64,000 bases of DNA from positions 25,017 through 89,016 of the forward strand of contig DAIDAP010000016.1 in assembly GCA_027310565.1 (NCBI GenBank). Reading direction: 5' to 3'. Both the position numbers and the translations under genes were made by a program. Of this stretch, positions 1 through 64,000 are shown in pieces. The notes under the pieces are model-generated. The model saw only the letters and a program-made list of their open reading frames with translations. It was not told where the DNA came from and ran no database searches. The stretch comes from Chloroflexota bacterium (lineage in GTDB: Bacteria; Chloroflexota; Limnocylindria; P2-11E). Numbering within the stretch: position 1 is the first letter of the stretch; each line of letters starts with the position of its first letter.

Positions 1-844
1 CCTCGCCCTCGCGCAGCTCGGCGTCGACGGCGTCGAGCGCCCACACCGGCGAGCCGGGGTAGCGGAACGCGAGGGCCTCGGCGCGCGCGAGCGTCCTGCC
101 CGTCGCGCCGCCGCGCTCCGGGGCCGCGGGCGGCGGGCCCGGGACCCACACGCCGCGCTCCGCGAGGCGCGCGCCCTCGCGCGCGAACACGTCGGCGGGC
201 GCGCCGTCCGCGACGACCCCGCCACCGGGCTCGATGACGACGACGCGGTCGACGAGCGGCAGGACCTCGGCGAGGCGATGCTCGACGAGGACGAGCGTCC
301 GCTCGCGCGAGGCCGCGAGGTCCGCGATGAGCGCGCGGACGTCGGCGGCGCCGTCCGGGTCGAGGCTCGCGGTCGGCTCGTCGAGCAGGAGGAGCGACGG
401 CGCGAGCGCGATGACGCCCGCGATCGCGAGCCGCTGCTTCTCGCCGCCCGAGAGCGCGTCGGTGCGGCGCTCGCCCGGGTAGGGGAAGCCGACCGCGGCG
501 AGCGCGGCGTGCACCCGCGGCCAGATCTCCGCCGTCGGCACGCAGCGGTTCTCGAGCCCGAACGCGACGTCGTCGCCGGCGCGCCCCATCACGAGCTGCG
601 TCTCGGGGTCCTGGAAGACGATCCCCGTCTCCGCGCGGACGACGAGCTCGCCCTCGCGCTCGCCGCCGCCCGAGGTGTCGAGCAGGCCGGCGAGCGCGAG
701 CAGGAGCGTGCTCTTGCCCGCGCCCGACGGGCCGAGGAGGAGGACGCGCTCGCCCTGCTCGACGACGAGGTCGAGGCCGCGGATGGCCCAGGCCGACCGA
801 CCGGCGTGGCGCCAGCCGAATCCGCGCGCCTCGACGGCCGGCAC
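1..844 (-). CDS. ECF/ABC transporter ATP-binding protein, tandem duplicated ATPase (EcfA1-EcfA2 fusion-like); 3' end runs off the window
   Basis: Reverse-strand translation gives MPAVEARGF...GPSGAGKST (Walker A), LSGGEKQRLAIA (ABC signature), LLLLDEP (Walker B). A second ATPase domain then begins (FRYPGSPVWALD...). GTG start overlaps the stop of the upstream S component by 1 nt. Absent from the ORF track because it is truncated by the window edge. Confidence 0.8.
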   Translation of the reverse strand, partial: MPAVEARGFGWRHAGRSAWAIRGLDLVVEQGERVLLLGPSGAGKSTLLLALAGLLDTSGGGEREGELVVRAETGIVFQDPETQLVMGRAGDDVAFGLENRCVPTAEIWPRVHAALAAVGFPYPGERRTDALSGGEKQRLAIAGVIALAPSLLLLDEPTASLDPDGAADVRALIADLAASRERTLVLVEHRLAEVLPLVDRVVVIEPGGGVVADGAPADVFAREGARLAERGVWVPGPPPAAPERGGATGRTLARAEALAFRYPGSPVWALDAVDAELREGE

Positions 845-1419
845 TAAACGCGCCGCTGCATCGAGCCGGACGGGAGCTGCGAGAGCACGCCAGCCTGCGC
901 GAGCGCGTTCATGAGCCACCACGATCCGAGCCCGGCGATGACGACGGCCGAGATCAGCATGAACACGCCGATGACGAGCTGGTCGCCGAGCGCGAGCTCG
1001 GCGTAGTAGACGGGCATGTCGTGGAGCCACTCGCCGACCGCCGCGGCCGCGCCCGCGGCCATCGCGGTGATCGCGTTCCAGCTCCGGTAGAGCGTCGCGC
1101 CGAAGACGATCTCCGCGAGACCGCCCTGGATCGCTCCCGAGAGGAGCGTGTCCAGCCCCCACTGCGACCCGAGGATCGTCGAGACGCTCGCCGCGACGAG
1201 CTCGGCGAAGAGCGCGGCGCCGGGCCTACGCACGACGAGCGCGGCGAGGACCGCGGGGATGAGCCACACGCCGGAGATGAGGTACTCGGCGGGCGGCAGG
1301 AAGACGAACGCCGGCTTCGACGCCTCCCACACGAGGTTCCACGCCCAGAAGACCACGCCGAACGCGACCGCGATAGCCGCCGTGACCACGATGTCGACCG
1401 TGCGCCAGGTGCCGTTCAT
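844..1419 (-). CDS. ECF transporter substrate-specific (S) component, YkoE-like membrane protein (thiamine/HMP precursor uptake)
   Basis: 191-aa polytopic hydrophobic protein. It sits directly between a TPP-riboswitch-controlled thiamine pyrophosphokinase gene and an ECF ATPase gene. Confidence 0.6.
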   Translation of the reverse strand: MNGTWRTVDIVVTAAIAVAFGVVFWAWNLVWEASKPAFVFLPPAEYLISGVWLIPAVLAALVVRRPGAALFAELVAASVSTILGSQWGLDTLLSGAIQGGLAEIVFGATLYRSWNAITAMAAGAAAAVGEWLHDMPVYYAELALGDQLVIGVFMLISAVVIAGLGSWWLMNALAQAGVLSQLPSGSMQRRV

Positions 1420-1420
1420 G

Positions 1421-2056
1421 TCATTCCTCCGTTTCGATGACGAGCAGGACGCCGGATGCGAGCGAGACGGATGCGGGTGGGGAGACGACGACGTTGGAAA
1501 GGCCGCGCGAGCGGCCGAAGGCGAGCGTCTCGTCGTCGAGCGCGTAGCGCAGACCGCTCGTGCGGACGCCGTGCGCGTCGCCCGCGACGGGAAGGAGCGT
1601 GACGATCGTGCCCGCGGCGCGGTCGATCGCGAGGCCGGAGCCGCCGTGGAGCGCGCGGATCACCGTCGGCCCGCGCGCCGCCCGCAGCGCGACGTCGCGG
1701 TACGCGGCGTCGGCGAGCAGCATGACGTTCGCGAGCACGTGGTCGATCCGCGTGCCGAACGCGCCGAGGAGCGTGATGTCGGTGGCGCCGCGGTCGAGCG
1801 CCACGCGGACGGCGAGCTCGGTGTCCGACTCGTCCTTCTCCGTCTCGTACGGCATGACCTCGACGCCGCGTCTGGCGAGGCGCCGCGCGCCCTCGCGTCC
1901 GAGCGAATCGAGATCCCCGACGAGGACGTGCGGGACCGTACCCCACCGCGCGAGGGTGAGCGAGCCCCCGTCGGCGGCGATGAGGAGGTCGGCACCGGCG
2001 CACCGCGCACGGTCCGCCTCGGCGGGATCACCGTGCGCGACGATGACCGCCCTCAT
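1421..2056 (-). CDS. Thiamine pyrophosphokinase (thiamine diphosphokinase)
   Basis: 211 aa starting MRAVIVAHGDP...ADLLIAADGG. Overall TPK catalytic plus thiamine-binding domain architecture. Immediately downstream of a TPP riboswitch. Confidence 0.75.
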   Translation of the reverse strand: MRAVIVAHGDPAEADRARCAGADLLIAADGGSLTLARWGTVPHVLVGDLDSLGREGARRLARRGVEVMPYETEKDESDTELAVRVALDRGATDITLLGAFGTRIDHVLANVMLLADAAYRDVALRAARGPTVIRALHGGSGLAIDRAAGTIVTLLPVAGDAHGVRTSGLRYALDDETLAFGRSRGLSNVVVSPPASVSLASGVLLVIETEE

Positions 2057-2059
2057 GAA

Positions 2060-2205
2060 ACGAAAAAGCGGCGCACCTGAGCGCCGCAGCGAGGTCGCAC
2101 GCGTCTCGACTCCCTACGCTGACATTACTCAGATCAGGTTCTGGGGTCTGCGTTCGTCGCACTCTCAGCGCCGCACCACCCGGCGCTCCCCCGTCGTATG
2201 CGGTT
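2060..2205 (-). ncRNA. TPP (THI-box) riboswitch including expression-platform terminator
   Basis: Minus-strand sequence reads GGGGAGCGCCGGGUGGUGCGGCGCUGAGAGUGCGACGAACGCAGACCCCAGAACCUGAUCUGAGUAAUGUCAGCGUAGGGA. This carries the conserved CUGAGA, ACCC...GAACCUGAUC and GCGUAGGGA elements of the TPP aptamer. It is followed by the hairpin GCGGCGCUCAGGUGCGCCGC plus UUUUU ending 7 nt before the TPK start codon. Confidence 0.8.
2063..2087 (-). terminator. Intrinsic terminator hairpin (riboswitch OFF-state attenuator)
   Basis: The plus strand reads AAAAA (2063-2067) then gcggcgcacctgagcgccgc (2068-2087), so the minus-strand RNA is GCGGCGCUCAGGUGCGCCGC followed by UUUUU. This is a perfect 7-bp GC stem plus U-tract. 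Confidence 0.55.
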
Positions 2206-2223
2206 GTCAGGAGAAGCGTACAC

Positions 2224-2334
2224 CTAAGCGGCGGCGCGCTCCTCCACCTCTCCCACCGCCTCGACCGGCGTGGTGGGCGCGACGAGCCACGCGATGATCA
2301 GGGCCGCGAAGGACGCGAGCGCGACGAGGTCCAT
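2224..2334 (-). CDS. Small hydrophobic peptide (36 aa) translationally coupled to amtB
   Basis: MDLVALASFAALIIAWLVAPTTPVEAVGEVEERAAA. The minus-strand GGAGGAGAAG Shine-Dalgarno sequence lies 3 nt upstream of the ATG and overlaps the amtB stop codon. One predicted transmembrane helix. Confidence 0.3.
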   Translation of the reverse strand: MDLVALASFAALIIAWLVAPTTPVEAVGEVEERAAA

Positions 2335-2345
2335 CTCTTCTCCTC

Positions 2346-3575
2346 CTAGATCTGGTACGCGGCCTCGCGGTGCTGCGACGCGTCCAGGCCGAGGACTTCT
2401 TCCTCCTCCGGCACGCGCAGCCCCACGAAGAGGTCGATCACCTTGAGGATCGCGAAGGTCATGACGGCGGCGTAGCCGGCCGTCGCCAGCACGGCGAGCG
2501 CCTGGATGCCGAGCTGCGCGGGGTTGCCGTAGACGAGGCCGTTCGCCGCGGCCGAGTTCACGGCGGTCGTCGCGAAGAGGCCCGTGGCGAGGGCGCCCCA
2601 GGTGCCGCCGATGCCGTGGACGCCGAACACGTCGAGCGCGTCGTCGACCCGCAGACGCTTGAGGACCTGGATCGCCGCGTAGCAGAACGTGCCGGCGCCC
2701 AGGCCGATGACGATCGCCGCCGACACGTCGACGAAGCCGGACGCAGGCGTGATCGCGACGAGGCCGGCGACCGCGCCGGCAGCCGCCCCGAGCACGCTCG
2801 GGGCGCCTTTGTGCAGCCACGAGACCGTCATCCAGGTGAGCGCCGCCATCGCCGCCGCGGTGTTGGTCACGACGAACGCCGACGTCGCGAGCCCGCCCGC
2901 GGTGAGCGCGCTGCCGGCGTTGAACCCGAACCAGCCGAACCACAGGAGCGACGCGCCGAGCACGGTCATGGTCGCGTCGTGTGGCTCGATCGGCTCCGAG
3001 CCGTAGCCCTTACGCCGTCCCAGGACGAGCGCCGCGACGAGCGCGGACACGCCGCTGGTGATGTGCACGACGGTGCCGCCGGCGAAGTCGAGCGCGCCCA
3101 GGCCGCGGAGCCACCCGCCGGTGCCCCAGACCCAGTGCGCGACCGGGTCGTACACCAGCGTCGCCCAGAGGAGCGTGAACACGACGAAGGCCTTGAAGCG
3201 CTTGCGCTCGGCGAACGCGCCGGTGATGAGCGCCGGCGTGATCACCGCGAACATCATCTGGAAGACCATGAACGCCTGCGCCGGGACGGTGGGGGCGTAG
3301 TCGGGGTTCGGCGCCTGTCCGACGCCACGGAGCGCGAACCATTCGAGCCCGCCGATGATCCCGCCCTTGTCCGGGCCGAACGCGAGCGAGTAGCCCCACA
3401 GGACCCACTGCACGCTGATGAGGGCGAGGATGAAGAAGCTGTGCATGATCGTCGCGAGGACGTTCTTGCGGCGCACCAGCCCGCCGTAGAAGAAGCCGAG
3501 CGCCGGCGTCATGAGCATCACCAGGGCCGCCGACATGAGGATCCACGCGGTATCGCCGCTCGAGATGTTTTCCAT
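2346..3575 (-). CDS. amtB: Ammonium transporter AmtB
   Basis: 409 aa with the Amt/MEP family signature across 11 TM segments ([30 protein letters not shown]). Confidence 0.9.
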
Positions 3576-3632
3576 GCCGGGCAGCCTGCGGTCGCCGCCG
3601 CCGCCGGTCAGCGCCGATGTGGCACCGCGAGG

Positions 3633-3665
3633 GTTGCGACTCGGTGACCGTCACCATTGCGAAAT
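3633..3665. promoter_or_regulatory. Putative nitrogen-regulator (GlnR-type) box and perfect palindrome upstream of amtB
   Basis: About 60-90 nt upstream of the amtB start, the minus strand reads TTTCGCAATGGTGACGGTCACCGAGTCGCAACC. It contains the perfect palindrome GGTGACGGTCACC and a gTnAc-n6-GnAAc arrangement (GTCAC CGAGTC GCAAC). Confidence 0.3.
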
Positions 3666-3815
3666 CGGCGAGCGCGGTCCGGCTCCGGATCCCGGAGGAC
3701 GAAAAGCCCTGGGCCCGTCACCGTTCGAGCACCGAACCGCCACCGCTCCGGGCTCCCCTCCGGCACGCGGCCGGCAGATGCTCGACGCGATGGCACGGAG
3801 GCGCACATGACCGAG

Positions 3816-3992
3816 ATCACGCGCTGGCGCCCGGCGGGGAGCCGGCCGAGGCGGATCCACCTGCCGCTGCCCGAGCCGCCCCGCTCGCGCCGAGTGTCCC
3901 GGATCGCGCGCTCGCCGAAGGACCGCCTCGCGCGCGCGCTCGAGGAGTGGCTGCGCGAGCTCGCCGTCGCGCGGACGATCGACGCCGACTAG
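3816..3992 (+). CDS. Hypothetical small arginine-rich protein (59 aa)
   Basis: A GGAGG Shine-Dalgarno sequence lies 5 nt before the ATG. The C-terminus (KDRLARALEEWLRELAVARTID) is predicted amphipathic helix. Could be a spurious high-GC ORF. Confidence 0.2.
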   Translation: MTRWRPAGSRPRRIHLPLPEPPRSRRVSRIARSPKDRLARALEEWLRELAVARTIDAD

Positions 3993-4027
3993 CCTCGCAC
4001 CGCCAGGAGCGCCGCGCGGACGGAACG

Positions 4028-4459
4028 CTACGCGGCGGAGCCTGCGCTGAGCGGGCGGGGTGCGCGCCGCATGTAGAGCGCGACGCCGAGCACGGCGACG
4101 ACGAGGCCGAGGACGAAGTAGAGGGGCTGCAGCCAGCCCTGCGGCGTGTCCGGCGATCCGAGCGCGGCGAACCCCACGACCCACACCTCGACGATCTCGA
4201 AGAGGGCCATCGCGACGCCCGCGGCGATCGCCGCGATCGCGCCGAACGTCGGCGTCGCCGCGACACCGAGCGCGGCGAGCGCCGAGAGGAGGCCGACGAG
4301 GCCGAGCGCGACGGCGGGGATGGTGAAGTCCGTGAACGGACCCGAGCGGAGCCAGTCGAGCGGCAGCGTGGGCACGACCCAGAGGGCGCCTGCCACCGCG
4401 GTGACGGCGATGAATGTCAGGAGCAGCGCGAGAGTCCAGCGGACGGTCCGCTCGGTCAC
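4028..4459 (-). CDS. Hypothetical membrane protein (4 predicted TM helices)
   Basis: GTG start in a GTGA overlap with the stop of the upstream gene. 143 aa, strongly hydrophobic (TLALLLTFIAVTAVAGALWVV..., LGLVVAVLGVALYM). Confidence 0.5.
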   Translation of the reverse strand: MTERTVRWTLALLLTFIAVTAVAGALWVVPTLPLDWLRSGPFTDFTIPAVALGLVGLLSALAALGVAATPTFGAIAAIAAGVAMALFEIVEVWVVGFAALGSPDTPQGWLQPLYFVLGLVVAVLGVALYMRRAPRPLSAGSAA

Positions 4460-5340
4460 GGCGTCGCCTCGGTCGCGATCCGTGCGTTGACGCGCGGCGC
4501 GCGGCGCGAGGCGGACGCGGCGCGCACGAAGGATCCGATGAGCGCGAGCGCGATGGCGCCCAGGACGACGCCCGGCGCCCAGTCTCCGGCGGTGACGGCG
4601 CCGCCGGTCGGGTCCGTGCCGAGGATGCTGATCGCCGAGAGGCCCAGCAGGTACGCCGCGGCCTGCAGCAGCAGACCGGGCGCGACGACAAAGCCGAGGG
4701 CCCGCCCGCGCCAGAGCAGCACGCCGCCCAGGAGCAGCGCGGGGAGCTGGATGGTGAGGTCGAGCGTCCACACCGAGTGGACGACCATGCCGGGCGCCTC
4801 GCCCCTCGTGGCCGCCGTGACGATGCCGGCCGACCACAGCGCGATGAAGAGCGACGCGACGGCGACGAGGAAGCCGCCGGTGGCCCGCTCCGGGACGAGC
4901 CTGCGCAGACGAGCGCGGATCACGGTCGCGTCGACGCTCGCGGCGACCGCGACCGCGGTGTAGGCGCTCACGGTCACGATGAGGAGGTAGGGGATGAAGA
5001 GCGCGTTCACCCTCGCGCCGAGGGCGTAGAACGCGTAGTCGTACACGACGTAGAAGAGCGCACCGAACCAGAGCGGCGGGCCGAGGAGCGCGCCCCGTCG
5101 CGTCAGGCCCATCGCGCCGAGGAGCAGCGGCAGCCCGACCACGAGATTGAGGACGTCCTGGCCGAGGAACGCCGGGAGGAGCGCGCGATCCACCCTGTAG
5201 AGGCCGGAGGCCCCGAACAGGAGACCCGCGGTCGACGCGATGGCCACGAGCGCCGCGACCAGGAGCGAGGCGACGTACACGGGCGGCCTCCCATGCGAGG
5301 ATGTGTCGGGGGCGTCCGGGCCGCGAGGGCGCATCGTCAC
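4456..5340 (-). CDS. Hypothetical polytopic integral membrane protein
   Basis: 294 aa with multiple hydrophobic segments. Lies in an apparent operon downstream of an arginase-family gene. Confidence 0.55.
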   Translation of the reverse strand: MTMRPRGPDAPDTSSHGRPPVYVASLLVAALVAIASTAGLLFGASGLYRVDRALLPAFLGQDVLNLVVGLPLLLGAMGLTRRGALLGPPLWFGALFYVVYDYAFYALGARVNALFIPYLLIVTVSAYTAVAVAASVDATVIRARLRRLVPERATGGFLVAVASLFIALWSAGIVTAATRGEAPGMVVHSVWTLDLTIQLPALLLGGVLLWRGRALGFVVAPGLLLQAAAYLLGLSAISILGTDPTGGAVTAGDWAPGVVLGAIALALIGSFVRAASASRRAPRVNARIATEATP

Positions 5341-5419
5341 AGCCGTCGCCGACGAACGCTTCGTTCGTGTGGGGGACGCCCTTACGGGTCGTGTGAGGGG
5401 AGGAAGGCCTCGGTGGCCG

Positions 5420-6265
5420 TCAGCTCGCTGCGGCGGTGCGCTCGAGCGCGCCGACGAGGCCGGCGATCGCGGAGGGCAGCGCCGAGCGCTGGTCCTGGCG
5501 GGTGTCGTAGCCGCACAGGTCGATGCCGCGCACGTCCGCGGTCGTCACGACCTGCGTGACCAGCTCACGCAGCGCGGCGAGCGTCACCCCGCCCGGCGAC
5601 GGGAAGGCGACGGCCGGCATCGCCGACGGATCCACGACGTCCACGTCGACGTGCAGCCACACCGCGCGCCGGCGCGCGAAGGCGACGATCGGCGTGACGT
5701 CGCCGTGCTCGGCGTCGAAGGCGACGCGCACGAGACGCGAGCGCTCGAGGTTCTGCCGCTCGCCGGGGTCGAGCGCGCGCCCGCCCACGAGGGCGACGCG
5801 CTCGTCGGCGATGCGCCGCGCGCCGGGCCACAGGAGCGGGGCGACCGATCGGCCGCACACGTGCGCGAGGCACATGCCGCTCACGTAATGCGTCGGGGTG
5901 GTCGCGAGCGTGTTGAAGTCGCCGTGCGCGTCGACGTAGACGAGCGCGAGGTCGGGCTCGACCGCGAGCGCCCCCGAGAGCGATCCCGCGACGATCGTGC
6001 ACTCGCCGCCGAGGACGAGCACGCTCGCGCCGGAGCGGAGCGAGAGCGCGACGCCGTCGGCGAGCGTGCGGCAGGACTCGCGCGCGGCGGTGAGCCAGCG
6101 GTCGCGGGGGTTGAACGGGATGCGCGCGTGCTTCTCGGGACCGAGCGCGGGGACGAGGCGTTCGGCGAGGACGGCCGGCGCGGGCGCCAGACCGGCGAAA
6201 CGCTGTTCGGTGACCACACCGGCCTCGAACAGATGGAGCGGACGAGCCGCCATTTGTGGGCGCAT
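5420..6265 (-). CDS. Arginase/agmatinase/formiminoglutamase-family ureohydrolase
   Basis: 281 aa with binuclear-metal motifs VYVDAHGDFNT, GGECT and DVDVVDPSAMPA (DxDxxDP). Confidence 0.75.
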   Translation of the reverse strand: MRPQMAARPLHLFEAGVVTEQRFAGLAPAPAVLAERLVPALGPEKHARIPFNPRDRWLTAARESCRTLADGVALSLRSGASVLVLGGECTIVAGSLSGALAVEPDLALVYVDAHGDFNTLATTPTHYVSGMCLAHVCGRSVAPLLWPGARRIADERVALVGGRALDPGERQNLERSRLVRVAFDAEHGDVTPIVAFARRRAVWLHVDVDVVDPSAMPAVAFPSPGGVTLAALRELVTQVVTTADVRGIDLCGYDTRQDQRSALPSAIAGLVGALERTAAAS

Positions 6266-6430
6266 GGTAGCCCGCCCGCATGCTCGCCGGCCAGCCCCGC
6301 CCGAGCGGGCCGGCGCCCGGGCGAGTCGAGCGGATCGCCCCCGCGGTGGGCCGGATGTGGCGGTCCGCGGAGCGGTGCCTGTAGGATGCGTCGCGGCCGC
6401 GCCGCGGAGCGCGAGGGAGGAGAACGGGAG

Positions 6431-7030
6431 ATGGGCACCGCGAACGCCGCGTCCACGGCCGGTCTGGTCGGGAGGGTCAGGGGGATCCTGCTGCGGCCCA
6501 AGGACGAGTGGCGGACGATCGAGGCGGAGCCGGCCACGGCCGCCGGGCTGTACCGGGGCTACGTGCTGCCGCTCGCGGCGATCGGCCCGGTGGCGACGCT
6601 CATCGGCAGCGTCGTCTTCGGCGTCAGCCTGCCGCTCGTGGGCACCGTCCGCTCGCCGATCGGCACCGCGATCACCGGCGCGATCGTGAGCTACGCGCTC
6701 ACCCTCGTCGGGACCTACGTCGCGGCGCTGGTCATCGACGCGCTCGCGCCGACCTTCGGCGCGACGCGCAACAGCACCCAGGCGCTCAAGGTCGCGGTCT
6801 ACGGGAACACCGCCTCGTGGGTCGTCGGGATCTTCGCCATCCTGCCGGCCCTCGGCGTGCTCCAGATCCTCGGCCTCTACAGCCTCTACCTCTTCTACCT
6901 GGGCCTGCCCGTGCTGATGAAGGCCCCGGCGGAGCGCGCGCTCACGTACACCGCCGCGGTCGTCGTCGCGCTCATCGTCATCTACGCGCTCATCGCGATC
7001 GTCGCGGGCTCGTTCATCCGGTACTACTAG
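6431..7030 (+). CDS. Yip1-domain membrane protein
   Basis: 199 aa. A GGGAG Shine-Dalgarno sequence precedes the ATG. Soluble N-terminus followed by about 5 TM helices (LYRGYVLPLAAIGP..., typical of the Yip1/DUF1282 family). Confidence 0.6.
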   Translation: MGTANAASTAGLVGRVRGILLRPKDEWRTIEAEPATAAGLYRGYVLPLAAIGPVATLIGSVVFGVSLPLVGTVRSPIGTAITGAIVSYALTLVGTYVAALVIDALAPTFGATRNSTQALKVAVYGNTASWVVGIFAILPALGVLQILGLYSLYLFYLGLPVLMKAPAERALTYTAAVVVALIVIYALIAIVAGSFIRYY

Positions 7031-8141
7031 CGGGCGCTCGGTCGCCGAGCGACGCGAGGAGCCGGTCGATCGCGGCCAGGCCGGCGTGGAGGACGCGCGG
7101 CTCCATGCCGAAGCCGATGCGCAGGTGCCGCTCGGCGCGGAAGTGGATCCCTGGGACGACCATCGTCGAGTACTCGCGGATGAGCCGGTCGACGAGGGCC
7201 GTCGAATCGATGGGGAAGCGGTAGCTGAAGAAGCAGACCCCGCCGGCGCGGGGCGGCGTCCAGTGCAGCTCGCGCGAGCGGCCGGCGGCCCAGGCCTCCA
7301 GCGCCGGCCAGCGCTCGTTCAGGAGGAACCGCGCGCGCTCGAGGAGCCTCGTCCGCCGCTCGAGCGCGATCTCCGCGAGGCGCTCGGACACGGTCGCCGG
7401 CGCGATCGTCGTGTAGTCCTTGAGCCGCAGCGCGGCCTGCACCCGCTCGGGCGGCGCGACGATCCAGCCGATGCGCAGCCCCGGCAGCCCGTAGACCTTG
7501 GAGAGCCCGCCGGTCACCACGATGCGCTCGCCGCGCCCGCTGAACGACGCGCTCTCCTCGCCCGACAGCTCCGCGCCGCGGTAGACCTCGTCGGCGAGGA
7601 TCCACGCGCCGTGCCGCGACGCGACCTCGACGACGCCCGCGATGTCCGTTCGCGTGAGCGCCTGCGCGGTCGGGTTGTTCGGCGTGCACACGCAGACGAG
7701 CCGCGTCCTCGCGTTCACCGCCGCGGCGAGCGCATCGAGGTCGAGCGTCCAGCCGCGCTCCTCACGCAGCCAGACCTCGCGCACGCGCGCTCCGAGACCG
7801 GTCGCGATGCCGTGCACCTGCATGTAGCTCGGCATGACGACGACCACCTCGTCGCCGGCGGAGACGAGCGAGCCGAGCGCGAGGAAGTTCGCCTCGCTCG
7901 TCCCGGTCGTGATGACGACGTTCTCCGGGCCGGCCCCGTCGTGGAAGGCGCCGACGAGCGCGCGGGTCGCCTCGCGACCGACGCCCTCGGCGTAGCCGAG
8001 CCTCGTCCCGAGGAGCTCGCGCACGTCGCGCGCCGCCTCCTCGAGCGTGAGCGCTTCGACGCCCGACTCGGAGAGGTCGTAGCGGACGCGGTGCTCCCAC
8101 ACCGACTGCATCCGCTCCATCTCGAAGGTCGGCAGCTTCAC
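7014..8141 (-). CDS. Pyridoxal-phosphate-dependent aminotransferase, class I/II
   Basis: 375 aa. N-terminus FEMERMQSVWEHRVRYDLSESGV, TPNNPT motif and GLSKVYGLPGLRIGW with the PLP lysine. Confidence 0.8.
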   Translation of the reverse strand: MKLPTFEMERMQSVWEHRVRYDLSESGVEALTLEEAARDVRELLGTRLGYAEGVGREATRALVGAFHDGAGPENVVITTGTSEANFLALGSLVSAGDEVVVVMPSYMQVHGIATGLGARVREVWLREERGWTLDLDALAAAVNARTRLVCVCTPNNPTAQALTRTDIAGVVEVASRHGAWILADEVYRGAELSGEESASFSGRGERIVVTGGLSKVYGLPGLRIGWIVAPPERVQAALRLKDYTTIAPATVSERLAEIALERRTRLLERARFLLNERWPALEAWAAGRSRELHWTPPRAGGVCFFSYRFPIDSTALVDRLIREYSTMVVPGIHFRAERHLRIGFGMEPRVLHAGLAAIDRLLASLGDRAPASSTG

Positions 8142-8164
8142 GGACGCAAGATACGCTCTGGCCC

Positions 8165-8785
8165 GTGCGGCGCATCGGACACCGCGGTGCCATGGGCCAC
8201 GCGCCGGAGAACACCATCGCCTCGTTCCAGAAGGCGATCGAGCTGGGCTGCGACGAGGTTGAGACGGACGTGTGGCTGGCGGCGGACGGCCGGCTCCTCG
8301 TCACGCACGACCGTCCCGGGCCGGGCGTCTCGCTCACGCTCGACGAGGTCCTCGACCTGTGCCGCGGGCGGATGGGGGTCGACGTCGAGCTGAAGTGCGA
8401 GGCGAGCGAGGACGCCGCGCTCGAGACCGGGCGCCGCGTGGCACGACGCATCGCCGAACGGGGCGACGGCGAGGTCTACGTCTCGAGCTTCTGGTGGCCA
8501 GCCCTGGAGGGCGCGCGCGGGACGGCGCCGGAGGTGCGGCGCGCGTACCTCTTCGCGTCGTCGCCGCGGCGCGAGACGCTCCTTCTCGACGCGCGCGAGC
8601 ACGGGCTCTGGGCGCTCCACCCGAACCGCGCGTACGTCACACCGGACCTCGTCCGCGACGCGCACGGCGCGGGGCTCGCGGTCCAGGTGTGGACGGTGGA
8701 CGATCCCGAGGAGATCCGGCGCTTCGTCGCGTGGGGCGTCGACGGGATCATGTCCGACTTCCCGGAGCGCGTCCCGAAGGGCTGA
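8165..8785 (+). CDS. Glycerophosphodiester phosphodiesterase
   Basis: 206 aa with N-terminal IGHRGA...PENT motif and E/D/H active-site residues. GTG start. Confidence 0.8.
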   Translation: MRRIGHRGAMGHAPENTIASFQKAIELGCDEVETDVWLAADGRLLVTHDRPGPGVSLTLDEVLDLCRGRMGVDVELKCEASEDAALETGRRVARRIAERGDGEVYVSSFWWPALEGARGTAPEVRRAYLFASSPRRETLLLDAREHGLWALHPNRAYVTPDLVRDAHGAGLAVQVWTVDDPEEIRRFVAWGVDGIMSDFPERVPKG

Positions 8786-8873
8786 TCGCGCACCTCGATG
8801 CCCACCTCCTCGCGGCGACGCGCCGCGCGGTCTCGGCGGCGGATTCGCCGGCCTCGCCTGCGCCTCCCGGGAT

Positions 8874-9842
8874 CTAGGCCGGCGCGGCGGCGCCGATCTC
8901 CAGCAGGTCGGTGAGGATGGCGTAGGCGACCTGGTCGACGTGCGGGTCGTGGAGCTGCACGACGACACGCCCGGCGAGATCGGTGTCGAGCACGAGGCCC
9001 ATCGAGAATCCGTCCACGGCGTGGAGGGGGTCGAGCGGCTCGACGCGCTCGGGTCCGAACGAGGCGGTGACGCCGGCCCCATCGCGGGCGATCGCGATGA
9101 GCGGGCGCACGCGCGCGCCCGACCGGGCCGCCGCCGCGGCGGCCTCACCGGCGGCCGCGTCGATCGTCCGGCGCGTCACGTCCTCCGGCCGGATGTCGGC
9201 GTCCATCAGGACGTTCGCCAGGATCGCCGCCTTCGCCGCCGCGTCGTGGCCCTCGAGGTCGTTGCGCGGATCGGCCTCGGCGATGCCCAGCCGCTGCGCC
9301 TCGGCGAGCGCGTCGTCGAACCGGGCGCCCTCCGCGCACCGGCTCAGGACGTGGTTGCAGGTGCTCGACACGATCCCACGGATGGCGCGGATCTCGGCGA
9401 GCGGCAGCGCGGCGCGCCGCAGCGTGAACACCGGAAGGCAATCCGCGAGCGTCGCCTCGAACCGGAGGAGCACGCCCCGCTCGCGCGCGAGCGCCTCGAG
9501 CTCGCGGTAGGCGCGCGCGATCGGTCCCTTGTTCGCGGTCACCACGTGCATACCGGCGTCCAGCGCTTCGCGGACGTGCGTGAGCGCCGGCTCGCCCGCC
9601 GCCGGATCGAGCGTCGTGACCTCCACGAGGACGTCGGCGGGGAGGTCGCGGATCGGCGGCAGCGCGCGCAGGGGCAGGTCGGTCCGGGCGAGCACCGTCG
9701 CGAGATCGATGCCGCGCGCGTCCACGACGGCGCCGTGGCGCTTCGTCCCGATCGCGGTGACGGTGAACGCCGCCCGCGTGCGCACGAGCATCCGCGCCAG
9801 CGCCCTCCCGACGCTGCCGAAGCCGAGGAGCGCGATCCGCAC
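8874..9842 (-). CDS. hom: Homoserine dehydrogenase (short form lacking ACT domain)
   Basis: 322 aa. N-terminal Rossmann fold (RIALLGFGSVG), catalytic VTANKGP motif and DLEGHDAAAKAAILA. Confidence 0.7.
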   Translation of the reverse strand: MRIALLGFGSVGRALARMLVRTRAAFTVTAIGTKRHGAVVDARGIDLATVLARTDLPLRALPPIRDLPADVLVEVTTLDPAAGEPALTHVREALDAGMHVVTANKGPIARAYRELEALARERGVLLRFEATLADCLPVFTLRRAALPLAEIRAIRGIVSSTCNHVLSRCAEGARFDDALAEAQRLGIAEADPRNDLEGHDAAAKAAILANVLMDADIRPEDVTRRTIDAAAGEAAAAAARSGARVRPLIAIARDGAGVTASFGPERVEPLDPLHAVDGFSMGLVLDTDLAGRVVVQLHDPHVDQVAYAILTDLLEIGAAAPA

Positions 9843-9881
9843 GCGGTGAACGCTAGACTCGATGCAAGATAGGCGTCTCGC

Positions 9882-9914
9882 GGGGCACCCCGGTCATTCC
9901 GGGGCGCCCCTTTT
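9882..9914 (+). promoter_or_regulatory. Terminator-like GC hairpins plus T-tract in the pth 5' leader (possible attenuator)
   Basis: GGGGCACCCCGGTCATTCCGGGGCGCCCCTTTT. The CCCCGG/CCGGGG stem has a 5-nt loop, followed by the palindromic GGGGCGCCCC and TTTT. It lies 20 nt upstream of the pth start in a divergent intergenic region. Confidence 0.3.
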
Positions 9915-9934
9915 CGGCGTCCGGAGGGAGTCGC

Positions 9935-10552
9935 ATGGTCCGTCTCGCCAGGCTCTTCGAGCGCGGCGCGCCGCGGCGCGTCGACGTGCTCGTCGTCGGG
10001 CTGGGCAACCCCGGTGACGGCTACGCGGCCACGCGCCACAACGCCGGTTTCCAGGCGGCGGCGAGGCTCGCGAAGCGCGCGCGCCTCGAGTTCGCGCACA
10101 GGGCCGCCGAGTCGCGCATCGCCGAGGGGTCCCTCGGCACGCAGCGGATCGCGATCGCGCGCCCGCAGACCTTCATGAACGAGAGCGGCCGTGCGGTGCG
10201 CAAGCTCCTCGACCGCTACCGCCTCGACCCGGCCGCGATGCTCGTCGTGTACGACGACGTCGACCTGCCGCTCGGGAAGCTGCGGGTGCGCGAGCGGGGC
10301 GGGCCGGGGACGCACAACGGCATGCGGTCCATCGTTGCGGCGGTGGGCGAGGGTTTCCCGCGGGTGCGCATCGGCGTCGCGCCCGCGGACCCGCGGGCCG
10401 AGATTCGCGGCGACCTGGCCGACTACGTCCTCGAGCCGTTCGCCGCGGACGAGCGGGCCGAGGCGGAGCGAGCGGCCGACCGCGCCGCGGAGGCGCTCGA
10501 GGTCGCGGTCCGCGACGGCGTGCGGCGCGCGATGGACCGTTTCAATGGCTGA
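9935..10552 (+). CDS. pth: Peptidyl-tRNA hydrolase
   Basis: 205 aa with GLGNPG...Y...TRHNAGF and catalytic His/Asp. A GGAGGG Shine-Dalgarno sequence precedes the start. Confidence 0.9.
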   Translation: MVRLARLFERGAPRRVDVLVVGLGNPGDGYAATRHNAGFQAAARLAKRARLEFAHRAAESRIAEGSLGTQRIAIARPQTFMNESGRAVRKLLDRYRLDPAAMLVVYDDVDLPLGKLRVRERGGPGTHNGMRSIVAAVGEGFPRVRIGVAPADPRAEIRGDLADYVLEPFAADERAEAERAADRAAEALEVAVRDGVRRAMDRFNG

Positions 10553-13500
10553 CGCCACGCGGGCCGCGACGACCGCGCGGCTCGGCGGGATCCTCGCGCT
10601 CGCCGAGCGGAGCGAGCGCTTCGCGGACCTCGTCTCGCGGCTCGAGGAGCGCGCGACGCTCAACCTCGTCGAGGCGTCCGCCGGCGCGCGCGCGTTCGCG
10701 TGGGCCGCGCTCGCCGACGTCACCGGACGGACCGTCGTCGTCGTCGCGCCGGGGGAGGACCGCGCGCGGCGCTGGCGCGCGGAGCTGGCGGGCTGGCTCG
10801 GCGAGGAGCGCGTGCTCGCGTTCCCCGAGCGCGAGACGATGCCGTTCGAGGTGGGCGCGTCCTCCGCGGGCGCGGTCCACCAGCGGCTGCTCACGCTCTG
10901 GCGCGTGCACACGGCGCGCGAGCCGGTGGCGATCGTCGCGTCGCTGCGCGCGCTCCTCCAGCACACCGTCGCGCCCGACGACCTCCGCCGCCGCGGGCGC
11001 ACGCTGCGCGCGGGCGCGCGCGTGTCCTGGAACGAGACGGCCGCGTGGCTCTTCGACCTCGGCTACGAGCCGGTGGCCGAGGTGGACCAACCCGGGACGT
11101 TCTCGCGCCGCGGCGGCATCCTCGACGTCTACCCCACGTCGGCCGCGCTCCCGATCCGGATCGAGCTGTTCGGCGACGAGATCGAGACGATGCGCTCCTT
11201 CGATCCGGTGACCCAGCGCTCCCAGGAGACGGTCGAGTCGGTCGACGTGCTGCCGGCGCGCGAGTACTCGCTCGAGCGCGGCCCCGAGCTCGCCGAGCGG
11301 CTCGCCGCCGCAGGGTGGGAGCGCCTCGGCTCGGCGGCCGACGAGCAGGACCTGCGTCCGTACGCCACGCTCGTCGAGGCGCTGCGCGAGGGCCGCGACG
11401 CGCCCGGGCTCGACGCCTTCGCCTCCGCGCTCGGCGCATCGGCGTCGCTGCTCGACCACGTCGGCGAGCGCGCGTCGGTGATCTTCGAGGACTCCGTCGA
11501 GCTCGAGCTCGCGTACGACGCGCACGAGTCGCAGGCCGAGGAGCGCCGCGAAGAGCTCCGGTCGGCGGGGCTCCCGGTCGGGGCGTTCCCGCCGCCGTAC
11601 GTCCCGCGCGACCGCGTCGAGCGCTCTGCCGCGGAGCACGGCACGGTGCGCGTCGGACCCGGCGCCGGCGCGCTGCGGCTGGGATGGGGCGGCGTCACGT
11701 CGTACGCGGGCCGGCTCGACGCGTTCCTCGGCGAGGTCGCCGCGGCCGGGGCCGGGACACGCGTCGTCGCGACGCCGCAGGCCGCTCGCCTCGCCGAGCT
11801 CCTGGCGGATCGCGGCGTGTCCGTGGCGCCGCGCGACGCGATCGACGAGCCGCCCGCGGCGGGAGCGCTGGCGCTCGCGCACGTGCCGCTCGCGGAGGGC
11901 TTCGCGGTCCCCGAGCTGGACCTGCGCGTGTTCACCGACGCCGAGGTGTTCGGCTTCCGCAAGCCGCGCCACCCCGAGCGCCGGCGCCGCCGCGTCGCGA
12001 TCGGCTCGCTCCTCGCCGACCTGAAGCCCGGCGACCACGTCGTCCACGAGGACCACGGCATCGCGGTCTTCGAGCGCTTCCTGACCAAGGAGGTGGCGGG
12101 CGTCGTCCGCGAGTACCTCGAGCTCCGCTTCGCCGGCACCGACGTCGTGGCGCTCCCGACCGAACGGGTCGACCGCGTGACCCGCTACGTCGGCGGGACG
12201 CCGCCCGCGCTCTCGGCGCTCGGTGGACGCGAGTGGGCGGCGACGAAGCGGAAGGCGAGGAAGGCCGCGCAGGAGATCGCCCAGGAGCTGCTCCGTCTGT
12301 ACGCGGCGCGCGAGACGGTCCACGCGTACGCGTTCGGACGCGACACGCCCTGGCAGATCGAGATGGAGAACGCGTTCCCGTACACGGAGACGCCCGACCA
12401 GCTCCAGGCGATCGACGACACCAAGCGCGACATGGAGCGCGCGCGACCGATGGACCGGCTCATCGTCGGCGACGTCGGCTACGGCAAGACCGAGGTCGCG
12501 CTGCGGGCCGCGTTCAAGGCGGTGCAGGACGGCAAGCAGGTCGCCGTGCTCGTACCGACGACGGTGCTCGCGCAGCAGCACCTCGAGACCTTCAGCGAGC
12601 GCCTCGCGACCTTCCCGGTGCGCGTGGCGATGCTCTCGCGGTTCCGCGCGCCGGCCGAGCAGCGCGAGGTCGTCGCGCAGCTCCTGACCGGCGAGGTCGA
12701 CGTCGTCATCGGCACGCACCGGCTGCTGCAGAAGGACGTGCGCTTCCGCGACCTGGGGCTGCTGGTCATCGACGAGGAGCACCGCTTCGGCGTGAAGCAC
12801 AAGGAGCGCCTGAAGCAGATGCGCACCGAGGTGCACGTCCTGTCCATGACCGCGACGCCGATCCCGCGGACGCTGCACATGGCGCTCTCGGGTGTGCGCG
12901 ACATCAGCGTGATCGAGACGCCGCCGGAGGACCGGCAGCCGATCGAAACCCACGTCGTCGAGCGGACCGACGACGTCCTGCGCGAGGCGATCCTCCGCGA
13001 GCTGGACCGCGGGGGGCAGGTCTACTACGTGCACAACCGCGTGCAGGGGATCGAGCACGAGGCGGCGCGGCTGCGGCAGATCGTGCCGAACGCGCGGCTC
13101 GTCGTGGCGCACGGTCAGATGGACGAGCGCAGCCTCGAGCGTGTCATGGTCGAGTTCGCCGACGCCGAGCACGACGTCCTCGTCTGCACGACGATCATCG
13201 AGTCGGGGCTGGACATCCCCAACGTGAACACGATCGTCGTCAACCGCGCGGGGCAGCTCGGCCTCGCGCAGCTCTACCAGCTGCGCGGCCGGGTCGGGCG
13301 CAGCGCCGCGAAGGCCTACGCGTACCTGCTGTACGCGAAGCAGGAGCGTCTCACCGAGGACGCGCGCAAGCGCCTCCAGGCGGTGTTCGAGGCGAGCGAG
13401 CTCGGCGCGGGGTTCAAGATCGCGATGCACGACCTGGAGATCCGCGGCGCGGGCAACATCCTCGGCGCCGAGCAGCACGGGCACGTCGCGGCGGTCGGCT

Positions 13501-13994
13501 TCGAGCTGTACGCGCAGATGCTCGAGGAGGCGGTGAACGAGGAGCGGGGTGCGCCGCGGCGCGAGGCGCTGCCCGAGGTCGTCGTCGACCTCGCGCTTTC
13601 GACGGCGATCCCCGACGAGTACGTGCCGAGCCGTCAGCGCAAGCTCGAGCTGTACCGGCGCATCGCCGAGCTGCGCACGCTCGAGGAGCTCTCCGCGCTG
13701 CGCGACGAGCTGCGCGACCGCTACGGGCCGCCGCCGGACGCGCTGCGCAACCTCCTGTACGGCGTCGAGGTGAAGCTCCGCGCCCTCGCCGCCGGCGCGA
13801 CCGAGGTCCGCGCGCGCGGGCCGGAGCTGCGCCTCGTGCTCGGCCGCGACCTCACCCCGGCGCAGCGCGGCGCGCTCGGCAAGGCCTTCCCGAAGGCGCG
13901 GGCCGGCCAGCGCCAGGTGCGCCTCTCGGTGCTCGACACGCGCGGGGATTGGCGCGACGCGCTCACCCGCCTGCTCACGGTCGTCGCGGCGTGA
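10545..13994 (+). CDS. mfd: Transcription-repair coupling factor Mfd
   Basis: 1149 aa. UvrB-homology N-terminus, RNAP-interaction domain, SF2 helicase motifs (GDVGYGKTEVA, DEEHRFG) and a TRCF C-terminal domain. ATG overlaps the pth stop (ATGGCTGA). Confidence 0.9.
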   Translation: MADATRAATTARLGGILALAERSERFADLVSRLEERATLNLVEASAGARAFAWAALADVTGRTVVVVAPGEDRARRWRAELAGWLGEERVLAFPERETMPFEVGASSAGAVHQRLLTLWRVHTAREPVAIVASLRALLQHTVAPDDLRRRGRTLRAGARVSWNETAAWLFDLGYEPVAEVDQPGTFSRRGGILDVYPTSAALPIRIELFGDEIETMRSFDPVTQRSQETVESVDVLPAREYSLERGPELAERLAAAGWERLGSAADEQDLRPYATLVEALREGRDAPGLDAFASALGASASLLDHVGERASVIFEDSVELELAYDAHESQAEERREELRSAGLPVGAFPPPYVPRDRVERSAAEHGTVRVGPGAGALRLGWGGVTSYAGRLDAFLGEVAAAGAGTRVVATPQAARLAELLADRGVSVAPRDAIDEPPAAGALALAHVPLAEGFAVPELDLRVFTDAEVFGFRKPRHPERRRRRVAIGSLLADLKPGDHVVHEDHGIAVFERFLTKEVAGVVREYLELRFAGTDVVALPTERVDRVTRYVGGTPPALSALGGREWAATKRKARKAAQEIAQELLRLYAARETVHAYAFGRDTPWQIEMENAFPYTETPDQLQAIDDTKRDMERARPMDRLIVGDVGYGKTEVALRAAFKAVQDGKQVAVLVPTTVLAQQHLETFSERLATFPVRVAMLSRFRAPAEQREVVAQLLTGEVDVVIGTHRLLQKDVRFRDLGLLVIDEEHRFGVKHKERLKQMRTEVHVLSMTATPIPRTLHMALSGVRDISVIETPPEDRQPIETHVVERTDDVLREAILRELDRGGQVYYVHNRVQGIEHEAARLRQIVPNARLVVAHGQMDERSLERVMVEFADAEHDVLVCTTIIESGLDIPNVNTIVVNRAGQLGLAQLYQLRGRVGRSAAKAYAYLLYAKQERLTEDARKRLQAVFEASELGAGFKIAMHDLEIRGAGNILGAEQHGHVAAVGFELYAQMLEEAVNEERGAPRREALPEVVVDLALSTAIPDEYVPSRQRKLELYRRIAELRTLEELSALRDELRDRYGPPPDALRNLLYGVEVKLRALAAGATEVRARGPELRLVLGRDLTPAQRGALGKAFPKARAGQRQVRLSVLDTRGDWRDALTRLLTVVAA

Positions 13995-14698
13995 TCTGGG
14001 TGTTCGTCGTCCTCCTGGTGAGCTGGGGCAACGTCGGATCGTCCCTGCTCGCACCGACCGCGCTCCTGCCGGGCGGAAGCCCGGCGTTCGTCGCCGCCGG
14101 AGCCGGCCTCTCGGCGCTCGCGCTCGTCGTCGCGAGGGCCGCCGGCCTCGACCGGAGCGCGCTCGGGCTCGCGCGCGCCGGGATGTGGCGCGGCGCCGCG
14201 GTCGGCCTCGTCTCCGGCGCGGCGATCGCCGCGGCGGGCATCCTCGCGCTCCAGGTCGCGCCGCTGGTCACCGGTGCGCCGGTCGTCTACGAGCCGCTGC
14301 GCTCGGTGAGCGGGCCCGAGCTTGCGGCGCACATCCTCCTGTTCCTGCCTCTGGCGACCGTCCTGCCCGAGGAGCTCGCCTTCCGCGGCGTCCTCGTCGG
14401 CATGCTCGGTCGGACCGGCCCGGGTGCCGCGCTCCTCGGCTCCGCGGCGGCGTTCGCGCTCTGGCATGGCGCGGTCGCGCTGGCGACGGTCGACCGGACG
14501 ACGCTCGCGTCGACCGCCTGGGTCGCGCCGGCGGTCGCCGGCGCGCTCGCCGTCGTGTTCGTCGGCGGGCTCGTCCTCGCCTGGCTGCGCCTCGCGACCG
14601 CGACGCTCGGCTCGGCGATCGCGGCGCACTGGGCCTTCAACGCGACCCTCCTCCTCGGGCTGTGGATGCTCCTCCCGCGTCCGGGAGGCGCCGGCTGA
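13991..14698 (+). CDS. CPBP-family intramembrane glutamic endopeptidase (CAAX protease-like)
   Basis: Motifs EELAFRG, FALWH and HWAFN within a polytopic membrane protein. GTG start overlaps the mfd stop (GTGA). Confidence 0.7.
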   Translation: MIWVFVVLLVSWGNVGSSLLAPTALLPGGSPAFVAAGAGLSALALVVARAAGLDRSALGLARAGMWRGAAVGLVSGAAIAAAGILALQVAPLVTGAPVVYEPLRSVSGPELAAHILLFLPLATVLPEELAFRGVLVGMLGRTGPGAALLGSAAAFALWHGAVALATVDRTTLASTAWVAPAVAGALAVVFVGGLVLAWLRLATATLGSAIAAHWAFNATLLLGLWMLLPRPGGAG

Positions 14699-15324
14699 TG
14701 CGCCTCGGGGTCGACCTGGACGACGTGATCGCGATCTGCGCGGTGCCGTACCTGCGTCGCTTCGCGCAGGAGTACGGCGTCGAGCTTCCCGACGAGCGGG
14801 AGATCGGCTGGCACCTGCTGCGCGAGATGGACGCGCGCGTGCCGCCGGACGAGCGCGACCGGTTCCGGATGAAGCTCTACGGCGGCACGTTCTTCAGCGA
14901 GCTCGACATCTACGAGGACTGCCCGACCGTGCTGGAGCGCCTCGTGCAGCGCGGCCACGAGATCTACTTCATCACCGCGCGCAACGAGCGGCGCCGGATG
15001 GTGACCGAGACGTGGCTGCGCGAGAAGGGCATCCTCCAGCACGCCAGGGCCGTCCACCTGAAGCCGCACGGCGAGTTCCGGCCCGACTACCCGCGCGGCC
15101 GGTACGACCCGGAGAGCTCCGCGGTCTACAAGCTGGGCCTCGCGCAGGAGCTGCGGCTCGAGGCGTTCTGCGAGGACGACGTCGTCATCGCGCGTACGCT
15201 CGCCGAGAACGGCGTCCGGGTGCTCCTCTTCGACCAGCCCTGGAATCGCCAGGTCGCGCACCCGCGCATCACGCGCGTCGCCGGATGGTCCGCGGTGGGG
15301 GACCTCCTGCTCGGCGGCCCGTGA
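14698..15324 (+). CDS. HAD-superfamily 5'(3')-deoxyribonucleotidase-like phosphatase
   Basis: N-terminal DxDxV motif (GVDLDDVI). 208 aa. ATG overlaps the upstream stop (TGATG). Confidence 0.6.
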   Translation: MRLGVDLDDVIAICAVPYLRRFAQEYGVELPDEREIGWHLLREMDARVPPDERDRFRMKLYGGTFFSELDIYEDCPTVLERLVQRGHEIYFITARNERRRMVTETWLREKGILQHARAVHLKPHGEFRPDYPRGRYDPESSAVYKLGLAQELRLEAFCEDDVVIARTLAENGVRVLLFDQPWNRQVAHPRITRVAGWSAVGDLLLGGP

Positions 15325-15932
15325 CGACGACCCTGTACGTCGTCCGCCACGGCGAGAGCGAGGCGAACGCCGCCGGCGTCTTCTCCGGCCGGCGCGACAG
15401 CCCGCTCACGGCGCGCGGCCGCGAGCAGGCCGAGGCCCTCGCCGCGACGCTCGCGGACGTGCGCTTCGACCGCGTCGTCGCGACGCCGCTCTCGCGCTCG
15501 CTCGACACCGCGCTCGCCGTCGCGCGGCGCCGGAGGATGCCGGTCGACGTCGTGCGCGATCTCATCGAGATCGACGTCGGCGACCGCACCGGCGCGCCGT
15601 TCGACGAGGTGCGCGGCCTGCCCGCCTGGCGCGACGACGCGTTCGTCGCCTGGCCGAACGGCGAGACGCTCGAGCAGGTCCTCGAGCGCGCGCTGCGCGC
15701 GGTGCGCCGCCTCGCGCGGGAGACGCCCGGCGGCGCGATCCTGGTGATAGGGCACGGCGGCGTCACGCGCATCCTCGTCTCGCACTACCTCGGGATCCTC
15801 CCGCGCCTGGACCGCACGCCGGCGACGAACACGAACCTCACGGTCATCGTGACCGACGGCGAGACCGGCCGGGTGGAGCGGCTCTTCGTGCCCGCACCCG
15901 CCGCGTGGCGGGAAGGCAGCGGGACGCATTAG
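15321..15932 (+). CDS. Histidine phosphatase family protein (phosphoglycerate-mutase-like)
   Basis: RHGESEAN catalytic motif at the N-terminus. GTG overlaps the upstream stop (GTGA). Confidence 0.75.
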   Translation: MTTTLYVVRHGESEANAAGVFSGRRDSPLTARGREQAEALAATLADVRFDRVVATPLSRSLDTALAVARRRRMPVDVVRDLIEIDVGDRTGAPFDEVRGLPAWRDDAFVAWPNGETLEQVLERALRAVRRLARETPGGAILVIGHGGVTRILVSHYLGILPRLDRTPATNTNLTVIVTDGETGRVERLFVPAPAAWREGSGTH

Positions 15933-15941
15933 TCTTCCGCC

Positions 15942-16469
15942 GTGGCGACCGAGACGGGCGACCTCGCCGCGCGCATCCGCGACGTCCCGGACTTCCCCAA
16001 GCCCGGGATCCTGTTCAAGGACATCACGACGCTGCTGAAGGACGGGCCGGCGTTCCGCGCGGCCGTCGACGGGCTGCTCGCCAAGGTCGGCAAGCGCGAC
16101 ATCGACAGCGTCGTCGGCATGGAGTCGCGGGGCTTCATCTTCGGCGCGCCCATCGCCTACCGGCTCGGCGTCGGCTTCGTCCCGGTCCGCAAGCTCGGCA
16201 AGCTTCCGGCGGACGTGGTGAGCGTCGAGTACGACCTCGAGTACGGCTCGGCGACGCTCGAGATGCACCGGGACGCGATCGGGAAGGGCGCGAAGGTGCT
16301 CATCGTGGACGACCTGCTCGCGACGGGCGGGACCGTGGCGGGCACGATCGAGCTGGTGAGGCAGCTCGGCGGCGAGATCGTCGCGTGCGCGTTCCTCATC
16401 GAGCTCACCGCGCTCAAGGGCCGGGAGAAGCTCGGTGCGCACGAGGTCGTTACACTCATCACGTACTGA
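15942..16469 (+). CDS. apt: Adenine phosphoribosyltransferase
   Basis: 175 aa with the PRPP-binding motif VLIVDDLLATGGT and an N-terminus typical of Apt (DFPKPGILFKDIT). Confidence 0.9.
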   Translation: MATETGDLAARIRDVPDFPKPGILFKDITTLLKDGPAFRAAVDGLLAKVGKRDIDSVVGMESRGFIFGAPIAYRLGVGFVPVRKLGKLPADVVSVEYDLEYGSATLEMHRDAIGKGAKVLIVDDLLATGGTVAGTIELVRQLGGEIVACAFLIELTALKGREKLGAHEVVTLITY

Positions 16470-16521
16470 GCGATCGCGACCGGCGGAGGCCCGCTTGGTC
16501 CTTTTACGATAAGGAGGACCG

Positions 16522-17349
16522 ATGACCGCGGCCCCGTTGCTCCCGGAGATCCGTGTCGACGAACAGGTTCCGGCCGAGCGCATCCGCGCGTTCTTCTCGC
16601 GTGACCGCCTGCTCGCCGCCTACGCGCTCGCGGACCTCGACGCGGCCGACACCGAGCAGGCGCGGTGGTGGGTCGCGCGGCACGGCGACGACGTCGTGGC
16701 CGCCGCGCTGGTGGTCGAGGCGCTGCCCTTCCGTCCGTGCTTCGCGATGGGCGAGTCCGCCGCGCTCGGGCTCATCTTCCACGACGGCATCCGCGAGCCG
16801 CGCCTCGTCGTGGCGGTGCCGCCCCGGTGCCGGCCGGCGGTCGAGACCGCGTTCCGGTTCGAGCGTGTGGACCTGATGCACCGCATGGCCGTCGACGTGG
16901 CGTCGTTCCGCCCGCGCGTCGCGCACGCCGTGACGCATCTCGCCGCCGAGCACCTCGAGGACGTCATCGACCTCTACGGCCACGCGTCGCGCTCGTACTT
17001 CACGCCGGCGCGGCTCGAGCGGGAGATCTACTACGGCATCTACGTCGGCGGCGACCTCGTCTCGGCCGCGGGCACGCACGTCCGGTCCGAGGTGTCGGGG
17101 CTCGCCGCCGTGGGCAACGTGCTCACGCGCCTCGGGTACCGCGACCGCGGCATGGCGACGAGCTGCACCTCGGCCGTCACGGCCGCCGCGCTCGAGCTGC
17201 ACCGCGACGTGGTCCTGAACGTGCGGCAGGACAACGCGCCGGCGATCGCGGTCTACGACCGTCTCGGCTACCACGTCCACGCGCCGTTCATCGAAGGGCC
17301 GGCGGTACGCCGCTCGGCCTGGGATCGACTGCTTGGGAGGGTGCGATGA
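16522..17349 (+). CDS. GNAT-family N-acetyltransferase
   Basis: 275 aa. The C-terminal half has the GNAT fold ([11 protein letters not shown]...[10 protein letters not shown]). Confidence 0.55.
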
Positions 17350-18620
17350 CCATTTCACCGACGAGCGCGTCCGACGTCGCCGACCTGTCGCTGGCGGAGG
17401 CCGGCGCGAAGCGCATCGCCTGGGCGCGGCGAGAGATGCCGGTGCTGGGCCGCATCCGCGAGCGCCTCGCGAAGGAGCGGCCGTTCCGGGGCCTGCGCAT
17501 CGGCGCGTGCCTCCACGTCACCGCCGAGACCGCGAACCTCATGCTCGTGCTGCGCGACGGCGGCGCCGAGGTCGCGCTCTGCGCCTCGAATCCGCTCTCG
17601 ACGCAGGACGACGTCGCGGCGTCGCTCGTCGCGAACGAGGGCGTCGCCGTCTTCGCTCGCAAAGGCGAGGATCGCGATACCTACTACGCGCACATCAACG
17701 CGGTGCTCGCGACCTCGCCCCAGATCACCATGGACGACGGCGCCGACCTCGTCACCGAGCTGCACACCAAGCGCCGCGAGCTCCTCGCGGCGGTCCGCGG
17801 CGGGACCGAGGAGACGACCACCGGCGTGAACCGCCTGCGGGCGATGGCCGCGGAAGGCGTGCTGGCGTACCCGATCGTCGCGGTGAACGACGCGCAGACG
17901 AAGCACCTCTTCGACAACCGCTACGGGACGGGGCAGTCGGCGGTGGACGGGATCGTCCGCGCGACGAACCTGCTCATCGCGGGGAAGACCGCGGCGGTCG
18001 CGGGATACGGCTGGGTCGGCCGCGGCATCGCGTCGCGCCTGCGCGGCATGGGCGCGATCACGCTCGTCTGCGAGGTCGACCCGCTCCGCGCGCTCGAGGC
18101 GGCGATGGACGGGTTCGAGGTCACGACCGTCGTCGACGCCGCGTCGCGGGCGGACCTCATCGTCACCGCGACGGGCAACGTGAACGTCGTCGGCCCCGCC
18201 GCGATCGGCGCCCTGAAGGGCGGCGCGATCCTCGCGAACGCCGGGCACTTCAACGACGAGATCGACCTCGGCACGATCGGGCGCCTCGCCGCCGAACAGC
18301 GGGAGCTCCGGCCGCTCGTGCACGAGTACCGCCTGCGGGACGGCCGTGCGGTCATCGTGCTCGCCGAGGGGCGCCTGGTGAACCTCGCCGCCGCCGAGGG
18401 TCACCCGCCCGCGGTCATGGACATGTCGTTCGCGAACCAGGCGCTCGCGGTCGAGCACCTGGTGAAGAGGGCACAGGAGCTCGAGCCGCGCGTGTACGCT
18501 GTGCCGCGCGAGCTCGACGAGGACATCGCCCGTGAGAAGCTCGAGGCGATGGGTATGAAGATCGACGCGATGACCGACGAGCAGCGGACGTACGCGAGCT
18601 CGTGGAAGGCAGGCACCTAG
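17346..18620 (+). CDS. ahcY: Adenosylhomocysteinase
   Basis: 424 aa. NAD-binding GYGWVGRG, catalytic core and C-terminal tail. ATG overlaps the upstream stop. Confidence 0.9.
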
Positions 18621-18622
18621 CG

Positions 18623-19837
18623 ATGGCGCAGTCGTTCGCGGCGGCCGAGCGCGTCCTCTTCACCAGCGAGTCCGTGACCGAGGGGCACCCGGACAAGCTC
18701 TGTGACCAGGTGTCCGACGCCATGCTCGACGAATGCCTGCGCCAGGATCCGAACGCGCGCGTCGCGTGCGAGACCGCGACGACGACCGGAACGATCCTCG
18801 TGTGCGGCGAGATCACCACGAGCGCGTGGGTCGACGTGCCGACGCTCGTCCGCGACGTCGTGAAGCAGGTCGGGTACACGAACGCCGAGTACGGCTTCGA
18901 CTACCACTCCTGCGGCGTGCTCACCGCCATCAAGGAGCAGTCGACGGAGATCGCGCAGGGCGTCGACGAGTCGCTCGAGGCGCGAGCCGGGATCGATCCG
19001 CACGAGCTCGGCGCGGGCGACCAGGGGATGATGTTCGGGTTCGCGGTGCGCGAGACCCCCGAGCTCATGCCCCTGCCGATCACCCTCGCGCACGCCGTGG
19101 CGAAGGAGCTGGCCGCGGCGCGGAAGACCGAGCGCGTGCCCTACCTGCGCCCCGACGGCAAGTCCCAGGTCACCGTCGAGTACGTCCGTGGCACGCCCCG
19201 GCGCGTGCACACCGTCGTCGTCGCCGCGCAGCACGATCCGGACGTCGCGCGGGAGCGCATCGCGCACGACGTCCGCGAGATCGTCGTGAAGCGGGCGATC
19301 CCGGCGGAGTGGCTCGACGAGCGCACGAAGTACCTCGTGAACGGCACCGGGTCGTTCACCGTCGGCGGTCCGATGGGCGACGCCGGCCTCACCGGCCGCA
19401 AGATCATCGTCGACACCTACGGCGGGTATGCCCGCCACGGCGGCGGCGCGTTCAGCGGCAAGGATCCGACGAAGGTCGATCGCTCCGGGGCGTACGCCGC
19501 GCGGTACGTGGCGAAGAACGTCGTCGCGGCGGGGCTCGCCGAGCGCATCGAGGTCCAGATCGCGTACGTGATCGGCGGGGCGCGGCCCATCTCGCTCAAC
19601 GTGGAGACGTTCGGGACCGGCGCGATCGCCGACGAGCGGATCCGGGCGCTCGTCGACGAGCACTTCGACTTCCGCCCCGGCGCGATCATCGAGCGCTTCG
19701 CGCTCCGCCGCCCGCTCTACCGGCAGATCGCCGCGTACGGCCACTTCGGCCGCCCGGAGCTCGACCTGCCGTGGGAGCGCACGGACCTCGCCCCGGCCCT
19801 CGCGCGCGCAGCCGGAGCGAAGGCGGCGCTCGCCTAG
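18623..19837 (+). CDS. metK: S-adenosylmethionine synthetase
   Basis: 404 aa with [21 protein letters not shown] and [16 protein letters not shown] motifs. Starts 2 nt after the ahcY stop. Confidence 0.9.
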
Positions 19838-19924
19838 CTCCCCGCGCTCGGCTCTCCGGCGGCGCGGTACGCGTCTTGCGACAGAGGGCCTCGACCTCAC
19901 CCGAAGGGGAAAGGAGCGGCCCTC

Positions 19925-20590
19925 ATGGAGCGAACCAACGTCGTCATCGACCGGCCGGCCACGTCGTGGGGCGCGGTGCTGGGCGGCTGGGTCGCGACGA
20001 TTGGCGCATCGGTGATCTTCGCCCCGCTCGTCGCGGGGCTGATCGCGGCGGCGCTCGGCGCGCCGCCGACCGCGAACGACCTGGCGCTCGGCGTGCCCGT
20101 GGTCCTCGGTCTCTTGCTCTCGTACATCGTCGGTGGGTACGTCGCCGGGCGCATGGCGGGATACCGCACGAGCTGGCACGGGCTCATGACCGCGTTCTGG
20201 AGCCTCTTCGTGCTCCTCGTCCTCGCGCTGCTCGGAGCGGCCGCGCGCAGCGGCACGCTCGCGCCGATCGGCGTGGGCGACGGCACGGACCTCGCGCCGG
20301 GCCTGCGTGACCTCGATCTCTACGCGTATGGCGACGCGCTGACGTTCGGCGCGATCCTCGGCTTCCTCGCGGCGATCTTCGGCGGATGGCTCGGTGGCGT
20401 GCTCGCCCCGTCGCACGCCGCGGCGGTGATCACCGCTCCCAGGCGCGAGCCTCCGGTGGTCGTCGAGCGGCCGCGACCGGCGCAGCCCGCCTACGCGCGG
20501 AAGGGCGGCGAGCCCGCCAAGCCCGTGGCCGCGGACGAGGCTCGAGCGACGCGCGCCGGCCGCGACGTGGAGGACGAGCGCGACATGTAG
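19925..20590 (+). CDS. Hypothetical membrane protein
   Basis: 221 aa. An AAGGAG Shine-Dalgarno sequence lies 6 nt before the ATG. Five or six hydrophobic segments and a charged C-terminal tail. Confidence 0.5.
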   Translation: MERTNVVIDRPATSWGAVLGGWVATIGASVIFAPLVAGLIAAALGAPPTANDLALGVPVVLGLLLSYIVGGYVAGRMAGYRTSWHGLMTAFWSLFVLLVLALLGAAARSGTLAPIGVGDGTDLAPGLRDLDLYAYGDALTFGAILGFLAAIFGGWLGGVLAPSHAAAVITAPRREPPVVVERPRPAQPAYARKGGEPAKPVAADEARATRAGRDVEDERDM

Positions 20591-20622
20591 CCGACTGGAC
20601 ACGGCGCCGACACGGCGAGGCA

Positions 20623-20651
20623 GGGCGGTCCGCACGGGCCGCCCTTTCGTT
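20623..20651 (+). terminator. Terminator-like hairpin with T-rich tail
   Basis: GGGCGGTCCGCACGGGCCGCCC followed by TTTCGTT, 30 nt downstream of the preceding stop codon. Confidence 0.35.
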
Positions 20652-20722
20652 ATGTGGAAACGCTGAGCCTGCGCGAGAGCGCCGTCGTATCGTCGCATCG
20701 ACCATCGCGTCGGGAGGGAACC

Positions 20723-22330
20723 ATGCGTCCACCGCGTCCATCCGTCGTCGCGGTCCTCGGGGCACTGGCGATCGTGTTCGGGGCGTGTGCCTCCCCGACG
20801 ACACCATCGCCGTCCGGCACCGGCGCGGCGGGGAGCCCGGCAGCGAGCGCTGCGAAGGGCAACTACGGCGGCACCGTCACGTTCGCGCTCGAGAACGACG
20901 TCAGCAACCTCGATCCCATGCTGTCGGGCCTCTTCGTCGACCGGAACATCCAGTACGCGCTCTACGACTCGCTGGTGAAGGTCGACACGAAGGGCAACCT
21001 CAAACCGGGTCTCGCGACGAAGTGGACCACGTCCGCCGACGGGAAGACGATCACGTTCGATCTTCGTCAGGGCGTGAAGTACCAGGACGGCACCCCGTTC
21101 GACGCGGAATCCGTGAAGTGGAACATCGAACGGTACAAGTCCAAGGACTCGCGCCGCACGGCCGAGCTCGCACCCGTCGACAGCGTCGAGGTCGTCACCC
21201 CGACGCAGGTCAAGTTCAATCTGAAGGCCGCGTTCGCTCCCCTGCTCGGGGCGCTGGTCGACCGCGCGGGCATGATGGTCAGCAAGGCCGTCGTGGATGC
21301 GCTGGGCAAGGACTTCACCCTCAAGCCGTTCAAGGCCGGGACCGGCCCGTTCATCCTCACCGAGGCCGTGAAGGGCGACCGCTACACGCTCGAGCGCAAC
21401 CCCAACTACTGGGACAAGGACGCCGCCGGCAACCAGCTGCCGTTCCTCGACAAGATCATCGTGAAGCCGATCGAGGACGCGAACGTCCGGCTCACCAACC
21501 TTCGCACCGGCGACGCGCAGATCCTGAACAACGTCCCGGGCAAGGACGTCGCGTCGGTGAAGGCCGACCCGACGCTGACCTACCAGCAGGTCGGCTCGTT
21601 CTCGTGGAACAGCATGATCCCGAACGAGTCCGCGGGCTTCGTGTTCAACGAGAAGCGCTACGTGAAGGCCGTCGCGATGGCGATCGATCGGCAGGAGATC
21701 CTCGACAAGGGCCCGGCGCAGGGCGTCGGCCTGGTGGGCTACGGCCCCATCTCCCCCGCGCAGTTCGGCTATGACGACAGCTTCAAACCGTGGCCGAAGG
21801 CGGATCCGGAGGGCGCGAAGAAGCTCGTCGCCGAGGTCGGCAAGGGCCCGCTGAAGTTCGAGCTGCTCGTGTCATCGGGCGACCCGAACACGCTTCAGCT
21901 CGCGCAGCTCATCCAGGACCAGTTGAAGAAGGCCGATATCCAGATGGACATCAAGACGATGCTCTTCAACGACATCGTCACGCTCCAGCAGCAGAAGAAG
22001 CACACCGGAATGACCCTCATCGGATGGAGCGGACGGCTCGATCCCGACGGCAACTCCTACGACTTCGTGGTGACGGGATCGCCCAACAACGATTCGGCGT
22101 ACTCGAACAAGCAGGTCGACGACCTCATGCAGCAGCAGCGCGTCGAGTCGGATCCGGCGAAGCGCGCCAAGCTGCTGCAGCAGGCGCAGCAGATCTACGT
22201 CGTGGACGACCCCGCACGCGTCTGGTTCCAGTTCGGCGTGTCGCCTCTGCTCACGGTGAAGAAGCTCACCGGCATGCAGTCGTACCCCGACCGTATCCCG
22301 CGGTTCGAGAGCGCACAGCTGGCGAAGTAG
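20723..22330 (+). CDS. ABC transporter substrate-binding lipoprotein, family 5 (DppA/OppA-like)
   Basis: 535 aa. Signal peptide with a lipobox (AIVFGAC) and the SBP_bac_5 fold. A GGGAGGGAA Shine-Dalgarno sequence precedes the ATG. GC content is visibly lower than the surroundings. Confidence 0.85.
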   Translation: MRPPRPSVVAVLGALAIVFGACASPTTPSPSGTGAAGSPAASAAKGNYGGTVTFALENDVSNLDPMLSGLFVDRNIQYALYDSLVKVDTKGNLKPGLATKWTTSADGKTITFDLRQGVKYQDGTPFDAESVKWNIERYKSKDSRRTAELAPVDSVEVVTPTQVKFNLKAAFAPLLGALVDRAGMMVSKAVVDALGKDFTLKPFKAGTGPFILTEAVKGDRYTLERNPNYWDKDAAGNQLPFLDKIIVKPIEDANVRLTNLRTGDAQILNNVPGKDVASVKADPTLTYQQVGSFSWNSMIPNESAGFVFNEKRYVKAVAMAIDRQEILDKGPAQGVGLVGYGPISPAQFGYDDSFKPWPKADPEGAKKLVAEVGKGPLKFELLVSSGDPNTLQLAQLIQDQLKKADIQMDIKTMLFNDIVTLQQQKKHTGMTLIGWSGRLDPDGNSYDFVVTGSPNNDSAYSNKQVDDLMQQQRVESDPAKRAKLLQQAQQIYVVDDPARVWFQFGVSPLLTVKKLTGMQSYPDRIPRFESAQLAK

Positions 22331-22363
22331 ACACCACGTCGTGGTGAGAGCGAGGGCGACGGA

Positions 22364-23326
22364 GTGATCTCATACATCCTCCGTCGCCTCGTGCTCATGA
22401 TCCCGGTCGCGCTCCTGGTGACCATGGGCGTCTTCGCGATCGCGCGCCTCTCGCCCGCCGATCCCGCGCTCGTCTTCGCCGGCGAGGAGCGCGACCCCGC
22501 GGTCCTCGCGAGCATCCGTCGCGAGCTCGGTCTCGATCAACCGCTGCCGATCCAGTACATCGCCTGGCTCGGCCGCGCCCTCCAGGGCGACCTGGGGCGC
22601 TCGTTCCAGACCCAGCAGCCGGTGCTCGAGGCCATCGCGCAGCGGCTGCCGGCCACGTTCGAGCTCGGCATCGCCGCGCTCACGATCTCGATCACGCTCG
22701 CCCTGGTCATCGGAACGCTCTCAGCGGTCAAGCGCAACTCGGTCGTCGATCTCCTCTCGACGAGCGTCACGCTCATGGGCGTGTCGTTCCCGTCGTTCTT
22801 CCTCGGCATCCTCCTGATCATGCTGTTCGCGTACGTCGTGCCCGGCCGGATCTTCCCGCCGGGTGGCTTCGTGCCGATCACCGACGACCCCGGCGAGAAC
22901 CTGCGGCGCCTCGTCCTCCCCGCGATCACGCTCGCGACCGGGACGCTCGCGGTGAACCTGCGTCAGGTGCGCTCCAGCCTGCTCGACGTGTTCGGCCAGG
23001 AGTACGTCCGCACCGCGCGGGCGAAGGGGCTCGGCGAGCGCGCCGTGGTCGTGCGGCACGCGCTGAAGAACGCGCTCATCCCGGTCGTGACGCTCATCGG
23101 CATCCAGATCGGCGCCATCATCGAGGGCGCCTTCATCACCGAGACGATCTTCTTCTGGCCGGGGATCGGCCGTCTGGCCGTCCAGGCCATTCCGTCTCAG
23201 GATTACCCGGTGGTGCAGGGCGTCGTTCTCATCTCCGCGTTCTCGTTCATGGTCAGCACGCTGCTCGTCGACGTGCTGTACGCCTGGATCGATCCGCGCA
23301 TCTCGTACGGCCGGGTCCGCGACTGA
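22364..23326 (+). CDS. ABC transporter permease (DppB/OppB-like)
   Basis: 320 aa with the BPD_transp_1 EAA-loop region (ARAKGLGERAVVVRHALKN). GTG start. Confidence 0.85.
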   Translation: MISYILRRLVLMIPVALLVTMGVFAIARLSPADPALVFAGEERDPAVLASIRRELGLDQPLPIQYIAWLGRALQGDLGRSFQTQQPVLEAIAQRLPATFELGIAALTISITLALVIGTLSAVKRNSVVDLLSTSVTLMGVSFPSFFLGILLIMLFAYVVPGRIFPPGGFVPITDDPGENLRRLVLPAITLATGTLAVNLRQVRSSLLDVFGQEYVRTARAKGLGERAVVVRHALKNALIPVVTLIGIQIGAIIEGAFITETIFFWPGIGRLAVQAIPSQDYPVVQGVVLISAFSFMVSTLLVDVLYAWIDPRISYGRVRD

Positions 23327-24216
23327 TGGCCGACACCGCCGTCCCGATCGTCATCCGGCGTCCCACCGAGGATCGCGTCGGGGCCGTCCTGTTCTTCCTG
23401 CGGCGCAACCCGCGGATGATCATCGGTGGCGCCATCGTCCTCGCGTGGCTGGCCGCCGCTGCGTTCGCGCCGTGGATCGCGCCGTACGACCCGATCAAGC
23501 AGAACGTGTCCGAGGCGCTGCTTCCGCCGAGCTTGCGCCACTGGCTCGGCACCGACGACCTCGGCCGCGACGTGCTCTCGCGCGTGATGTGGGGCGGGCG
23601 CGTCAGCCTCTCCGTCGGCGTGATCTCGGTGTCGATCGGGCTGTTCGTCGGCACGACGCTCGGACTGGTCGCCGGTTACCTGGGCGGGAAGTACGACCTC
23701 CTCATCATGCGCGGCATCGACGCACTCCTCGCGTTCCCCGCGCTCGTCCTCGCGATCGCCATCACCTCGTCGCTTGGTCCGCAGATCCAGAACGCGATGA
23801 TCGCCATCGGCATCGTCGCCATCCCCGCCTACGCGCGGCTCACGCGCGGGCAGGTCCTCGCGGTCCGCGCGCGCGAGTACATCGTCGCCGCGCGGACGAT
23901 CGGAGCGAAGCCGCTCCGCATCGTGTTGCGGCACGTCCTCCCGAACGTCATGAACGCGCTCATCGTGCAGGCGACGCTCTCGACCGCGTTCGCGATCCTC
24001 GCCGAGGCCGCGCTCTCGTTCCTCGGTCTCGGCCCGCAGCCGCCGTACCCCTCGTGGGGCCAGGACATCAGCTACTCGACACGCTACCTCCCGAACCTCA
24101 AGTGGTGGATGAGCGTGGGCCCCGGCATGGCGATCTTCACCGCGGTATTCGCGTTCAACTTCCTGGGCGACGCACTGCGTGACGCGATCGACCCGCGTCT
24201 GCGGCGGAGCGGGTAG
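23326..24216 (+). CDS. ABC transporter permease (DppC/OppC-like)
   Basis: 296 aa with an N-terminal OppC-type segment and an EAA loop (AARTIGAKPLRIVLRHVLPN). ATG overlaps the upstream stop. Confidence 0.85.
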   Translation: MADTAVPIVIRRPTEDRVGAVLFFLRRNPRMIIGGAIVLAWLAAAAFAPWIAPYDPIKQNVSEALLPPSLRHWLGTDDLGRDVLSRVMWGGRVSLSVGVISVSIGLFVGTTLGLVAGYLGGKYDLLIMRGIDALLAFPALVLAIAITSSLGPQIQNAMIAIGIVAIPAYARLTRGQVLAVRAREYIVAARTIGAKPLRIVLRHVLPNVMNALIVQATLSTAFAILAEAALSFLGLGPQPPYPSWGQDISYSTRYLPNLKWWMSVGPGMAIFTAVFAFNFLGDALRDAIDPRLRRSG

Positions 24217-24319
24217 CGGTTCAGAGGCGCTGAGCCGACGAGTACCCAAGTACTAGGCGTCCGTGCCCCCGATCGGGGACTGGCGCCGTCCGCGAGCGGT
24301 GCTACTCCGGTAGCCGAAC

Positions 24320-24772
24320 ATGCACGTGAGCCAGGTCGCATACGACCGCTTCCTGGTGGAGCTCCCGCCCGCCGACGCCGAGTGGCGCCCGCTCGCGGAC
24401 CCGGAGACCATCAGCGAGACGGCCTCGTGGCTCTGGGAGTTCGGACCGACGCCGCTCATGGCGGTCGTCGGGTTCGACGGGGCCGCTCCGTCCTGGATCG
24501 CGTCGTGGTCGCCGCGTCAGGTGAGCTGGGCACCGGCGGGTGCGCCCTCCGGCGCCGCGGTCGTCCTGCGCACGCAGTCGGACCTCGAACGCTTCCTCGC
24601 CGCGGGCGCCCCGCACGAGCGCACCGTGCTCCTGTGGCCGCGCATCTCCGAGGCGAAGACGTTCGAGACCCTGATGGCCGGCGGCGCCGCGTGGCTGCGC
24701 GTCGTCGACGCCCATGCGCGCATCTCACGCAACGGCGAGGTCTTCGAGATCGAGCAGGTCAGCCCGGCCTGA
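24320..24772 (+). CDS. Hypothetical protein (150 aa, Trp-rich)
   Basis: ORF with internally consistent codon usage and no recognisable motif. Convergent with proC. Confidence 0.4.
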   Translation: MHVSQVAYDRFLVELPPADAEWRPLADPETISETASWLWEFGPTPLMAVVGFDGAAPSWIASWSPRQVSWAPAGAPSGAAVVLRTQSDLERFLAAGAPHERTVLLWPRISEAKTFETLMAGGAAWLRVVDAHARISRNGEVFEIEQVSPA

Positions 24773-24781
24773 CCCCGCGCG

Positions 24782-25630
24782 TCAGCCTCCCGTCTTCCGC
24801 GAGCGCTCCCGCGCGTCCGCGCCCAGCTCGCGCGTGCGCAGGTACGCCGCGTGGACCGCGCGGCTGAGGACCGTGCGCATGGTGCCCTTCTCGAGCTCGT
24901 AGATCGCCGCCGCGCTCGTGCCGCCGGGAGACGTCACCATGTTGCGCAGCTCGGCGAGGTGGCGGCCGCTCCGCCGCGCGAACGCCGCGGAGCCCTCCAC
25001 GGTGCGCAGCACGAGCTCTTCCGCGACGCGGCGCGAGAAGCCGAGGTGCACGCCGGCGTCGACGAGCGCCTCCATGAGCAGGAAGACGTAGGTGGGGCCG
25101 GTCCCCGACAGCGCGGTCGCCATGTCGACGTAGATCTCGTCCTCCACCGCGAGCTCCTCGCCGAGCGCGGCGAGGATCGCCTTCGCGCGGTCGCGCTGCT
25201 CGCGGTCCACCGCGTCGGTCGCGACCCAGGCGGTGACACCCATGCCGATCTGCGCGGGCGTGTTCGGCATCGCGCGCACGAGCGCGGCGTGGTCGAGCCC
25301 CTCGCGCAGCACGGCGAGCGGCGCGCCGGCGACGATGGAGATGACGAGCGCGTCGTCGCGCAGGTGACCGCGGAGCTCATCGAGCACTCCGGGGAGCACC
25401 TGCGGCTTCACGCTCAGGATGACGACGTGCGCCTCGCGCGCCGCCTCGGTGTTCGACGCGAGCGCCTTCACGCCGAACGTCTTGGCGAGCTCGGCGCGCC
25501 GCTCGCGCCGCGGGCCGGTGACGATGACGTGCGAGGGCGGCACGAGGTGGCGCTCGAGCAGGCCGCGGATCATCGCCTCGGCCATCACCCCTCCGCCGAT
25601 GAACGCGACGCGCTTCCCGTCGAGCGGCAT
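24782..25630 (-). CDS. proC: Pyrroline-5-carboxylate reductase
   Basis: 282 aa from MPLDGKRVAFIGGGVMAEA (Rossmann fold) plus the P5CR dimerisation domain. The longer ORF-track N-terminal extension is spurious. Confidence 0.85.
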   Translation of the reverse strand: MPLDGKRVAFIGGGVMAEAMIRGLLERHLVPPSHVIVTGPRRERRAELAKTFGVKALASNTEAAREAHVVILSVKPQVLPGVLDELRGHLRDDALVISIVAGAPLAVLREGLDHAALVRAMPNTPAQIGMGVTAWVATDAVDREQRDRAKAILAALGEELAVEDEIYVDMATALSGTGPTYVFLLMEALVDAGVHLGFSRRVAEELVLRTVEGSAAFARRSGRHLAELRNMVTSPGGTSAAAIYELEKGTMRTVLSRAVHAAYLRTRELGADARERSRKTGG

Positions 25631-25637
25631 CCGCCGA

Positions 25638-26399
25638 TTATCGCGGCGCGACGCGCAGGAGGTCGCCCTCGGCGAACACGGCGCGCGCGTCGATGCCGAG
25701 CGACCGGTACGCCTCGGGCGGGATGCCGATGTCGGCGAGGACGAGCTCGCCGACCCGGTCACGCGCGGCCGCCGCGAGGAGCCCGGCCTTGGGGAGCCCG
25801 AGCGTGACCGTGAGCGCCGCCGTGACGGCGTCTCCGGGCGCGGCGCCGGTGTCCGGATCGAGGCCCGACGGCAGGTCGACGGCGACGACGGGCCGCGCGC
25901 CGGCCTCGCAGAGCCGGATCGTCCGCGCGATCTCGCCGCGCGGCGCGCCGCGGGCGCTGTAGCCGAGGAGCCCGTCGAGCAGCGCGTCGGCACGCCTCAG
26001 CCGCCCGACGACGGTGCGGTCATCCAGGTCGCGCGTGTCGTGGAGCGGCACGCCCAGCCCGGCGAGGACGTCGTGCTGGAGCGCCGCGAGCGGCCGCAGC
26101 CTCTCGCGCGGCCCGGCGACGTACGCTTCCACGCGGGCGCCCCAGCCGCGCAGGTGCCGCAGCGCGGCGAGCGCGTCGCCCCCGTTGTTCCCCGTGCCGC
26201 AGACGGCGACGACGTCCCTGCCCGCGACGGCCCCGCCGAGGAAGAGCCGTGTCGCGACGGCGACCTGGTGCGCCGCGTTCTCCATGAGCGCCTCGAGCGG
26301 GATGCGGAGCTCCTCCGACGCGACGCGGTCGGCCTCGGCCATCTGCGCCGCGGTCGCTGTCGGGACGTGGCGGACGACCGGGAGCGCGTCGAGCGTCAC
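25638..26399 (-). CDS. NAD(P)H-hydrate epimerase (YjeF N-terminal domain only)
   Basis: 254 aa with VCGTGNNGGDALAALRHL and DGLLGYSARG motifs. GTG start in a GTGA overlap with the methyltransferase stop. Confidence 0.75.
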   Translation of the reverse strand: MTLDALPVVRHVPTATAAQMAEADRVASEELRIPLEALMENAAHQVAVATRLFLGGAVAGRDVVAVCGTGNNGGDALAALRHLRGWGARVEAYVAGPRERLRPLAALQHDVLAGLGVPLHDTRDLDDRTVVGRLRRADALLDGLLGYSARGAPRGEIARTIRLCEAGARPVVAVDLPSGLDPDTGAAPGDAVTAALTVTLGLPKAGLLAAAARDRVGELVLADIGIPPEAYRSLGIDARAVFAEGDLLRVAPR

Positions 26400-27160
26400 C
26401 GCACCGCCCGGAGCACGACCTTGAGCAGCTGGAAGCTCGCGTCGTCGATGGCGAACGCCGTGCGCGTCGGCGGCGGCGCCGCGCGCAGCATCTCCCGCGC
26501 GCGGCGCGCCTCGGCCTCGGGTGTGCGCGAGCGCGCGAGCCACGGCTCGACCTCGACTCGCCACGTCCCCCGGGTCTCGTCGGTGACGCGCATGCCCGAC
26601 GACTCGATGAGATCGCGCCAGCCCTGCACGGTGTGCTCGCGGACGTGCGTCGGATCGCGCACCGTCTCGAGCGTGTTGATGAAGCGGTCCAGGGACTCGT
26701 CGTCCGGCGCGTAGCTGTCGGAGAGCACGAAGCGGCCGCCGGGCCGCAGCACGCGGCGCACCTCGCGGAACGCGGCGCCGGCGTCGGCGAAGTGGTGCGC
26801 GGCGACGCGGCACGCGACGGCGTCGAACGCGCCGTCGAGGAAGGGGAGCGCCTCCGCCGGCGTCACGACGAGCAGCGCGTTCGCCAGGCCGTCGCGCGCG
26901 AGCAGCGTGCGCGCGCCCTCGAGCATCCCCGGTGTCGCGTCGGCGCCGACGGCGAGCCGTGCGCGCTGCGCGATCCGCCGCAGGGTGTGCCCGACGCCGC
27001 AGCCGAGGTCCAGCACCGCCTCGTCGGGCCGCGGGTCCAGGTAGGCGATGACCTGATCGAGGTCCTCGCCGGCCGCGTGCGTCGGGCTCGAAAGATAGGC
27101 CTCCGCGGCGGTCTGCCAGTGCCGTCGCGTCTCCCGCAGCCGGTCGTCCACCTTCCCCAT
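26396..27160 (-). CDS. Class I SAM-dependent methyltransferase
   Basis: Motif I VLDLGCGVG and post-I LRPGGRFVLSD. 254 aa counted from the MGKV start. Confidence 0.75.
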   Translation of the reverse strand: MGKVDDRLRETRRHWQTAAEAYLSSPTHAAGEDLDQVIAYLDPRPDEAVLDLGCGVGHTLRRIAQRARLAVGADATPGMLEGARTLLARDGLANALLVVTPAEALPFLDGAFDAVACRVAAHHFADAGAAFREVRRVLRPGGRFVLSDSYAPDDESLDRFINTLETVRDPTHVREHTVQGWRDLIESSGMRVTDETRGTWRVEVEPWLARSRTPEAEARRAREMLRAAPPPTRTAFAIDDASFQLLKVVLRAVR

Positions 27161-27170
27161 ACTGGACCGC

Positions 27171-28004
27171 GTGCGCATCGGGCGCTTCCAGGTCGAGATC
27201 TTCAGCGACGGCATCTTTCGGCTCGACGGCGGCGCGATGTTCGGCGTCGTGCCGAAGGTGCTGTGGGAGAAGCAGAAGCCGGCGGACGAGCTGAACCGCG
27301 TCCCGATGGACATGTGCTGCCTGCTCGTCCGCGACGCGGGTCACGTCGTGCTGGTCGAGACCGGCGCGGGGCCGAAGCTGAGCGACAGGCAGAAGCGCAA
27401 CTTCGGGATCGACGAGCCGCCGCGGCTGCTCGGCGAGCTCGCGCGGCGCGGCGTGCGCCCCGACGAGGTGACGCTCGTCGTCAACACGCACCTGCACTTC
27501 GACCACTGCGGCGGGAACACCTACCGCGACGGCGATCGCGTCGTCGCGACGTTCCCGCGCGCGTCCTACGCGTTCCAGCGGCTCGAGTGGCTCGACGCGA
27601 CGGCGCCCAACGAGCGCACCCGCGCGTCGTACCTCGCCGACGACTTCGCCCCGCTCGAGGCGAGCGGGAAGGTCGAGCTCGTGGACGACGCGGTGGAGAT
27701 CCTCCCGGGCATCCGGCTCGACCGCATCCAGGGCCACACCCGCGGCACGCAGACAGTGCGCGTGTCCGACGGGAGGGAGACGCTCTTCTTCTCGAGCGAC
27801 TTCATGCCCGACCGGCACCACCTCCCGCTCCCGTGGATCCCGTCGCAGGACCTCTACCCGCTCGACACGCTCGCCGCGAAGAAGGTGATCCTCCCGCGCG
27901 CCATCGAGGAGCGCTGGGTGGTGGCGTTCACGCACGACCTGCCGCGCTTCGGCCGCATCAGCGAGCAGGAGGGGAAGTACCGGTTCGACGAGATCGCGGA
28001 GTGA
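27171..28004 (+). CDS. MBL-fold metallo-hydrolase
   Basis: 277 aa with THLHFDHCGG (HxHxDH) and further His/Asp ligands. The N-terminus (IGRFQVEIFSDGIFRLDGGAMFG) is typical for this subfamily. GTG start. Confidence 0.75.
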   Translation: MRIGRFQVEIFSDGIFRLDGGAMFGVVPKVLWEKQKPADELNRVPMDMCCLLVRDAGHVVLVETGAGPKLSDRQKRNFGIDEPPRLLGELARRGVRPDEVTLVVNTHLHFDHCGGNTYRDGDRVVATFPRASYAFQRLEWLDATAPNERTRASYLADDFAPLEASGKVELVDDAVEILPGIRLDRIQGHTRGTQTVRVSDGRETLFFSSDFMPDRHHLPLPWIPSQDLYPLDTLAAKKVILPRAIEERWVVAFTHDLPRFGRISEQEGKYRFDEIAE

Positions 28005-28083
28005 CGCGGGCGCTGCCTGGGGGAACCCCGACGGCCGCGACGCTCCGCCACGACGTCGCGACCGGCGAGGTCACCCGCACGGA

Positions 28084-28749
28084 GTGAGCATCCGCGTCGC
28101 CCGGTACCTGGACGGCGCGCGCTCGGCGACCGGCGACGCCGTGATCGTCGACGTGTTCCGCGCCTTCACCACCGCCGCGTTCTGTGTCGCGGCCGGCGCG
28201 CGCGAGATCGTGCTCGTCGCCGACCACGAGCGGGCGCTCGCGCTGAAGCGCGACGACCCGTCGCTCTTCCTCACCGGCGAGATCGGCGGGCGCCCCATCC
28301 CCGGGTTCGACGCCGGCAACTCACCCTCGGCGATCGAGCGGCTCGACCTGCGCGGCCGGCGCGTCGTGCAGCGCACCAGCTCCGGCACGCAGGGCGTCGT
28401 CGCCGCCACGGGCGCGCGCCGCATCCTGCTGGGCTCGTTCGTCATCGCCCAAGCGACCGTCCGCGCGCTGCGCGGCGCGACCGAGGTCACCGTCGTCGCG
28501 ATGGGGCACGACGCGACGGCCGAGAGCGAGGAGGACGCGGCGTGCGCCGACTACCTCGCCGCCCGCCTGCGCGGGGAGGCTCCCGACGCCGCCGCGGTCG
28601 TCGCGCGTCTGTGGGCGCGGGAGGACCGCGAGTGGCCGGAGTGGTTCCCGCGCCGCGACGCGGAGCTGGCGTGCGAGGTGGACCGCTTCGACTTCGCGCT
28701 CGCGGTCGCGCGCGAGGGCGATCTGCTCGTCGCGCGGCCGCTCCGCTAG
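28084..28749 (+). CDS. 2-phosphosulfolactate phosphatase (ComB) family protein
   Basis: 221 aa with VDVFRAFTTA and GEIGG motifs. GTG start with an ACGGAG Shine-Dalgarno sequence. Confidence 0.7.
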   Translation: MSIRVARYLDGARSATGDAVIVDVFRAFTTAAFCVAAGAREIVLVADHERALALKRDDPSLFLTGEIGGRPIPGFDAGNSPSAIERLDLRGRRVVQRTSSGTQGVVAATGARRILLGSFVIAQATVRALRGATEVTVVAMGHDATAESEEDAACADYLAARLRGEAPDAAAVVARLWAREDREWPEWFPRRDAELACEVDRFDFALAVAREGDLLVARPLR

Positions 28750-29117
28750 CGCGAGTCGAGCGCGGCCCGGATCGTCGCGTAGAGCACGTCGAGGTCGAAC
28801 GGCTTCGCGACGACCCGCGGCCCGCCCAGCTCGGCGACCTGCTCCGCGCTCAGCGTCGCGGCCGAGAGGACGACGATCGGGATGCGCGGGTGCGTGCGCA
28901 GCTGCTCGCGGCGGAACGCCCATCCGTCGAAGACCGGCATCCGCAGATCCAGCACCACCACGTCGGGCTCGTCGTCCTCGACGATCCGCAGCGCCTCGGC
29001 GCCGTCCTTCGCCTGCGCGACCTCGTAGCCCTCCATGACGAGCGCCTCGCTGAGCGTGGCGCGGATCTGCGGCTCGTCGTCGACGACGAGGATGCGCGGT
29101 GCGCGCCCGGCCGGCAT
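28746..29117 (-). CDS. Single-domain response regulator (CheY-like receiver)
   Basis: 123 aa: ILVVDDE...phospho-acceptor D in VVLDLRMP...KPF. Confidence 0.8.
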   Translation of the reverse strand: MPAGRAPRILVVDDEPQIRATLSEALVMEGYEVAQAKDGAEALRIVEDDEPDVVVLDLRMPVFDGWAFRREQLRTHPRIPIVVLSAATLSAEQVAELGGPRVVAKPFDLDVLYATIRAALDSR

Positions 29118-29188
29118 GCGGCGAGGATACCGAGCGGCCGGCCGGGCGCCTTCGACGGACCTCCGCGCCCCCGGGGTACGCTTCGCCC

Positions 29189-30154
29189 GTGCCCCGACGC
29201 GTCCTCATCACGGGCATCACCGGGTTCGCGGGCAGCCACCTCGCCGAGCGCCTCGTCGTCTCCGGCGTGGAGACCCACGGGCTGGCCTTCGAGGAGCCGC
29301 CGTATCCGAACCTCGCCGCGGTCGCGGACGAGGTCCGCATCCACCGCGGCGACGTGACCTCGCTCGCGGACCTCGAGACGGCTCTCCGGGCGGCCCGGCC
29401 GGACGTCATCGTCCACCTCGCGGGCCAGGCCGTGCCCGCGCTGGCCGCGCGCGACCCGCTCGCGGCGGTGCGCGTGAACGTGCTGGGCACGGCCGCGGTG
29501 CTCGGTGCGCTCGAGGCCGTGGCGAGCGCCCGCCTCGTGCTCGCCTCCAGCGCCGACGTGTACGGCGCGCCCGACGCGTCGCCGGTCGACGAGCGCGCGC
29601 CCGTCCGTCCGGCGAACGTCTACGCCGCGACGAAGCTCGCCTCCGAGGCGCTCGCGCGCGAGGTCGGCGACCGCCGCGAGCGCGCGGTCGTCATCCTCCG
29701 GCCGACGAACCAGATCGGCCCGCGGCAGCACCCCGGGCTCGCCGCGTCGGCGTTCGCCAAGCAGATCGCGGAGGCCGAGGCCGGGACGAGGCCTCCGGTC
29801 GTCCGGCACGGCGACCTCCGCTCGGCGCGCGACTTCCTCGACGTGCGCGACATGGCCGACGCGTACGCGCGCGCGGCGGACATCGACGCGCCGGGCACCC
29901 ACCTCTTCAACGTCGGCACCGGACGAGCGGTGGCCATCGCGGACGTGCTCGGCATGCTCATGGAGCTCGCGCGCGTCGGGGTGCGCGAGGAGCTGGACCC
30001 GGAGCTGGTGCGCGGCACGGAGTCGGTCCTCGCGCTGGACGCGAGCCGCTTCCGCGCGCGCACCGGATGGGAGCCGCGCGTCGATCTGCGGACCTCGCTC
30101 GCGGACACGCTCGACTACTGGCGGTCGCGGGTGGGCCGGGAGGTGCGCGCGTGA
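29189..30154 (+). CDS. NAD-dependent epimerase/dehydratase (extended SDR; GDP-mannose 4,6-dehydratase/UDP-sugar epimerase-like)
   Basis: VLITGITGFAGSHLAERL Rossmann motif and YAATK catalytic motif. I take the GTG start; the longer ORF-track version would overlap the divergent receiver gene. Confidence 0.8.
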   Translation: MPRRVLITGITGFAGSHLAERLVVSGVETHGLAFEEPPYPNLAAVADEVRIHRGDVTSLADLETALRAARPDVIVHLAGQAVPALAARDPLAAVRVNVLGTAAVLGALEAVASARLVLASSADVYGAPDASPVDERAPVRPANVYAATKLASEALAREVGDRRERAVVILRPTNQIGPRQHPGLAASAFAKQIAEAEAGTRPPVVRHGDLRSARDFLDVRDMADAYARAADIDAPGTHLFNVGTGRAVAIADVLGMLMELARVGVREELDPELVRGTESVLALDASRFRARTGWEPRVDLRTSLADTLDYWRSRVGREVRA

Positions 30155-31596
30155 ACATCGCCTTCGGCACCGACGGCTGGCGCGCCGGCATCGCGGACGC
30201 CTACACCTTCGACGCGGTGCGCGTCTGCGCGCAGGCCGTCGCCGAGTGGGTGCGGCGGACCGGCGAGGCCGACCGCGGCGTCGTCGTCGGCTACGACCGG
30301 CGCTTCCGCAGCGAGCACTTCGCGCAGGCGGCGGCCGAGGTCCTCGCGGCCCACGGCATCCACGTGCTCCTCGCGAGCGCCGCCGCGCCGACCCAGGCGT
30401 TCTCCTACGCGACCCTGCGCCGGAACGCGAAGGCCGGGATCGTCATCACCGCGAGCCACAACCCCTGGACCGACAACGGCTTCAAGGTGAAGGAGGAGAC
30501 GGGCAGCGCCGCCTCGCCGGCCGTCATCGCGGAGCTCGAGGCGATCATCCGTCCGCTCGAGAGCCGTCCGCGGGACGTGCGCCGCATGTCCTACGACGAC
30601 GCGGTCGCGAAGGGGCTCGTCGAGATCTTCGATCCCGCGCCCGACTATCTCGCGCGCGTCGCCGAGCTGTTCGACCTCGAGGCGTTCCGCGCGGCCGGCT
30701 ACACCATCGTCTGCGAGCCGCTCTACGGCAGCGCGAGCGGCTACTTCCCGCGCCTGCTGGGCGGCGGGAGGACGAAGATCGTGGAGCTGCACGGCGAGCG
30801 CAACCCGTACTTCGGCGGCGTGAACCCGGAGCCGATCCCGCCGAACATCGACGAGTTCCTCGCGCGCATCCCGAAGGAGCGAGCCGACGTCGGCCTCGCC
30901 GTCGACGGTGACGCCGACCGCGCCGGGCTCGGCGACGAGCAGGGGCGGTTCGTCACGACGCTCACCGTCTACGCGCTCCTCATGTGGTACCTCATCGAGG
31001 TGCGCAAGCTGCGCCAGCCGGTGGTGAAGACGGTGAACATGACGTCGATGGTCGACCGGCTGGGGGAGAAGTACGGCGTCCCGGTGCACGAGGTCCCGGT
31101 CGGCTTCAAGTACATCGGCCCGAAGATGCGGGAGACCGGCGCGATGATGGGCGGCGAGGAGTCCGGCGGCTTCGGCTTCGCGATGCACCTGCCCGAGCGT
31201 GATGGCATCGTCGCCGACCTGTTCCTGCTCGACTTCTTCATGAAGACGAAGAAGAAGCCGTCGCAGCTCATCGCCGAGCTCATGGATCTCGCCGGCCCGT
31301 CCTTCTACCTGCGGCGCGACCTCCATCTCGACGCGGCGACCTACCAGGCCGAGAAGCCGAAGATCATGGAGCGGCTCGACGGGGCGCGGCCCGGCGAGCT
31401 CGCCGGGCACCGTGTGACGCGTATCGTTCCGCTCGAGACGAAGGACGGCGTGAAGTACTTCGTCGACGATGGATCCTGGCTCCTCGTGCGGCTCTCGGGG
31501 ACCGAGCCGCTGGTGCGCGTCTACACCGAGACGCGCAGCGCGAACGAGGTGAAGCCCATGCTCGACCTGGGCGAGAGGATGGTGCATGGTGGCTAG
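30151..31596 (+). CDS. Phosphomannomutase/phosphoglucomutase
   Basis: 482 aa. Active-site ITASHNP, metal loop DGDADR and sugar-binding GEESGG. GTG overlaps the upstream stop. Confidence 0.85.
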   Translation: MNIAFGTDGWRAGIADAYTFDAVRVCAQAVAEWVRRTGEADRGVVVGYDRRFRSEHFAQAAAEVLAAHGIHVLLASAAAPTQAFSYATLRRNAKAGIVITASHNPWTDNGFKVKEETGSAASPAVIAELEAIIRPLESRPRDVRRMSYDDAVAKGLVEIFDPAPDYLARVAELFDLEAFRAAGYTIVCEPLYGSASGYFPRLLGGGRTKIVELHGERNPYFGGVNPEPIPPNIDEFLARIPKERADVGLAVDGDADRAGLGDEQGRFVTTLTVYALLMWYLIEVRKLRQPVVKTVNMTSMVDRLGEKYGVPVHEVPVGFKYIGPKMRETGAMMGGEESGGFGFAMHLPERDGIVADLFLLDFFMKTKKKPSQLIAELMDLAGPSFYLRRDLHLDAATYQAEKPKIMERLDGARPGELAGHRVTRIVPLETKDGVKYFVDDGSWLLVRLSGTEPLVRVYTETRSANEVKPMLDLGERMVHGG

Positions 31597-32665
31597 CACG
31601 ACCGTGGACACGTCCGTCATCGAGACCGTCGAGAAGATCCGCGCCGCCGATCCGGGCGACATGCTCGGCCGGATCAAGGATCTCGCGAAGCAGGTCCGCG
31701 ACGCCTGGGGCATCGCCACGCAGGCGCGGCTGCCGCCGGCGTACGGCGACGTCCGCAGCATCGTCGTCGCCGGCATGGGCGGCTCGGCCATCGGCGGCGA
31801 CCTCGCGGCCGCGCTCCTCGCCGACGAGCTCAAGATCCCGATGAGCGTCCACCGCGACTACGGGCTGCCCGCCTACGTCGGCCGCGACACGCTCGTCATC
31901 GCGTCGTCGTACTCGGGCAACACCGAGGAGACGCTCTCGGCGTTCGAGCAGGCGCGCAAGCGCGGCGCGAAGGTGCTCGTCCTCACCACCGGCGGCACGC
32001 TGGCCGGCGAGGGGCGCGCGTCGAGCTACCCGGTGGTCACGTTCTCGTACCGGGCGCAGCCGCGCGCCGCGCTCGGGTACTCGCTCGGGCTCGTGCTCGG
32101 GTGCCTGGTGCGGCTCGGCTTCGTCCGCGACCTCTCGCGCGACGTCGACGCGGCGCTCGCGGACGTGGCGCGGCTCGAGGAGCGCGTGCACGAGGGCGCG
32201 CGGACGAACGACGCGAAGAAGCTCGCGCTCGAGCTGTACGGGCGGGTCATCGTCGCGTACGGAGCCGGTGTCTTCGGCGTGATGGCGCGTCGCGTGAAGG
32301 GGCAGTGGAACGAGAACGCGAAGAGCTGGTCCGCGTTCGACGTCATGAGCGAGCTCAACCACAACGCCGTGGTCGGTTTCCCGCACCCGTCCGTCGCGCG
32401 CGACGCGCTCACGGTGCTCCTGCTGCGCAGCGACCGCGACAACCCGCGTCACAAGATCCGATTCGACGTCACCGCGGAGCTGCTCGACCGCGCGGGCGTG
32501 CCGCACCGGACGCTCGGCTTCCCCGGCCAGAACATGCTGTCCGAGGTGCTCCAGCTCGTCCTGTTCACGGACTACGTGTCCTTCTACCTCGCGCTCCTCA
32601 ACGGCGCCGATCCGTCGGAGGTGCGCTCCATCGACTACCTCAAGGACCGACTCGCCAAGGCCTGA
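31586..32665 (+). CDS. Bifunctional phosphoglucose/phosphomannose isomerase (SIS-domain, archaeal-type PGI/PMI)
   Basis: 359 aa with two SIS-type segments ([25 protein letters not shown]). ATG overlaps the PMM stop. Confidence 0.75.
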
Positions 32666-32667
32666 GC

Positions 32668-33189
32668 GTGGAGCACCGCGCGCCCGCGTTCGCGTTCTGC
32701 CCGCGTGACGGGGCCCGGCTGGTGCCGACGCGCATCGACGGGCGCGACCGCCCGACCTGTCCGGTCTGCGGCCTCGCCGATTTCCTGCACGTGCAGATCG
32801 GCGCGAACGCGATCGTCGAGCGCGAGGACGGCGTGCTGCTCGTCCGGCTCAACTACGGCCCGCGCGACGGGCGCTGGGCCCTGCCGGGCGGCCTCGTCGA
32901 GGCGGACGAGACGCCGGAGCAGGCCGCGGTGCGCGAGACCGAGGAGGAGACGGGCTTTCGCGTCGGGCTCGACGGCCTCCTCGCGACGTGGATGCGGCCG
33001 GGCATGCCGCTCATCGTCGTCATCTACCGTGCGCACGTCGAGAGCGGCACGCTGCGTGTCGCGCCGGACGAGGCCTCCGAGGCGCGCTTCTTCCCGCGCG
33101 CCGCGCTCCCGCCGCTCGAGGACCTCGCGTGGCCGTCGACCGCGCACGGCCTCGACGCCTGGCGCGTGTACGAGCCGCCGCGGCCCTGA
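32668..33189 (+). CDS. NUDIX hydrolase with N-terminal Cys-rich segment
   Basis: Nudix box [26 protein letters not shown] start 3 nt after the PMI stop. Confidence 0.75.
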
Positions 33190-33192
33190 CCG

Positions 33193-33465
33193 TATCTGGT
33201 CATCGTCCCCGGCAACGAGCAGAGCGAGGCCGGCGAGCTGCCGAGCGCCGAGATCCTCGCCGACATGCAGAAGTACAACGAGCAGCTGGTGAAGGCCGGC
33301 GTCATGCTCGCGGGCGAGGGCCTGAGGCCCACGTCGGCGGGCGCGAAGGTCCGCTTCGACGGCGCCACCCGCACCGTCACCGACGGCCCGTTCGCCGAGA
33401 CGAAGGAACGCCGCGCCGCTACCGCCTGCTGCCGGCCACGCGCGGCGACGGCCGGCGCGTAACTC
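33193..33465 (+). pseudogene. YciI-like (YCII-related domain) gene remnant, start lost and frameshifted/truncated
   Basis: The frame reads YLVIVPGNEQSEAGELPSAEILADMQKYNEQLVKAGVMLAGEGLRPTSAGAKVRFDGATRTVTDGPFAETKE, which matches the N-terminal two thirds of YciI-like proteins. There is no ATG (CCG-TAT-CTG at the expected start). After ETKE the frame runs into RRAATACC...stop, whereas the +2 frame gives RRYRLLPATRGDG... Confidence 0.45.
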
Positions 33466-33499
33466 CCATGCGAGCGCGAGGGCCGTGAAGAGGAGACGC

Positions 33500-33733
33500 T
33501 CACCCGGCGCCGCGCGGGCGGATCTTCCCGACGATCTCCGTGCGCACGGGGACGCCGTTCACCGCGCGCGGGATCGCTGCCCGCGTCTCCCGCTCCAGGT
33601 TGACCTTCAGGCAGTACGCGCCCGCGACACGCGTGATCCCGACGCCGTTCACCTCGGGCACGCGCCGCAGCCGCGCCGCGAGCGTCTTCTTCGCCGCGCG
33701 CACGTCCTCGAGTGAGCGCCCGTCCGTCCGCAC
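33500..33733 (-). CDS. Hypothetical small protein (77 aa) downstream of the S1 peptidase gene
   Basis: GTG start preceded by a GGGGAG Shine-Dalgarno sequence. Internally repeated VNGV(G/P)(I/V) pattern. No family recognised. Confidence 0.45.
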   Translation of the reverse strand: MRTDGRSLEDVRAAKKTLAARLRRVPEVNGVGITRVAGAYCLKVNLERETRAAIPRAVNGVPVRTEIVGKIRPRGAG

Positions 33734-33764
33734 CAGCGTCTCCCCGGCCCAAGAGTAGGCCGCG

Positions 33765-34784
33765 CTACACGAGGAGCTCCGCCCGCAGGCGCCGGAGGAC
33801 GGTCGCGATCGGGTTCGCGTAGGTGAGCCCGGCGCCGTTGCTGCCGCCGGTGTCGCCGCCGGCGAAAAGCAGCGCGACGGCCTCGTGGCCGCTCGCGGTG
33901 AAGATGACCGAGCCGCTGTCGCCGCCGTCGCTGAAGGGGCCGCTGCCGGCCCCTTCGATCTCGATCTGGTCGTCGAACCGCAGGTTGCCGGCGTCGTAGC
34001 CGACCACGACGTTGTCGAGCTCGAACGCCGTGACGCGCCCGCGGGTGTACCCGGTCGTCCGGCCGAGCTTGGCCACGATCTCGTCGACGTCGACCGGATC
34101 CGCGAGGACGCCCTTGAGCTTGCCCTGCCCGCGGAGCGTGCCCGGGGTGAAGCGCACGCCGTCGTCGATCGTGGCGAGGGCGGCGTCCACGTAGTTCACC
34201 CTCGACTTCGAGAGGCGCACCAGCTCGGCGAGGCCGCCGACGCGATCCTGCGGTGCCCGACCGCCGTCGTACGCACCGGGCTGGAGCACCGGATCGTCGC
34301 GGCGCCCGCGGTTCTCGTTCGCCAGCACGTGGTTGTTCGAGAGGATCCGCGGCTCCTCGGTGTCGCGCCGGCGCACGAACGCCCCGAGCGTCCCCGCGGT
34401 GATCGCGTAGTGGCCGATCGAGAGCCCGATGCGCAGCGGCCGCTGCCGCGTCTGCGCCGGCGGCCGCGCGAGCTTCAGCTTGCCGACGTACCCGACGTAG
34501 CGGACGTCGACCTCGGACCTCGCTCGGCGCCGCACGGTCTCGATGTACCCCGTCGCCAGCACGCTGCGCCGCTGGATGCGCACGGCGAGCCGATAGTCGC
34601 GCCTCCCGCGGCGAGCCACGCCGAGGGCGATGGTGCGCGGCAGCGGGTCCGCGGTCTTCGCCTGCTGGGCGCGGCGTGCCGCACCCGTCGACATGATCAG
34701 GTGCGCGAACGCGGGGAGCGGAACGCCGCGCGCCGCGGGTCCGAGCAGCTCCGCCTTGAGGCCGCGGACGGAGTCAAGATGCAT
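33765..34784 (-). CDS. Trypsin-like (S1B-type) serine peptidase with an N-terminal domain of unknown function, no signal peptide
   Basis: Catalytic triad context SNNHVLA (His), YVDAALATID (Asp), GGDSGSVIF (Ser). 339 aa. Confidence 0.6.
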   Translation of the reverse strand: MHLDSVRGLKAELLGPAARGVPLPAFAHLIMSTGAARRAQQAKTADPLPRTIALGVARRGRRDYRLAVRIQRRSVLATGYIETVRRRARSEVDVRYVGYVGKLKLARPPAQTRQRPLRIGLSIGHYAITAGTLGAFVRRRDTEEPRILSNNHVLANENRGRRDDPVLQPGAYDGGRAPQDRVGGLAELVRLSKSRVNYVDAALATIDDGVRFTPGTLRGQGKLKGVLADPVDVDEIVAKLGRTTGYTRGRVTAFELDNVVVGYDAGNLRFDDQIEIEGAGSGPFSDGGDSGSVIFTASGHEAVALLFAGGDTGGSNGAGLTYANPIATVLRRLRAELLV

Positions 34785-34808
34785 CGCTCGCCCTCCCCGC
34801 GCCGCAGG

Positions 34809-36059
34809 CTAGGCCTTCACGGGCTCCCGCCGCGCGGCGGCGAACACCGGGAGCGCGCGGTCGAACATCTCGTCGCTCCCGGTGAGCGAGATGCGGAAGG
34901 TGTCCGGCATCTCGTACGTGTGGCCGGGGAGCACCAGGACGCCCTTCGCGGCGAGGTGCTCGACGAAGGCCTTCGCGTCGCGCCACGGCGACGGCACGAG
35001 GAGGTAGAACGTGCCCTCCGGCGTGTGCAGGTCGTAGCCCGCGTCCCGAAGGGCCTTCACGACGCGGTCACGGCGGCGCTCGAGCCGCGGGATGTCGATC
35101 GAGAGCTCCTCCAGCTCGGCCGCCGCGTACTGGAGGACCGCGTTCGGCCACGTCCAGCCGAGGAGGATCTCGGTCATGACGATCGCGCTCCGCAGCGCCG
35201 CGCGGTCCTCGCGCGGCATCGTCGGCGGGAGCGCGAGGTAGCCGATGCGCTCGCCGGGCGTGAGGAGCTGCTTGCCGTACGTGTAGACGAGCAGCGAGTG
35301 CGGGTACGACTCGGTCGGGCTCTCGTAGCGGCGCCCGTCGAAGAGGATGCGGCTGTACGACTCGTCCGAGATGAGGTAGATCGGCCGCCCGCCGCGCCGC
35401 GACGCCGCCTCGAGCACCGCGGCGAGCCGGTCGAGCGTCTCGCGCGGGTAGAGCCGACCCGTCGGGTTGTTCGGCGAGTTCACGATGATCGCGCGCGTCT
35501 TCGCGGTGAGCGCGCGGTCGACGGCGTCGACGTCGACGTCCCACGACGGGCGCGCGACCGGCACGCGCACGGGCACGGCGCCGAGCTGCCGGATCATGCC
35601 GCGGTAGAAGAACCACGGCGGGCTCAGGTAGACGACCTCGTCGCCCCCGTCGCAGATCGCGCGCAGCGCGACCGCGAGGGCCGCGAAGGCGCCGGTCGTC
35701 ATGAAGACGTCGTCGGCGTCGTAGCGGACGCCGCGGCGCCGGGCGAGCGAGTCCACGACGGCGCGCACGGCGTCGGGCACGTTCTGCTTGTAGGCGAACC
35801 AGTCCTTGTTCTTGGGCGCGGTCCACTTCGCGATCGCGTCGACGAATCCCGGCAGCGGCATCTCCTGCGGGTTCCCGGCGACCAGGTCGGCGAGCGCCGA
35901 CGCGGCGCGGCGCTCGTACGATTCGAAGAACTCCAGGAACGGCAGGTGCTCGCGCACGATCTGGTCGGCGAGGTGGGAGATCGGGGCCCTTTCCACGGTC
36001 TGGAGAGCATACGGCCATCCGGCCGCCGGTCGACCCGGCTGGGCGGGGCCTTCGCCCAC
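34809..36059 (-). CDS. Pyridoxal-phosphate-dependent aminotransferase, class I/II
   Basis: 416 aa with NSPNNPTG and YTYGKQLL (PLP Lys region). N-terminal start uncertain. Confidence 0.8.
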   Translation of the reverse strand: MGEGPAQPGRPAAGWPYALQTVERAPISHLADQIVREHLPFLEFFESYERRAASALADLVAGNPQEMPLPGFVDAIAKWTAPKNKDWFAYKQNVPDAVRAVVDSLARRRGVRYDADDVFMTTGAFAALAVALRAICDGGDEVVYLSPPWFFYRGMIRQLGAVPVRVPVARPSWDVDVDAVDRALTAKTRAIIVNSPNNPTGRLYPRETLDRLAAVLEAASRRGGRPIYLISDESYSRILFDGRRYESPTESYPHSLLVYTYGKQLLTPGERIGYLALPPTMPREDRAALRSAIVMTEILLGWTWPNAVLQYAAAELEELSIDIPRLERRRDRVVKALRDAGYDLHTPEGTFYLLVPSPWRDAKAFVEHLAAKGVLVLPGHTYEMPDTFRISLTGSDEMFDRALPVFAAARREPVKA

Positions 36060-36139
36060 AGGCCGAAGCCCGCCCGGGTCGTAGAATCCGAGACGTCCGG
36101 TGCCAGCCGGGACACTTATGGAGTGGCGGAGGTCGGTGG

Positions 36140-36403
36140 ATGTACTCGAGCCTCATCTCCAAGATCGAGAAAGCGAAGCGGTACGCCGAAGAGCCCGAGC
36201 GGATCAGCTTCCAGGACGTGAGCCTGCGATTCCGCGGCGACAACGGCACGTACAGCGTCTCGCTCCATGGCGATGATTGGTCCTGCGAGTGCGACCACTT
36301 CCGGCATTCCGGGCTCTGCGCCCACGTGATGACGCTGCAGCGTCTCTTCGAGACGCACCTCACCGAGGCGGCGCGCACCACGACGGAGCACGTGCCCGCC
36401 TAG
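36140..36403 (+). CDS. SWIM zinc-finger domain mini-protein (87 aa)
   Basis: A GGAGG-like Shine-Dalgarno sequence precedes the ATG. CxCx(n)CxH pattern in SCECDHFRHSGLCAH. Confidence 0.5.
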   Translation: MYSSLISKIEKAKRYAEEPERISFQDVSLRFRGDNGTYSVSLHGDDWSCECDHFRHSGLCAHVMTLQRLFETHLTEAARTTTEHVPA

Positions 36404-36465
36404 TGTCGCGCGCCGGAAATACCTTGACCGATGCAGCGGCAAGGTAGTTCCGGCGCGCGACACTA
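36401..36465. repeat. Perfect 18-bp-arm inverted repeat with nested hairpin (terminator/regulatory stem-loop)
   Basis: TAGTGTCGCGCGCCGGAA [ATACCTTGACCGATGCAGCGGCAAGGTAG] TTCCGGCGCGCGACACTA. The left arm begins with the TAG stop of the SWIM gene. The inner ACCTTG...CAAGGT pairs too. Confidence 0.5.
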
Positions 36466-36469
36466 GCGG

Positions 36470-36602
36470 CGGCGGACGGACAACTGAATACGCGGTAGCC
36501 CAGCGAAGCCGGTGAGATTCCGGCAGGGTCGCGCCACCGTGAAGGGCCTCGTGCCCGCACTCGGGTCGCCTGGACCGCCGCTCGCGGCCGACACACCTTC
36601 GC
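36470..36602 (+). ncRNA. Cobalamin (B12) riboswitch candidate
   Basis: GGTAGCCCAGCGAAGCCGGTGAGATTCCGGCAGGGTCGCGCCACCGTGAAGGGCC has the GAAnCCGGUGAgAUUCCGG core, a GCCACnG B12-box-like element and GAAGGG. It lies directly upstream of a BtuF-like binding-protein gene. Confidence 0.55.
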
Positions 36603-36620
36603 GTGAAAGGGGTGCGCCAG

Positions 36621-37574
36621 ATGCGCCGGCGACCACTCGCGTTCCTCGCGGCCCTCCTCTTCCTCCTCCCCTCCTGCGGACCCGCCGCCCTCGCCCCGAC
36701 CGTCATGCCGACCCCGACGGCCACCGCGAGCCCCATCGCGACCGCCGCCGCGCCGTTCCCGACGACGGTGACCGACTTCCAGGGCAGGGCCGTCGCGATC
36801 GCCGCTGGGCCGAAGCGGATCATCTCCATCGGTCCGTCGAACACCGAATTCCTGTTCGCGCTCGGAGCAGGCGACCGCGTCGTCGGGCGTGACGACTTCT
36901 CGGACACGCCGGCCGCCGCGCAGCAGGTCGAGAAGGTCGGCGGCGTGAAGGTGAGCATCGAGAAGATCGTCTCGCTCCGGCCGGACCTCGTGGTCTCGGT
37001 GAAGCTCTCGGACGGCACGATCGAGAAGATCGCGGGCGCGGGCATCCCCGTGCTCGTCGTCGATCCGCAGGGCCTCGGCGACGTCGCGCGCACGGCGATC
37101 CTCCTCGGGCAGGCGATCGGCGCCGACGGCGGCGCGCTCGCGTCGTCGATCGACGCCAGGCTCGCCGCGCTGAAACAGAAGGTCGCGGCGGCGACGACCA
37201 GGCCGCGCGTCTTCCACGAGGTGGACGCGAGCGACCCCTCGAAGCCGTTCACCGTCGGACCCGGGTCGTACATCGACGACCTCATCGGCCTCGCGGGCGG
37301 GAGGAACATCGCGGCGAACGCCGGCTCCGCGTATCCGCAGATCTCGTTCGAGGAGGTCGTGCGCGCCGACCCGGAGGTGATCGTCCTCGGCGACGCCGAC
37401 TACGGCACGACCGCGGAGCAGGTCGCGGCTCGCGCCGGCTGGTCGGCGATCAGCGCGGTGAAGGACAGGAAGATCTTCCCGATCCCCGACAGCCTCGTCT
37501 CGCGGCCCGGCCCGCGGGTCGCCGACGCGGCGGAGGCCTACGCGCGCATCCTCCACCCGGAGCTGTTCCGCTGA
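36621..37574 (+). CDS. Cobalamin/siderophore-type ABC transporter periplasmic binding lipoprotein (BtuF/TroA-like)
   Basis: Lipoprotein signal LLFLLPSCG. Peripla_BP_2 fold (KRIISIGPSNTEFLFALGAGDRVVG). Confidence 0.8.
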   Translation: MRRRPLAFLAALLFLLPSCGPAALAPTVMPTPTATASPIATAAAPFPTTVTDFQGRAVAIAAGPKRIISIGPSNTEFLFALGAGDRVVGRDDFSDTPAAAQQVEKVGGVKVSIEKIVSLRPDLVVSVKLSDGTIEKIAGAGIPVLVVDPQGLGDVARTAILLGQAIGADGGALASSIDARLAALKQKVAAATTRPRVFHEVDASDPSKPFTVGPGSYIDDLIGLAGGRNIAANAGSAYPQISFEEVVRADPEVIVLGDADYGTTAEQVAARAGWSAISAVKDRKIFPIPDSLVSRPGPRVADAAEAYARILHPELFR

Positions 37575-37588
37575 GCCGCACCACGCTC

Positions 37589-38569
37589 GTGCTCGCGCTC
37601 CTCGCCGCGGCGCTCGCCGTGAGCGCCGCGGCGGGGGTCCTCCTCGGCGCGGTCGCGATCCCGCTCGCCGGGTTCGGCGACGCGCTCCTCGGCCGCGGCG
37701 ACCCGGCCGCGGCGACGATCGTCCGCGACCTGCGCCTGCCGCGCGTGGTCGCGGCCGCCCTCGTGGGCGGTGCGCTCGGCGTCGCCGGCGCGCTGCTCCA
37801 GGGTCTGCTGCGCAACCCGCTCGCCGATCCGTACGTCACCGGCGCGTCCGCGGGCGGCGCCCTCGGCGCGGTCGCGGCGCTCGCGCTCGCCGCGTCGGCG
37901 CCGGGCGCCGTCGTCCCGCTCGCCGCGTTCTCCGGTGCGCTCGTCGCCGTCGCGCTGGTGTGGCGGCTCGCGCGCCTGGGCGGGCGCACCACGGTCCTCA
38001 CGGTGCTGCTCGCCGGCGTCGTGCTCACGTCGTTCGCGGGTGCGATCGTCACGCTGCTGCTCGTCGCGAGCGACCGCCTGTCGCTGCGTCTGCGCGCCCT
38101 CGTCGACGTGCTCGTCGGCGGCGTGTCGCCGCGCGACACCGCGACGCTCGCCGCAGCGGCGATCGTCGTCGCCGCCGGCGTGGTCGCCGCGCTCGCGCTC
38201 GCGCCGCGCGTGGACGCCTACGCCTTCGGGGAGGAGACCGCGGCGACGCTCGGTATCGACACCGAGCGGACCACCACCGCGGTGCTCGTCGCGACCGCGC
38301 TCCTCGCCGGCGCCGCCGTCGCGCTCGCGGGCCTGGTGTCGTTCGTGGGGCTCGTCGTCCCGCACGCGATGCGCGGTCTGGTCGGCGCGCGGCACCGGCC
38401 GCTGCTCGCCGCGTCGTTCCTCGCCGGCGCCGCGGCGCTCGTGCTGGCCGACCTCGGAGCGCGCACGCTGCTCGCGCCGGCGGAGCTGCCGGTGGGCGTG
38501 ATCACCGGAGCCGTCGGCGGGCCGTTCTTCCTCGTGCTCCTGGTGCGCGCGCGCTGGAGCCTGGCCTGA
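37589..38569 (+). CDS. FecCD-family ABC permease (BtuC-like)
   Basis: 326 aa with about 9 TM helices, and the FecCD signature LGIDTERTTTAVLVATALLAGAAVALAGLVSFVGLVVPH. Confidence 0.85.
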   Translation: MLALLAAALAVSAAAGVLLGAVAIPLAGFGDALLGRGDPAAATIVRDLRLPRVVAAALVGGALGVAGALLQGLLRNPLADPYVTGASAGGALGAVAALALAASAPGAVVPLAAFSGALVAVALVWRLARLGGRTTVLTVLLAGVVLTSFAGAIVTLLLVASDRLSLRLRALVDVLVGGVSPRDTATLAAAAIVVAAGVVAALALAPRVDAYAFGEETAATLGIDTERTTTAVLVATALLAGAAVALAGLVSFVGLVVPHAMRGLVGARHRPLLAASFLAGAAALVLADLGARTLLAPAELPVGVITGAVGGPFFLVLLVRARWSLA

Positions 38570-38577
38570 CCGCGCTC

Positions 38578-39330
38578 GTGGCGTCCGGGGTCCGCGCGGG
38601 CTACGGCGGCCGCGTCGTCGTCGACGGCTGCGATGTGACGCTCGAGTCGGGCGCGCTCCTCGCGCTGGCCGGGCCGAACGGGGCGGGGAAGTCCACGCTG
38701 CTGCGCGTGCTCGCGGGCCTCCTCCGTCCGACCGCGGGGACCCTGACGGTCGAGGGGCGCGACCTCGGATCGCTCTCCCGCCGAGAGGTCGCGCGCCGGA
38801 TCGCGGTGGTGCCGCAGCTGTTCGACACGCTCTTCCCGTTCAGCGTGCGCGAGGTCGTCGCCCTCGGGCGGACCGCGCGTCTCGGCGCGTTCGGCCGGCT
38901 CGGCGCGGCCGATGCCCAGGCGGTCGATCGCGCGCTCGACGCGCTCGAGCTGCGCCCGCTCGCCGGGCGGCGCATCGACCGCGTCTCGGGCGGCGAGCGC
39001 CAGCGCGCCGTGCTCGCGATGGCGCTCGCGCAGGAGACGGGCGTGCTGCTGCTGGACGAGCCGACGGTGCATCTCGACCCGGCGCACCAGCTCGCCACCG
39101 TCGCGCTCCTGCGGCGGCTCGCGTCCGAGCGCGGGCTCGCGGTGCTCGCGGTGCTGCACGACCTCAACCTCGCCGCGCTCGCCGACCGGGTCGCGGTGCT
39201 GGCGGAGGGGCGCATCGTGCGCGCGGGGCCGCCGCGGGAGGTCATCGAGCCGTGCCTCGTGCGCGAGGTGTTCGGCGCGGGCTGGCGCGTGACGGGCGAC
39301 GGCGAGCGGCCCGTCGTCGCGCCGGCGTGA
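38578..39330 (+). CDS. ABC transporter ATP-binding protein (BtuD/FepC-like)
   Basis: Walker A GPNGAGKST, signature VSGGERQRA, Walker B LLLDEP and the H-loop. GTG start 9 nt after the permease stop. Confidence 0.85.
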   Translation: MASGVRAGYGGRVVVDGCDVTLESGALLALAGPNGAGKSTLLRVLAGLLRPTAGTLTVEGRDLGSLSRREVARRIAVVPQLFDTLFPFSVREVVALGRTARLGAFGRLGAADAQAVDRALDALELRPLAGRRIDRVSGGERQRAVLAMALAQETGVLLLDEPTVHLDPAHQLATVALLRRLASERGLAVLAVLHDLNLAALADRVAVLAEGRIVRAGPPREVIEPCLVREVFGAGWRVTGDGERPVVAPA

Positions 39331-39343
39331 GCGTGGGCGGCGG

Positions 39344-40141
39344 TCAGCCCGCGCTGATCTCCACCGGCGCGCTCCAGCCCCAGTCCCACTGCGCGAGCTC
39401 GTCGACGAGCGCGTGGTTCGTGAGGTCGAGCGAGATCGGCGTCACGCTGATCTTCCCGGCGCGCAGCGCCGCGACGTCGGTGCCCTCCTCGGCGTCCTCG
39501 CTCACCGCCGGGCCGCCCACCCAGTAGTACGGATTGCCGTACGGGTCGAGCCGCTCGATGAGCTGGTCGCGGTAGCTGCGCTTGCCCAGACGCGTGACCT
39601 CCACGCCGGCGATCTGATCGCGCGGCAGCGCGGGGACGTTCACGTTGAGCAGCGAGTCGGGGACGAAGCCGCGCTCGAGGATGTTCCGCGCGAGCAGCGC
39701 CGCGAACGACGCGGCCGGCCCGAAGTCGAGGTCGGCGCCGAACGCCCCGATCGAGATCGCGACCGACGGGATGTTCGAGAGCAGGCCCTCCATCGCCGCC
39801 GCGACGGTGCCCGAGTAGGTGATGTCGTCGCCCATGTTCGCGCCGCGGTTGATGCCGCTCACGATGAGATCGGGCCTGTGCCGCAGGAACCCGAGCACGG
39901 CGAGACGGACGCAGTCGGTGGGCGAGCCGTCGGTCATGTACGCGGGGTGGCCGGTGCCGCGCAGCTTCGTGGAGCGCACACGCAGCGGCCGGAACAGCGT
40001 GATGCTGTGGCTCGCACCGCTCCAGTTCCGCTCCGGCGCGATGACGTCGACGTCGCCCACCGCCGAGAGCGCGTCGGCCAGCGGGGCGAGCGCATCGGAC
40101 TCGATGCCGTCGTCGTTGGTGATGAGGATGTGCCGCGTCAT
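39344..40141 (-). CDS. surE: 5'/3'-nucleotidase SurE
   Basis: 265 aa with ILITNDDGIESDAL, SGINRGANMG and the SurE fold. ATG shares 1 nt with the upstream stop. Confidence 0.85.
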   Translation of the reverse strand: MTRHILITNDDGIESDALAPLADALSAVGDVDVIAPERNWSGASHSITLFRPLRVRSTKLRGTGHPAYMTDGSPTDCVRLAVLGFLRHRPDLIVSGINRGANMGDDITYSGTVAAAMEGLLSNIPSVAISIGAFGADLDFGPAASFAALLARNILERGFVPDSLLNVNVPALPRDQIAGVEVTRLGKRSYRDQLIERLDPYGNPYYWVGGPAVSEDAEEGTDVAALRAGKISVTPISLDLTNHALVDELAQWDWGWSAPVEISAG

Positions 40142-41241
40142 CAGCTCGCCTCGGTGAGCGCGTCCTCGTCGCGCTCGCGGTCCCCCTCGACCAGCGCGTA
40201 CGCGTAGTGGACGAACGCGTTGATGACTCCGGCGAGGGGCATCGCCAGCACCACGCCCCAGAACCCGGCGAGCCGCGCGCCGAGGAGCAGCGCGAGGAAC
40301 ACGAAGATGGGGTGGATGCCGATGCTGCGCGACAGGATGCGTGGGCCGAGGACGTTGAGGACGATCTGCTGCAGCACGAGGATCGCGACGAACACCCACA
40401 GCAGCCGGTCGCCCGCGCCGACCGCGGCCACCGCCAGGACCGGCACCATCGCGATGATCGGACCGAAGAACGGGATGATCATCGTGAAGCCCGAGAGCGT
40501 GGCGAGCACCGCGGCGAACGGCACGCCGAGCGCCGCGAGGATCACGAAGGTCGCGGCGCCGTAGATCGTGCCCAGCAGCAGCGAGCCGCGGATGAAGCCG
40601 CCGAACGAGCGGTCGGCGCTCTCGCGCAGGAGCTCGGCCTCGCGGCGCCGGGCGCGCGGGAGCGCGCTCGTGAAGCGCCGCCACAGCGCGTCGCCGTCGA
40701 TGAGCATGAGGAAGGCGATGATGAGGACGAGCGTGACGTTGAAGAGCGCGCCCGCCGTCGCCGAGATGACGCCGACGATGTTCGCGGCGTAGGACCCCGC
40801 GATCTCGCCGATGCGGACCGGAAGCTGTCCGTAGAGGTCCGTGATGTCGGCGCGGATGCCCACGGATGCGAGCCGCTGCTGGAGGGCGATGACCGCCTGC
40901 GCGGCGCGGTCGCCGTACTCGGGCGCGCGGGTCGCGAGGTCCGTGAGCTGCTGCGACAGCGCGGGCACGAGCAGCGCGCCGCCGGCCGCGAGCACGATGG
41001 CGATCCCGATGTAGACGACGATGACCGAGAACGTTCGGTTCAGCACCGTCGACGCGTCGAGCCACTGCACGAGCGGCGCGAGCAGGTAGGAGAGCGCCCA
41101 GGCGGCGATGAAGATGAGCAGCACGTCCGCGACCGCGCCGATCGCCTGCCATGCCTGCGCGAAGACGAGCGTCGCGAGGTACACGGCCAGCAGCACGGCC
41201 ACGATCCGCAGCAGCCGCAGATCGCTTCGGTCGAGCTTCAT
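40141..41241 (-). CDS. AI-2E family transporter (PerM/UPF0118)
   Basis: 366 aa with about 8 TM helices and the characteristic IPFFGPIIA segment. Confidence 0.8.
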   Translation of the reverse strand: MKLDRSDLRLLRIVAVLLAVYLATLVFAQAWQAIGAVADVLLIFIAAWALSYLLAPLVQWLDASTVLNRTFSVIVVYIGIAIVLAAGGALLVPALSQQLTDLATRAPEYGDRAAQAVIALQQRLASVGIRADITDLYGQLPVRIGEIAGSYAANIVGVISATAGALFNVTLVLIIAFLMLIDGDALWRRFTSALPRARRREAELLRESADRSFGGFIRGSLLLGTIYGAATFVILAALGVPFAAVLATLSGFTMIIPFFGPIIAMVPVLAVAAVGAGDRLLWVFVAILVLQQIVLNVLGPRILSRSIGIHPIFVFLALLLGARLAGFWGVVLAMPLAGVINAFVHYAYALVEGDRERDEDALTEAS

Positions 41242-41283
41242 CGCTCGCAATCCTAGTGTCGCTCGGGGGACTACCATCCCGCT

Positions 41284-42336
41284 GTGCCCCTCGCGCCGTC
41301 CCTGATCGAGCGCTACGCCGCGCACCTGCCGATCACCGCGAGGACCCCGCGCATCACGCTGGGCGAGGGCGGAACGCCGCTGCTGCGCGCGCGCTGGCTC
41401 GAGCGCGAGACCGCGATCGACGAGGTGTGGCTCAAGGTGGAGGGGCAGAACCCCACCGGATCGTTCAAGGACCGCGGCATGGTCGTCGCCGTCGCGAAGG
41501 CGGTGGAGGAGGGTGCGCGCGCCGTCCTGTGCGCGTCCACCGGGAACACGGCGGCGTCCGCGGCCGCGTACGCGGCCCGGGCCGGGCTGGCGTGCACGGT
41601 CGTGCTGCCCGCCGGCCAGGTCGCGCTCGGCAAGCTCGCCCAGGCGATCGTCTTCGGCGCGAAGGTCGTCGCCGTGCGGGGCTCGTTCGACGCGGCGCTC
41701 GCGGTCGTGCGCGACCTCGCCGCGTCGGGCGAGGCGACGCTCGTGAACAGCGTGAACCCGCACCGCATCGAGGGGCAGAAGACGGCGGCGTTCGAGGTCT
41801 GCGAGGCGCTCGGCGACGCCCCCGACGCGCTCTTCATCCCCGTCGGCAACGCCGGGAACATCACCGCGTACTGGAAGGGCTTCGTCGAGGCCGCCGCCGC
41901 CGGCCTGTCGCGGAGCCGGCCGAAGCTGTACGGCTTCCAGGCGGAGGGCGCCGCGCCGATCGTGCGCGGCGCGCCCGTGGAGGAGCCGCGGACGGTCGCG
42001 ACGGCGATCCGCATCGGCAATCCCGCGTCCTGGCGGAGCGCGGTGCGCGCGCGCGACGAGTCCGGCGGCGCGATCGAGGCGGTCGGCGACGACGAGATCC
42101 TCGCGGCGTACCGCGACCTGGCGCGACGCGAGGGCGTCTTCTGCGAGCCCGCGAGCGCGGCGTCCGTCGCGGGCCTGCGCAAGCGCGCGGCCGCGGGCGG
42201 CGCGCGCGGTCCGCGCCGGGTCGTCTGCGTGCTCACCGGCAACGGTCTGAAGGATCCGGACAGCGCGCGTGCGGCCGCGGGCGGGCTGGTGGAGGTGGAG
42301 GCGACGGCGGAGGCAGTGCTCGCCGCGACCCGATGA
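41284..42336 (+). CDS. thrC: Threonine synthase
   Basis: 350 aa with a PLP-dependent fold and FKDRGM (PLP Lys). GTG start. Confidence 0.85.
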
Positions 42337-43223
42337 CGCTGCGCGTCCGCGTCCCGGCGACGAGCGCGAACCTCGGTCCGGGCTTCGACGCGTTCGCGGT
42401 CGCGCTCCCGCTGCTCGCGGAGTTCGAGCTCCGGCCCGCGCGCGCCTGGAAGGTCGACGCCGCCGACGGCGTCCCGGACGGCGAGGACAACCTCCTCGTC
42501 GTCGCGGCGCGCGCGGTCGCGCGCGCGGCGGGGGCGGAGCTGGCGGCCCAGCACGTCGAGCAGCGCTCCGCGATCCCGCTCGCGCGCGGGCTCGGCTCGA
42601 GCGCGGCGGCGATCGTCGGCGGCGCCGTCGCGGCGAACGCGCTCCTCGGCGAGCCGCTCGATCGGCGGTCGCTGCTGCGTGTCGCCTCCGAGGTCGAGGG
42701 TCACTCCGACAACGTCGCCGCCGCGCTGTACGGCGGATTCACCATCGCGCTGCCGGACGAGGCGGGACCGGTCGCCGCGCGCATCGCGTTCCCCGCCGAC
42801 TGGCGTGCCTGCCTGTTCATCCCCGGCGAGCCGCTCGAGACGGCGAAGGCCCGCGGCGTCCTCGCGGCGGAGGTGTCGCGGGACGACGCCGTCTTCAATC
42901 TCGCGCACGCCGCGGCGCTCGTCGCCGCGATCATGCGCGCGGATGGCGCGCTGCTGTCCCTCGCGATGGCCGACCGGCTGCATCAGCCCGCGCGGACGCG
43001 GCTGGTGCCGGCGCTCGGGGAGATCATCGGCGCGGCCCGCGACGCCGGCGCGTTCGGCGCGGCGCTGTCCGGTGCGGGGCCCAGCGTGCTCGCGGTCGCG
43101 CCCGCGCGTCTCGCCGCGCGCGTCGTCTCGGCGATGGAGGAGACCGCGGCCGCGCACGGCGTCGGCGGGCGCGGCCGCGCGCTCCGCGTGCGCGCCGCCG
43201 GCGCGCAGGCCGTCAAGGCTTAG
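42333..43223 (+). CDS. thrB: Homoserine kinase
   Basis: GHMP kinase motif [15 protein letters not shown] overlaps the thrC stop (ATGA). Confidence 0.85.
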
Positions 43224-43237
43224 TACCGTTGAGCGTG

Positions 43238-43735
43238 ATGCGGCGCACGGCCCTCGTGCTCGCGGTCCTGCTCGCCGCGTGCGGCGAGGTCGCCGCACCG
43301 CGGCCCACGCCGACCGCGACCGCCGCCACCACGACGGCGCCCGCCACGCCGACCCGATCGGCGACGCCCTCGCCCTCGCCGTCGCCCTCGCCGTCGCCGT
43401 CGCCCACCGGCCTCTCCTCGGCGAAGGGCTTCATCACCGTGGCGAAGCCGCTGCCGAACACGCGCCTGGTCTCGCCGGTCCAGATCGCCGGCACGGCGAT
43501 GGTCGTCGAGGGGACGCTCGAGTGGCGCATCGTCGACAGCGCCGGCCGCGTGATCGCCGAGGGGTACACGACCGCGAGCGCGGGCGCGCCCGCGCGCGGC
43601 GACTACAGCGTCACCGCGACGTTCACCCAGCCGTCCGCCGACACCTACGCGACGGTGGAGGTCTACGACCGCAGCCCGCGCGACGGGAAGGTGGACGAGA
43701 TCGTGCGCGTCCCGGTCATCCTGCCCGCGAAGTAG
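43238..43735 (+). CDS. Lipoprotein with Pro/Ser/Thr linker and Gmad2-like immunoglobulin domain
   Basis: Signal plus lipobox LLAAC, (PS)n linker, then a beta-rich domain (VQIAGTAMVVEGTLEWRIVD...YATVEVYD). Confidence 0.6.
   Translation: MRRTALVLAVLLAACGEVAAPRPTPTATAATTTAPATPTRSATPSPSPSPSPSPSPTGLSSAKGFITVAKPLPNTRLVSPVQIAGTAMVVEGTLEWRIVDSAGRVIAEGYTTASAGAPARGDYSVTATFTQPSADTYATVEVYDRSPRDGKVDEIVRVPVILPAK
43371..43409 (+). repeat. Hexanucleotide tandem repeat (CCCTCG/CCGTCG) x about 6 encoding PSPSPSPSPSPSP
   Basis: Direct repeat visible in the sequence, within the lipoprotein linker. Confidence 0.5.
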
Positions 43736-44503
43736 GTGCCACGGCTCCGCCTCCTCGCGCACCCGGCGGTCCGCAGCGCCGTGTCCCTCGAGATCGGGCA
43801 CCAGATCGAGTACCACGAGCTGATCGACTCGACGCAGGACCGCGCGCGCGAGCTCGCCGGCCGCGGTTTCGACGGGATCGTCGTCGCGGACGAGCAGCGC
43901 TCCGGCCGGGGGACGCACGGACGCGCGTGGCAGGCGGCGAAGGGGACGAGCCTGCTCGCGTCGTGGGTGCTGCGTCCCGCACCCGCCGCTCCGGCGCTCG
44001 TCGCGGCACTGTCGGGCGTGGCGATCGCGCGCGCGCTCGCGAGCCTCGGTGTCGAGGGGGCGTCTCTAAAATGGCCCAACGACGTGCAGCTCGAGGGGAG
44101 GAAGGTGGCGGGCGCGCTCGCTCACGGCACGTCGGACGGCAGCGGCGGCGTGCTCGTCCTGGGCATCGGCATCAACGTCCACCAGCGGCCCGGTGACTTC
44201 CCGGTCGAGCTGCGCGACAGCGCGGCCTCGCTGGCCGTCGCCGGCCGCGACGTCGATCGGCTCGCGCTCCTCGCGCGCCTGTGCGGCGAGCTGCGCGGGC
44301 TGGGCGACGCCCACGCATGGTCGGCCGCGCTCGCCGAATGGCGCGAGCGCTCGACCCTCCTCGGCCGCGGCGTGCGCGTGACGCTGCCGGGCGGCGGGGT
44401 CGTCGAGGGGACCGCGACGGCGATCGACGACGACGGCGCGCTCCTCGTCCACACGCCGTCCGGCATCGAGCGCATCGTGACCGGCCGGGTCGAGCCGGCA
44501 TGA
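43736..44503 (+). CDS. birA: Biotin--[acetyl-CoA-carboxylase] ligase
   Basis: 255 aa with GRGRHGRAW and KWPNDV motifs and a BPL C-terminal domain. No N-terminal HTH domain is visible (group I BirA). Confidence 0.8.
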   Translation: MPRLRLLAHPAVRSAVSLEIGHQIEYHELIDSTQDRARELAGRGFDGIVVADEQRSGRGTHGRAWQAAKGTSLLASWVLRPAPAAPALVAALSGVAIARALASLGVEGASLKWPNDVQLEGRKVAGALAHGTSDGSGGVLVLGIGINVHQRPGDFPVELRDSAASLAVAGRDVDRLALLARLCGELRGLGDAHAWSAALAEWRERSTLLGRGVRVTLPGGGVVEGTATAIDDDGALLVHTPSGIERIVTGRVEPA

Positions 44504-44507
44504 CCGG

Positions 44508-45422
44508 ATGCGACGGCCCGCGGCCCGTCGGCCCGTGAGCGAGCGCTTCGCGATCGTCGTCGACGGGACGGCCTGCCTCACCCCGGAGCTGGAGCGCGAG
44601 CTCGACGTTCGGTGGCTGCCGCTGCACGTCGACATCGGCGGCGACACGTACACCGCGGGCGTCGATCTCACGCCCGACGAGTTCTACGCCAAGATCGCCG
44701 CGCCGGGCGTGCTCACCGGCACCTCGCAGCCCTCCATGGGCGAGTGCCGCGACGTGTACGACGTCATCGCCGGCGAGGGGACGACGAAGATCCTCGTCCT
44801 CACGATCGCAACGGAGCTGTCGGGCACGTACTCCGTGGCGAGCACGACGGCGCAGGCGATGCCCGGGACGCGCATCGAGGTCGTCGACAGCCGCTCGCTC
44901 GCCGGCGGGATCTCGCTCATCGCGACCGCCGCCGGCCGGCTGCGGCGCGACGGCGGTTCGTTCGACGACGCCGTCGCGCTCGCGCGGCGGATGGCCGGCG
45001 GCATCTCCATCCTCGCCGTCGCCGACACCCTCGAGTACCTGAGGCGCTCTGGACGCGTCTCGGGCGCCGCGGCGCTGTTCGGGTCGATGCTGCGGGTGAA
45101 GCCGATCCTCGAGGTGGCGAACGGCCTCGTGTACCCGATCGACAGGGTGCGCACGCGCGAGAAGGCCGTCGCGCGGATGAAGGAGATCATCGCCCAGCGC
45201 ATCCCCGCCGGTGCGCGCATCTACGCGTGCACGCTCCACACGAACGAGCCGGCGCGCGCCCGCGCGCTGGGGGAGTGGGCGCAGGAGCGTTACCACTGCG
45301 TCGAGCACTGGGTCGCCGAGGCCGGCCCGGTCATCGGCGCTCGCGCCGGTCCGGGTGTCGTCGGCCTGTGCTGGTACCGTGACGGTGACGAGGAGGCGAG
45401 ATTGGCGGCGAAGCCGGCATGA
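44508..45422 (+). CDS. DegV-family fatty-acid-binding protein
   Basis: 304 aa with the DegV fold (FAIVVDGTACLTPEL..., SGTYSVA). Confidence 0.8.
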   Translation: MRRPAARRPVSERFAIVVDGTACLTPELERELDVRWLPLHVDIGGDTYTAGVDLTPDEFYAKIAAPGVLTGTSQPSMGECRDVYDVIAGEGTTKILVLTIATELSGTYSVASTTAQAMPGTRIEVVDSRSLAGGISLIATAAGRLRRDGGSFDDAVALARRMAGGISILAVADTLEYLRRSGRVSGAAALFGSMLRVKPILEVANGLVYPIDRVRTREKAVARMKEIIAQRIPAGARIYACTLHTNEPARARALGEWAQERYHCVEHWVAEAGPVIGARAGPGVVGLCWYRDGDEEARLAAKPA

Positions 45423-46257
45423 GGCTGCGGATGCCCTTCGGGCGCAGGCCGAAGGAGTTCCCAGACCACCTGTGGACGCAGTGCCCGTCCTGCGGCGAGA
45501 TGCTCTTCAACAAGCAGCTCGCGCGCAACCTGTACGTCTGCACGAAGTGCGGTCATCACTTCCGCATGGGCGCGCGCGAGCGCATCGAGCTGCTCGTCGA
45601 CCGGGGCAGCTTCGCCGAGCATGACGCGGCCCTCACCTCGGGGGATCCGCTGGGGTTCGTCGACAGCAAGCCCTATCCCGAGCGGATCGCCGCGGCGCAG
45701 GCGAAGAGCGGCGAGCGCGACGCGGTCATCGCCGGCGCGGCCACGATCGCCGACAGCCCGGTAGAGCTCGTCGTCATGGACTTCGACTTCATGGGCGGCT
45801 CGATGGGCAGTGTCGTCGGCGAGAAGATCACGCGCGCCGCGGAGCGCGCGCTCGCGGAGCGGCGCGCGCTCGTGATCGTCTCGGCCTCGGGCGGCGCGCG
45901 GATGCAGGAGGGCACGATCGCGCTCATGCAGATGGCGAAGATCGTCGCGGCCCTCGCGCGCCTCGACGAGGCCGGTCTGCCGTTCGTGAGCATCCTCACC
46001 GATCCCACGACCGGTGGCGTGCTCGCCTCCTATGCCTCGCTGGGCGATCTCATCCTCGCCGAGCCCGGCGCGCTCATCCGCTTCTCCGGCGAGCGCGTCA
46101 CGAGCGGCACCGTCGGCGAGAAGCTGCCGGTCGGCTTCGGCAAGGCCGAGTTCCTGCTCGAGAAGGGCTTCCTCGACCTCATCGTCCCGCGCGCGCAGCT
46201 GCGCGATCGTCTCGCGTTCCTGCTCGGCGCGTTCCGCGCGGACGCGCGCGACGTGCG

Positions 46258-46270
<13 letters not shown>
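45419..46270 (+). CDS. accD: Acetyl-CoA carboxylase carboxyltransferase beta subunit
   Basis: N-terminal Zn ribbon CPSCGEM...CTKCGHH and carboxyltransferase domain MDFDFMGGSMG. ATG overlaps the DegV stop. Confidence 0.9.
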
Positions 46271-47231
<961 letters not shown>

Positions 47232-47235
<4 letters not shown>

Positions 47236-47672
47236 GCGAGCCGGATCACGTCCTGGGGCTGCTCGACGACCTCGTGCGTCTCGCGACGCGGCACCGCGCG
47301 CGCATCGAGGTGGAGGGCGATGGCTTCGCGGCCGCGGTCACGCCGCTCGCCTCCGGCCTCGCCACGGCCGAGATCTCGCACGAGCAGGCCGCGGCGGGCA
47401 CGGACGCCGCGTCGACGACGCCCAGGACGCAGCGCGTGCACGCGACGACGGTCGGCATCTTCAGCGCGCCGACGACGTGGAACGTCGGCGACGCGGTGAA
47501 GCGCGGCGACGTCCTCGGCGGCGTGCAGAGCCTCGGCCACGTCTCGGACGTGAAGGCGCCGGCGGACGGCAGCATCCAGGAGGTGCTCGTCACCGCCGGC
47601 GCTCCCGTGGAGTACGGTCAGCCGCTCTTCGTGATCGCGGTGAGCGAGGACCGGCGACCGTCACCGTCCTGA
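47232..47672 (+). CDS. Biotin/lipoyl-attachment-domain protein lacking the biotinyl-lysine (BADC-like BCCP paralog)
   Basis: C-terminal biotinyl-domain fold (GIFSAP...GDVLGGVQSLGHVSDVKAPADGSIQEVLV...GQPLFVI). The canonical EAMKM motif is replaced by QSLGH. GTG start overlaps the accA stop. Confidence 0.6.
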
Positions 47673-47755
47673 CGCTTTACTACGGGAGCGCTCCCGGCGC
47701 ATCATTCGGCGCCATATCCGCGCCGCGGGACGCGGCGCGCAGGGAGGAGCTCGGT

Positions 47756-48535
47756 ATGCGGCGCGTTCTCACGGTCGGCCTCGCGACGGTCCTGCTGCTC
47801 GTCGCCGGCGCGACGCCGGCCTTCGCGGCCCACTCCTGGGGCGGCTATCACTGGGCACGCACGGCGAATCCGTTCACGCTCAAGCTCGGCGACAACGTCT
47901 CCGGTCTCTGGGACTCGATGCTCGTCACCGCGTCGAGCGATTGGTCGCGGTCGACGGTGCTGGACACGACGGTCGTGGCCGGCGGCACGAGCCCGCGCTC
48001 GTGCCGTCCGACGAGCGGCCGCGTCGAGGTCTGCAGCGCCCGCTACGGCAACACCGGGTGGCTCGGGCTGGCGCAGATCTGGATCACCGGCGGCGTCCAC
48101 ATCACCCAGGGCGTGGTGAAGAACAACGACTACTACTTCGGCGGCTCGACGTACCAGTACAACAACACGGCCGAGATGCAGCACGTCATCTGCCAGGAGG
48201 TCGGACACACCTTCGGACTGGACCATCAGAGCACGAGCGGCGCGTCGCTCGGCACCTGCATGGACTATTACAAGAACACCAGCGCGTCCGACACGCAGAG
48301 CACGTCGCCGAACCAGCACGACTACGACGAGCTCGCCGCGATCTACGCGCACCTCGACGGCTCGACCACGATCCGCGCCGCGCCGAGTGGCGCGGCGCCG
48401 ATCCGGACCCCCGGCGCGGACGCGAACGGCACGCCGATCGGCGCCTCGGCGGCGCGCGGCAGCTGGTACCTGCAGGACCTCGGCGGCGGGAGCTTCCTGC
48501 TCACGCACGTCTACTGGGCGCCGGGCGCGAGCTGA
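47756..48535 (+). CDS. Secreted metzincin-like zinc metallopeptidase homolog with QExxHxxGxxH motif
   Basis: Signal peptide LLLVAGATPAFAAHS. VICQEVGHTFGLDH aligns to the metzincin motif HExxHxxGxxH with the first His replaced by Gln, and a Met-turn-like CMDYY follows. AGGGAGGAG Shine-Dalgarno sequence. Confidence 0.55.
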   Translation: MRRVLTVGLATVLLLVAGATPAFAAHSWGGYHWARTANPFTLKLGDNVSGLWDSMLVTASSDWSRSTVLDTTVVAGGTSPRSCRPTSGRVEVCSARYGNTGWLGLAQIWITGGVHITQGVVKNNDYYFGGSTYQYNNTAEMQHVICQEVGHTFGLDHQSTSGASLGTCMDYYKNTSASDTQSTSPNQHDYDELAAIYAHLDGSTTIRAAPSGAAPIRTPGADANGTPIGASAARGSWYLQDLGGGSFLLTHVYWAPGAS

Positions 48536-48554
48536 CCGCGCGGCGGCGGACCGT

Positions 48555-48824
48555 TCACGAGAGGGCTCCCGCGAGGGGGCCCTCTCGCGCTCCTGCGAGG
48601 ACGCGGTCCCGGGGCGCGCGGGCTCGGGCGGCGGCGCGGTCTTCGCGCAGGATCGCCTCGCGCCGCGTCTTCACCCGCCGCGGTCCGCGGTTCATCCACG
48701 ACGACACGGCCGCGCCGGCGAGCGCGCCCGCGCCGACCACCGCGAACGCGGCGGCGGGTGTGGTCATGTGGACGCCGATCTGCGGGATCACCGCGAGGTC
48801 CGCGGCGAGCATGCCGCTCACCAT
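48555..48824 (-). CDS. Hypothetical small membrane protein (about 89 aa)
   Basis: One hydrophobic helix followed by a basic tail. Lies between the convergent metalloprotease and fabD genes. May be spurious. Confidence 0.25.
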   Translation of the reverse strand: MVSGMLAADLAVIPQIGVHMTTPAAAFAVVGAGALAGAAVSSWMNRGPRRVKTRREAILREDRAAARARAPRDRVLAGAREGPLAGALS

Positions 48825-48929
48825 GGCCCCGGCGACGCATTCGGGCCATGGACCGTCGGCGAGCGTGATGACGCGCTCGCTCTCGCGACGGGGACGGTTT
48901 CCTCCGCGCTCTCGTAGACTGCGCCGTCC

Positions 48930-49853
48930 ATGGGGAGCGTCGCCTGGCTCTTCCCCGGCCAGGGCTCGCAGGCCGTCGGCATGGGGCGTGAGCTCGCGGA
49001 GCGATACGCGTCGGCGATGCGCGTCTTCGACGAGGCGTCGTCGGCGCTCGGCCTCGACCTGAAGCGTCTCTGCTGGGAGGGGCCGCAAGCCGATCTCGAT
49101 CGGACCGCGAACACGCAGCCGGCGCTCCTCGCCGCGTCGATCGCGTCGCTGCGCGCGGCGGAGGAGGAGGGCGGCCCGCTCGCCGAGCCCGTCGTCGTCC
49201 TCGGGCATTCGCTCGGCGAGTTCAGCGCGCTCGTCGCCGCGGGCGCGCTCGCGCTGGCCGACGCGGTGCGGCTGGTGCGCCGTCGCGGCGCGCTCATGCA
49301 GGAGGCCGACCCGGCCGGCGGGATGCTCGCGGTCATCGGCCTCGACGCCGACGCGATCGCGCGCGCGATCGAGCCCACGCGCATGGTCGTCGCGAACGAC
49401 AACGCGCCGGGGCAGGTCGTGATCAGCGGACCGCGCGACGACTTCGAGCGCGCCGCGGACGCGCTCAGGGCCGCCGGCGCGAAGCGCGTGATCCCGCTGC
49501 GCACGTCCGCGGCGTTCCACTCGCCGGCGATGCGCGCCGTCGCCCCGGACCTGCGCCGCGCGCTCGACGCCGCGGGCTGGCGGGCGCTCCGGTACCGGGT
49601 CATCGCGAACGTCGACGCCGAGGTGCATGAAGATGCGGCCGATTTCCCGGAATCGCTGGAGAGGCAGGTGTGGTCTCCGGTACGATGGGTTGCCTCGATG
49701 CGGCGCGCGGAAGGGGAGGGCGCGACCGGCTTCGTCGAGTTCGGCCCCGGCGGCGTCCTGACCGGGCTCGCGCGGCGCATCCTCGCGGAGCCGAGGGTGG
49801 CGAACGTGTCCGACGTAGCGACGTTGAAGGAGGCGCTTCCTGTCCTTCGATAA
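48930..49853 (+). CDS. fabD: Malonyl-CoA:ACP transacylase
   Basis: GQGSQ and GHSLGE motifs. 307 aa. Confidence 0.9.
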   Translation: MGSVAWLFPGQGSQAVGMGRELAERYASAMRVFDEASSALGLDLKRLCWEGPQADLDRTANTQPALLAASIASLRAAEEEGGPLAEPVVVLGHSLGEFSALVAAGALALADAVRLVRRRGALMQEADPAGGMLAVIGLDADAIARAIEPTRMVVANDNAPGQVVISGPRDDFERAADALRAAGAKRVIPLRTSAAFHSPAMRAVAPDLRRALDAAGWRALRYRVIANVDAEVHEDAADFPESLERQVWSPVRWVASMRRAEGEGATGFVEFGPGGVLTGLARRILAEPRVANVSDVATLKEALPVLR

Positions 49854-51198
49854 GGTGCTCATCGCGAACCGCGGCGAGATCGCGCTGCGGGTCATCCGCG
49901 CATGCCGCGAGCTCGGGATCCAGTCGGTGCTCGTGTACAGCGAGGCGGACGCGCACAGCCTCCCGGTCCACGTCGCCGACGAGGCCATCTGCGTCGGCCC
50001 GGCCGCGGCGCGCGACTCCTACCTGAACATCCCCGCGATCATGTCCGCCGCGCTCATCAGCGGCGCGCAGGCCATCCATCCCGGCTACGGCTTCCTCTCG
50101 GAGAGCGCCGACTTCGCGGAGGTCTGCCGCGATCACGGGCTCACCTTCATCGGCCCGCCGCCCGAGGTGCTGGCCAGGTTCCACGACAAGGCCGCGACGC
50201 GCACCGCGATGAGCCGCCTCGGCCTGCCGGTGATCCCCGGCTCGGACGGCCCCGTGCGCACGGTCGCGGAGGCGCTGCGCATCGCGGAGGCCATCGGCTA
50301 CCCGGTGATGCTGAAGGCCAGGGCAGGCGGCGGCGGACGCGGGATGCGCAAGGTGACCTCGCCGCACGATCTGCGGCGCCTGTGGGATCAGGCGCGCGGC
50401 GAGGCGAAGGCGTCGTTCGGCGACGAAGGCATCTATCTCGAGCGCTGCCTCGAGGGCGTGCGCCACGTCGAGGCGCAGATCGCGGTGGACGAGTACGGGA
50501 GCGGCATCTGCCTCGGCGAGCGCGAGTGCTCCATCCAGCGCCGCAACCAGAAGCTCATCGAGGAGGCGCCGTCCGCGTCCATCGGCGAGCCGCTGCGCCA
50601 GGAGATCGCGCGTCAGGCGGTCGACGCGGCGGTGCGCTCGGGATACCGCAACGTCGGTACTTTCGAGTTCCTCGTCGACCGGGACGGGCGCTTCTACTTC
50701 ATCGAGGTGAACTCGCGCATCCAGGTGGAGCACACCATCACCGAGGTGACCACCGGGATCGATCTCGTGAAGGAGCAGATCGCCCTCGCGGCCGGGCAGC
50801 CGCTCTCGTTCAGCGAGGAGCAGATCTGGGTCCAGGGCCACGCGATCGAGTGCCGCATCAACGCCGAGGACAGCGAGCAGAACTTCGCACCCTCCACCGG
50901 CGTGCTCACGACCTGGCTGCCGCCCGCGGGTCCGGGGATCCGTGTCGACTCGCACTGCTTCCAGGGCTACGAGGTGCCGCCGTACTACGACTCGCTGCTC
51001 GCGAAGGTCATCGCCTGGGGCCGCGACCGTGCCGAGGCGGTGGCGCGCATGCAGCGCGCGCTCGACGAGTTCACGATCGTCGGCGTCACGACGAACATCC
51101 CGGCGCACAAGAAGATCCTCGGGAGCGACCTGTTCCGGACCGGACAGGTGACGACGCACCTCATCGACACGGTCGGGGTGGACGCGATCGCGGGGTAG
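49840..51198 (+). CDS. accC: Acetyl-CoA carboxylase biotin carboxylase subunit
   Basis: (L)SFDKVLIANRGEIA aligns to the E. coli AccC N-terminus. ATP-grasp and biotin-carboxylase C-terminal domains present. The GAAGGAGG Shine-Dalgarno sequence is positioned for a CTG start at 49840; the ORF-track GTG is at 49855. Confidence 0.9.
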   Translation: MSFDKVLIANRGEIALRVIRACRELGIQSVLVYSEADAHSLPVHVADEAICVGPAAARDSYLNIPAIMSAALISGAQAIHPGYGFLSESADFAEVCRDHGLTFIGPPPEVLARFHDKAATRTAMSRLGLPVIPGSDGPVRTVAEALRIAEAIGYPVMLKARAGGGGRGMRKVTSPHDLRRLWDQARGEAKASFGDEGIYLERCLEGVRHVEAQIAVDEYGSGICLGERECSIQRRNQKLIEEAPSASIGEPLRQEIARQAVDAAVRSGYRNVGTFEFLVDRDGRFYFIEVNSRIQVEHTITEVTTGIDLVKEQIALAAGQPLSFSEEQIWVQGHAIECRINAEDSEQNFAPSTGVLTTWLPPAGPGIRVDSHCFQGYEVPPYYDSLLAKVIAWGRDRAEAVARMQRALDEFTIVGVTTNIPAHKKILGSDLFRTGQVTTHLIDTVGVDAIAG

Positions 51199-51229
51199 CG
51201 CGTGATCGTGCGTCGGTAGACTGCGGTGC

Positions 51230-51673
51230 GTGGACATCCTCGACCGCGCGGGCATCGAAGCGCTCATCCCGCACCGCGAGCCGTTCCTCCTCATCGACCG
51301 CGTGACGGCGCTCGAGCCCGGCGTGCGCGCGGTCGCCGAGCACACCTTCAGCGGCGAGGAGTGGTACCTCCAAGGCCACTTCCCCGGGAATCCGATCGTG
51401 CCCGGCGTCATCCTCGTCGAATCGTGCGCCCAGGCCGCGACGGTCATGGCGATGAGCCTCCCCGAGTACCGCGACGGCCTCGGGCTCTTCGCGGGCATCG
51501 AGGAGATGCGCTTCAAGCGCATCGTGCGGCCGGGTGACACCGGCCGGTTCGAGGCGGTGATGGAGCGCTCGCGGCGCGGCGTCGCGCGCGTCGCCGTGAG
51601 GGCGTTCGTCGGCGACGAGCTCGCGGCGGAGGGCGTCATCGTGGCCGTGTTCCAGCCGCACGCGAAGCCGTGA
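51230..51673 (+). CDS. fabZ: 3-hydroxyacyl-ACP dehydratase FabZ
   Basis: Hot-dog fold with HFPGNPIVPGVILVE and active-site His. GTG start. Confidence 0.85.
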   Translation: MDILDRAGIEALIPHREPFLLIDRVTALEPGVRAVAEHTFSGEEWYLQGHFPGNPIVPGVILVESCAQAATVMAMSLPEYRDGLGLFAGIEEMRFKRIVRPGDTGRFEAVMERSRRGVARVAVRAFVGDELAAEGVIVAVFQPHAKP

Positions 51674-52587
51674 AGACCGTCGAGATCGTCGGCGTACCCA
51701 TGGATCTCGGCGGGAACCGCCGCGGGGTGGACATGGGTCCGTCGGCGGTGCGCTACGCCGGTCTCGCGGACACGCTCTCCGGCATCGGCTACCGCGTGCG
51801 TGACCGCGGGAACATCCGCGTCGCCGACCCGGACGAGGGCCGCGCGACGCACGAGGCGACGGCCGCCGGCGACGCCCGCCGCCCGCGCGCGCACAACGTC
51901 GACGAGATCGTGCGCGCGTGCGAGGAGCTCGCGCGGATGGTCGCGGACATCGTGCGCGCCGGAAACATCCCCATCGTGCTCGGCGGCGACCACTCCGTCG
52001 CGATCGGCACCATCGCCGGTCTCGATCGTGCGGGCAGGCGCGCCGGCGTCGTCTGGATCGACGCGCACGGGGACATCAACACCCCGGAGACCTCCCCGTC
52101 GGGGAACGTGCACGGCATGCCGTTCGCCGTCGCGCTCGGCCTCGCCGGCGATCCCTTCCCGGCGTCGCTGCGCGGGACGACCGACGGGACGCGCGGCGTG
52201 CTGCTCGGCGTCCGCGACGTCGACGAGGGCGAGAAGACGAACATCACGAGCGCCCGCGTGACCGCGATCACGATGGCGGACATCGACCGGATCGGGATGG
52301 CCGCGGCGGTGGAGAAGGCGATCGCGGTCGCCGGCCGCGACGGCCCCGTCCACCTCTCGCTCGACATGGACGCGCTCGATCCGAACGAGGCGCCGGGCGT
52401 CGGAACCCCGGTGCGCGGCGGCCTCACCTACCGCGAGGCGCAGCTCGCGATGGAGATGCTCGCGGCGTCGGGGAAGCTCGGGTCGATCGAGGTCGCCGAG
52501 GTGAACCCGATCCTCGACGCGGAGAACCGCACGGCCGGCCTCGCCGTGGAGCTCGTCGCGAGCGCGCTGGGGGAGACGATCCTCTAG
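51670..52587 (+). CDS. Arginase (ureohydrolase)
   Basis: GGDHS, DAHGD, SLDMDALDP and GGLTYRE motifs. GTG overlaps the fabZ stop. Confidence 0.8.
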   Translation: MKTVEIVGVPMDLGGNRRGVDMGPSAVRYAGLADTLSGIGYRVRDRGNIRVADPDEGRATHEATAAGDARRPRAHNVDEIVRACEELARMVADIVRAGNIPIVLGGDHSVAIGTIAGLDRAGRRAGVVWIDAHGDINTPETSPSGNVHGMPFAVALGLAGDPFPASLRGTTDGTRGVLLGVRDVDEGEKTNITSARVTAITMADIDRIGMAAAVEKAIAVAGRDGPVHLSLDMDALDPNEAPGVGTPVRGGLTYREAQLAMEMLAASGKLGSIEVAEVNPILDAENRTAGLAVELVASALGETIL

Positions 52588-53288
52588 ATCCGCTTTCTGT
52601 TCGTCACGGCGTGATGGAGCAGCGCCGCCGCTTCGCTCCGTCCGCGATCGCGGGCCACGTCGAGCGGCGTCTGGCCCTTCGCGTCGGTCGCCGATGGATC
52701 GGCACCCGCCGCGAGGAGCAGCTGCAGCACGGCGACGCTCCCCGTGAACGCGGCGGTGTGCAGCGGCGTGCCGCCGCTCGCGCTGCGCGCGTTCGGGTCG
52801 GCGCCCCCGTCGAGCAGGAGCCGGACGATGTCCTTCGCCGCGGAGCTCTCGTCGCCGGCGACCGCCGAGTGCAGCGCCGTGAACGCGCCGTCGCGTGATG
52901 CCGGGTGCACGTCGGCGCCGAGCGCGAGCAGCGCGCGCACGGCCTCGGATCGCTTGAAGAACGCGGCGAGGCCGAGCGGGAAGAACCCGTCGCCCGCCAT
53001 CGCGTTCACGACGGACGGATCGCGCTCGGCGAGCTCGCGCACCCGCGCCGCGTCGCCGACGGTCGCGGCCTCGTAGACGTCGAGGTCGGGCCGGTGCGTG
53101 AGGAGAGCGTTCGCGACCTCGGCCTTCCCGTGGTAGTAGGCGAGCAGGAGAGCGGAGGTCCCGTTCTCGTCGCGGGCTCCGAGCAGCGCCGGGTCCGCCC
53201 GCAGCCGACGCTCGACTCCCTCACGGTCGCCGCGCTTGACGGCCTCGAGGAACGCGCCTGTGTCCGCCGCCATGCCGGCAAGTGTCAC
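52584..53288 (-). CDS. Ankyrin-repeat protein
   Basis: Five or six ANK repeats (G-TPLH-AA--GH---V--LL--GAD). Stop overlaps the arginase stop (convergent). Confidence 0.8.
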   Translation of the reverse strand: MTLAGMAADTGAFLEAVKRGDREGVERRLRADPALLGARDENGTSALLLAYYHGKAEVANALLTHRPDLDVYEAATVGDAARVRELAERDPSVVNAMAGDGFFPLGLAAFFKRSEAVRALLALGADVHPASRDGAFTALHSAVAGDESSAAKDIVRLLLDGGADPNARSASGGTPLHTAAFTGSVAVLQLLLAAGADPSATDAKGQTPLDVARDRGRSEAAALLHHAVTNRKRI

Positions 53289-53362
53289 GCAAACGGGGCC
53301 GCGGGATGGACGACGGGCCCTCCGGGCGTCGTCCCGGTCGTACTCTGGCGCCGGGGGAGGTC

Positions 53363-55522
53363 GTGCAGCTCCGCCTCTTCAACACCTTGACGCGCCGCGT
53401 GGAGCCCCTCGAGCCCCTCGTCCGGGGCGAGGTCCGCATGTACACGTGCGGCCCGACCGTGTACCGGCCGGTCCACCTGGGCAACCTGCGCTCGTACCTC
53501 CTCGCCGACTGGCTCCGCCGGGCCTGCGAGCTCGCCGGCCTGCGCGTGACGGCGGTGAAGAACGTCACCGACGTCGGGCACATGCGCCAGGACGCCGTCG
53601 ACCGGGGCGAGGACAAGGTCATCGCCGCGGCGCTCGCGGAGGGCAAGACGCCCATGCAGATCGCCGCCGCCTACGAGGCCGCCTTCCACGAGGACGAGGC
53701 GGCGCTCGGCATCCTCCCGGCGTCGGTGAACCCGCGCGCGACCGAACACGTCCCGGACATGATCCGGATGATCGAGCGGCTCCTCGAGCGCGGGCACGCC
53801 TACGAGCGCGACGGCACCGTGTACTACGCGGTGCGCAGCTTCCCCGGGTACGGCGCGCTCTCGGGCAACGTGCAGGAGGCGCTCCGGCAGGGCGTGCGCG
53901 CCGAGGTCGATCCCGCCAAGCGCCACCCCTCCGACTTCACGCTCTGGAAGCGCGCGGAGCCCGGGCGGATCGCGCTCACCTGGCCCTCGCCGTGGGGCGA
54001 GGGGTACCCCGGCTGGCACATCGAGTGTTCGGCGATGAGCACGCGCTACCTCGGCGAGCGCTTCGACGTGCACACCGGCGGCGTGGACAACGTCTTCCCG
54101 CACCACGAGGACGAGATCGCGCAGTCGGAGGGCGCGCTCGGTCACCGCGTCGTGTCGCACTGGGTCCACGGGCAGCACCTGCTCGCCGACGGCGTGAAGA
54201 TGGCGAAGTCCGCGCGCAACACCATGGAGATCCGCGAGATCCGCGACCTCGGGCTCGACCCGCTCGCCTTCCGCTACCAGTGCCTGCTCACGCGTTACCG
54301 GGCGCGCATGGAGTTCACGCCGGCGGCGCTGCGGCAGGCCGCCGAGGCGCTCGACCGGCTCCGGCAGCGCGTGCGCATGCTCGCGCAGCTTTCGCCCGAG
54401 GCGCCGGCGTCGCCGGAGGCGCGCGAGCGGTGGCTGCGGCGGTTCCGCGAGCGGCTCGCCGACGACCTCGACCTGCCCGGCGCGCTCTCGGCCGCGCACG
54501 CGTGTCTCGGCGATCGCGCGATGAGCGGCCGCGATCGGCTCGTCGCGCTCCTCGACATGGACGGCGTCCTCGGCCTCGGCCTCGCGTCGGTCTCGCGCGA
54601 GCGCGACGAGGCACCCGGCGAGGTCCGCGAGGTCGCGCTCCAGCGCCGCGACGCCCGCGCCGCACGCGCGCTGCGGGCCGCCGACGCGCTCCGGGGGAAG
54701 CTCGACGGATGGCGCGTCGACGACCTCCGCGGGCCGCGCGTGCTCCTCTCGCGCGCCGATCGCCGTCTCGCGCGGCGCGGCCGACGGCGCGTCGCGTCGG
54801 GGAAGGAGCTGCCCGACCGGCGCGGGGACGCGCCGGACCGCGACTGGTCGGTCTGCGTCGTGACGCGCGAGTTCCCCGAGGATCTCGAGCGCTGCGTGCG
54901 CGCGGTGCTCGCCCACGCCCCGGCGTCGACGGAGGTGCTGGTGCTCGACCAGGGCTCGGGCGACGCGGCCGCGGAGCGCGCGCTCACGCTCGCCGCCGAC
55001 CCGCGCGTGCGCGTCGTGCTCGCCGACCGCGACCTCGGCGAGGGCGCGGGGCGCAACGCGCTGCTGCGCATCGCGCGCGGCCGCTCGCTCCTCCAGCTCG
55101 ATCCGTCCGTCGAGATCAGCGGCGACCTGTTCGCCGCGCTCGACGCCGCGCTCGCCGCGGAGGACGTCGGCGTGGCCGGTCCGTGGGGCCTGCGCGCCGT
55201 CGACGGGCTGAAGCGGTTCGACGAGGTCGCCGCGGGCGAGGTCGACGCGGTCCAGGGCCACTGCTTCGCCACCCGCCGCGACCCGCTGCTCGCGATCGGC
55301 GGCTTCGACGAGCGCTACCGCTTCTACCGCAACCTCGACATCGCGACCTCGCTCGCGCTGCGCGAGGTCGGCCTGCGCGCGGTCGCCGCGGGCGCCGGCG
55401 CGGCGGCGCGGCACGCGCACCGTGGCTGGGAGCGGCTCGCGGAGGACGAGCGGGCCAAGCGCAGCCGCCGCAACCACGACCGCATGGTGCGCCGCTTCGG
55501 CGGCGCGGCGGCGCGGTCGTGA
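53363..55522 (+). CDS. cysS: Cysteinyl-tRNA synthetase fused to a C-terminal family-2 glycosyltransferase domain
   Basis: The N-terminal roughly 480 aa is a complete class-I CysRS: Zn ligands (YTCGPT, HIECSAM, HHEDE), KMAKS, an anticodon-binding region, and a C-terminus aligning to E. coli CysRS. The HIGH motif appears as PTVYRPVHLGN. From about nt 54845 a GT2 domain follows (SVCVVTREF...ERCVRAVL...EVLVLDQGSGD...IGGFDERYRFYRNLDIATSLAL). I take the GTG start, which has a GGGGGAGG Shine-Dalgarno sequence; the ORF-track ATG is at 53282. Confidence 0.8.
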   Translation: MQLRLFNTLTRRVEPLEPLVRGEVRMYTCGPTVYRPVHLGNLRSYLLADWLRRACELAGLRVTAVKNVTDVGHMRQDAVDRGEDKVIAAALAEGKTPMQIAAAYEAAFHEDEAALGILPASVNPRATEHVPDMIRMIERLLERGHAYERDGTVYYAVRSFPGYGALSGNVQEALRQGVRAEVDPAKRHPSDFTLWKRAEPGRIALTWPSPWGEGYPGWHIECSAMSTRYLGERFDVHTGGVDNVFPHHEDEIAQSEGALGHRVVSHWVHGQHLLADGVKMAKSARNTMEIREIRDLGLDPLAFRYQCLLTRYRARMEFTPAALRQAAEALDRLRQRVRMLAQLSPEAPASPEARERWLRRFRERLADDLDLPGALSAAHACLGDRAMSGRDRLVALLDMDGVLGLGLASVSRERDEAPGEVREVALQRRDARAARALRAADALRGKLDGWRVDDLRGPRVLLSRADRRLARRGRRRVASGKELPDRRGDAPDRDWSVCVVTREFPEDLERCVRAVLAHAPASTEVLVLDQGSGDAAAERALTLAADPRVRVVLADRDLGEGAGRNALLRIARGRSLLQLDPSVEISGDLFAALDAALAAEDVGVAGPWGLRAVDGLKRFDEVAAGEVDAVQGHCFATRRDPLLAIGGFDERYRFYRNLDIATSLALREVGLRAVAAGAGAAARHAHRGWERLAEDERAKRSRRNHDRMVRRFGGAAARS

Positions 55523-56256
55523 GCCGCGGGCGGCTCGTGCTCTGCGGGTCCGGCGAGTTCACGCCGGCGATGGCCGCCGTCGACCGCGAGATTCTGGACG
55601 GGATCGGCAGGCGCGCGCCGCGGGTCGCCATCGTGCCGACGGCCGCGGGGCTCGAGGACACGCCGCGCGCGTGGGTCGCGATGGGGTCGGAGCACTTCCG
55701 CGCTCTCGGCGCTGAGCCGGTCGGCGTGATGGTGCTCCGGCGCGCGGACGCCGAGGACGCGGCGTGCTGCGACGCGATCGCCGGCGCCGACTGGATCTAC
55801 TTCTCCGGCGGCCAGCCCGGCCACCTCGTGGACACGCTCGCGGGCTCGCGTTTCTGGGACGCGGTCCGCGCGCGGCTCCGCGACGGCGCCGTCCTCGCCG
55901 GCGCGAGCGCGGGCGCGATGATGCTCGGCGGACGGACCTTCGACCCCCGCGGACGCGACGCCGACGGCCTGCCCACGAGCATGGGCATCCGCGAGGGGCT
56001 GGGGGTCCTGCCGGAGGTGATCGTCGCCCCGCACTTCGACGCCATCCCGGAGGCGCGCTGGCGGCACTGGGCGGCGCTGCGGCGCGACGGGGACCGCGTC
56101 CTCGGCATCGACGAGGAAACCGCGCTCGTCGAGCAGCGGGCCGGCTGGAGCGTCCGCGGACGGGGCCGCGTGACGATCGTCGACCGCGGTGGCGCCGGCG
56201 TCGCGCACCCCAGCGGCGCTCGGCTCGACGGCCTCGCGCGCGTCGCCCTTCCCTAG
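55519..56256 (+). CDS. Peptidase S51 family protein (cyanophycinase/dipeptidase-E-like)
   Basis: LVLCGSGEF, IYFSGGQPGHL, nucleophile elbow LAGASAGAMMLG and APHFD His. GTG overlaps the cysS-GT2 stop (GTGA). Confidence 0.75.
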   Translation: MSRGRLVLCGSGEFTPAMAAVDREILDGIGRRAPRVAIVPTAAGLEDTPRAWVAMGSEHFRALGAEPVGVMVLRRADAEDAACCDAIAGADWIYFSGGQPGHLVDTLAGSRFWDAVRARLRDGAVLAGASAGAMMLGGRTFDPRGRDADGLPTSMGIREGLGVLPEVIVAPHFDAIPEARWRHWAALRRDGDRVLGIDEETALVEQRAGWSVRGRGRVTIVDRGGAGVAHPSGARLDGLARVALP

Positions 56257-56266
56257 ACTGGACGTC

Positions 56267-57520
56267 GTGCGCAGCGACCGCCGGCGCCGCGTCGTCGTGA
56301 CCGGCATCGGGATGATCACGCCGCTCGGTTCGACCGTCGAGACGACCTGGCAGGGCATCCTCGCCGGGCGGAGCGGGATCGGCCCGATCACGCGCTTCGA
56401 CACGAGCGGGCTCGAGACGACCATCGCGGGCGAGGTCCGCGACTTCGACCCGACGCTCTACATGGATCGCAAGGAGATTCGCCGTGCGGACCGCTTCGCG
56501 CAGCTCGCCGTCGCGACCGCCGGCCAGGCCCTCGCCGACGCGTCGCTCGCGATCACGCCCGAGAACGCGCCGCGCGTCGGGGTTGCGTTCGGCTCGGGCA
56601 TCGGCGGCGTGAGCACGCTCGTCGACAACATCCTCGCGCACGCGAAGGATCCTCGGAAGGTCTCGCCGTTCATGATCCCGATGATGATCATCGACATGGC
56701 CGCGGGCGAGATCGCGATGAAGTACGGCGCGAAAGGCTCGAACATGGCGCACGTGTCCGCATGCGCCTCGAGCGCGCACGCGATCGGCGAGGCCGCCGCG
56801 ACGATCGGCCGCGGCCAGGCCGACGTCATGCTCGCGGGCGGGTCGGAGGCCGGGCTCATCAAGATCTCCATCGCCGCCTTCAACCAGGCGCGGGCGCTCT
56901 CGACCCGCAACGACGATCCGGCCGGAGCCTCGCGCCCGTTCGACCGCGACCGCGATGGCTTCGTCTTCAGCGAGGCGGCCGGCTGCCTGGTGCTGGAGGA
57001 GCTCGAGCACGCGCGCTCCCGCGGCGCGCGCATCATCGCCGAAGTGATCGGCCACGGCATGTCGGCGGACGCGTACCACATCACCGCGCCGGCGGAGGGC
57101 GCCGAGGGCGCGGTGCGCGCGATGCGCATGGCGATCGCGGACGCGGGCGTCGCCGCGAGCGACGTGGACTACATCAACGCGCACGGCACGTCGACCCAGG
57201 CGAACGACGGCTCCGAGACGGCGGCGATCAAGACCGTCTTCGGGAAGCACGCGTACGAGCTCGCGGTGTCCTCGACGAAGTCCATGACCGGCCACACCCT
57301 CGGCGCGGCCGGCGCGATCGAGGTGATCTTCTGCGTGCTCGCGATGCGCGACGGGATGCTTCCGCCCACGATCAACCAGCACACCCCCGACCCGGAGTGC
57401 GACCTCGACTACGTGCCGAACGCCGCGCGCGCCGCGCGCGTGGACGTGGCGATGTCAAACTCGATGGGCTTCGGCGGGCACAACGCGTCGCTCATCATGC
57501 GCGCGGGAGCACTCACGTAG
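56267..57520 (+). CDS. fabF: 3-oxoacyl-ACP synthase II
   Basis: Active-site ACASS Cys, HGTST and GHTLGAAG His motifs, and MGFGGHNASL. Confidence 0.9.
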   Translation: MRSDRRRRVVVTGIGMITPLGSTVETTWQGILAGRSGIGPITRFDTSGLETTIAGEVRDFDPTLYMDRKEIRRADRFAQLAVATAGQALADASLAITPENAPRVGVAFGSGIGGVSTLVDNILAHAKDPRKVSPFMIPMMIIDMAAGEIAMKYGAKGSNMAHVSACASSAHAIGEAAATIGRGQADVMLAGGSEAGLIKISIAAFNQARALSTRNDDPAGASRPFDRDRDGFVFSEAAGCLVLEELEHARSRGARIIAEVIGHGMSADAYHITAPAEGAEGAVRAMRMAIADAGVAASDVDYINAHGTSTQANDGSETAAIKTVFGKHAYELAVSSTKSMTGHTLGAAGAIEVIFCVLAMRDGMLPPTINQHTPDPECDLDYVPNAARAARVDVAMSNSMGFGGHNASLIMRAGALT

Positions 57521-57534
57521 CCGATCCGAAGAAG

Positions 57535-57978
57535 CTGCGCGCCGACGCGAACGCGCTCGTCACCGAGCTGCTCGCCCGTCTCGACGCGGGCGACGTCCGC
57601 GACCTCGAGGTCCGCCGCGGCGGCCTCCGGGTGAAGGTGAGCCGCGAGCTCGCGCCGGTGCCGCAGCCGTTGGTGCCCGCGCCGCAGCCGCGTCCCGTGG
57701 CGATCCCGGCCGCGCCGGCCGAGCCGGCGAGGATCGAGTACCCCACGGTGAACGCGCCGCTCACCGGCATCTTCTACCGGTCGGCCACGCCGCAGGCCGC
57801 GTCGTTCACGCAGGTGGGATCGATCGTGTCGCCCGGAGACGTCATCGGGCTCATCGAGGCGATGAAGCTCTTCAACGAGATCCGCTCGCAGGCCGCGGGC
57901 AAGGTGCGCCGGATCATGGCCGAGAACGGCCAGCTCGTGCGCGCCCACCAGCCGCTCATCGAGCTGGAGCCGCTGTGA
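57535..57978 (+). CDS. accB: Acetyl-CoA carboxylase biotin carboxyl carrier protein
   Basis: Canonical biotinylation motif EAMKLFNEI and a Pro/Ala-rich linker. There is no ATG/GTG/TTG in frame near the N-terminus. The N-terminal region aligns from ...DPKKLRAD, suggesting a CTG or other start overlapping the fabF 3' end. Confidence 0.8.
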   Translation: MRADANALVTELLARLDAGDVRDLEVRRGGLRVKVSRELAPVPQPLVPAPQPRPVAIPAAPAEPARIEYPTVNAPLTGIFYRSATPQAASFTQVGSIVSPGDVIGLIEAMKLFNEIRSQAAGKVRRIMAENGQLVRAHQPLIELEPL

Positions 57979-58148
57979 CCGAGCCGACGTGCGTCGTCTG
58001 CAAGCAGCCGCTCGGTGCGGGCGGGGTGCGCCTGCGCTACGAGGGGGCGCTCTACGCGTTCGACGGCGAGCGCTGCAAGCGCATCTTCCAGGAGAACCCC
58101 GACCGCTGGCTCGACGCCCACGGCGGCGTGCTCGACCAGCCGCGTTAG
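57975..58148 (+). CDS. YHS-domain small metal-binding protein (57 aa)
   Basis: CVVCKQP...YEGALYAFDGERCKRIFQENPDRW matches the YHS/TRASH-type pattern. GTG overlaps the accB stop (GTGA). Confidence 0.5.
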   Translation: MTEPTCVVCKQPLGAGGVRLRYEGALYAFDGERCKRIFQENPDRWLDAHGGVLDQPR

Positions 58149-58212
58149 TGTCGTCCGCTCGCTCACTCGACCGTCTCTGGCGCAGCACGAGCGACGGCGA
58201 CATCCTGTGCCC

Positions 58213-59397
58213 ATGCGCACCGTCGTCGCCCTGACGGCCGCGGCGCTCGTCGTGGCGCTCGTCGTGCTCACGCTCGCGCCGGCGCCGCCCGTCGCCGAGC
58301 CGTCGCCGTCCGCAACGGAGGCCGCCGCCGCGACGCCATCCGTCGGCGCGAGCCCGAGCGCGTCGCCGACGCCGGCCGCGCGCCGCGCGATCACGGTGAT
58401 CCCCGTGTCCGCCGTCCCGAGCGACCATCGCTACACCTTCGGCTGGGGCCGCGTCCTGCTCCTCGACCTCGAGGCGCGCCGTGCGCGCGAGGTCGTGCGG
58501 CTGGACGACCTGGCGCAGTCGCCGGATCAGGTCGTGGACGCGATGAGCGCTTCGCGCGACGGGAAGACGCTGGTGCTGCTCTTCAGCGTCACGCCGGAGC
58601 GCCGCGCGATCGTCCTCGTCCGGCCGGTCACCGGCGAGACGCGGACGCTCGTCGAGGGACCCGATCTCGAGGGGCCGCTGCTCTCGGATGACGGAGCGCG
58701 CCTCGCGTTCGCGCGGCGGTCGGACGACGCGGCGAGGAGCGGGATCTGGGTCCTCGACGTGACGGCGGCGGGCGCGGCAGCCGGCCGGCTCGTCGCCGGC
58801 GAGCCCGGACGCGGCGGACCACCGGCCAGCCCGCTGTCGTGGTCGCCGGATGGCCGCTCGCTCGTCGTGCGGGTGGGGCCCGCGGACGGCCCGCTGGTGG
58901 CGATCGTGGACGCCGCGGCCGGGGAGACGCGGTTCGACGCGGGCGGGCCCGGCTTCGCCGGCGGCCGGGCGGTGGTCGTGGGTCCGGGCTCCGGAGCGCG
59001 GTGGCGCGACGGACCTCTCCTGACCTGGACGACGGTCCGCGTGGCCGCGTACGACGTCGCGTCGGGCGCGACGCGCGTGCTCTACGAGCCTCCGGCGGGC
59101 CGGCGCATCGTGGGCGCCGCGGCGCGGCCGGGGTCGTCGGAGTACGCCGTGGTCGAGCGCGAGCTCGCCGCCGGTCCCGGCTCGCCGATCGCGATCTCGC
59201 TGCGCGGCGGCGCCGCGGGACCGCGACTCCTGGCCGAGAACGGCTTCATCGGCGCGGACCTGTGGTGGTCTGCCGACGGCGCGCACCTGTACACGACCGT
59301 CGGCGGAGACGACTCGACCGGCGCCGTGCGCGACCTCATCGGGCAGGGCGGGATGCCCTACTGCCTGCGCGGGGGCGAGCCGCCGAGCTGCACGTAG
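58213..59397 (+). CDS. Membrane-anchored beta-propeller protein (TolB/PD40-like repeats)
   Basis: N-terminal TM helix and a Pro/Ser/Ala linker. Repeated SxDGxxLxF / WSPDGRSLV motifs. Confidence 0.6.
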   Translation: MRTVVALTAAALVVALVVLTLAPAPPVAEPSPSATEAAAATPSVGASPSASPTPAARRAITVIPVSAVPSDHRYTFGWGRVLLLDLEARRAREVVRLDDLAQSPDQVVDAMSASRDGKTLVLLFSVTPERRAIVLVRPVTGETRTLVEGPDLEGPLLSDDGARLAFARRSDDAARSGIWVLDVTAAGAAAGRLVAGEPGRGGPPASPLSWSPDGRSLVVRVGPADGPLVAIVDAAAGETRFDAGGPGFAGGRAVVVGPGSGARWRDGPLLTWTTVRVAAYDVASGATRVLYEPPAGRRIVGAAARPGSSEYAVVERELAAGPGSPIAISLRGGAAGPRLLAENGFIGADLWWSADGAHLYTTVGGDDSTGAVRDLIGQGGMPYCLRGGEPPSCT

Positions 59398-59422
59398 CGG
59401 CGGTCGCTGAAGACGAGCCTGG

Positions 59423-60694
59423 TCAGAGCCCGAGCAGCGTCACCGCCACCAGGGCGAGCGAGAGCGCCGACGCGACGACGGCGATGGCCGCGCCCGCGAC
59501 GGACGAGAGGCGCCCGTTGCGCTGGTCGCCCATGACGCTCCGGTCGCCGGCGAGCCGCAGGATGAACGCGAGCACGATCGGCAGCAGCAGCCCCTGCACC
59601 GCCTGCGACACGAGGATGAACTGGATGAGCAGGCCCTCCGGAAAGAGCACGACCGCGACGCCGCCCGCGACGAGCAGCAGCGTGAAGAGCCCCATGAACA
59701 CCGGCGCGTCGCCGAAGTCGTGGCTGATGCCGGACTCCCAGCCGAAGGCCTCGCAGATCGCGTAGCTCGTCGACAGCGGCATCACGAGCGCGGCGAGCAT
59801 CGACGCGCCGAAGAGGCCGACGCCGAAGAGGAGCTCCGCGCCGCCGCCGGCGAGCGGCTCGAGCGCCCGCGCGGCGTCCGCGGCCCTCTCGACGAGGATC
59901 CCGTTCGGGAAGAGGACCGCGGCGGTCACGACGACCATGAAGAGCCCGTTCAGGCCGGTGAGGACCGCGCCCATGAGCACGTCGACCCGGGTGAACCGGT
60001 ACGCGTCGCGGTCGATGCCCTTGTCGACGATCGACGCCTGTATGTAGAACTGCATGTACGGTGTGATCGTCGTCCCGACGAGCGCGACCGCCGCGACGAG
60101 CGCGCCCTGCGCCGACGGCAGCGTCGGCACGACGAGCCCCTGCAGCGCGGCCGACCAGTCCGGCCGCACGACGAACGCGGCGACCGGGTAGGCGAGGAAG
60201 GCCAGCACGAGCACGAACAGCGCGCGCTCGACGACGCGGTAGGTGAAGAACACGACCAGCACCCAGATGACGAGCCCGGCGATCGGGACCGAGACGATGG
60301 AGGGGACGCCGAGCAGCCCGAGGCTCGCGGCGACGCCCGCGTACTCCGCGGCGACGTTCACTCCGTTCGCGACGAGCAGCGCGGCCATCGCCAGGATCGT
60401 CCAGCGCACGCCGAAGCGCTCGCGGATGAGGTCGGAGAGCCCCTTGCCGGTGACCGCGCCCATGCGCGCGCACATCTCCTGGATGACGACGAGACCGACC
60501 GTGGAGACGAGCAGCAGCCACAGCAGCGCGTAGCCGTAGCGCGCGCCGACGGCCGAGTAGGTCGTGACGCCGCCGGCGTCGTTGCCGGCGAATCCGGTGA
60601 TGATGCCCGGCCCCATGACGGCGAGGAACGCGAGCAGCGTGGCGCGGCGGCCACGGGCGGTCTGGCGGACCGTCGTCCCCACGCCGCCGATCAC
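59423..60694 (-). CDS. NRAMP (SLC11) family transporter with non-canonical metal-binding motifs (NRMT-like, predicted Mg2+ rather than Mn2+/Fe2+)
   Basis: 423 aa with about 11 TM helices. The TM1 region GPGIITGFAGNDAGGVTTYSAVGARYGY aligns to MntH GPGFLVAVGYMDPGNWATS...YGY, so DPGN becomes DAGG. The TM6 region GTTITPYMQFY aligns to GATVMPHNLY, so MPH becomes TPY. ATG forms an ATGA overlap with the stop of the upstream gene. Confidence 0.85.
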   Translation of the reverse strand: MIGGVGTTVRQTARGRRATLLAFLAVMGPGIITGFAGNDAGGVTTYSAVGARYGYALLWLLLVSTVGLVVIQEMCARMGAVTGKGLSDLIRERFGVRWTILAMAALLVANGVNVAAEYAGVAASLGLLGVPSIVSVPIAGLVIWVLVVFFTYRVVERALFVLVLAFLAYPVAAFVVRPDWSAALQGLVVPTLPSAQGALVAAVALVGTTITPYMQFYIQASIVDKGIDRDAYRFTRVDVLMGAVLTGLNGLFMVVVTAAVLFPNGILVERAADAARALEPLAGGGAELLFGVGLFGASMLAALVMPLSTSYAICEAFGWESGISHDFGDAPVFMGLFTLLLVAGGVAVVLFPEGLLIQFILVSQAVQGLLLPIVLAFILRLAGDRSVMGDQRNGRLSSVAGAAIAVVASALSLALVAVTLLGL

Positions 60695-61944
60695 CGCGCG
60701 ATCGACCGGAGCGACCTCTTCTTCCAGCCGCGCGGGAGCATGAGCTCGACGACGTCGTCGATCGTGACGGTGCCGATGAGCCTGCGCCGCGCGTCGACGA
60801 CGGGCAGGGCGAGCAGGTCGTACTTCGCGATGAGCGAGGCGACCTCCTCCTTGGGCGTGGTGGCCTCCACCTTGAGCACGTGCGGGTTCATGACCTGCGC
60901 GAGCCGCTCGTCCGGCTTCGCCACGACGAGGTCACGCAGCGACACGACGCCCTCGAGGCGCCCCTCGGCGTCGACGACGTAGAGGTAGTACGCGAGCTCG
61001 GGATCGGGCTTCAGCGCGCGCAGGCGCTCGATGGCCTGCGCGGCCGTCTGCTCGGCGGCGAGCGAGACGACGTCCGTGGTCATGATCCCGCCGGCGGAGT
61101 CCTCGGGGTAGGTGAGGAGCTCCTCGACGTCCTCGGCCTCCTCCTTCTCCATGAGGTCGACGAGCTCCTCGCGGCGCTCTTCGGAAAGGTCCTGGAGCAG
61201 ATCGGCGGCCTCGTCCGGCGCCATCTCCTCGAGGATGTCGGCGGCGCGCTCCTCGGTGAGGTCGCTGATGATCGCGGCCTGCATCTCGGGCTCGACCTCC
61301 TGGAGCGCCTCGGCGGCGGTCTCGACGTCGAGCTGCTCGAACACCGCCCGGCGCTCGTCGGCGGCCATCTCCTCGACGATGTCCGCGATGTCCGCGGGGT
61401 GGAGAAGCGCGAGCTTCGTGCGCGGGACGGTGACGCGGACGTTCGCCTCGGGCGCGTCGAGCGGCTCCACCAGGTGCCACGGGATGATCCCGCGCGGGAG
61501 CTTGCGCCCCGCGATGCGCACGACGCGCTCGGCGAGGGGTTCGGCGCCCACGCGCCGCAGCAGCCCGCGCAGCCCGACGTCCGCGCCGACCAGCCGCAGC
61601 TGTCCGTCCACGTCGGAGAGCTGGAGGTCGTTCACGCGCACGATCTTCGCGCCGTGCGTGTCGACGACCTGTTTGTCGAGCAGGTCGCGCGCCAGGCGCA
61701 GGGCCTCGGGCGGGAGCGCCGCGTCCTGGAGCGAGTCGAGCCGGGCGCGCAGGCGCAGGTGCCCGATCTCCTGCGCGAGGTCGCTCCAGCGGAGCACCCG
61801 CTCGCCGGCGCCGGTGGCGAGGATCGCCCACTGGATGGCGGGGAACTGCCCCTGCGGGACCACGGCCAGGTCCTTCAGGGTCCCGACCTCGTTCCCGTTG
61901 GGCTCGATGACGCGGCGGTGCTGAATCTCGGAGAGGTACGGCAT
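60691..61944 (-). CDS. Soluble PRC-barrel + MgtE-N + tandem-CBS protein (MgtE cytoplasmic sensor module without the transmembrane pore)
   Basis: N-terminal PRC-barrel-like repeats, an acidic MgtE_N helical domain (ADIADIVEEMAADE...ILEEMAPDEAADLL) and two CBS motifs (IMTTDVVSL..., VVSLRDLVV...). It ends right after CBS2. An alternative TTG start lies at 62007. Confidence 0.8.
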   Translation of the reverse strand: MPYLSEIQHRRVIEPNGNEVGTLKDLAVVPQGQFPAIQWAILATGAGERVLRWSDLAQEIGHLRLRARLDSLQDAALPPEALRLARDLLDKQVVDTHGAKIVRVNDLQLSDVDGQLRLVGADVGLRGLLRRVGAEPLAERVVRIAGRKLPRGIIPWHLVEPLDAPEANVRVTVPRTKLALLHPADIADIVEEMAADERRAVFEQLDVETAAEALQEVEPEMQAAIISDLTEERAADILEEMAPDEAADLLQDLSEERREELVDLMEKEEAEDVEELLTYPEDSAGGIMTTDVVSLAAEQTAAQAIERLRALKPDPELAYYLYVVDAEGRLEGVVSLRDLVVAKPDERLAQVMNPHVLKVEATTPKEEVASLIAKYDLLALPVVDARRRLIGTVTIDDVVELMLPRGWKKRSLRSIAR

Positions 61945-62016
61945 CGGTCGTTCGGGCGCAAGGGTACCGCTCTTCGCGCTCGTCTCCTCGGCCGTGATGT
62001 GGGACAATCAAGACCC

Positions 62017-62877
62017 ATGTCGCCATCCGCCGACGCCGGACTGCGTGTCCGCGCCTTCGCCGACCAGGCCGTGGCCGCGGCGCTCGACGCCGACTGGCCC
62101 CGCGCCGCCGAGCTCAACGGCAAGATCCTGGAGACCGCGCCCGACGACGTCGAGGCGCGAAACCGGCTGGGCCGCGCGCTCCTCGAGCAGGCCAGGCTGG
62201 ACGAGGCCAGGGCCGCGTTCGCCGAGGTGCTGAAGGCGGAGCCCTACAACGCGATCGCCCTCCGCGGCCTGCAGCGCGTCACGACGCTGCTCGAGCACAA
62301 GGCCAAGGCCGTCGCGACCGCCACCAAGACCCAGCCCCGCCTCTTCATCGAGGACATGGGCAAGACCGGCATCCTGCGGCTCATCAACCCGGCGCCGCCG
62401 CACATCCTCTCGCGGTACAGCCCCGGCGCCGAGTGCGAGCTGCGCGAGCAGGAGGGCCTGCTCGCCGTCCACGCGAGCGACGGTGCGCTCGTCGGCTTTC
62501 TCGAGCCGAAGGTCGGGCGCCGGCTCATCGACCTCATCCGGACGGGCAACCGGTACGTCGTCGCGCTGGTGAGTAACGACACGCAGAACGCCCGCGTTGC
62601 CATCCGTGAGGTCTTCCAGAGCGCCGACAACGCCAGCCGGATCTCGTTCCCCGGGCACCACCGGCCGGCGGAGACCAAGGAGCGCGCCTACATCAAGGGG
62701 AACTTCTTCCGGTTCGGTGCCGAGGTGGACGACGAGTCCGAGCTCGGCGAGGCCGGCGAGGAAGGGGAAGAGGCCGCGTCGCCCGGCGAGGAGCTGCTCG
62801 AGGAGGCCGAGTCGGCGGAGGAGCCGCTGGCCGTCGAGAGCGACGAGGACGACGCGGAGGACGGCGAGGACGAGTAA
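62017..62877 (+). CDS. TPR-repeat protein with acidic C-terminal tail
   Basis: TPR-like helices (NGKILETAPDDVEARNRLGRALLEQARLDEARAAFAEVLKAEPYN) and a terminal stretch of about 60 residues that is roughly 40% Asp/Glu. Confidence 0.65.
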   Translation: MSPSADAGLRVRAFADQAVAAALDADWPRAAELNGKILETAPDDVEARNRLGRALLEQARLDEARAAFAEVLKAEPYNAIALRGLQRVTTLLEHKAKAVATATKTQPRLFIEDMGKTGILRLINPAPPHILSRYSPGAECELREQEGLLAVHASDGALVGFLEPKVGRRLIDLIRTGNRYVVALVSNDTQNARVAIREVFQSADNASRISFPGHHRPAETKERAYIKGNFFRFGAEVDDESELGEAGEEGEEAASPGEELLEEAESAEEPLAVESDEDDAEDGEDE

Positions 62878-62889
62878 GGGGTGAGCTGA

Positions 62890-64000
62890 GTGAGGCGGCG
62901 AGGTTGGGGAGCGGCACCGGCGGTCCCACTCCTCGCGCTCGTCGTCGCTCTTCTCGTGGCGGTCTCGTGCTCGCCCGCGCCGTCCCGACGGATCCCGGCG
63001 ACGGACATCGCCGACGCGCGCCCCTTCGCGCGCTCCATCGCCGACGTCCTCATGACGTTCTCCGCCTACGACTACGCGGTCGTCGGCGGCCTCACCGACG
63101 CCGGTGTCCGCGTGGTGAGCCCGGACCGTTACGCGCAGGTCGTGCGCGTGCAGGCCCAGGCCATCGCGGACGAGACCACCAAGATCGTCGCCAGCACCGC
63201 GAGCGCGGCCGGACCGGTGCGCGACCGGCTCGTCACGCTCGCCGACGCCATCGGTGATCTGCGCACCGACGCGCTCCTGTACGCCGATGGGCGGGATCCG
63301 GAGCTCCTCGCGCGCGTGTTCGCCGACATCGAGCGCGGATGGACCCTGCTGCGCGAGCTCGACGCGCTGCTCAAGGACGACGCGGCACTCGACGCGGCCA
63401 TCGCACGCGGCACCTCGTTCAAGGCGGTCGTCCAGGCCTCGCCGCGCTTCGTGCTCACCGTCGGCCCGTTCGGCTCGGAAGCCGAGGCCGCCGCGGCGGC
63501 TCCGAAGGTCGGCGTGGGCGCCGTCGCCGCGACGGTCGCGCCGTTCGTCGTCCGCGCCACGTTCGAGGACAGGGCGAAGGCCGACGCCGCCGCCGCCGCC
63601 CTCGGCGCGCAGCGGCTCACCGGCATCGTGACCCAGGAGCTGGCGTACGGCTTCCAGCGCGGCGGCGCGACGCCCGACGCGGAGCTGTGGCGCGAGCCGG
63701 CGCGGATCATCGACACCACCGCCAAGTCGCGCAAGATCGCGCTGTCCGACGACGGCGGCTGGGTCGTCACCGGCTCCGACGACGGCTGGGCCGTGGTCTT
63801 CGACCCGCAGAACCGGCAGACGGCCATGCCGCTCATGCCCGCGGGCATGTCGGCGCTCGGCATCGACGACGACGGGAAGTTCTTCGTCGCCGGCGGGCAG
63901 AAGCTCGCGTTCTTCTTCCTTCCCGCGGGCCCGTTCCTCGGGCAGAGCGTGCGGCTCAACAACGTCATCAGCCAGCTCATCTTCGTGCCCGGCGTCGTCG
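62890..64000 (+). CDS. Lipoprotein with tandem SPOR-like domains and a C-terminal beta-rich region (3' end outside window)
   Basis: Not in the ORF track because it has no stop inside the window. GTG start, signal plus lipobox LLVAVSCS. Two SPOR-like segments (FVLTVGPFGSEAEAAAAA, FVVRATFEDRAKADAAAAAL), then DDGGWVVTGSDDGWAVVFD. Confidence 0.6.
   Translation, partial: MRRRGWGAAPAVPLLALVVALLVAVSCSPAPSRRIPATDIADARPFARSIADVLMTFSAYDYAVVGGLTDAGVRVVSPDRYAQVVRVQAQAIADETTKIVASTASAAGPVRDRLVTLADAIGDLRTDALLYADGRDPELLARVFADIERGWTLLRELDALLKDDAALDAAIARGTSFKAVVQASPRFVLTVGPFGSEAEAAAAAPKVGVGAVAATVAPFVVRATFEDRAKADAAAAALGAQRLTGIVTQELAYGFQRGGATPDAELWREPARIIDTTAKSRKIALSDDGGWVVTGSDDGWAVVFDPQNRQTAMPLMPAGMSALGIDDDGKFFVAGGQKLAFFFLPAGPFLGQSVRLNNVISQLIFVPGVV

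Follow-up and report, generated by a model that had tools for sequence, protein, structure and literature searches.

The cysteinyl-tRNA synthetase (CysRS) of two abundant and mostly uncultured classes of Chloroflexota, the Limnocylindria of soil and the Dehalococcoidia of marine and subsurface habitats such as SAR202, bears a conserved GT2-like (GT2L) domain of no assigned function, and this domain is almost never found without a CysS_C-type anticodon-binding module immediately upstream. On the comparisons described below, the best explanation of this pairing, to which we give a probability of roughly 40%, is that GT2L may provide an accessory activity directed at tRNA-Cys and guided by CysS_C. 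Bacterial aminoacyl-tRNA synthetases (aaRS) seldom carry an added enzyme domain, and the study of such cases, LysX and MetRS-aminotransferase among them, has brought new biology to light. Our search of the literature on CysRS-glycosyltransferase fusions, appended aaRS domains, Chloroflexi CysRS and tRNA glycosylation found no paper describing a CysRS-GT2 fusion, in agreement with the preliminary description of this DNA, which had called the architecture an undescribed one.

The fused gene and its distribution

The features of the locus are listed in Table 1, with positions referring to the window, that is, the whole 64-kb stretch of DNA that was analysed. The maximal open reading frame (53282..55522, forward strand) has 746 codons and not one stop between the CysRS and GT2-like halves, just as had been reported. 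Its likely start is GTG 53363, which has the SD-like GGGGGAGG upstream and agrees with the start of all homologues, at the QLRLFNTL motif, giving a product of 719 aa. The surrounding fatty-acid-synthesis cluster, with its arginase and ankyrin genes, is also as first described: FabD, AccC, FabZ, the arginase and the ankyrin-repeat gene (reverse strand) lie upstream of the fusion, and FabF and BCCP lie downstream. No second cysS was found within the 64-kb window.

Table 1. Coordinates of the fusion gene, its domains and motifs, and the adjoining genes.
Feature	Position	Strand	Remarks
Ankyrin-repeat gene	52584..53288	-	divergent from the fusion; conserved neighbour in Limnocylindria
cysS-GT2L fusion gene	53363..55522	+	719 aa + stop; start from homologues and SD-like GGGGGAGG
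CysRS class-I catalytic domain, Pfam tRNA-synt_1e	53411..54343	+	E 1e-91
HLGN, HIGH-motif variant	53474..53485	+	conserved in the family
KMAKS (KMSKS motif)	54197..54211	+	K279 and M280 invariant in 41 fusions
CysS_C-type C-terminal anticodon-binding module	54617..54754	+	aa 419-464; two helices and a beta-hairpin
Linker, S-x-x-E-[LV]-P-x-R motif	54755..54838	+	motif conserved; pLDDT 73-90 in the full-length model
GT2-like (GT2L) GT-A fold domain	54839..55519	+	
D-P-S-V-E, degenerate DxD	55100..55114	+	Ser in place of the third Asp; the Glu that comes next is invariant in the family
Y-R-N-L-D, remodelled 'ED.D' region	55325..55339	+	Arg and Asp invariant
R-H-A-H-R-G-W	55409..55429	+	His-x-His-x-x-Trp invariant
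Peptidase_S51 (cyanophycinase-like exopeptidase) gene	55519..56256	+	GTG overlaps the fusion's TGA; PF03575 E 1e-20

A search of other genomes for CysRS-GT2 fusions, which the preliminary description had proposed, recovered the same uninterrupted fusion in over 120 protein clusters and in the genomes of 81 species of the two classes. An artefact of assembly or a frameshift joining two genes is therefore rejected, its probability being close to nil; uninterrupted frames of about 715-800 aa come from independent projects, including closed long-read chromosomes of Dehalococcoidia. The fusion is not rare, being the standard form of cysS in Limnocylindria and in many Dehalococcoidia (including SAR202), and GT2L is invisible in annotation because databases label these proteins simply as 'cysteine--tRNA ligase'. 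Identity between the classes is 58-65% in the CysRS half and 36-45% in GT2L. The neighbours in Dehalococcoidia change by locus (pyruvate kinase, Na/Ca exchanger, amidohydrolase, CoA-transferase, phosphotriesterase, HEAT protein), and such variability, with no conserved operon, is as expected for a stand-alone housekeeping gene. The fused CysRS is probably the housekeeping, and the sole, CysRS of the cell in these classes.

The CysRS part of the fusion is a complete, conserved cysteinyl-tRNA synthetase. Pfam tRNA-synt_1e spans aa 44-354 of the 746-codon ORF, and the NCBIfam cysS model TIGR00435 scores 380.3 bits over aa 30-475, above its cutoff of 340, which places the protein in the CysRS family. 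The HIGH-type and KMSKS signatures of class Ia aaRS are both present; among 41 fusions the Zn/cysteine ligands C29, C222 and H247 (719-aa numbering) are invariant and E251 is nearly so, and we take their E. coli counterparts to be C28, C209, H234 and E238. The N-terminal 464 residues match E. coli CysRS (1LI5/1U0B) and the Elizabethkingia enzyme 6UJD, with ligands, motifs and anticodon domains in place, and 6UJD has the same type of insertion. For the predicted structure, Foldseek gives a TM of 0.82 to 1u0b_B, a value normalised over the target, with 482 columns aligned against a chain of 461 residues. Sequence alignment and Foldseek agree that both the helical anticodon-binding domain and CysS_C are retained; the latter aligns to E. 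coli CysRS residues ~400-447 (1li5), takes its secondary structure from the AF2 model, and is found as Pfam PF23493 (CysS_C) at the same position in relatives. With TIGR00435 above cutoff, ligands and KMAKS kept and the anticodon domains present, the full-length CysRS first claimed can be accepted. The HLGN variant of HIGH, which had been singled out as unusual, is indeed present, but it is not peculiar to this protein: it marks an ordinary CysRS subtype, since the solved 6UJD carries VHLGN, and was dropped as a special feature. No solved CysRS chain that was matched exceeds 501 aa, whereas the fusion adds some 255 residues of linker and GT-A domain after CysS_C.

The stop of the fusion, TGA 55520-55522, overlaps GTG 55519 of the downstream gene, whose product scores 74.3 bits with PF03575 (gathering 23.9) and matches the cyanophycinase-like exopeptidase 6NQC at E 8e-28. 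The two share the G-x-S-A-G nucleophile motif, GASAG aligning with GCSAG of 6nqc, so that the intact nucleophile elbow and the GTGA overlap noted earlier are both confirmed. This S51 protein differs from the cyanophycinase/PepE family in falling below the cyanophycinase equivalog cutoff (TIGR02069, 96.9 bits against 126.6). The coupling of the two genes holds in part: S51 follows the fusion in 28 of 40 Limnocylindria loci and is absent from 11, but it occurs at none of 41 Dehalococcoidia loci, so the association is limited to one clade. One S51-CysS_C-GT2L triple fusion, present in two independent assemblies and with the Ser/His/Glu positions aligned, argues for some link between S51 and GT2L.

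The fused architecture had led to the suggestion of a mycothiol-like logic. Under a pathway of the mycothiol or bacillithiol type, a glycoside produced by GT2L would receive cysteine at the CysRS site or from Cys-tRNA, and S51 would serve as an amidase, yielding a new Cys thiol or an S-glycosylated product. The fusion does resemble MshC (PDB 3C8Z/8HFM) in the fold and chemistry of Cys activation (E 6e-50, structural TM 0.83), but MshC chains have 413-414 aa and end before CysS_C, whereas the fusion keeps both anticodon-binding domains and scores as cysS and not as MshC, reaching 227.9 bits with TIGR03447 against a cutoff of 485.1; membership in MshC was rejected on these grounds. In addition, MshA/B/D-like partners are absent, GT2L persists in many proteins without a Cys-activating domain, and the putative amidase is missing from every Dehalococcoidia locus and from 11/40 Limnocylindria loci. 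GT2L sits at the anticodon end, presumably distant from where aminoacylation takes place in the E. coli complex 1U0B. A mycothiol-like pathway is not favoured, and we consider it quite improbable, because GT2L stays with CysS_C and tracks tRNA recognition, not cysteine activation.

Fold and remodelled active-site region of GT2L

Failure to match GT2 profiles had been named as an outcome that would speak against a glycosyltransferase domain. The region scores 41.3 bits with Pfam Glycos_transf_2 (PF00535, gathering 23.3, ORF aa 523-632), and a GT-A fold is predicted confidently for it, so that the GT-A/GT2-type domain fused to CysRS is upheld. The GT2L sequence gave only weak generic GT2 matches against the PDB, and profile-profile comparison (hhalign) shows homology to WbbL-like GT2. 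GT2L is a distinct GT2-like subfamily, descended from WbbL-like GT2 glycosyltransferases, with a remodelled active site. Compared with WbbL-like GT2, PcManGT (6YV7), SpsA (1H7L) and K4CP (2Z86), it reads D-x-S/H-x-E for DxD and Y-R-x-x-D for x-E-D-x-D, the E-D-x-D region thus becoming R-x-x-D, and it adds an invariant Glu, an invariant Arg, an invariant His-x-His-x-x-Trp and a near-obligate N-terminal CysS_C.

The degenerate DxD reported for the window gene (D-P-S, nt 55100-55108) proved to be a property of the family, as every GT2L member has Ser or His in third place. The first Asp is variable in free-standing members, and the nucleotide-binding Asp of D-x-G-S is not kept in all of these. 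At the position of the catalytic base, hhalign pairs the invariant Asp of Y-R-x-x-D with the canonical base Asp, and the HMMER alignment to PDB 6p61 pairs a variable residue (N/H/L/M/T/I) with the same site. The loss of the metal-binding DxD Asp and the variable base residue in one alignment mean that GT2L may not be a transferase. It could be a non-catalytic pseudo-glycosyltransferase, appended to the CysRS anticodon module for structure, oligomerisation, ligand sensing or partner binding, and might tune tRNA-Cys binding or tie charging to the nucleotide-sugar pool. The substitutions just described would fit such an appendage, as would the rigid CysS_C-GT2L unit that is predicted: in the full-length AF2 model (pTM 0.81) the linker is ordered, which predicts a fixed geometry between the two. 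However, several polar residues of the pocket region (E, R, D, H, H, W, S, N) are invariant at ~30% overall identity. Such a pattern is commoner where a domain catalyses a reaction or binds a specific ligand than where it serves as a scaffold, and the conservation of these residues in distant members argues for a working pocket and against decay. The invariant Asp placed on the base by hhalign also speaks for activity, as do members with D-x-H, a reading similar to the metal site of GalNAc-transferases. We hold a purely non-catalytic GT2L to be rather unlikely.

Pairing with CysS_C and a candidate role on tRNA-Cys

The GT2L members counted as informative, those whose N-terminal region measures 45 aa or more, number 308; in 305 of them GT2L is preceded by CysS_C or by a whole CysRS, against 0 of 90 generic GT2 proteins. 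The pairing is also found apart from the synthetase: free proteins of ~315 aa that consist of CysS_C and GT2L occur in cultured Ktedonobacteria and in MAGs of Actinomycetota and Patescibacteria, and their genes do not adjoin cysS. Pfam CysS_C is significant in these free-standing proteins (for example, 41.8 bits in P0189), and its conserved positions (R..AR, AD..R, G, D) are retained. That GT2L almost always travels with an anticodon-binding piece suggests, short of proof, a job on tRNA-Cys.

The setting of some of these genes might suggest that GT2L works as a conventional glycosyltransferase of the envelope or of small molecules, with an acceptor linked to lipid, sugar or peptide, and that its fusion to cysS was accidental, CysS_C being a folding remnant on the split-off forms. 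The free proteins closest to it are WbbL-like rhamnosyltransferases, whose acceptors are PP-lipids; the surroundings of the Ktedonobacteria genes include a ManC-like NDP-sugar pyrophosphorylase and MurJ flippases, PAP2 and GT4 genes adjoin that of Patescibacteria, the window gene is placed within a fatty-acid-synthesis cluster, and GT2L is acidic. Chance fusion, however, would explain neither the 99% co-occurrence with CysS_C over several phyla nor the persistence of the conserved CysS_C residues in free-standing proteins. No membrane segment and no conserved polysaccharide operon were seen for GT2L proteins, and no conserved neighbours were found for the free-standing genes. We regard an ordinary glycosyltransferase as unlikely.

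The preferred reading is that CysS_C would direct GT2L to tRNA-Cys in the manner of an address label, and so place it at the anticodon end of the tRNA once this is bound. There GT2L would run a tRNA-Cys-directed reaction, most likely one in which the tRNA receives a sugar or some other group activated by a nucleotide, and in the fused form this would take place on the same enzyme that charges tRNA-Cys; in Limnocylindria, the cyanophycinase-like S51 hydrolase would be an optional partner. A more specific version, in which CysS_C-guided GT2L acts on tRNA-Cys or on the cysteinyl moiety of Cys-tRNA-Cys, charging and modification are coupled in the fusions, and S51 is an optional partner in editing or removal, is tentative and, as it stands, somewhat doubtful.

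Several observations touch on this role. GT2L is acidic outside Limnocylindria (median pI about 5.5), which weighs against a tRNA role, and GC content probably accounts for the basic pI in Limnocylindria; across the family, pI gave no electrostatic support for RNA binding by GT2L. No tRNA-Cys gene was found in the 64-kb window or at any of 49 loci, which likewise weighs against it. CysS_C could persist merely through packing against GT2L, and the predicted rigid unit would fit this too. We know of no organism with a glycosylated tRNA-Cys.

Comparable arrangements exist for other synthetases. LysX of mycobacteria is a LysRS-MprF protein that makes lysyl-lipids, its second domain using aminoacyl-tRNA at the acceptor end. 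The aminotransferase-MetRS of Mycoplasma penetrans is reported as an aaRS fused to a second enzyme (PMC7694997). Both are similar to the fusion in having an aaRS and an enzyme-like domain on one polypeptide, but their partner domains are unrelated to GT2L, and GT2L follows the anticodon-binding module, unlike the LysX domain with its work at the acceptor end.

Queuosine glycosylation concerns tRNA-Tyr and tRNA-Asp in animals, and tRNA-Cys (GCA) is not a queuosine tRNA. A precedent for glycosyltransferases working on tRNA comes from the eukaryotic enzymes that make galactosyl- and mannosyl-queuosine, which modify a nucleoside in the anticodon loop of particular tRNAs, according to two reports (PMC12518689, PMC7430669). 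Their likeness to GT2L would be one of functional analogy only.

Implications for the family

Several hundred sequences form a family by virtue of the near-obligate pairing of GT2L with the tRNA-Cys anticodon module, and this leads to a testable prediction, namely, that its members bind or modify tRNA-Cys. Because free-standing copies occur in cultured Ktedonobacteria, both genetics and biochemistry are feasible. If modification of tRNA-Cys is confirmed, GT2L would be the first bacterial glycosyltransferase or group transferase to have a tRNA, or the cysteinyl group that Cys-tRNA-Cys carries, as its substrate. Should GT2L turn out to have no catalytic activity, it would remain a plain example of a glycosyltransferase fold that an aaRS has taken on as an appendage.

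Fusion gene and synthetase half

The open reading frame at 53282..55522 (+) comprises 746 codons with no internal stops, in a window whose G+C content is about 73%. Because all homologues begin at a QLRLFNTL motif and a Shine-Dalgarno-like run (GGGGGAGG) lies just 5' of the GTG at 53363, the gene most likely starts at this codon, in agreement with the preliminary description. Pfam recognizes a class-I cysteinyl-tRNA synthetase (CysRS) catalytic domain (E 1e-91) and, above its cutoff of 23.3 bits, Glycos_transf_2 (41 bits), so the region proposed as a family-2 glycosyltransferase does match profiles of that family. The TGA stop overlaps the GTG of a Peptidase_S51 ORF; FabD, AccC, FabZ, arginase and an ankyrin-repeat gene (-) lie upstream, and FabF and BCCP downstream. 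The earlier account of the reading frame, its domains, the overlap and the fatty-acid-synthesis setting with arginase and ankyrin neighbours was thus borne out throughout. The closest protein matches, up to 86% identical, are named Candidatus Limnocylindria (Chloroflexota). Overlapping very long alternative-frame ORFs on both strands, such as 53236-56256 (+, 1006 aa) across the fusion and S51, were rejected as genes, their products being Arg/Ala/Pro-rich from 73-77% G+C composition.

The CysRS half is complete and full-length, as had been claimed, and is a normal enzyme of its kind. It scores 380 bits against the NCBIfam cysS equivalog TIGR00435 (cutoff 340), its zinc/cysteine ligands and KMAKS vary little or not at all among 41 fusion proteins, and it can be aligned with E. 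coli CysRS as far as residue 447, a stretch that takes in the C-terminal module's QR.DAR...AADA.R..L motif. The full-length AlphaFold model (pLDDT 88, pTM 0.81) matches chain 1u0b_B, E. coli CysRS in complex with tRNA-Cys, with a TM score of 0.82 over all 461 residues. HLGN, initially taken for an unusual variant of HIGH, is not unusual, because the solved Elizabethkingia CysRS (6UJD) reads VHLGN and also shares a GH...D...D insertion with the window enzyme.

Features in the window and at fetched loci (L-numbers, own coordinates)
Feature	Location	Coordinates	Strand	Remarks
cysS-GT2L fusion gene	window	53363..55522	+	719 aa; start from homologue starts and Shine-Dalgarno-like run
GT2-like domain (GT2L)	window	54839..55519	+	C-terminus of fusion
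Peptidase_S51 gene	window	55519..56256	+	just downstream of fusion
Ankyrin-repeat gene	window	52584-53288	-	divergent from fusion, ~75 nt from 53363 start
Second arginase-family coding region	window	5582-6109	-	32% identical to arginase at 51670-52587
ORF with HExxH-like metalloprotease motif (QEVGHTFGLDH)	window	47477-48535	+	hydrophobic N-terminal stretch; no Pfam match at E<=1e-5
Nramp transporter, then PRC-barrel/MgtE_N/CBS protein	window	59423-62007	-	no MgtE membrane domain in the latter; pair also at syntenic Limnocylindria locus L003
Free-standing CysS_C+GT2L gene	L084, Ktedonobacter sp. SOSP1-85	7001-7993
Free-standing CysS_C+GT2L gene	L085, Ktedonosporobacter rubrisoli	7001-7948
S51-CysS_C-GT2L protein P0267	L086 (JGI 3300045950, 376-kb contig)	7001-8782		593 aa; also at L087

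Distribution of the fusion and of S51

The same architecture (690-740 aa) occurs in more than 120 protein clusters at 67-86% identity, named 'cysteine--tRNA ligase' wherever sources name them. In a scan that took a single genome for each species, at least 594 genomes carried a relative of the C-terminal domain. The best 80 belong to Limnocylindria or Dehalococcoidia, SAR202 among them, and some are closed long-read chromosomes; complete Dehalococcoidia chromosomes with the fusion include OY282371.1, OZ220748.1 and OZ240222.1. Among 81 loci (these 80 and one separately fetched syntenic Limnocylindria locus), the CysRS catalytic domain directly precedes GT2L in 75, in ORFs of ~694-798 aa; in the remaining six the contig stops short of where it would be. 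The fusion is therefore real and lineage-wide, and its recurrence in these clusters and in loci of two classes excludes an assembly artefact. Between Limnocylindria and Dehalococcoidia, identity is 58-65% in the CysRS half and 36-45% in the C-terminal domain. Most Limnocylindria loci keep the divergent ankyrin-repeat neighbour, which is absent in Dehalococcoidia, where the neighbours are unrelated from locus to locus. Three loci titled Acidiferrales, Bathyarchaeia archaeon and Udaeobacter (L011, L030 and L035) show the typical Limnocylindria order arginase-ankyrin-cysS/GT2L-(S51)-FabF at 60-80% identity, and are probably mis-binned contigs in MAGs so titled.

The best match of the window S51 protein is 6NQC, a 'cyanophycinase-like exopeptidase' (E 8e-28), and it scores under the cutoff of the cyanophycinase equivalog model. 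Its proposed coupling to the fusion holds in part. Of 40 Limnocylindria loci, 28 have S51 after the fusion, one has only a fragment of it and 11 lack it, ten of the 11 having FabF next or one gene further; at Dehalococcoidia loci it was found in none of 41. This makes S51 an accessory partner limited to one clade. One protein carries an S51-like domain (27% identity to the window S51) together with the C-terminal anticodon-binding module of CysRS (CysS_C) and GT2L; it is present in two independent assemblies and its Ser/His/Glu positions align, which argues that the association is not purely positional.

GT2L and its anticodon-module partner

When 1.8 billion representatives were searched with a GT2L profile, the matches fell into three groups. 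CysRS fusions of 709-818 aa formed one. A second comprised many proteins of ~290-345 aa in which CysS_C (Pfam title 'Cysteinyl-tRNA ligase anticodon binding domain') precedes GT2L and the catalytic domain is lacking, and the third was the single 593-aa S51-containing protein. Searches of all fetched proteins with HMMs built here gave 308 family members in which GT2L is preceded by 45 or more residues; 305 of them carry CysS_C or a whole CysRS there, as against 0/90 generic GT2 proteins. By this co-occurrence, GT2L travels with the anticodon module and not with cysteine activation.

Free-standing CysS_C+GT2L genes are found in cultured Ktedonobacteria (Ktedonobacter sp. SOSP1-85 with KSD_09820, Ktedonospora formicarum, Ktedonosporobacter rubrisoli, Thermosporothrix and Dictyobacter vulcani) and in Actinomycetota and Patescibacteria MAGs, with no cysS beside them at the loci examined. 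They keep the characteristic conserved CysS_C residues, whose positions we take to be those contacting the GCA anticodon in 1U0B. At both L084 and L085, a ManC-like NDP-sugar pyrophosphorylase and MurJ-type flippases lie upstream and a peptidase M3 downstream, and in one of them a gamma-glutamyltranspeptidase is directly upstream. Some GT2L members carry extra C-terminal tails (P0186, 331 aa; P0213, 818 aa; P0214, 802 aa), one of them His-rich (HGHDHAYHVDGEHTH...HPHYH) and possibly metal-binding.

The nearest free relatives of GT2L are WbbL-like GT2 rhamnosyltransferases, which it matches with 99.9% probability in profile-profile comparison, but its active-site motifs are remodelled. Where these enzymes read NPD at DxD, the third Asp is Ser in the window protein, a degeneracy already pointed out in the preliminary description, and all family members have either Ser or His here, with an invariant Glu two residues on; where they have x-E-D-x-D, GT2L has Y-R-x-x-D with invariant Arg and Asp. 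This Asp falls on the catalytic-base Asp in hhalign, whereas in the HMMER alignment to PDB 6p61 that position is taken by a variable residue. Two further motifs, H-x-H-x-x-W and S-[KR]-[KR]-N, are likewise invariant. In the window protein the putative pocket residues are E584, D659, H684 and H686. The remodelled motifs mark GT2L as a distinct subfamily, which would be either a transferase whose metal and base arrangement is altered or a pseudo-enzyme whose pocket is conserved.

Possible role on tRNA-Cys

What the window encodes is a complete CysRS to which a conserved GT-A domain has been appended, and the evolutionary partner of that domain is the anticodon module for tRNA-Cys. We infer, with a probability of roughly 40%, that CysS_C brings GT2L to tRNA-Cys, where GT2L would carry out an accessory reaction, most plausibly group transfer, that in the fusion would be coupled to charging. 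Against this tRNA-directed reading, the canonical catalytic acids of GT2L are partly lost, and a non-catalytic appendage is a less probable but appreciable alternative. CysS_C might also be retained only through packing on GT2L, which the rigid CysS_C-GT2L arrangement predicted by the full-length model would fit. GT2L is, moreover, acidic outside Limnocylindria, which also counts against a tRNA-directed function; that it is a non-RNA glycosyltransferase of the ordinary kind, brought in by a chance fusion, seems somewhat less likely still. The mycothiol-like logic suggested at the outset is improbable, since free-standing GT2L forms lack a Cys-activating domain, the protein fails as MshC (model score 228, cutoff 485) and the distribution of S51 is patchy.

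Full-text literature searches turned up no paper that describes either a CysRS-glycosyltransferase fusion or a CysS_C-GT2 family, in keeping with the earlier view that the architecture is undescribed. Precedents exist by analogy only. LysX is a bacterial aminoacyl-tRNA synthetase with an appended enzyme domain. Another is the MetRS-aminotransferase (PMC7694997), and queuosine is glycosylated in animal tRNAs (PMC12518689, PMC7430669). Overall, the synthetase itself is ordinary; what is new is the family of appended domains and how strictly it is tied to the anticodon module, both of which are open to testing in cultured organisms.

Follow-up and report, generated by a model that had tools for sequence, protein, structure and literature searches.

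The minus strand of the window, by which we mean the whole 64,000-nucleotide stretch that was analysed, carries an operon of two genes that belongs to the published nrmT type. In it, a gene for a soluble protein that by sequence is a free-standing homologue of the cytoplasmic sensor of MgtE (here, the partner) precedes a gene for a transporter that sequence comparison places in the NRAMP family's NRMT branch, and not with MntH. We have very little doubt that the pair is an operon of an NRMT and an MgtE-like partner. The explanation that fits it best, to which we give a probability of roughly 0.55, is that the partner serves as a Mg2+-responsive brake on the NRMT. Pairings of this sort have been in print since 2014 and occur widely among bacteria, and the pair is an ordinary further member.

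Results

The locus and its gene junction

Both genes lie on the minus strand, the partner gene upstream and the transporter gene downstream (Table 1); the first-pass annotation had placed all the main features correctly and had left the strand unsaid. It had also described a translational overlap reading ATGA. The partner stop codon does overlap the transporter start, by 4 nt, but the junction reads GTGA, and it is in the closest genomic relative (L004) that ATGA stands at the homologous position, in a junction that is otherwise near-identical. The ATG at 61944 is well supported as the partner start, both by an identical 417-aa database protein (P0001) and by residues 2-5 (PYLS), which are invariant among close homologues; gene callers report the same open reading frame on two other contigs. 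Database searches return homologues of the partner and of the transporter in their thousands, and the pair is therefore not a product of chance.

The operon promoter presumably lies in the divergent intergenic region, where no match to the sigma-70 consensus was found, a result of little weight at 72% G+C. The source is uncultured and has about 72-73% G+C, and the closest homologues are labelled Chloroflexota / Limnocylindria. The coding sequence of the transporter contains one terminator-like site where chance would give 0.3, which is uninformative at 72% G+C. Rfam also gives a weak ybhL match (61292-61358, plus strand, E 0.24), which falls antisense within the coding sequence of the partner and was set aside as due to chance.

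Table 1. Features of the partner-transporter locus (window positions).
Feature	Position	Strand	Remarks
NRMT-type NRAMP/SLC11 transporter gene	59423..60694	-	423 aa; Pfam Nramp
TM6 metal-site motif T208-T-I-T-P-Y213	60056..60073	-	Canonical A-x-x-M-P-H; MAFFT with E. coli MntH
TM1 metal-site motif D39-A-G-G42	60569..60580	-	Canonical DPGN; codons GAC GCC GGC GGC; MAFFT
GTGA overlap	60691..60694	-	Transporter GTG start over partner TGA stop; read from the sequence
Partner ("sensor") gene, soluble MgtE-like	60691..61944	-	417 aa; ATG start; TGA stop 60691-60693
Basic C-terminal tail LPRGWKKRSLRSIAR (residues 403-417)	60694..60738	-	In place of the acidic MgtE plug helix
CBS pair (residues 284-402)	60739..61095	-	Pfam CBS, two stretches; D376, D397, E400
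MgtE_N domain (residues 181-282)	61099..61404	-	Pfam PF03448, full length of model; E212, D244, D248
PRC-barrel-like module 2 (residues 84-170)	61435..61695	-	About 22-residue insert (VDVGxRGLLRRLG...); weak Pfam match and hhalign
PRC-barrel-like module 1 (residues 1-80)	61705..61944	-	Profile A4 matches PDB PRC barrels
Divergent intergenic region, 72 nt	61945..62016		Between partner gene and TPR-repeat gene
TPR-repeat gene	62017-62877	+	Neighbour across the 72-nt divergent region

The transporter groups with EleNRMT

The transporter matches the Pfam Nramp profile (PF01566) with 321 bits over profile positions 1-356 of 357, and scores far below the cut-offs of the MntH families (138 against 430 bits for NF001923, 77 against 272.5 for TIGR01197). 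Its match to the Eggerthella lenta transporter EleNRMT (7QIA/7QIC; Ramanadane et al. 2022, eLife 11:e74589) reaches 357 bits for 7QIA (E 1.6e-105), against at most 113 bits for canonical and other solved Nramps, with 45% identity over about 400 residues compared with 24-28% to MntH, DraNramp and 10ky. It also groups with EleNRMT, apart from these three, in 83 of 100 bootstraps of a neighbour-joining tree, a simple Kimura-distance tree in which the three are the only canonical outgroups and NRAT is not represented.

The metal-site motifs point the same way. The changes that the first-pass annotation had aligned by eye, from DPGN to DAGG and from A-MPH to T-TPY, were reproduced by MAFFT alignment with E. 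coli MntH (ATIMPH against TTITPY), and its reading of the transporter as NRMT-like and outside the MntH clades agrees with the motifs, scores and tree. With canonical transporters (E. coli MntH, DraNramp, ScaDMT) the window protein has in common the LeuT-type Nramp fold family and the TM1 aspartate; it differs from them in having DAGG for DPGN and TxxTPY for AxxMPH, and by analogy with EleNRMT it would be expected to be uncoupled from H+. EleNRMT itself has DAGG on TM1, identical to the window protein, and TTIAPW on TM6, and the two share the first TM6 threonine and the loss of the methionine and of the TM6 histidine. They differ at the second TM6 position, threonine in the window protein and alanine in EleNRMT, both of which fall within TxxA/T, and after the proline, where tyrosine stands in place of tryptophan. 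The passages of the 2022 paper (PMC8806188) that define NRMTs give the consensus DxxG-TxxA/T, and the window transporter has both parts of it, DxxG on TM1 with the asparagine ligand lost and TxxT on TM6 with the methionine lost. Those on transport describe EleNRMT as carrying Mg2+ and Mn2+ but not Ca2+, with no H+ coupling, and by this analogy the window transporter is predicted to import Mg2+, and Mn2+ too.

The partner resembles the cytosolic part of MgtE

In order from the N-terminus, the partner has two PRC-barrel-like modules, then MgtE_N and a CBS pair, and it ends in a basic tail. Pfam recognises MgtE_N (102 bits), two CBS domains (74 bits) and PRC (32.2 bits, cut-off 21.2), and finds no match to the MgtE membrane domain, such that the first-pass description of an upstream MgtE-type sensor devoid of transmembrane segments is borne out. 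The protein covers only positions 24-251 of the 450-position TIGR00400 mgtE model (203 bits, cut-off 232.75), and its alignment to Thermus thermophilus MgtE is confined to the cytosolic part (E 5.9e-46 to the cytosolic domain; 2yvx residues 45-275 in the chain's own numbering, N-terminal tag included), from which it follows that it ends before any membrane domain. Compared with T. thermophilus MgtE (2YVX/2ZY9; 2YVY), the partner has in residues 175-402 a counterpart of the N domain and CBS pair, at about 40% identity, and its chain stops 15 residues past the CBS pair, lacking the plug helix and the five-helix membrane domain with its pore aspartate (D432). The partner further differs in its roughly 175 extra N-terminal residues, which hold the two PRC-barrel-like modules, and in being a separate polypeptide beside a transporter of unrelated fold. 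The best Foldseek match is 2yvy (E 1.7e-20). An AF2 model built from 47 close homologues has a mean pLDDT of 61.6, with values mostly above 80 in the CBS region and under 50 for the greater part of the N-terminal 175 or so residues (the PRC region), and it superposes on MgtE with an rmsd of about 15 A, which reflects uncertain inter-domain geometry.

The tandem PRC-barrel N-terminus is a probable addition to the MgtE unit, predicted from profiles. A profile of module 1 built from 55 orthologous segments (A4) finds, among PDB entries, PRC-barrel proteins and the PRC barrel in the H subunit of photosynthetic reaction centres (best E 1.7e-4); module 1 of the window protein alone scores 13 bits against Pfam PRC. 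Module 2 reaches about 19 bits by itself and 32 in the context of the whole protein, Pfam PRC is matched by it in 12 of the 55 orthologues, and its profile (A5) gave no significant match in the PDB, such that its assignment comes from weak Pfam matches together with hhalign to module 1 (probability 91.8%, E 7.5e-7 between the two profiles). Compared with known PRC-barrel domains (reaction-centre H subunit, YlmC/YmxH, RimM), whose profiles match these N-terminal modules, those of the partner stand in tandem, the second with an insertion, and are fused to an MgtE_N-CBS unit. The modules may act as a dock onto a membrane protein.

The acidic ligands of MgtE sites Mg4-Mg7 are kept in the window partner. 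In the 2yvy/2yvx alignment, E212, D244 and D248 correspond to E59 (Mg7), D91 (Mg4) and D95 (Mg6) of the T. thermophilus protein, and D376, D397 and E400 to D226 (Mg5), D247 (Mg4) and D250 (Mg5), with the sites assigned as in Maruyama et al. 2018 (PMC5882242). Of 55 partners drawn from many phyla, 48 conserve the residue at the D91 position, 53 that at D95 and 50 that at D247, and these Mg2+ ligands of the N/CBS interface are the most conserved residues of the partner family; the D226 position (Mg5) is asparagine in 40 of the 55. In the tail, K408/K409 stand at the positions of MgtE E258/D259, ligands of Mg2 and Mg3, and the partner lacks both of these plug-helix sites, through which sensing is relayed to the MgtE pore. 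Partners of many phyla end in a similar LPxxW[KR][KR]R... tail.

The pairing recurs across phyla

A locus search with an alignment of 16 NRMT sequences (A2; an alignment of 51, A1, was rejected as too diverse) found at least 598 related transporter loci in GTDB species genomes. We examined 80 genome loci from many phyla, most of which carry the pair. Among the 76 with enough upstream sequence to judge, 58 show the partner gene as the immediate upstream neighbour of the transporter gene in the same orientation, a set that covers Acidobacteriota, Chloroflexota, Bacillota, Nitrospirota, Desulfobacterota and Planctomycetota, among others; in 15 loci of the survey the NRMT lacks a partner gene in its vicinity. 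The pairing is thus not unique to this genome, the point on which the first-pass annotation had asked for a neighbourhood survey, and its breadth supports a functional linkage but equally shows the arrangement to be ordinary. An exact ATGA overlap occurs in 10 of the 80 loci.

An M-box riboswitch precedes the partner gene in 6 of 16 scanned loci (L020, L021, L023, L030, L032 and L057), a link between the entire operon and Mg2+; related operons of this kind occur in Bacillota and Dormibacterota. Rfam searches found no M-box (RF00380) in the window, either at E <= 1 over 58500-63500 or at the gathering threshold over its full length, and none in its closest relatives (L004, L014, L015 and L022); the 72-nt intergenic region is shorter than the 169-position M-box model. 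Partner and transporter distances correlate in a mirror-tree comparison (r = 0.62, with no control gene from the same genomes), a value that shared phylogeny would yield by itself and that is therefore uninformative. A Rosetta-stone search returned no reliable partner-transporter fusion protein; the two candidates with CBS and Nramp in one chain (P0315 and P0385) were fragments with aberrant, frameshift-like stretches and were not used.

Discussion

The passages of Shin et al. 2014 (PLoS Genet 10:e1004429, PMC4072509) that deal with nrmT genes report that a gene for MgtE's cytoplasmic N-terminal domain adjoins most of them, show operons of an mgtE fragment and nramp behind M-box riboswitches, and suggest the M-box as a marker of a Mg2+-specific nrmT subset. 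The operons that they describe, including Ca_c0685 of C. acetobutylicum and Acp2976/Acp2977 of A. capsulatum, share gene order, operon arrangement and an NRMT-like branch with the window pair. The partner is a single gene in the window and is split in two in C. acetobutylicum, and in having no M-box the window is like A. capsulatum and unlike the M-box-preceded operons. The partner appears in those passages as a small MgtE-fragment protein, with no mention there of PRC barrels or a basic tail. The partner is not brought up in the MgtE-mentioning passages of the 2022 EleNRMT paper (PMC8806188), and among papers open without subscription we found no literature on it beyond those of 2014 and 2022.

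In the mechanism that we favour, the NRMT, with a metal site enlarged by D-x-x-G on TM1 and T-x-x-T on TM6, would import Mg2+ and Mn2+ without proton coupling, as EleNRMT does, and translational coupling through the GTGA junction would favour coordinated expression of partner and transporter. Cytoplasmic Mg2+ would be bound by the partner at the acidic N/CBS-interdomain sites kept from MgtE, and binding would alter its conformation, as in MgtE. The partner, attached to the transporter's cytoplasmic side by its PRC barrels, its basic tail or both, would then cut uptake under ample Mg2+. Such a brake would be needed because an NRMT importer would be uncoupled and driven by the membrane potential. 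A feedback hypothesis had already been put forward by Shin et al., who in their remarks on the MgtE fragment speculate on cytoplasmic feedback regulation or chaperone activity (PMC4072509). We hold Mg2+-dependent feedback gating by the partner to be about an even proposition. Against it stand the A. capsulatum pair, Acp2976/2977, whose co-expression did not further improve Mg2+ rescue in the experiments described in that paper, as well as the lack of an M-box in the window, the absence of Mg2 and Mg3, the frequent asparagine at the D226 position and the 15 loci without a partner. A more specific version, in which partner and NRMT form a stoichiometric complex, with the tandem PRC barrels and basic tryptophan-bearing tail docking in place of the plug helix and an MgtE-type switch gating a LeuT-fold carrier in trans, is put forward tentatively, at somewhat less than even odds. 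Were it true, the null co-expression result of 2014 would be explained, as the assay sought better rescue and not protection from overload.

Other explanations of the pair differ mainly in what the transporter carries and what the partner does. The transporter could mainly import Mn2+ or another transition metal, with a partner that senses Mn2+ or something else in place of Mg2+. The A. capsulatum NrmT, which likewise has a partner and no M-box, gave full rescue of a mutant in Mn2+ uptake and needed millimolar Mg2+ to rescue one in Mg2+ uptake, and in the relevant passages Shin et al. considered that it probably acts mainly on Mn2+, despite the partner gene (PMC4072509); the window too is without an M-box, and EleNRMT also carries Mn2+. 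Yet the methionine that favours soft transition metals is gone and the site matches that of the Mg2+-transporting EleNRMT, related operons in Bacillota and Dormibacterota lie behind M-boxes, and the acidic residues kept in the partner are those that bind Mg2+ in MgtE, and we regard this explanation as unlikely. We consider it similarly improbable that the partner does not gate at all and is instead a metal chaperone or buffer, reads adenine nucleotides (the energy state) through its CBS pair, or controls assembly or stability of the transporter. This would agree with the chaperone activity offered as an alternative in the 2014 paper and with its sole co-expression test, in which no effect was visible; the CBS domains of MgtE bind ATP, the MgtE-ATP structures 5x9g and 5x9h are among the matches, and many CBS-pair structures among the Foldseek matches contain bound adenine nucleotides. 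Its weakness is that the most conserved partner residues are the N/CBS-interface ligands, which in MgtE form a conformational switch and not a simple buffer (PMC5882242), and that tight operon coupling favours coordinated expression, as would suit a complex.

Two further accounts of the locus are much weaker. The first-pass annotation had seen in it an undescribed regulatory architecture, a hybrid of two Mg2+ transport families, and its observations on the domains were themselves correct. The claim to novelty is refuted by Shin et al., whose pertinent passages already contain the gene pair, its prevalence, the M-box association and the feedback hypothesis (PMC4072509), and the number of related transporter loci given above tells against it as well; we give it almost no credence. 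Still less probable is a chance juxtaposition of an unrelated NRAMP gene with the decayed remnant of a full-length mgtE, for which the missing membrane domain is the one argument. The length of about 417 aa and the sequence are kept in thousands of homologues, the architecture, including PRC modules and basic tail, persists across phyla at 30-73% identity, and the survey refutes the idea by the recurrence of the adjacency.

As a discovery, the locus in itself carries little weight, being one more uncultured member of a pair known since 2014. The survey nevertheless offers three handles on partner function, namely the consistent PRC-PRC-MgtE_N-CBS2 architecture, the conservation of N/CBS-interface ligands across phyla, and the basic tryptophan-bearing tail that replaces the plug helix. 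If the proposed complex exists, the partner would count as the first regulatory subunit to be demonstrated for an SLC11 transporter. If the partner gates an uncoupled SLC11 carrier, the same Mg2+-sensing module would have been reused on two unrelated membrane folds.

Soluble partner, retained MgtE ligands and basic tail

The gene upstream of the transporter had been described in the first-pass annotation as encoding PRC, MgtE_N and two CBS domains and as stopping before any transmembrane domain, and Pfam, the NCBIfam mgtE model and alignment to the PDB agree with this description. In Pfam, the protein scores 102 bits for MgtE_N, 74 bits for a pair of CBS stretches and 32 bits for PRC, where the cut-off is 21.2; of the 450 positions of the NCBIfam mgtE model it covers only 24-251, and its score of 203 lies below the cut-off of 232.75. 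Residues 175-402 of this partner protein align to Thermus thermophilus MgtE (TtMgtE; phmmer against the PDB, E 5.9e-46) over its cytosolic N and CBS domains, and as the protein ends 15 residues past the CBS pair it lacks a membrane domain. The AF2 model is confident over the MgtE_N-CBS region, with which a Foldseek search ranked MgtE cytosolic domains first, and unreliable (pLDDT below 50) over the N-terminal ~175 residues. These consist of two PRC-barrel-like modules. Searched against the PDB, a module 1 profile built from 55 orthologues matches the PRC barrel of reaction-centre H subunits, along with further PRC-barrel proteins (best E 1.7e-4), and the profiles of modules 1 and 2, the latter with an insertion of about 22 residues, match each other (hhalign 91.8%, E 7.5e-7). 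This region is common to the partners of every full-length locus, and is therefore a family trait. Although a longer frame could begin at a TTG at 62007, the evidence supports the ATG: the database contains an identical 417-aa protein, close homologues do not vary at residues 2-5 (PYLS), and the YLS motif at the start is kept across phyla. The divergent TPR neighbour is also found on the two further contigs in which the partner protein is identical.

Genes and RNA elements in the window
Feature	Position	Strand	Description
Partner gene	60691-61944	-	417 aa, ATG start
Transporter gene	59423-60694	-	423 aa, first codon GTG; full-length Pfam Nramp domain, 321 bits
TPR neighbour	62017-62877	+	286 aa; weak TPR repeat region, highly acidic C-terminal tail
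CysRS-GT2 ORF	53282-55522	+	746 aa; class I cysteinyl-tRNA synthetase catalytic domain, 308 bits, residues 44-354; C-terminal family 2 glycosyltransferase domain, 41 bits, residues 523-632
Peptidase S51 gene	55516-56256	+	cyanophycinase / dipeptidase E-like, 74 bits
ORF upstream of YHS ORF	56761-57978		presumed biotin carboxyl carrier protein
YHS ORF	57975-58148	+	57 aa; YHS (putative metal-binding) domain, 30.2 bits, just below the 30.3 cut-off
TPP riboswitch (RF00059)	2094-2202	-	61.7 bits, gathering score 54.3

The Mg2+ sites of MgtE were placed on the partner using the assignments of Maruyama et al. 2018 (PMC5882242) and the PDB alignment to TtMgtE, the site numbering being checked against four isoleucine labels in the same paper. 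In comparison with MgtE, the partner retains the ligands of the N/CBS interface that drive the Mg2+-dependent closing movement, but lacks the plug helix, which in MgtE passes this movement on to the pore; PRC barrels and a basic tail are additions of its own. The plug-helix positions of MgtE fall in this tail, LPRGWKKRSLRSIAR, and an LPxxW[KR][KR]R-like tail is found again in partners of many phyla.

Mg2+ ligands of TtMgtE and the corresponding partner residues
TtMgtE residue	Site	Partner residue	State in 55 partners
E59	Mg7	E212	acidic in 45
D91	Mg4	D244	Asp in 48
D95	Mg6	D248	Asp in 53
D226	Mg5	D376	mostly Asn (40)
D247	Mg4	D397	Asp in 50
D250	Mg5	E400	acidic in 37
E258 / D259	Mg2 / Mg3 (plug helix)	K408 / K409	mostly basic or absent

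Transporter identity

By sequence, the transporter is an NRAMP-related Mg2+ transporter (NRMT). Among all solved structures its best match is Eggerthella lenta NRMT (EleNRMT, 7QIA; 357 bits, 45% identity), followed by 10ky (113 bits) and DraNramp (about 97 bits), with identities of 24-28% to these two and to MntH, and its 138 bits against the MntH family model fall short of the cut-off of 430. A distance tree places it among NRMT-like representatives with EleNRMT, split from MntH, DraNramp and 10ky in 83/100 bootstraps. The altered TM1 and TM6 site, originally aligned by eye to E. coli MntH, was recovered with MAFFT (MntH from NC_000913), DPGN / ATIMPH of MntH standing against DAGG / TTITPY. 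EleNRMT has DAGG / TTIAPW, and the NRMT signature is DxxG-TxxA/T (Ramanadane et al. 2022, PMC8806188). The reported overlap of the two genes is real, but reads GTGA rather than ATGA; the closest genomic relative (L004, transporter 72% identical) carries ATGA at this position, and its junction is otherwise nearly the same, so that the start within the overlap is conserved.

Distribution, gene linkage and riboswitches

Both proteins have thousands of homologues, chiefly from metagenomes of soil and sediment; those most similar are labelled Chloroflexota / Limnocylindria. We surveyed one genome per GTDB species and examined the best 80 of at least 598 related transporter loci. The pairing is widespread: an MgtE_N-CBS gene lies directly upstream on the same strand in 58 of these 80 and elsewhere in the locus in 3, is absent within about 4 kb in 15, and could not be judged in 4 with insufficient upstream sequence; the exact ATGA overlap occurs in ten. 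The 58 belong to Acidobacteriota, Chloroflexota, Bacillota, Desulfobacterota, Nitrospirota, Planctomycetota, Dormibacterota and several candidate phyla. Within the same best 80, the partner is present in 50/60 loci with the DAGG motif but in 1/8 with a DPGG variant, a difference that may be phylogenetic or may mark a functional subtype. The DPGG / TTITPW transporters (loci L036, L047, L048, L051, L066, L070, and also L060 and L071), which keep the Pro of DPGN, are mostly from Terriglobia. Odd taxonomic labels, suspected to be binning errors or transfers, are carried by L004 (DATJHW010000067.1, a contig of 70% G+C binned as 'Candidatus Saccharimonadales') and by another pair, L039 (JAZDHH010000023.1), in a MAG labelled Nanoarchaeota. 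Two metagenomic representatives, P0315 and P0385, combine a CBS domain and, after it, an Nramp domain in one chain and could be partner-transporter fusions; as both are fragments with frameshift-like stretches, an artefact of assembly is no less probable.

An M-box lies directly upstream of the partner gene in 6 of 16 Rfam-scanned loci (five in Bacillota, of which one has two in tandem, and one in Dormibacterota). In a Pelosinus MAG (L023), two complete M-box aptamers arranged in tandem (2034-2211 and 2352-2523, + strand; 163 and 161 bits) stand upstream of the operon. Rfam scans found no M-box in the window or its four closest relatives, and the divergent intergenic region upstream of the partner gene, at 72 nt, is too small for one. 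The TPP riboswitch was the only Rfam family over threshold across the whole window.

Other genes in the window

The CysRS-GT2 fusion recalls, we presume, the MshC and MshA steps of low-molecular-weight thiol synthesis, and the Peptidase S51 gene starts 7 nt before its end. The YHS ORF, by coordinates, overlaps the end of its upstream ORF by 4 nt; on the strand opposite to the NRMT gene, it lies about 1.3 kb past that gene's 3' end.

Proposed mechanism and precedent

In MgtE and CorA, a brake is supplied by cytoplasmic Mg2+-sensing domains. This is also stated by Shin et al. 2014 (PMC4072509), and EleNRMT is an uncoupled Mg2+/Mn2+ transporter (Ramanadane et al. 2022, PMC8806188). An importer powered by membrane potential and gradient alone needs such a brake. 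The analysis establishes the domain content, the conservation of the ligands, the linkage of the genes and the M-box association, and from these we infer the substrate, the contact between partner and transporter and the direction of regulation: in the likeliest mechanism, the partner would sense cytoplasmic Mg2+, dock on the NRMT via its new parts, the PRC barrels and basic tail, and inhibit it in trans.

There are two main rival explanations. The window transporter may act mainly on Mn2+, like the NrmT of A. capsulatum, which rescued a Mn2+-uptake mutant; co-expression of the A. capsulatum pair did not further improve Mg2+ rescue (Shin et al. 2014, PMC4072509). Alternatively, the partner may be a chaperone or buffer, or a nucleotide reader via its CBS pair, rather than a gate; Shin et al. 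speculated on either cytoplasmic feedback regulation or chaperone activity for the MgtE fragment.

The same authors named the NrmT group, noted that a gene for the MgtE N-terminal cytoplasmic domain neighbours most nrmT genes, and showed mgtE-fragment/nramp operons behind M-box riboswitches. The central novelty claim of the first-pass annotation, an undescribed regulatory architecture of an MgtE sensor acting in trans on an NRAMP-fold transporter, therefore fails, as this architecture was already published by Shin et al. 2014 (PMC4072509). We found no later study of the partner in the searchable literature, and the MgtE passages of the 2022 EleNRMT paper (PMC8806188) treat MgtE only as an unrelated transporter. 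Apart from ATGA in place of GTGA, the observation in the annotation is correct; its functional reading is reasonable, and is identical to the 2014 proposal. The window pair adds one new and unremarkable member to a known type of two-gene module.
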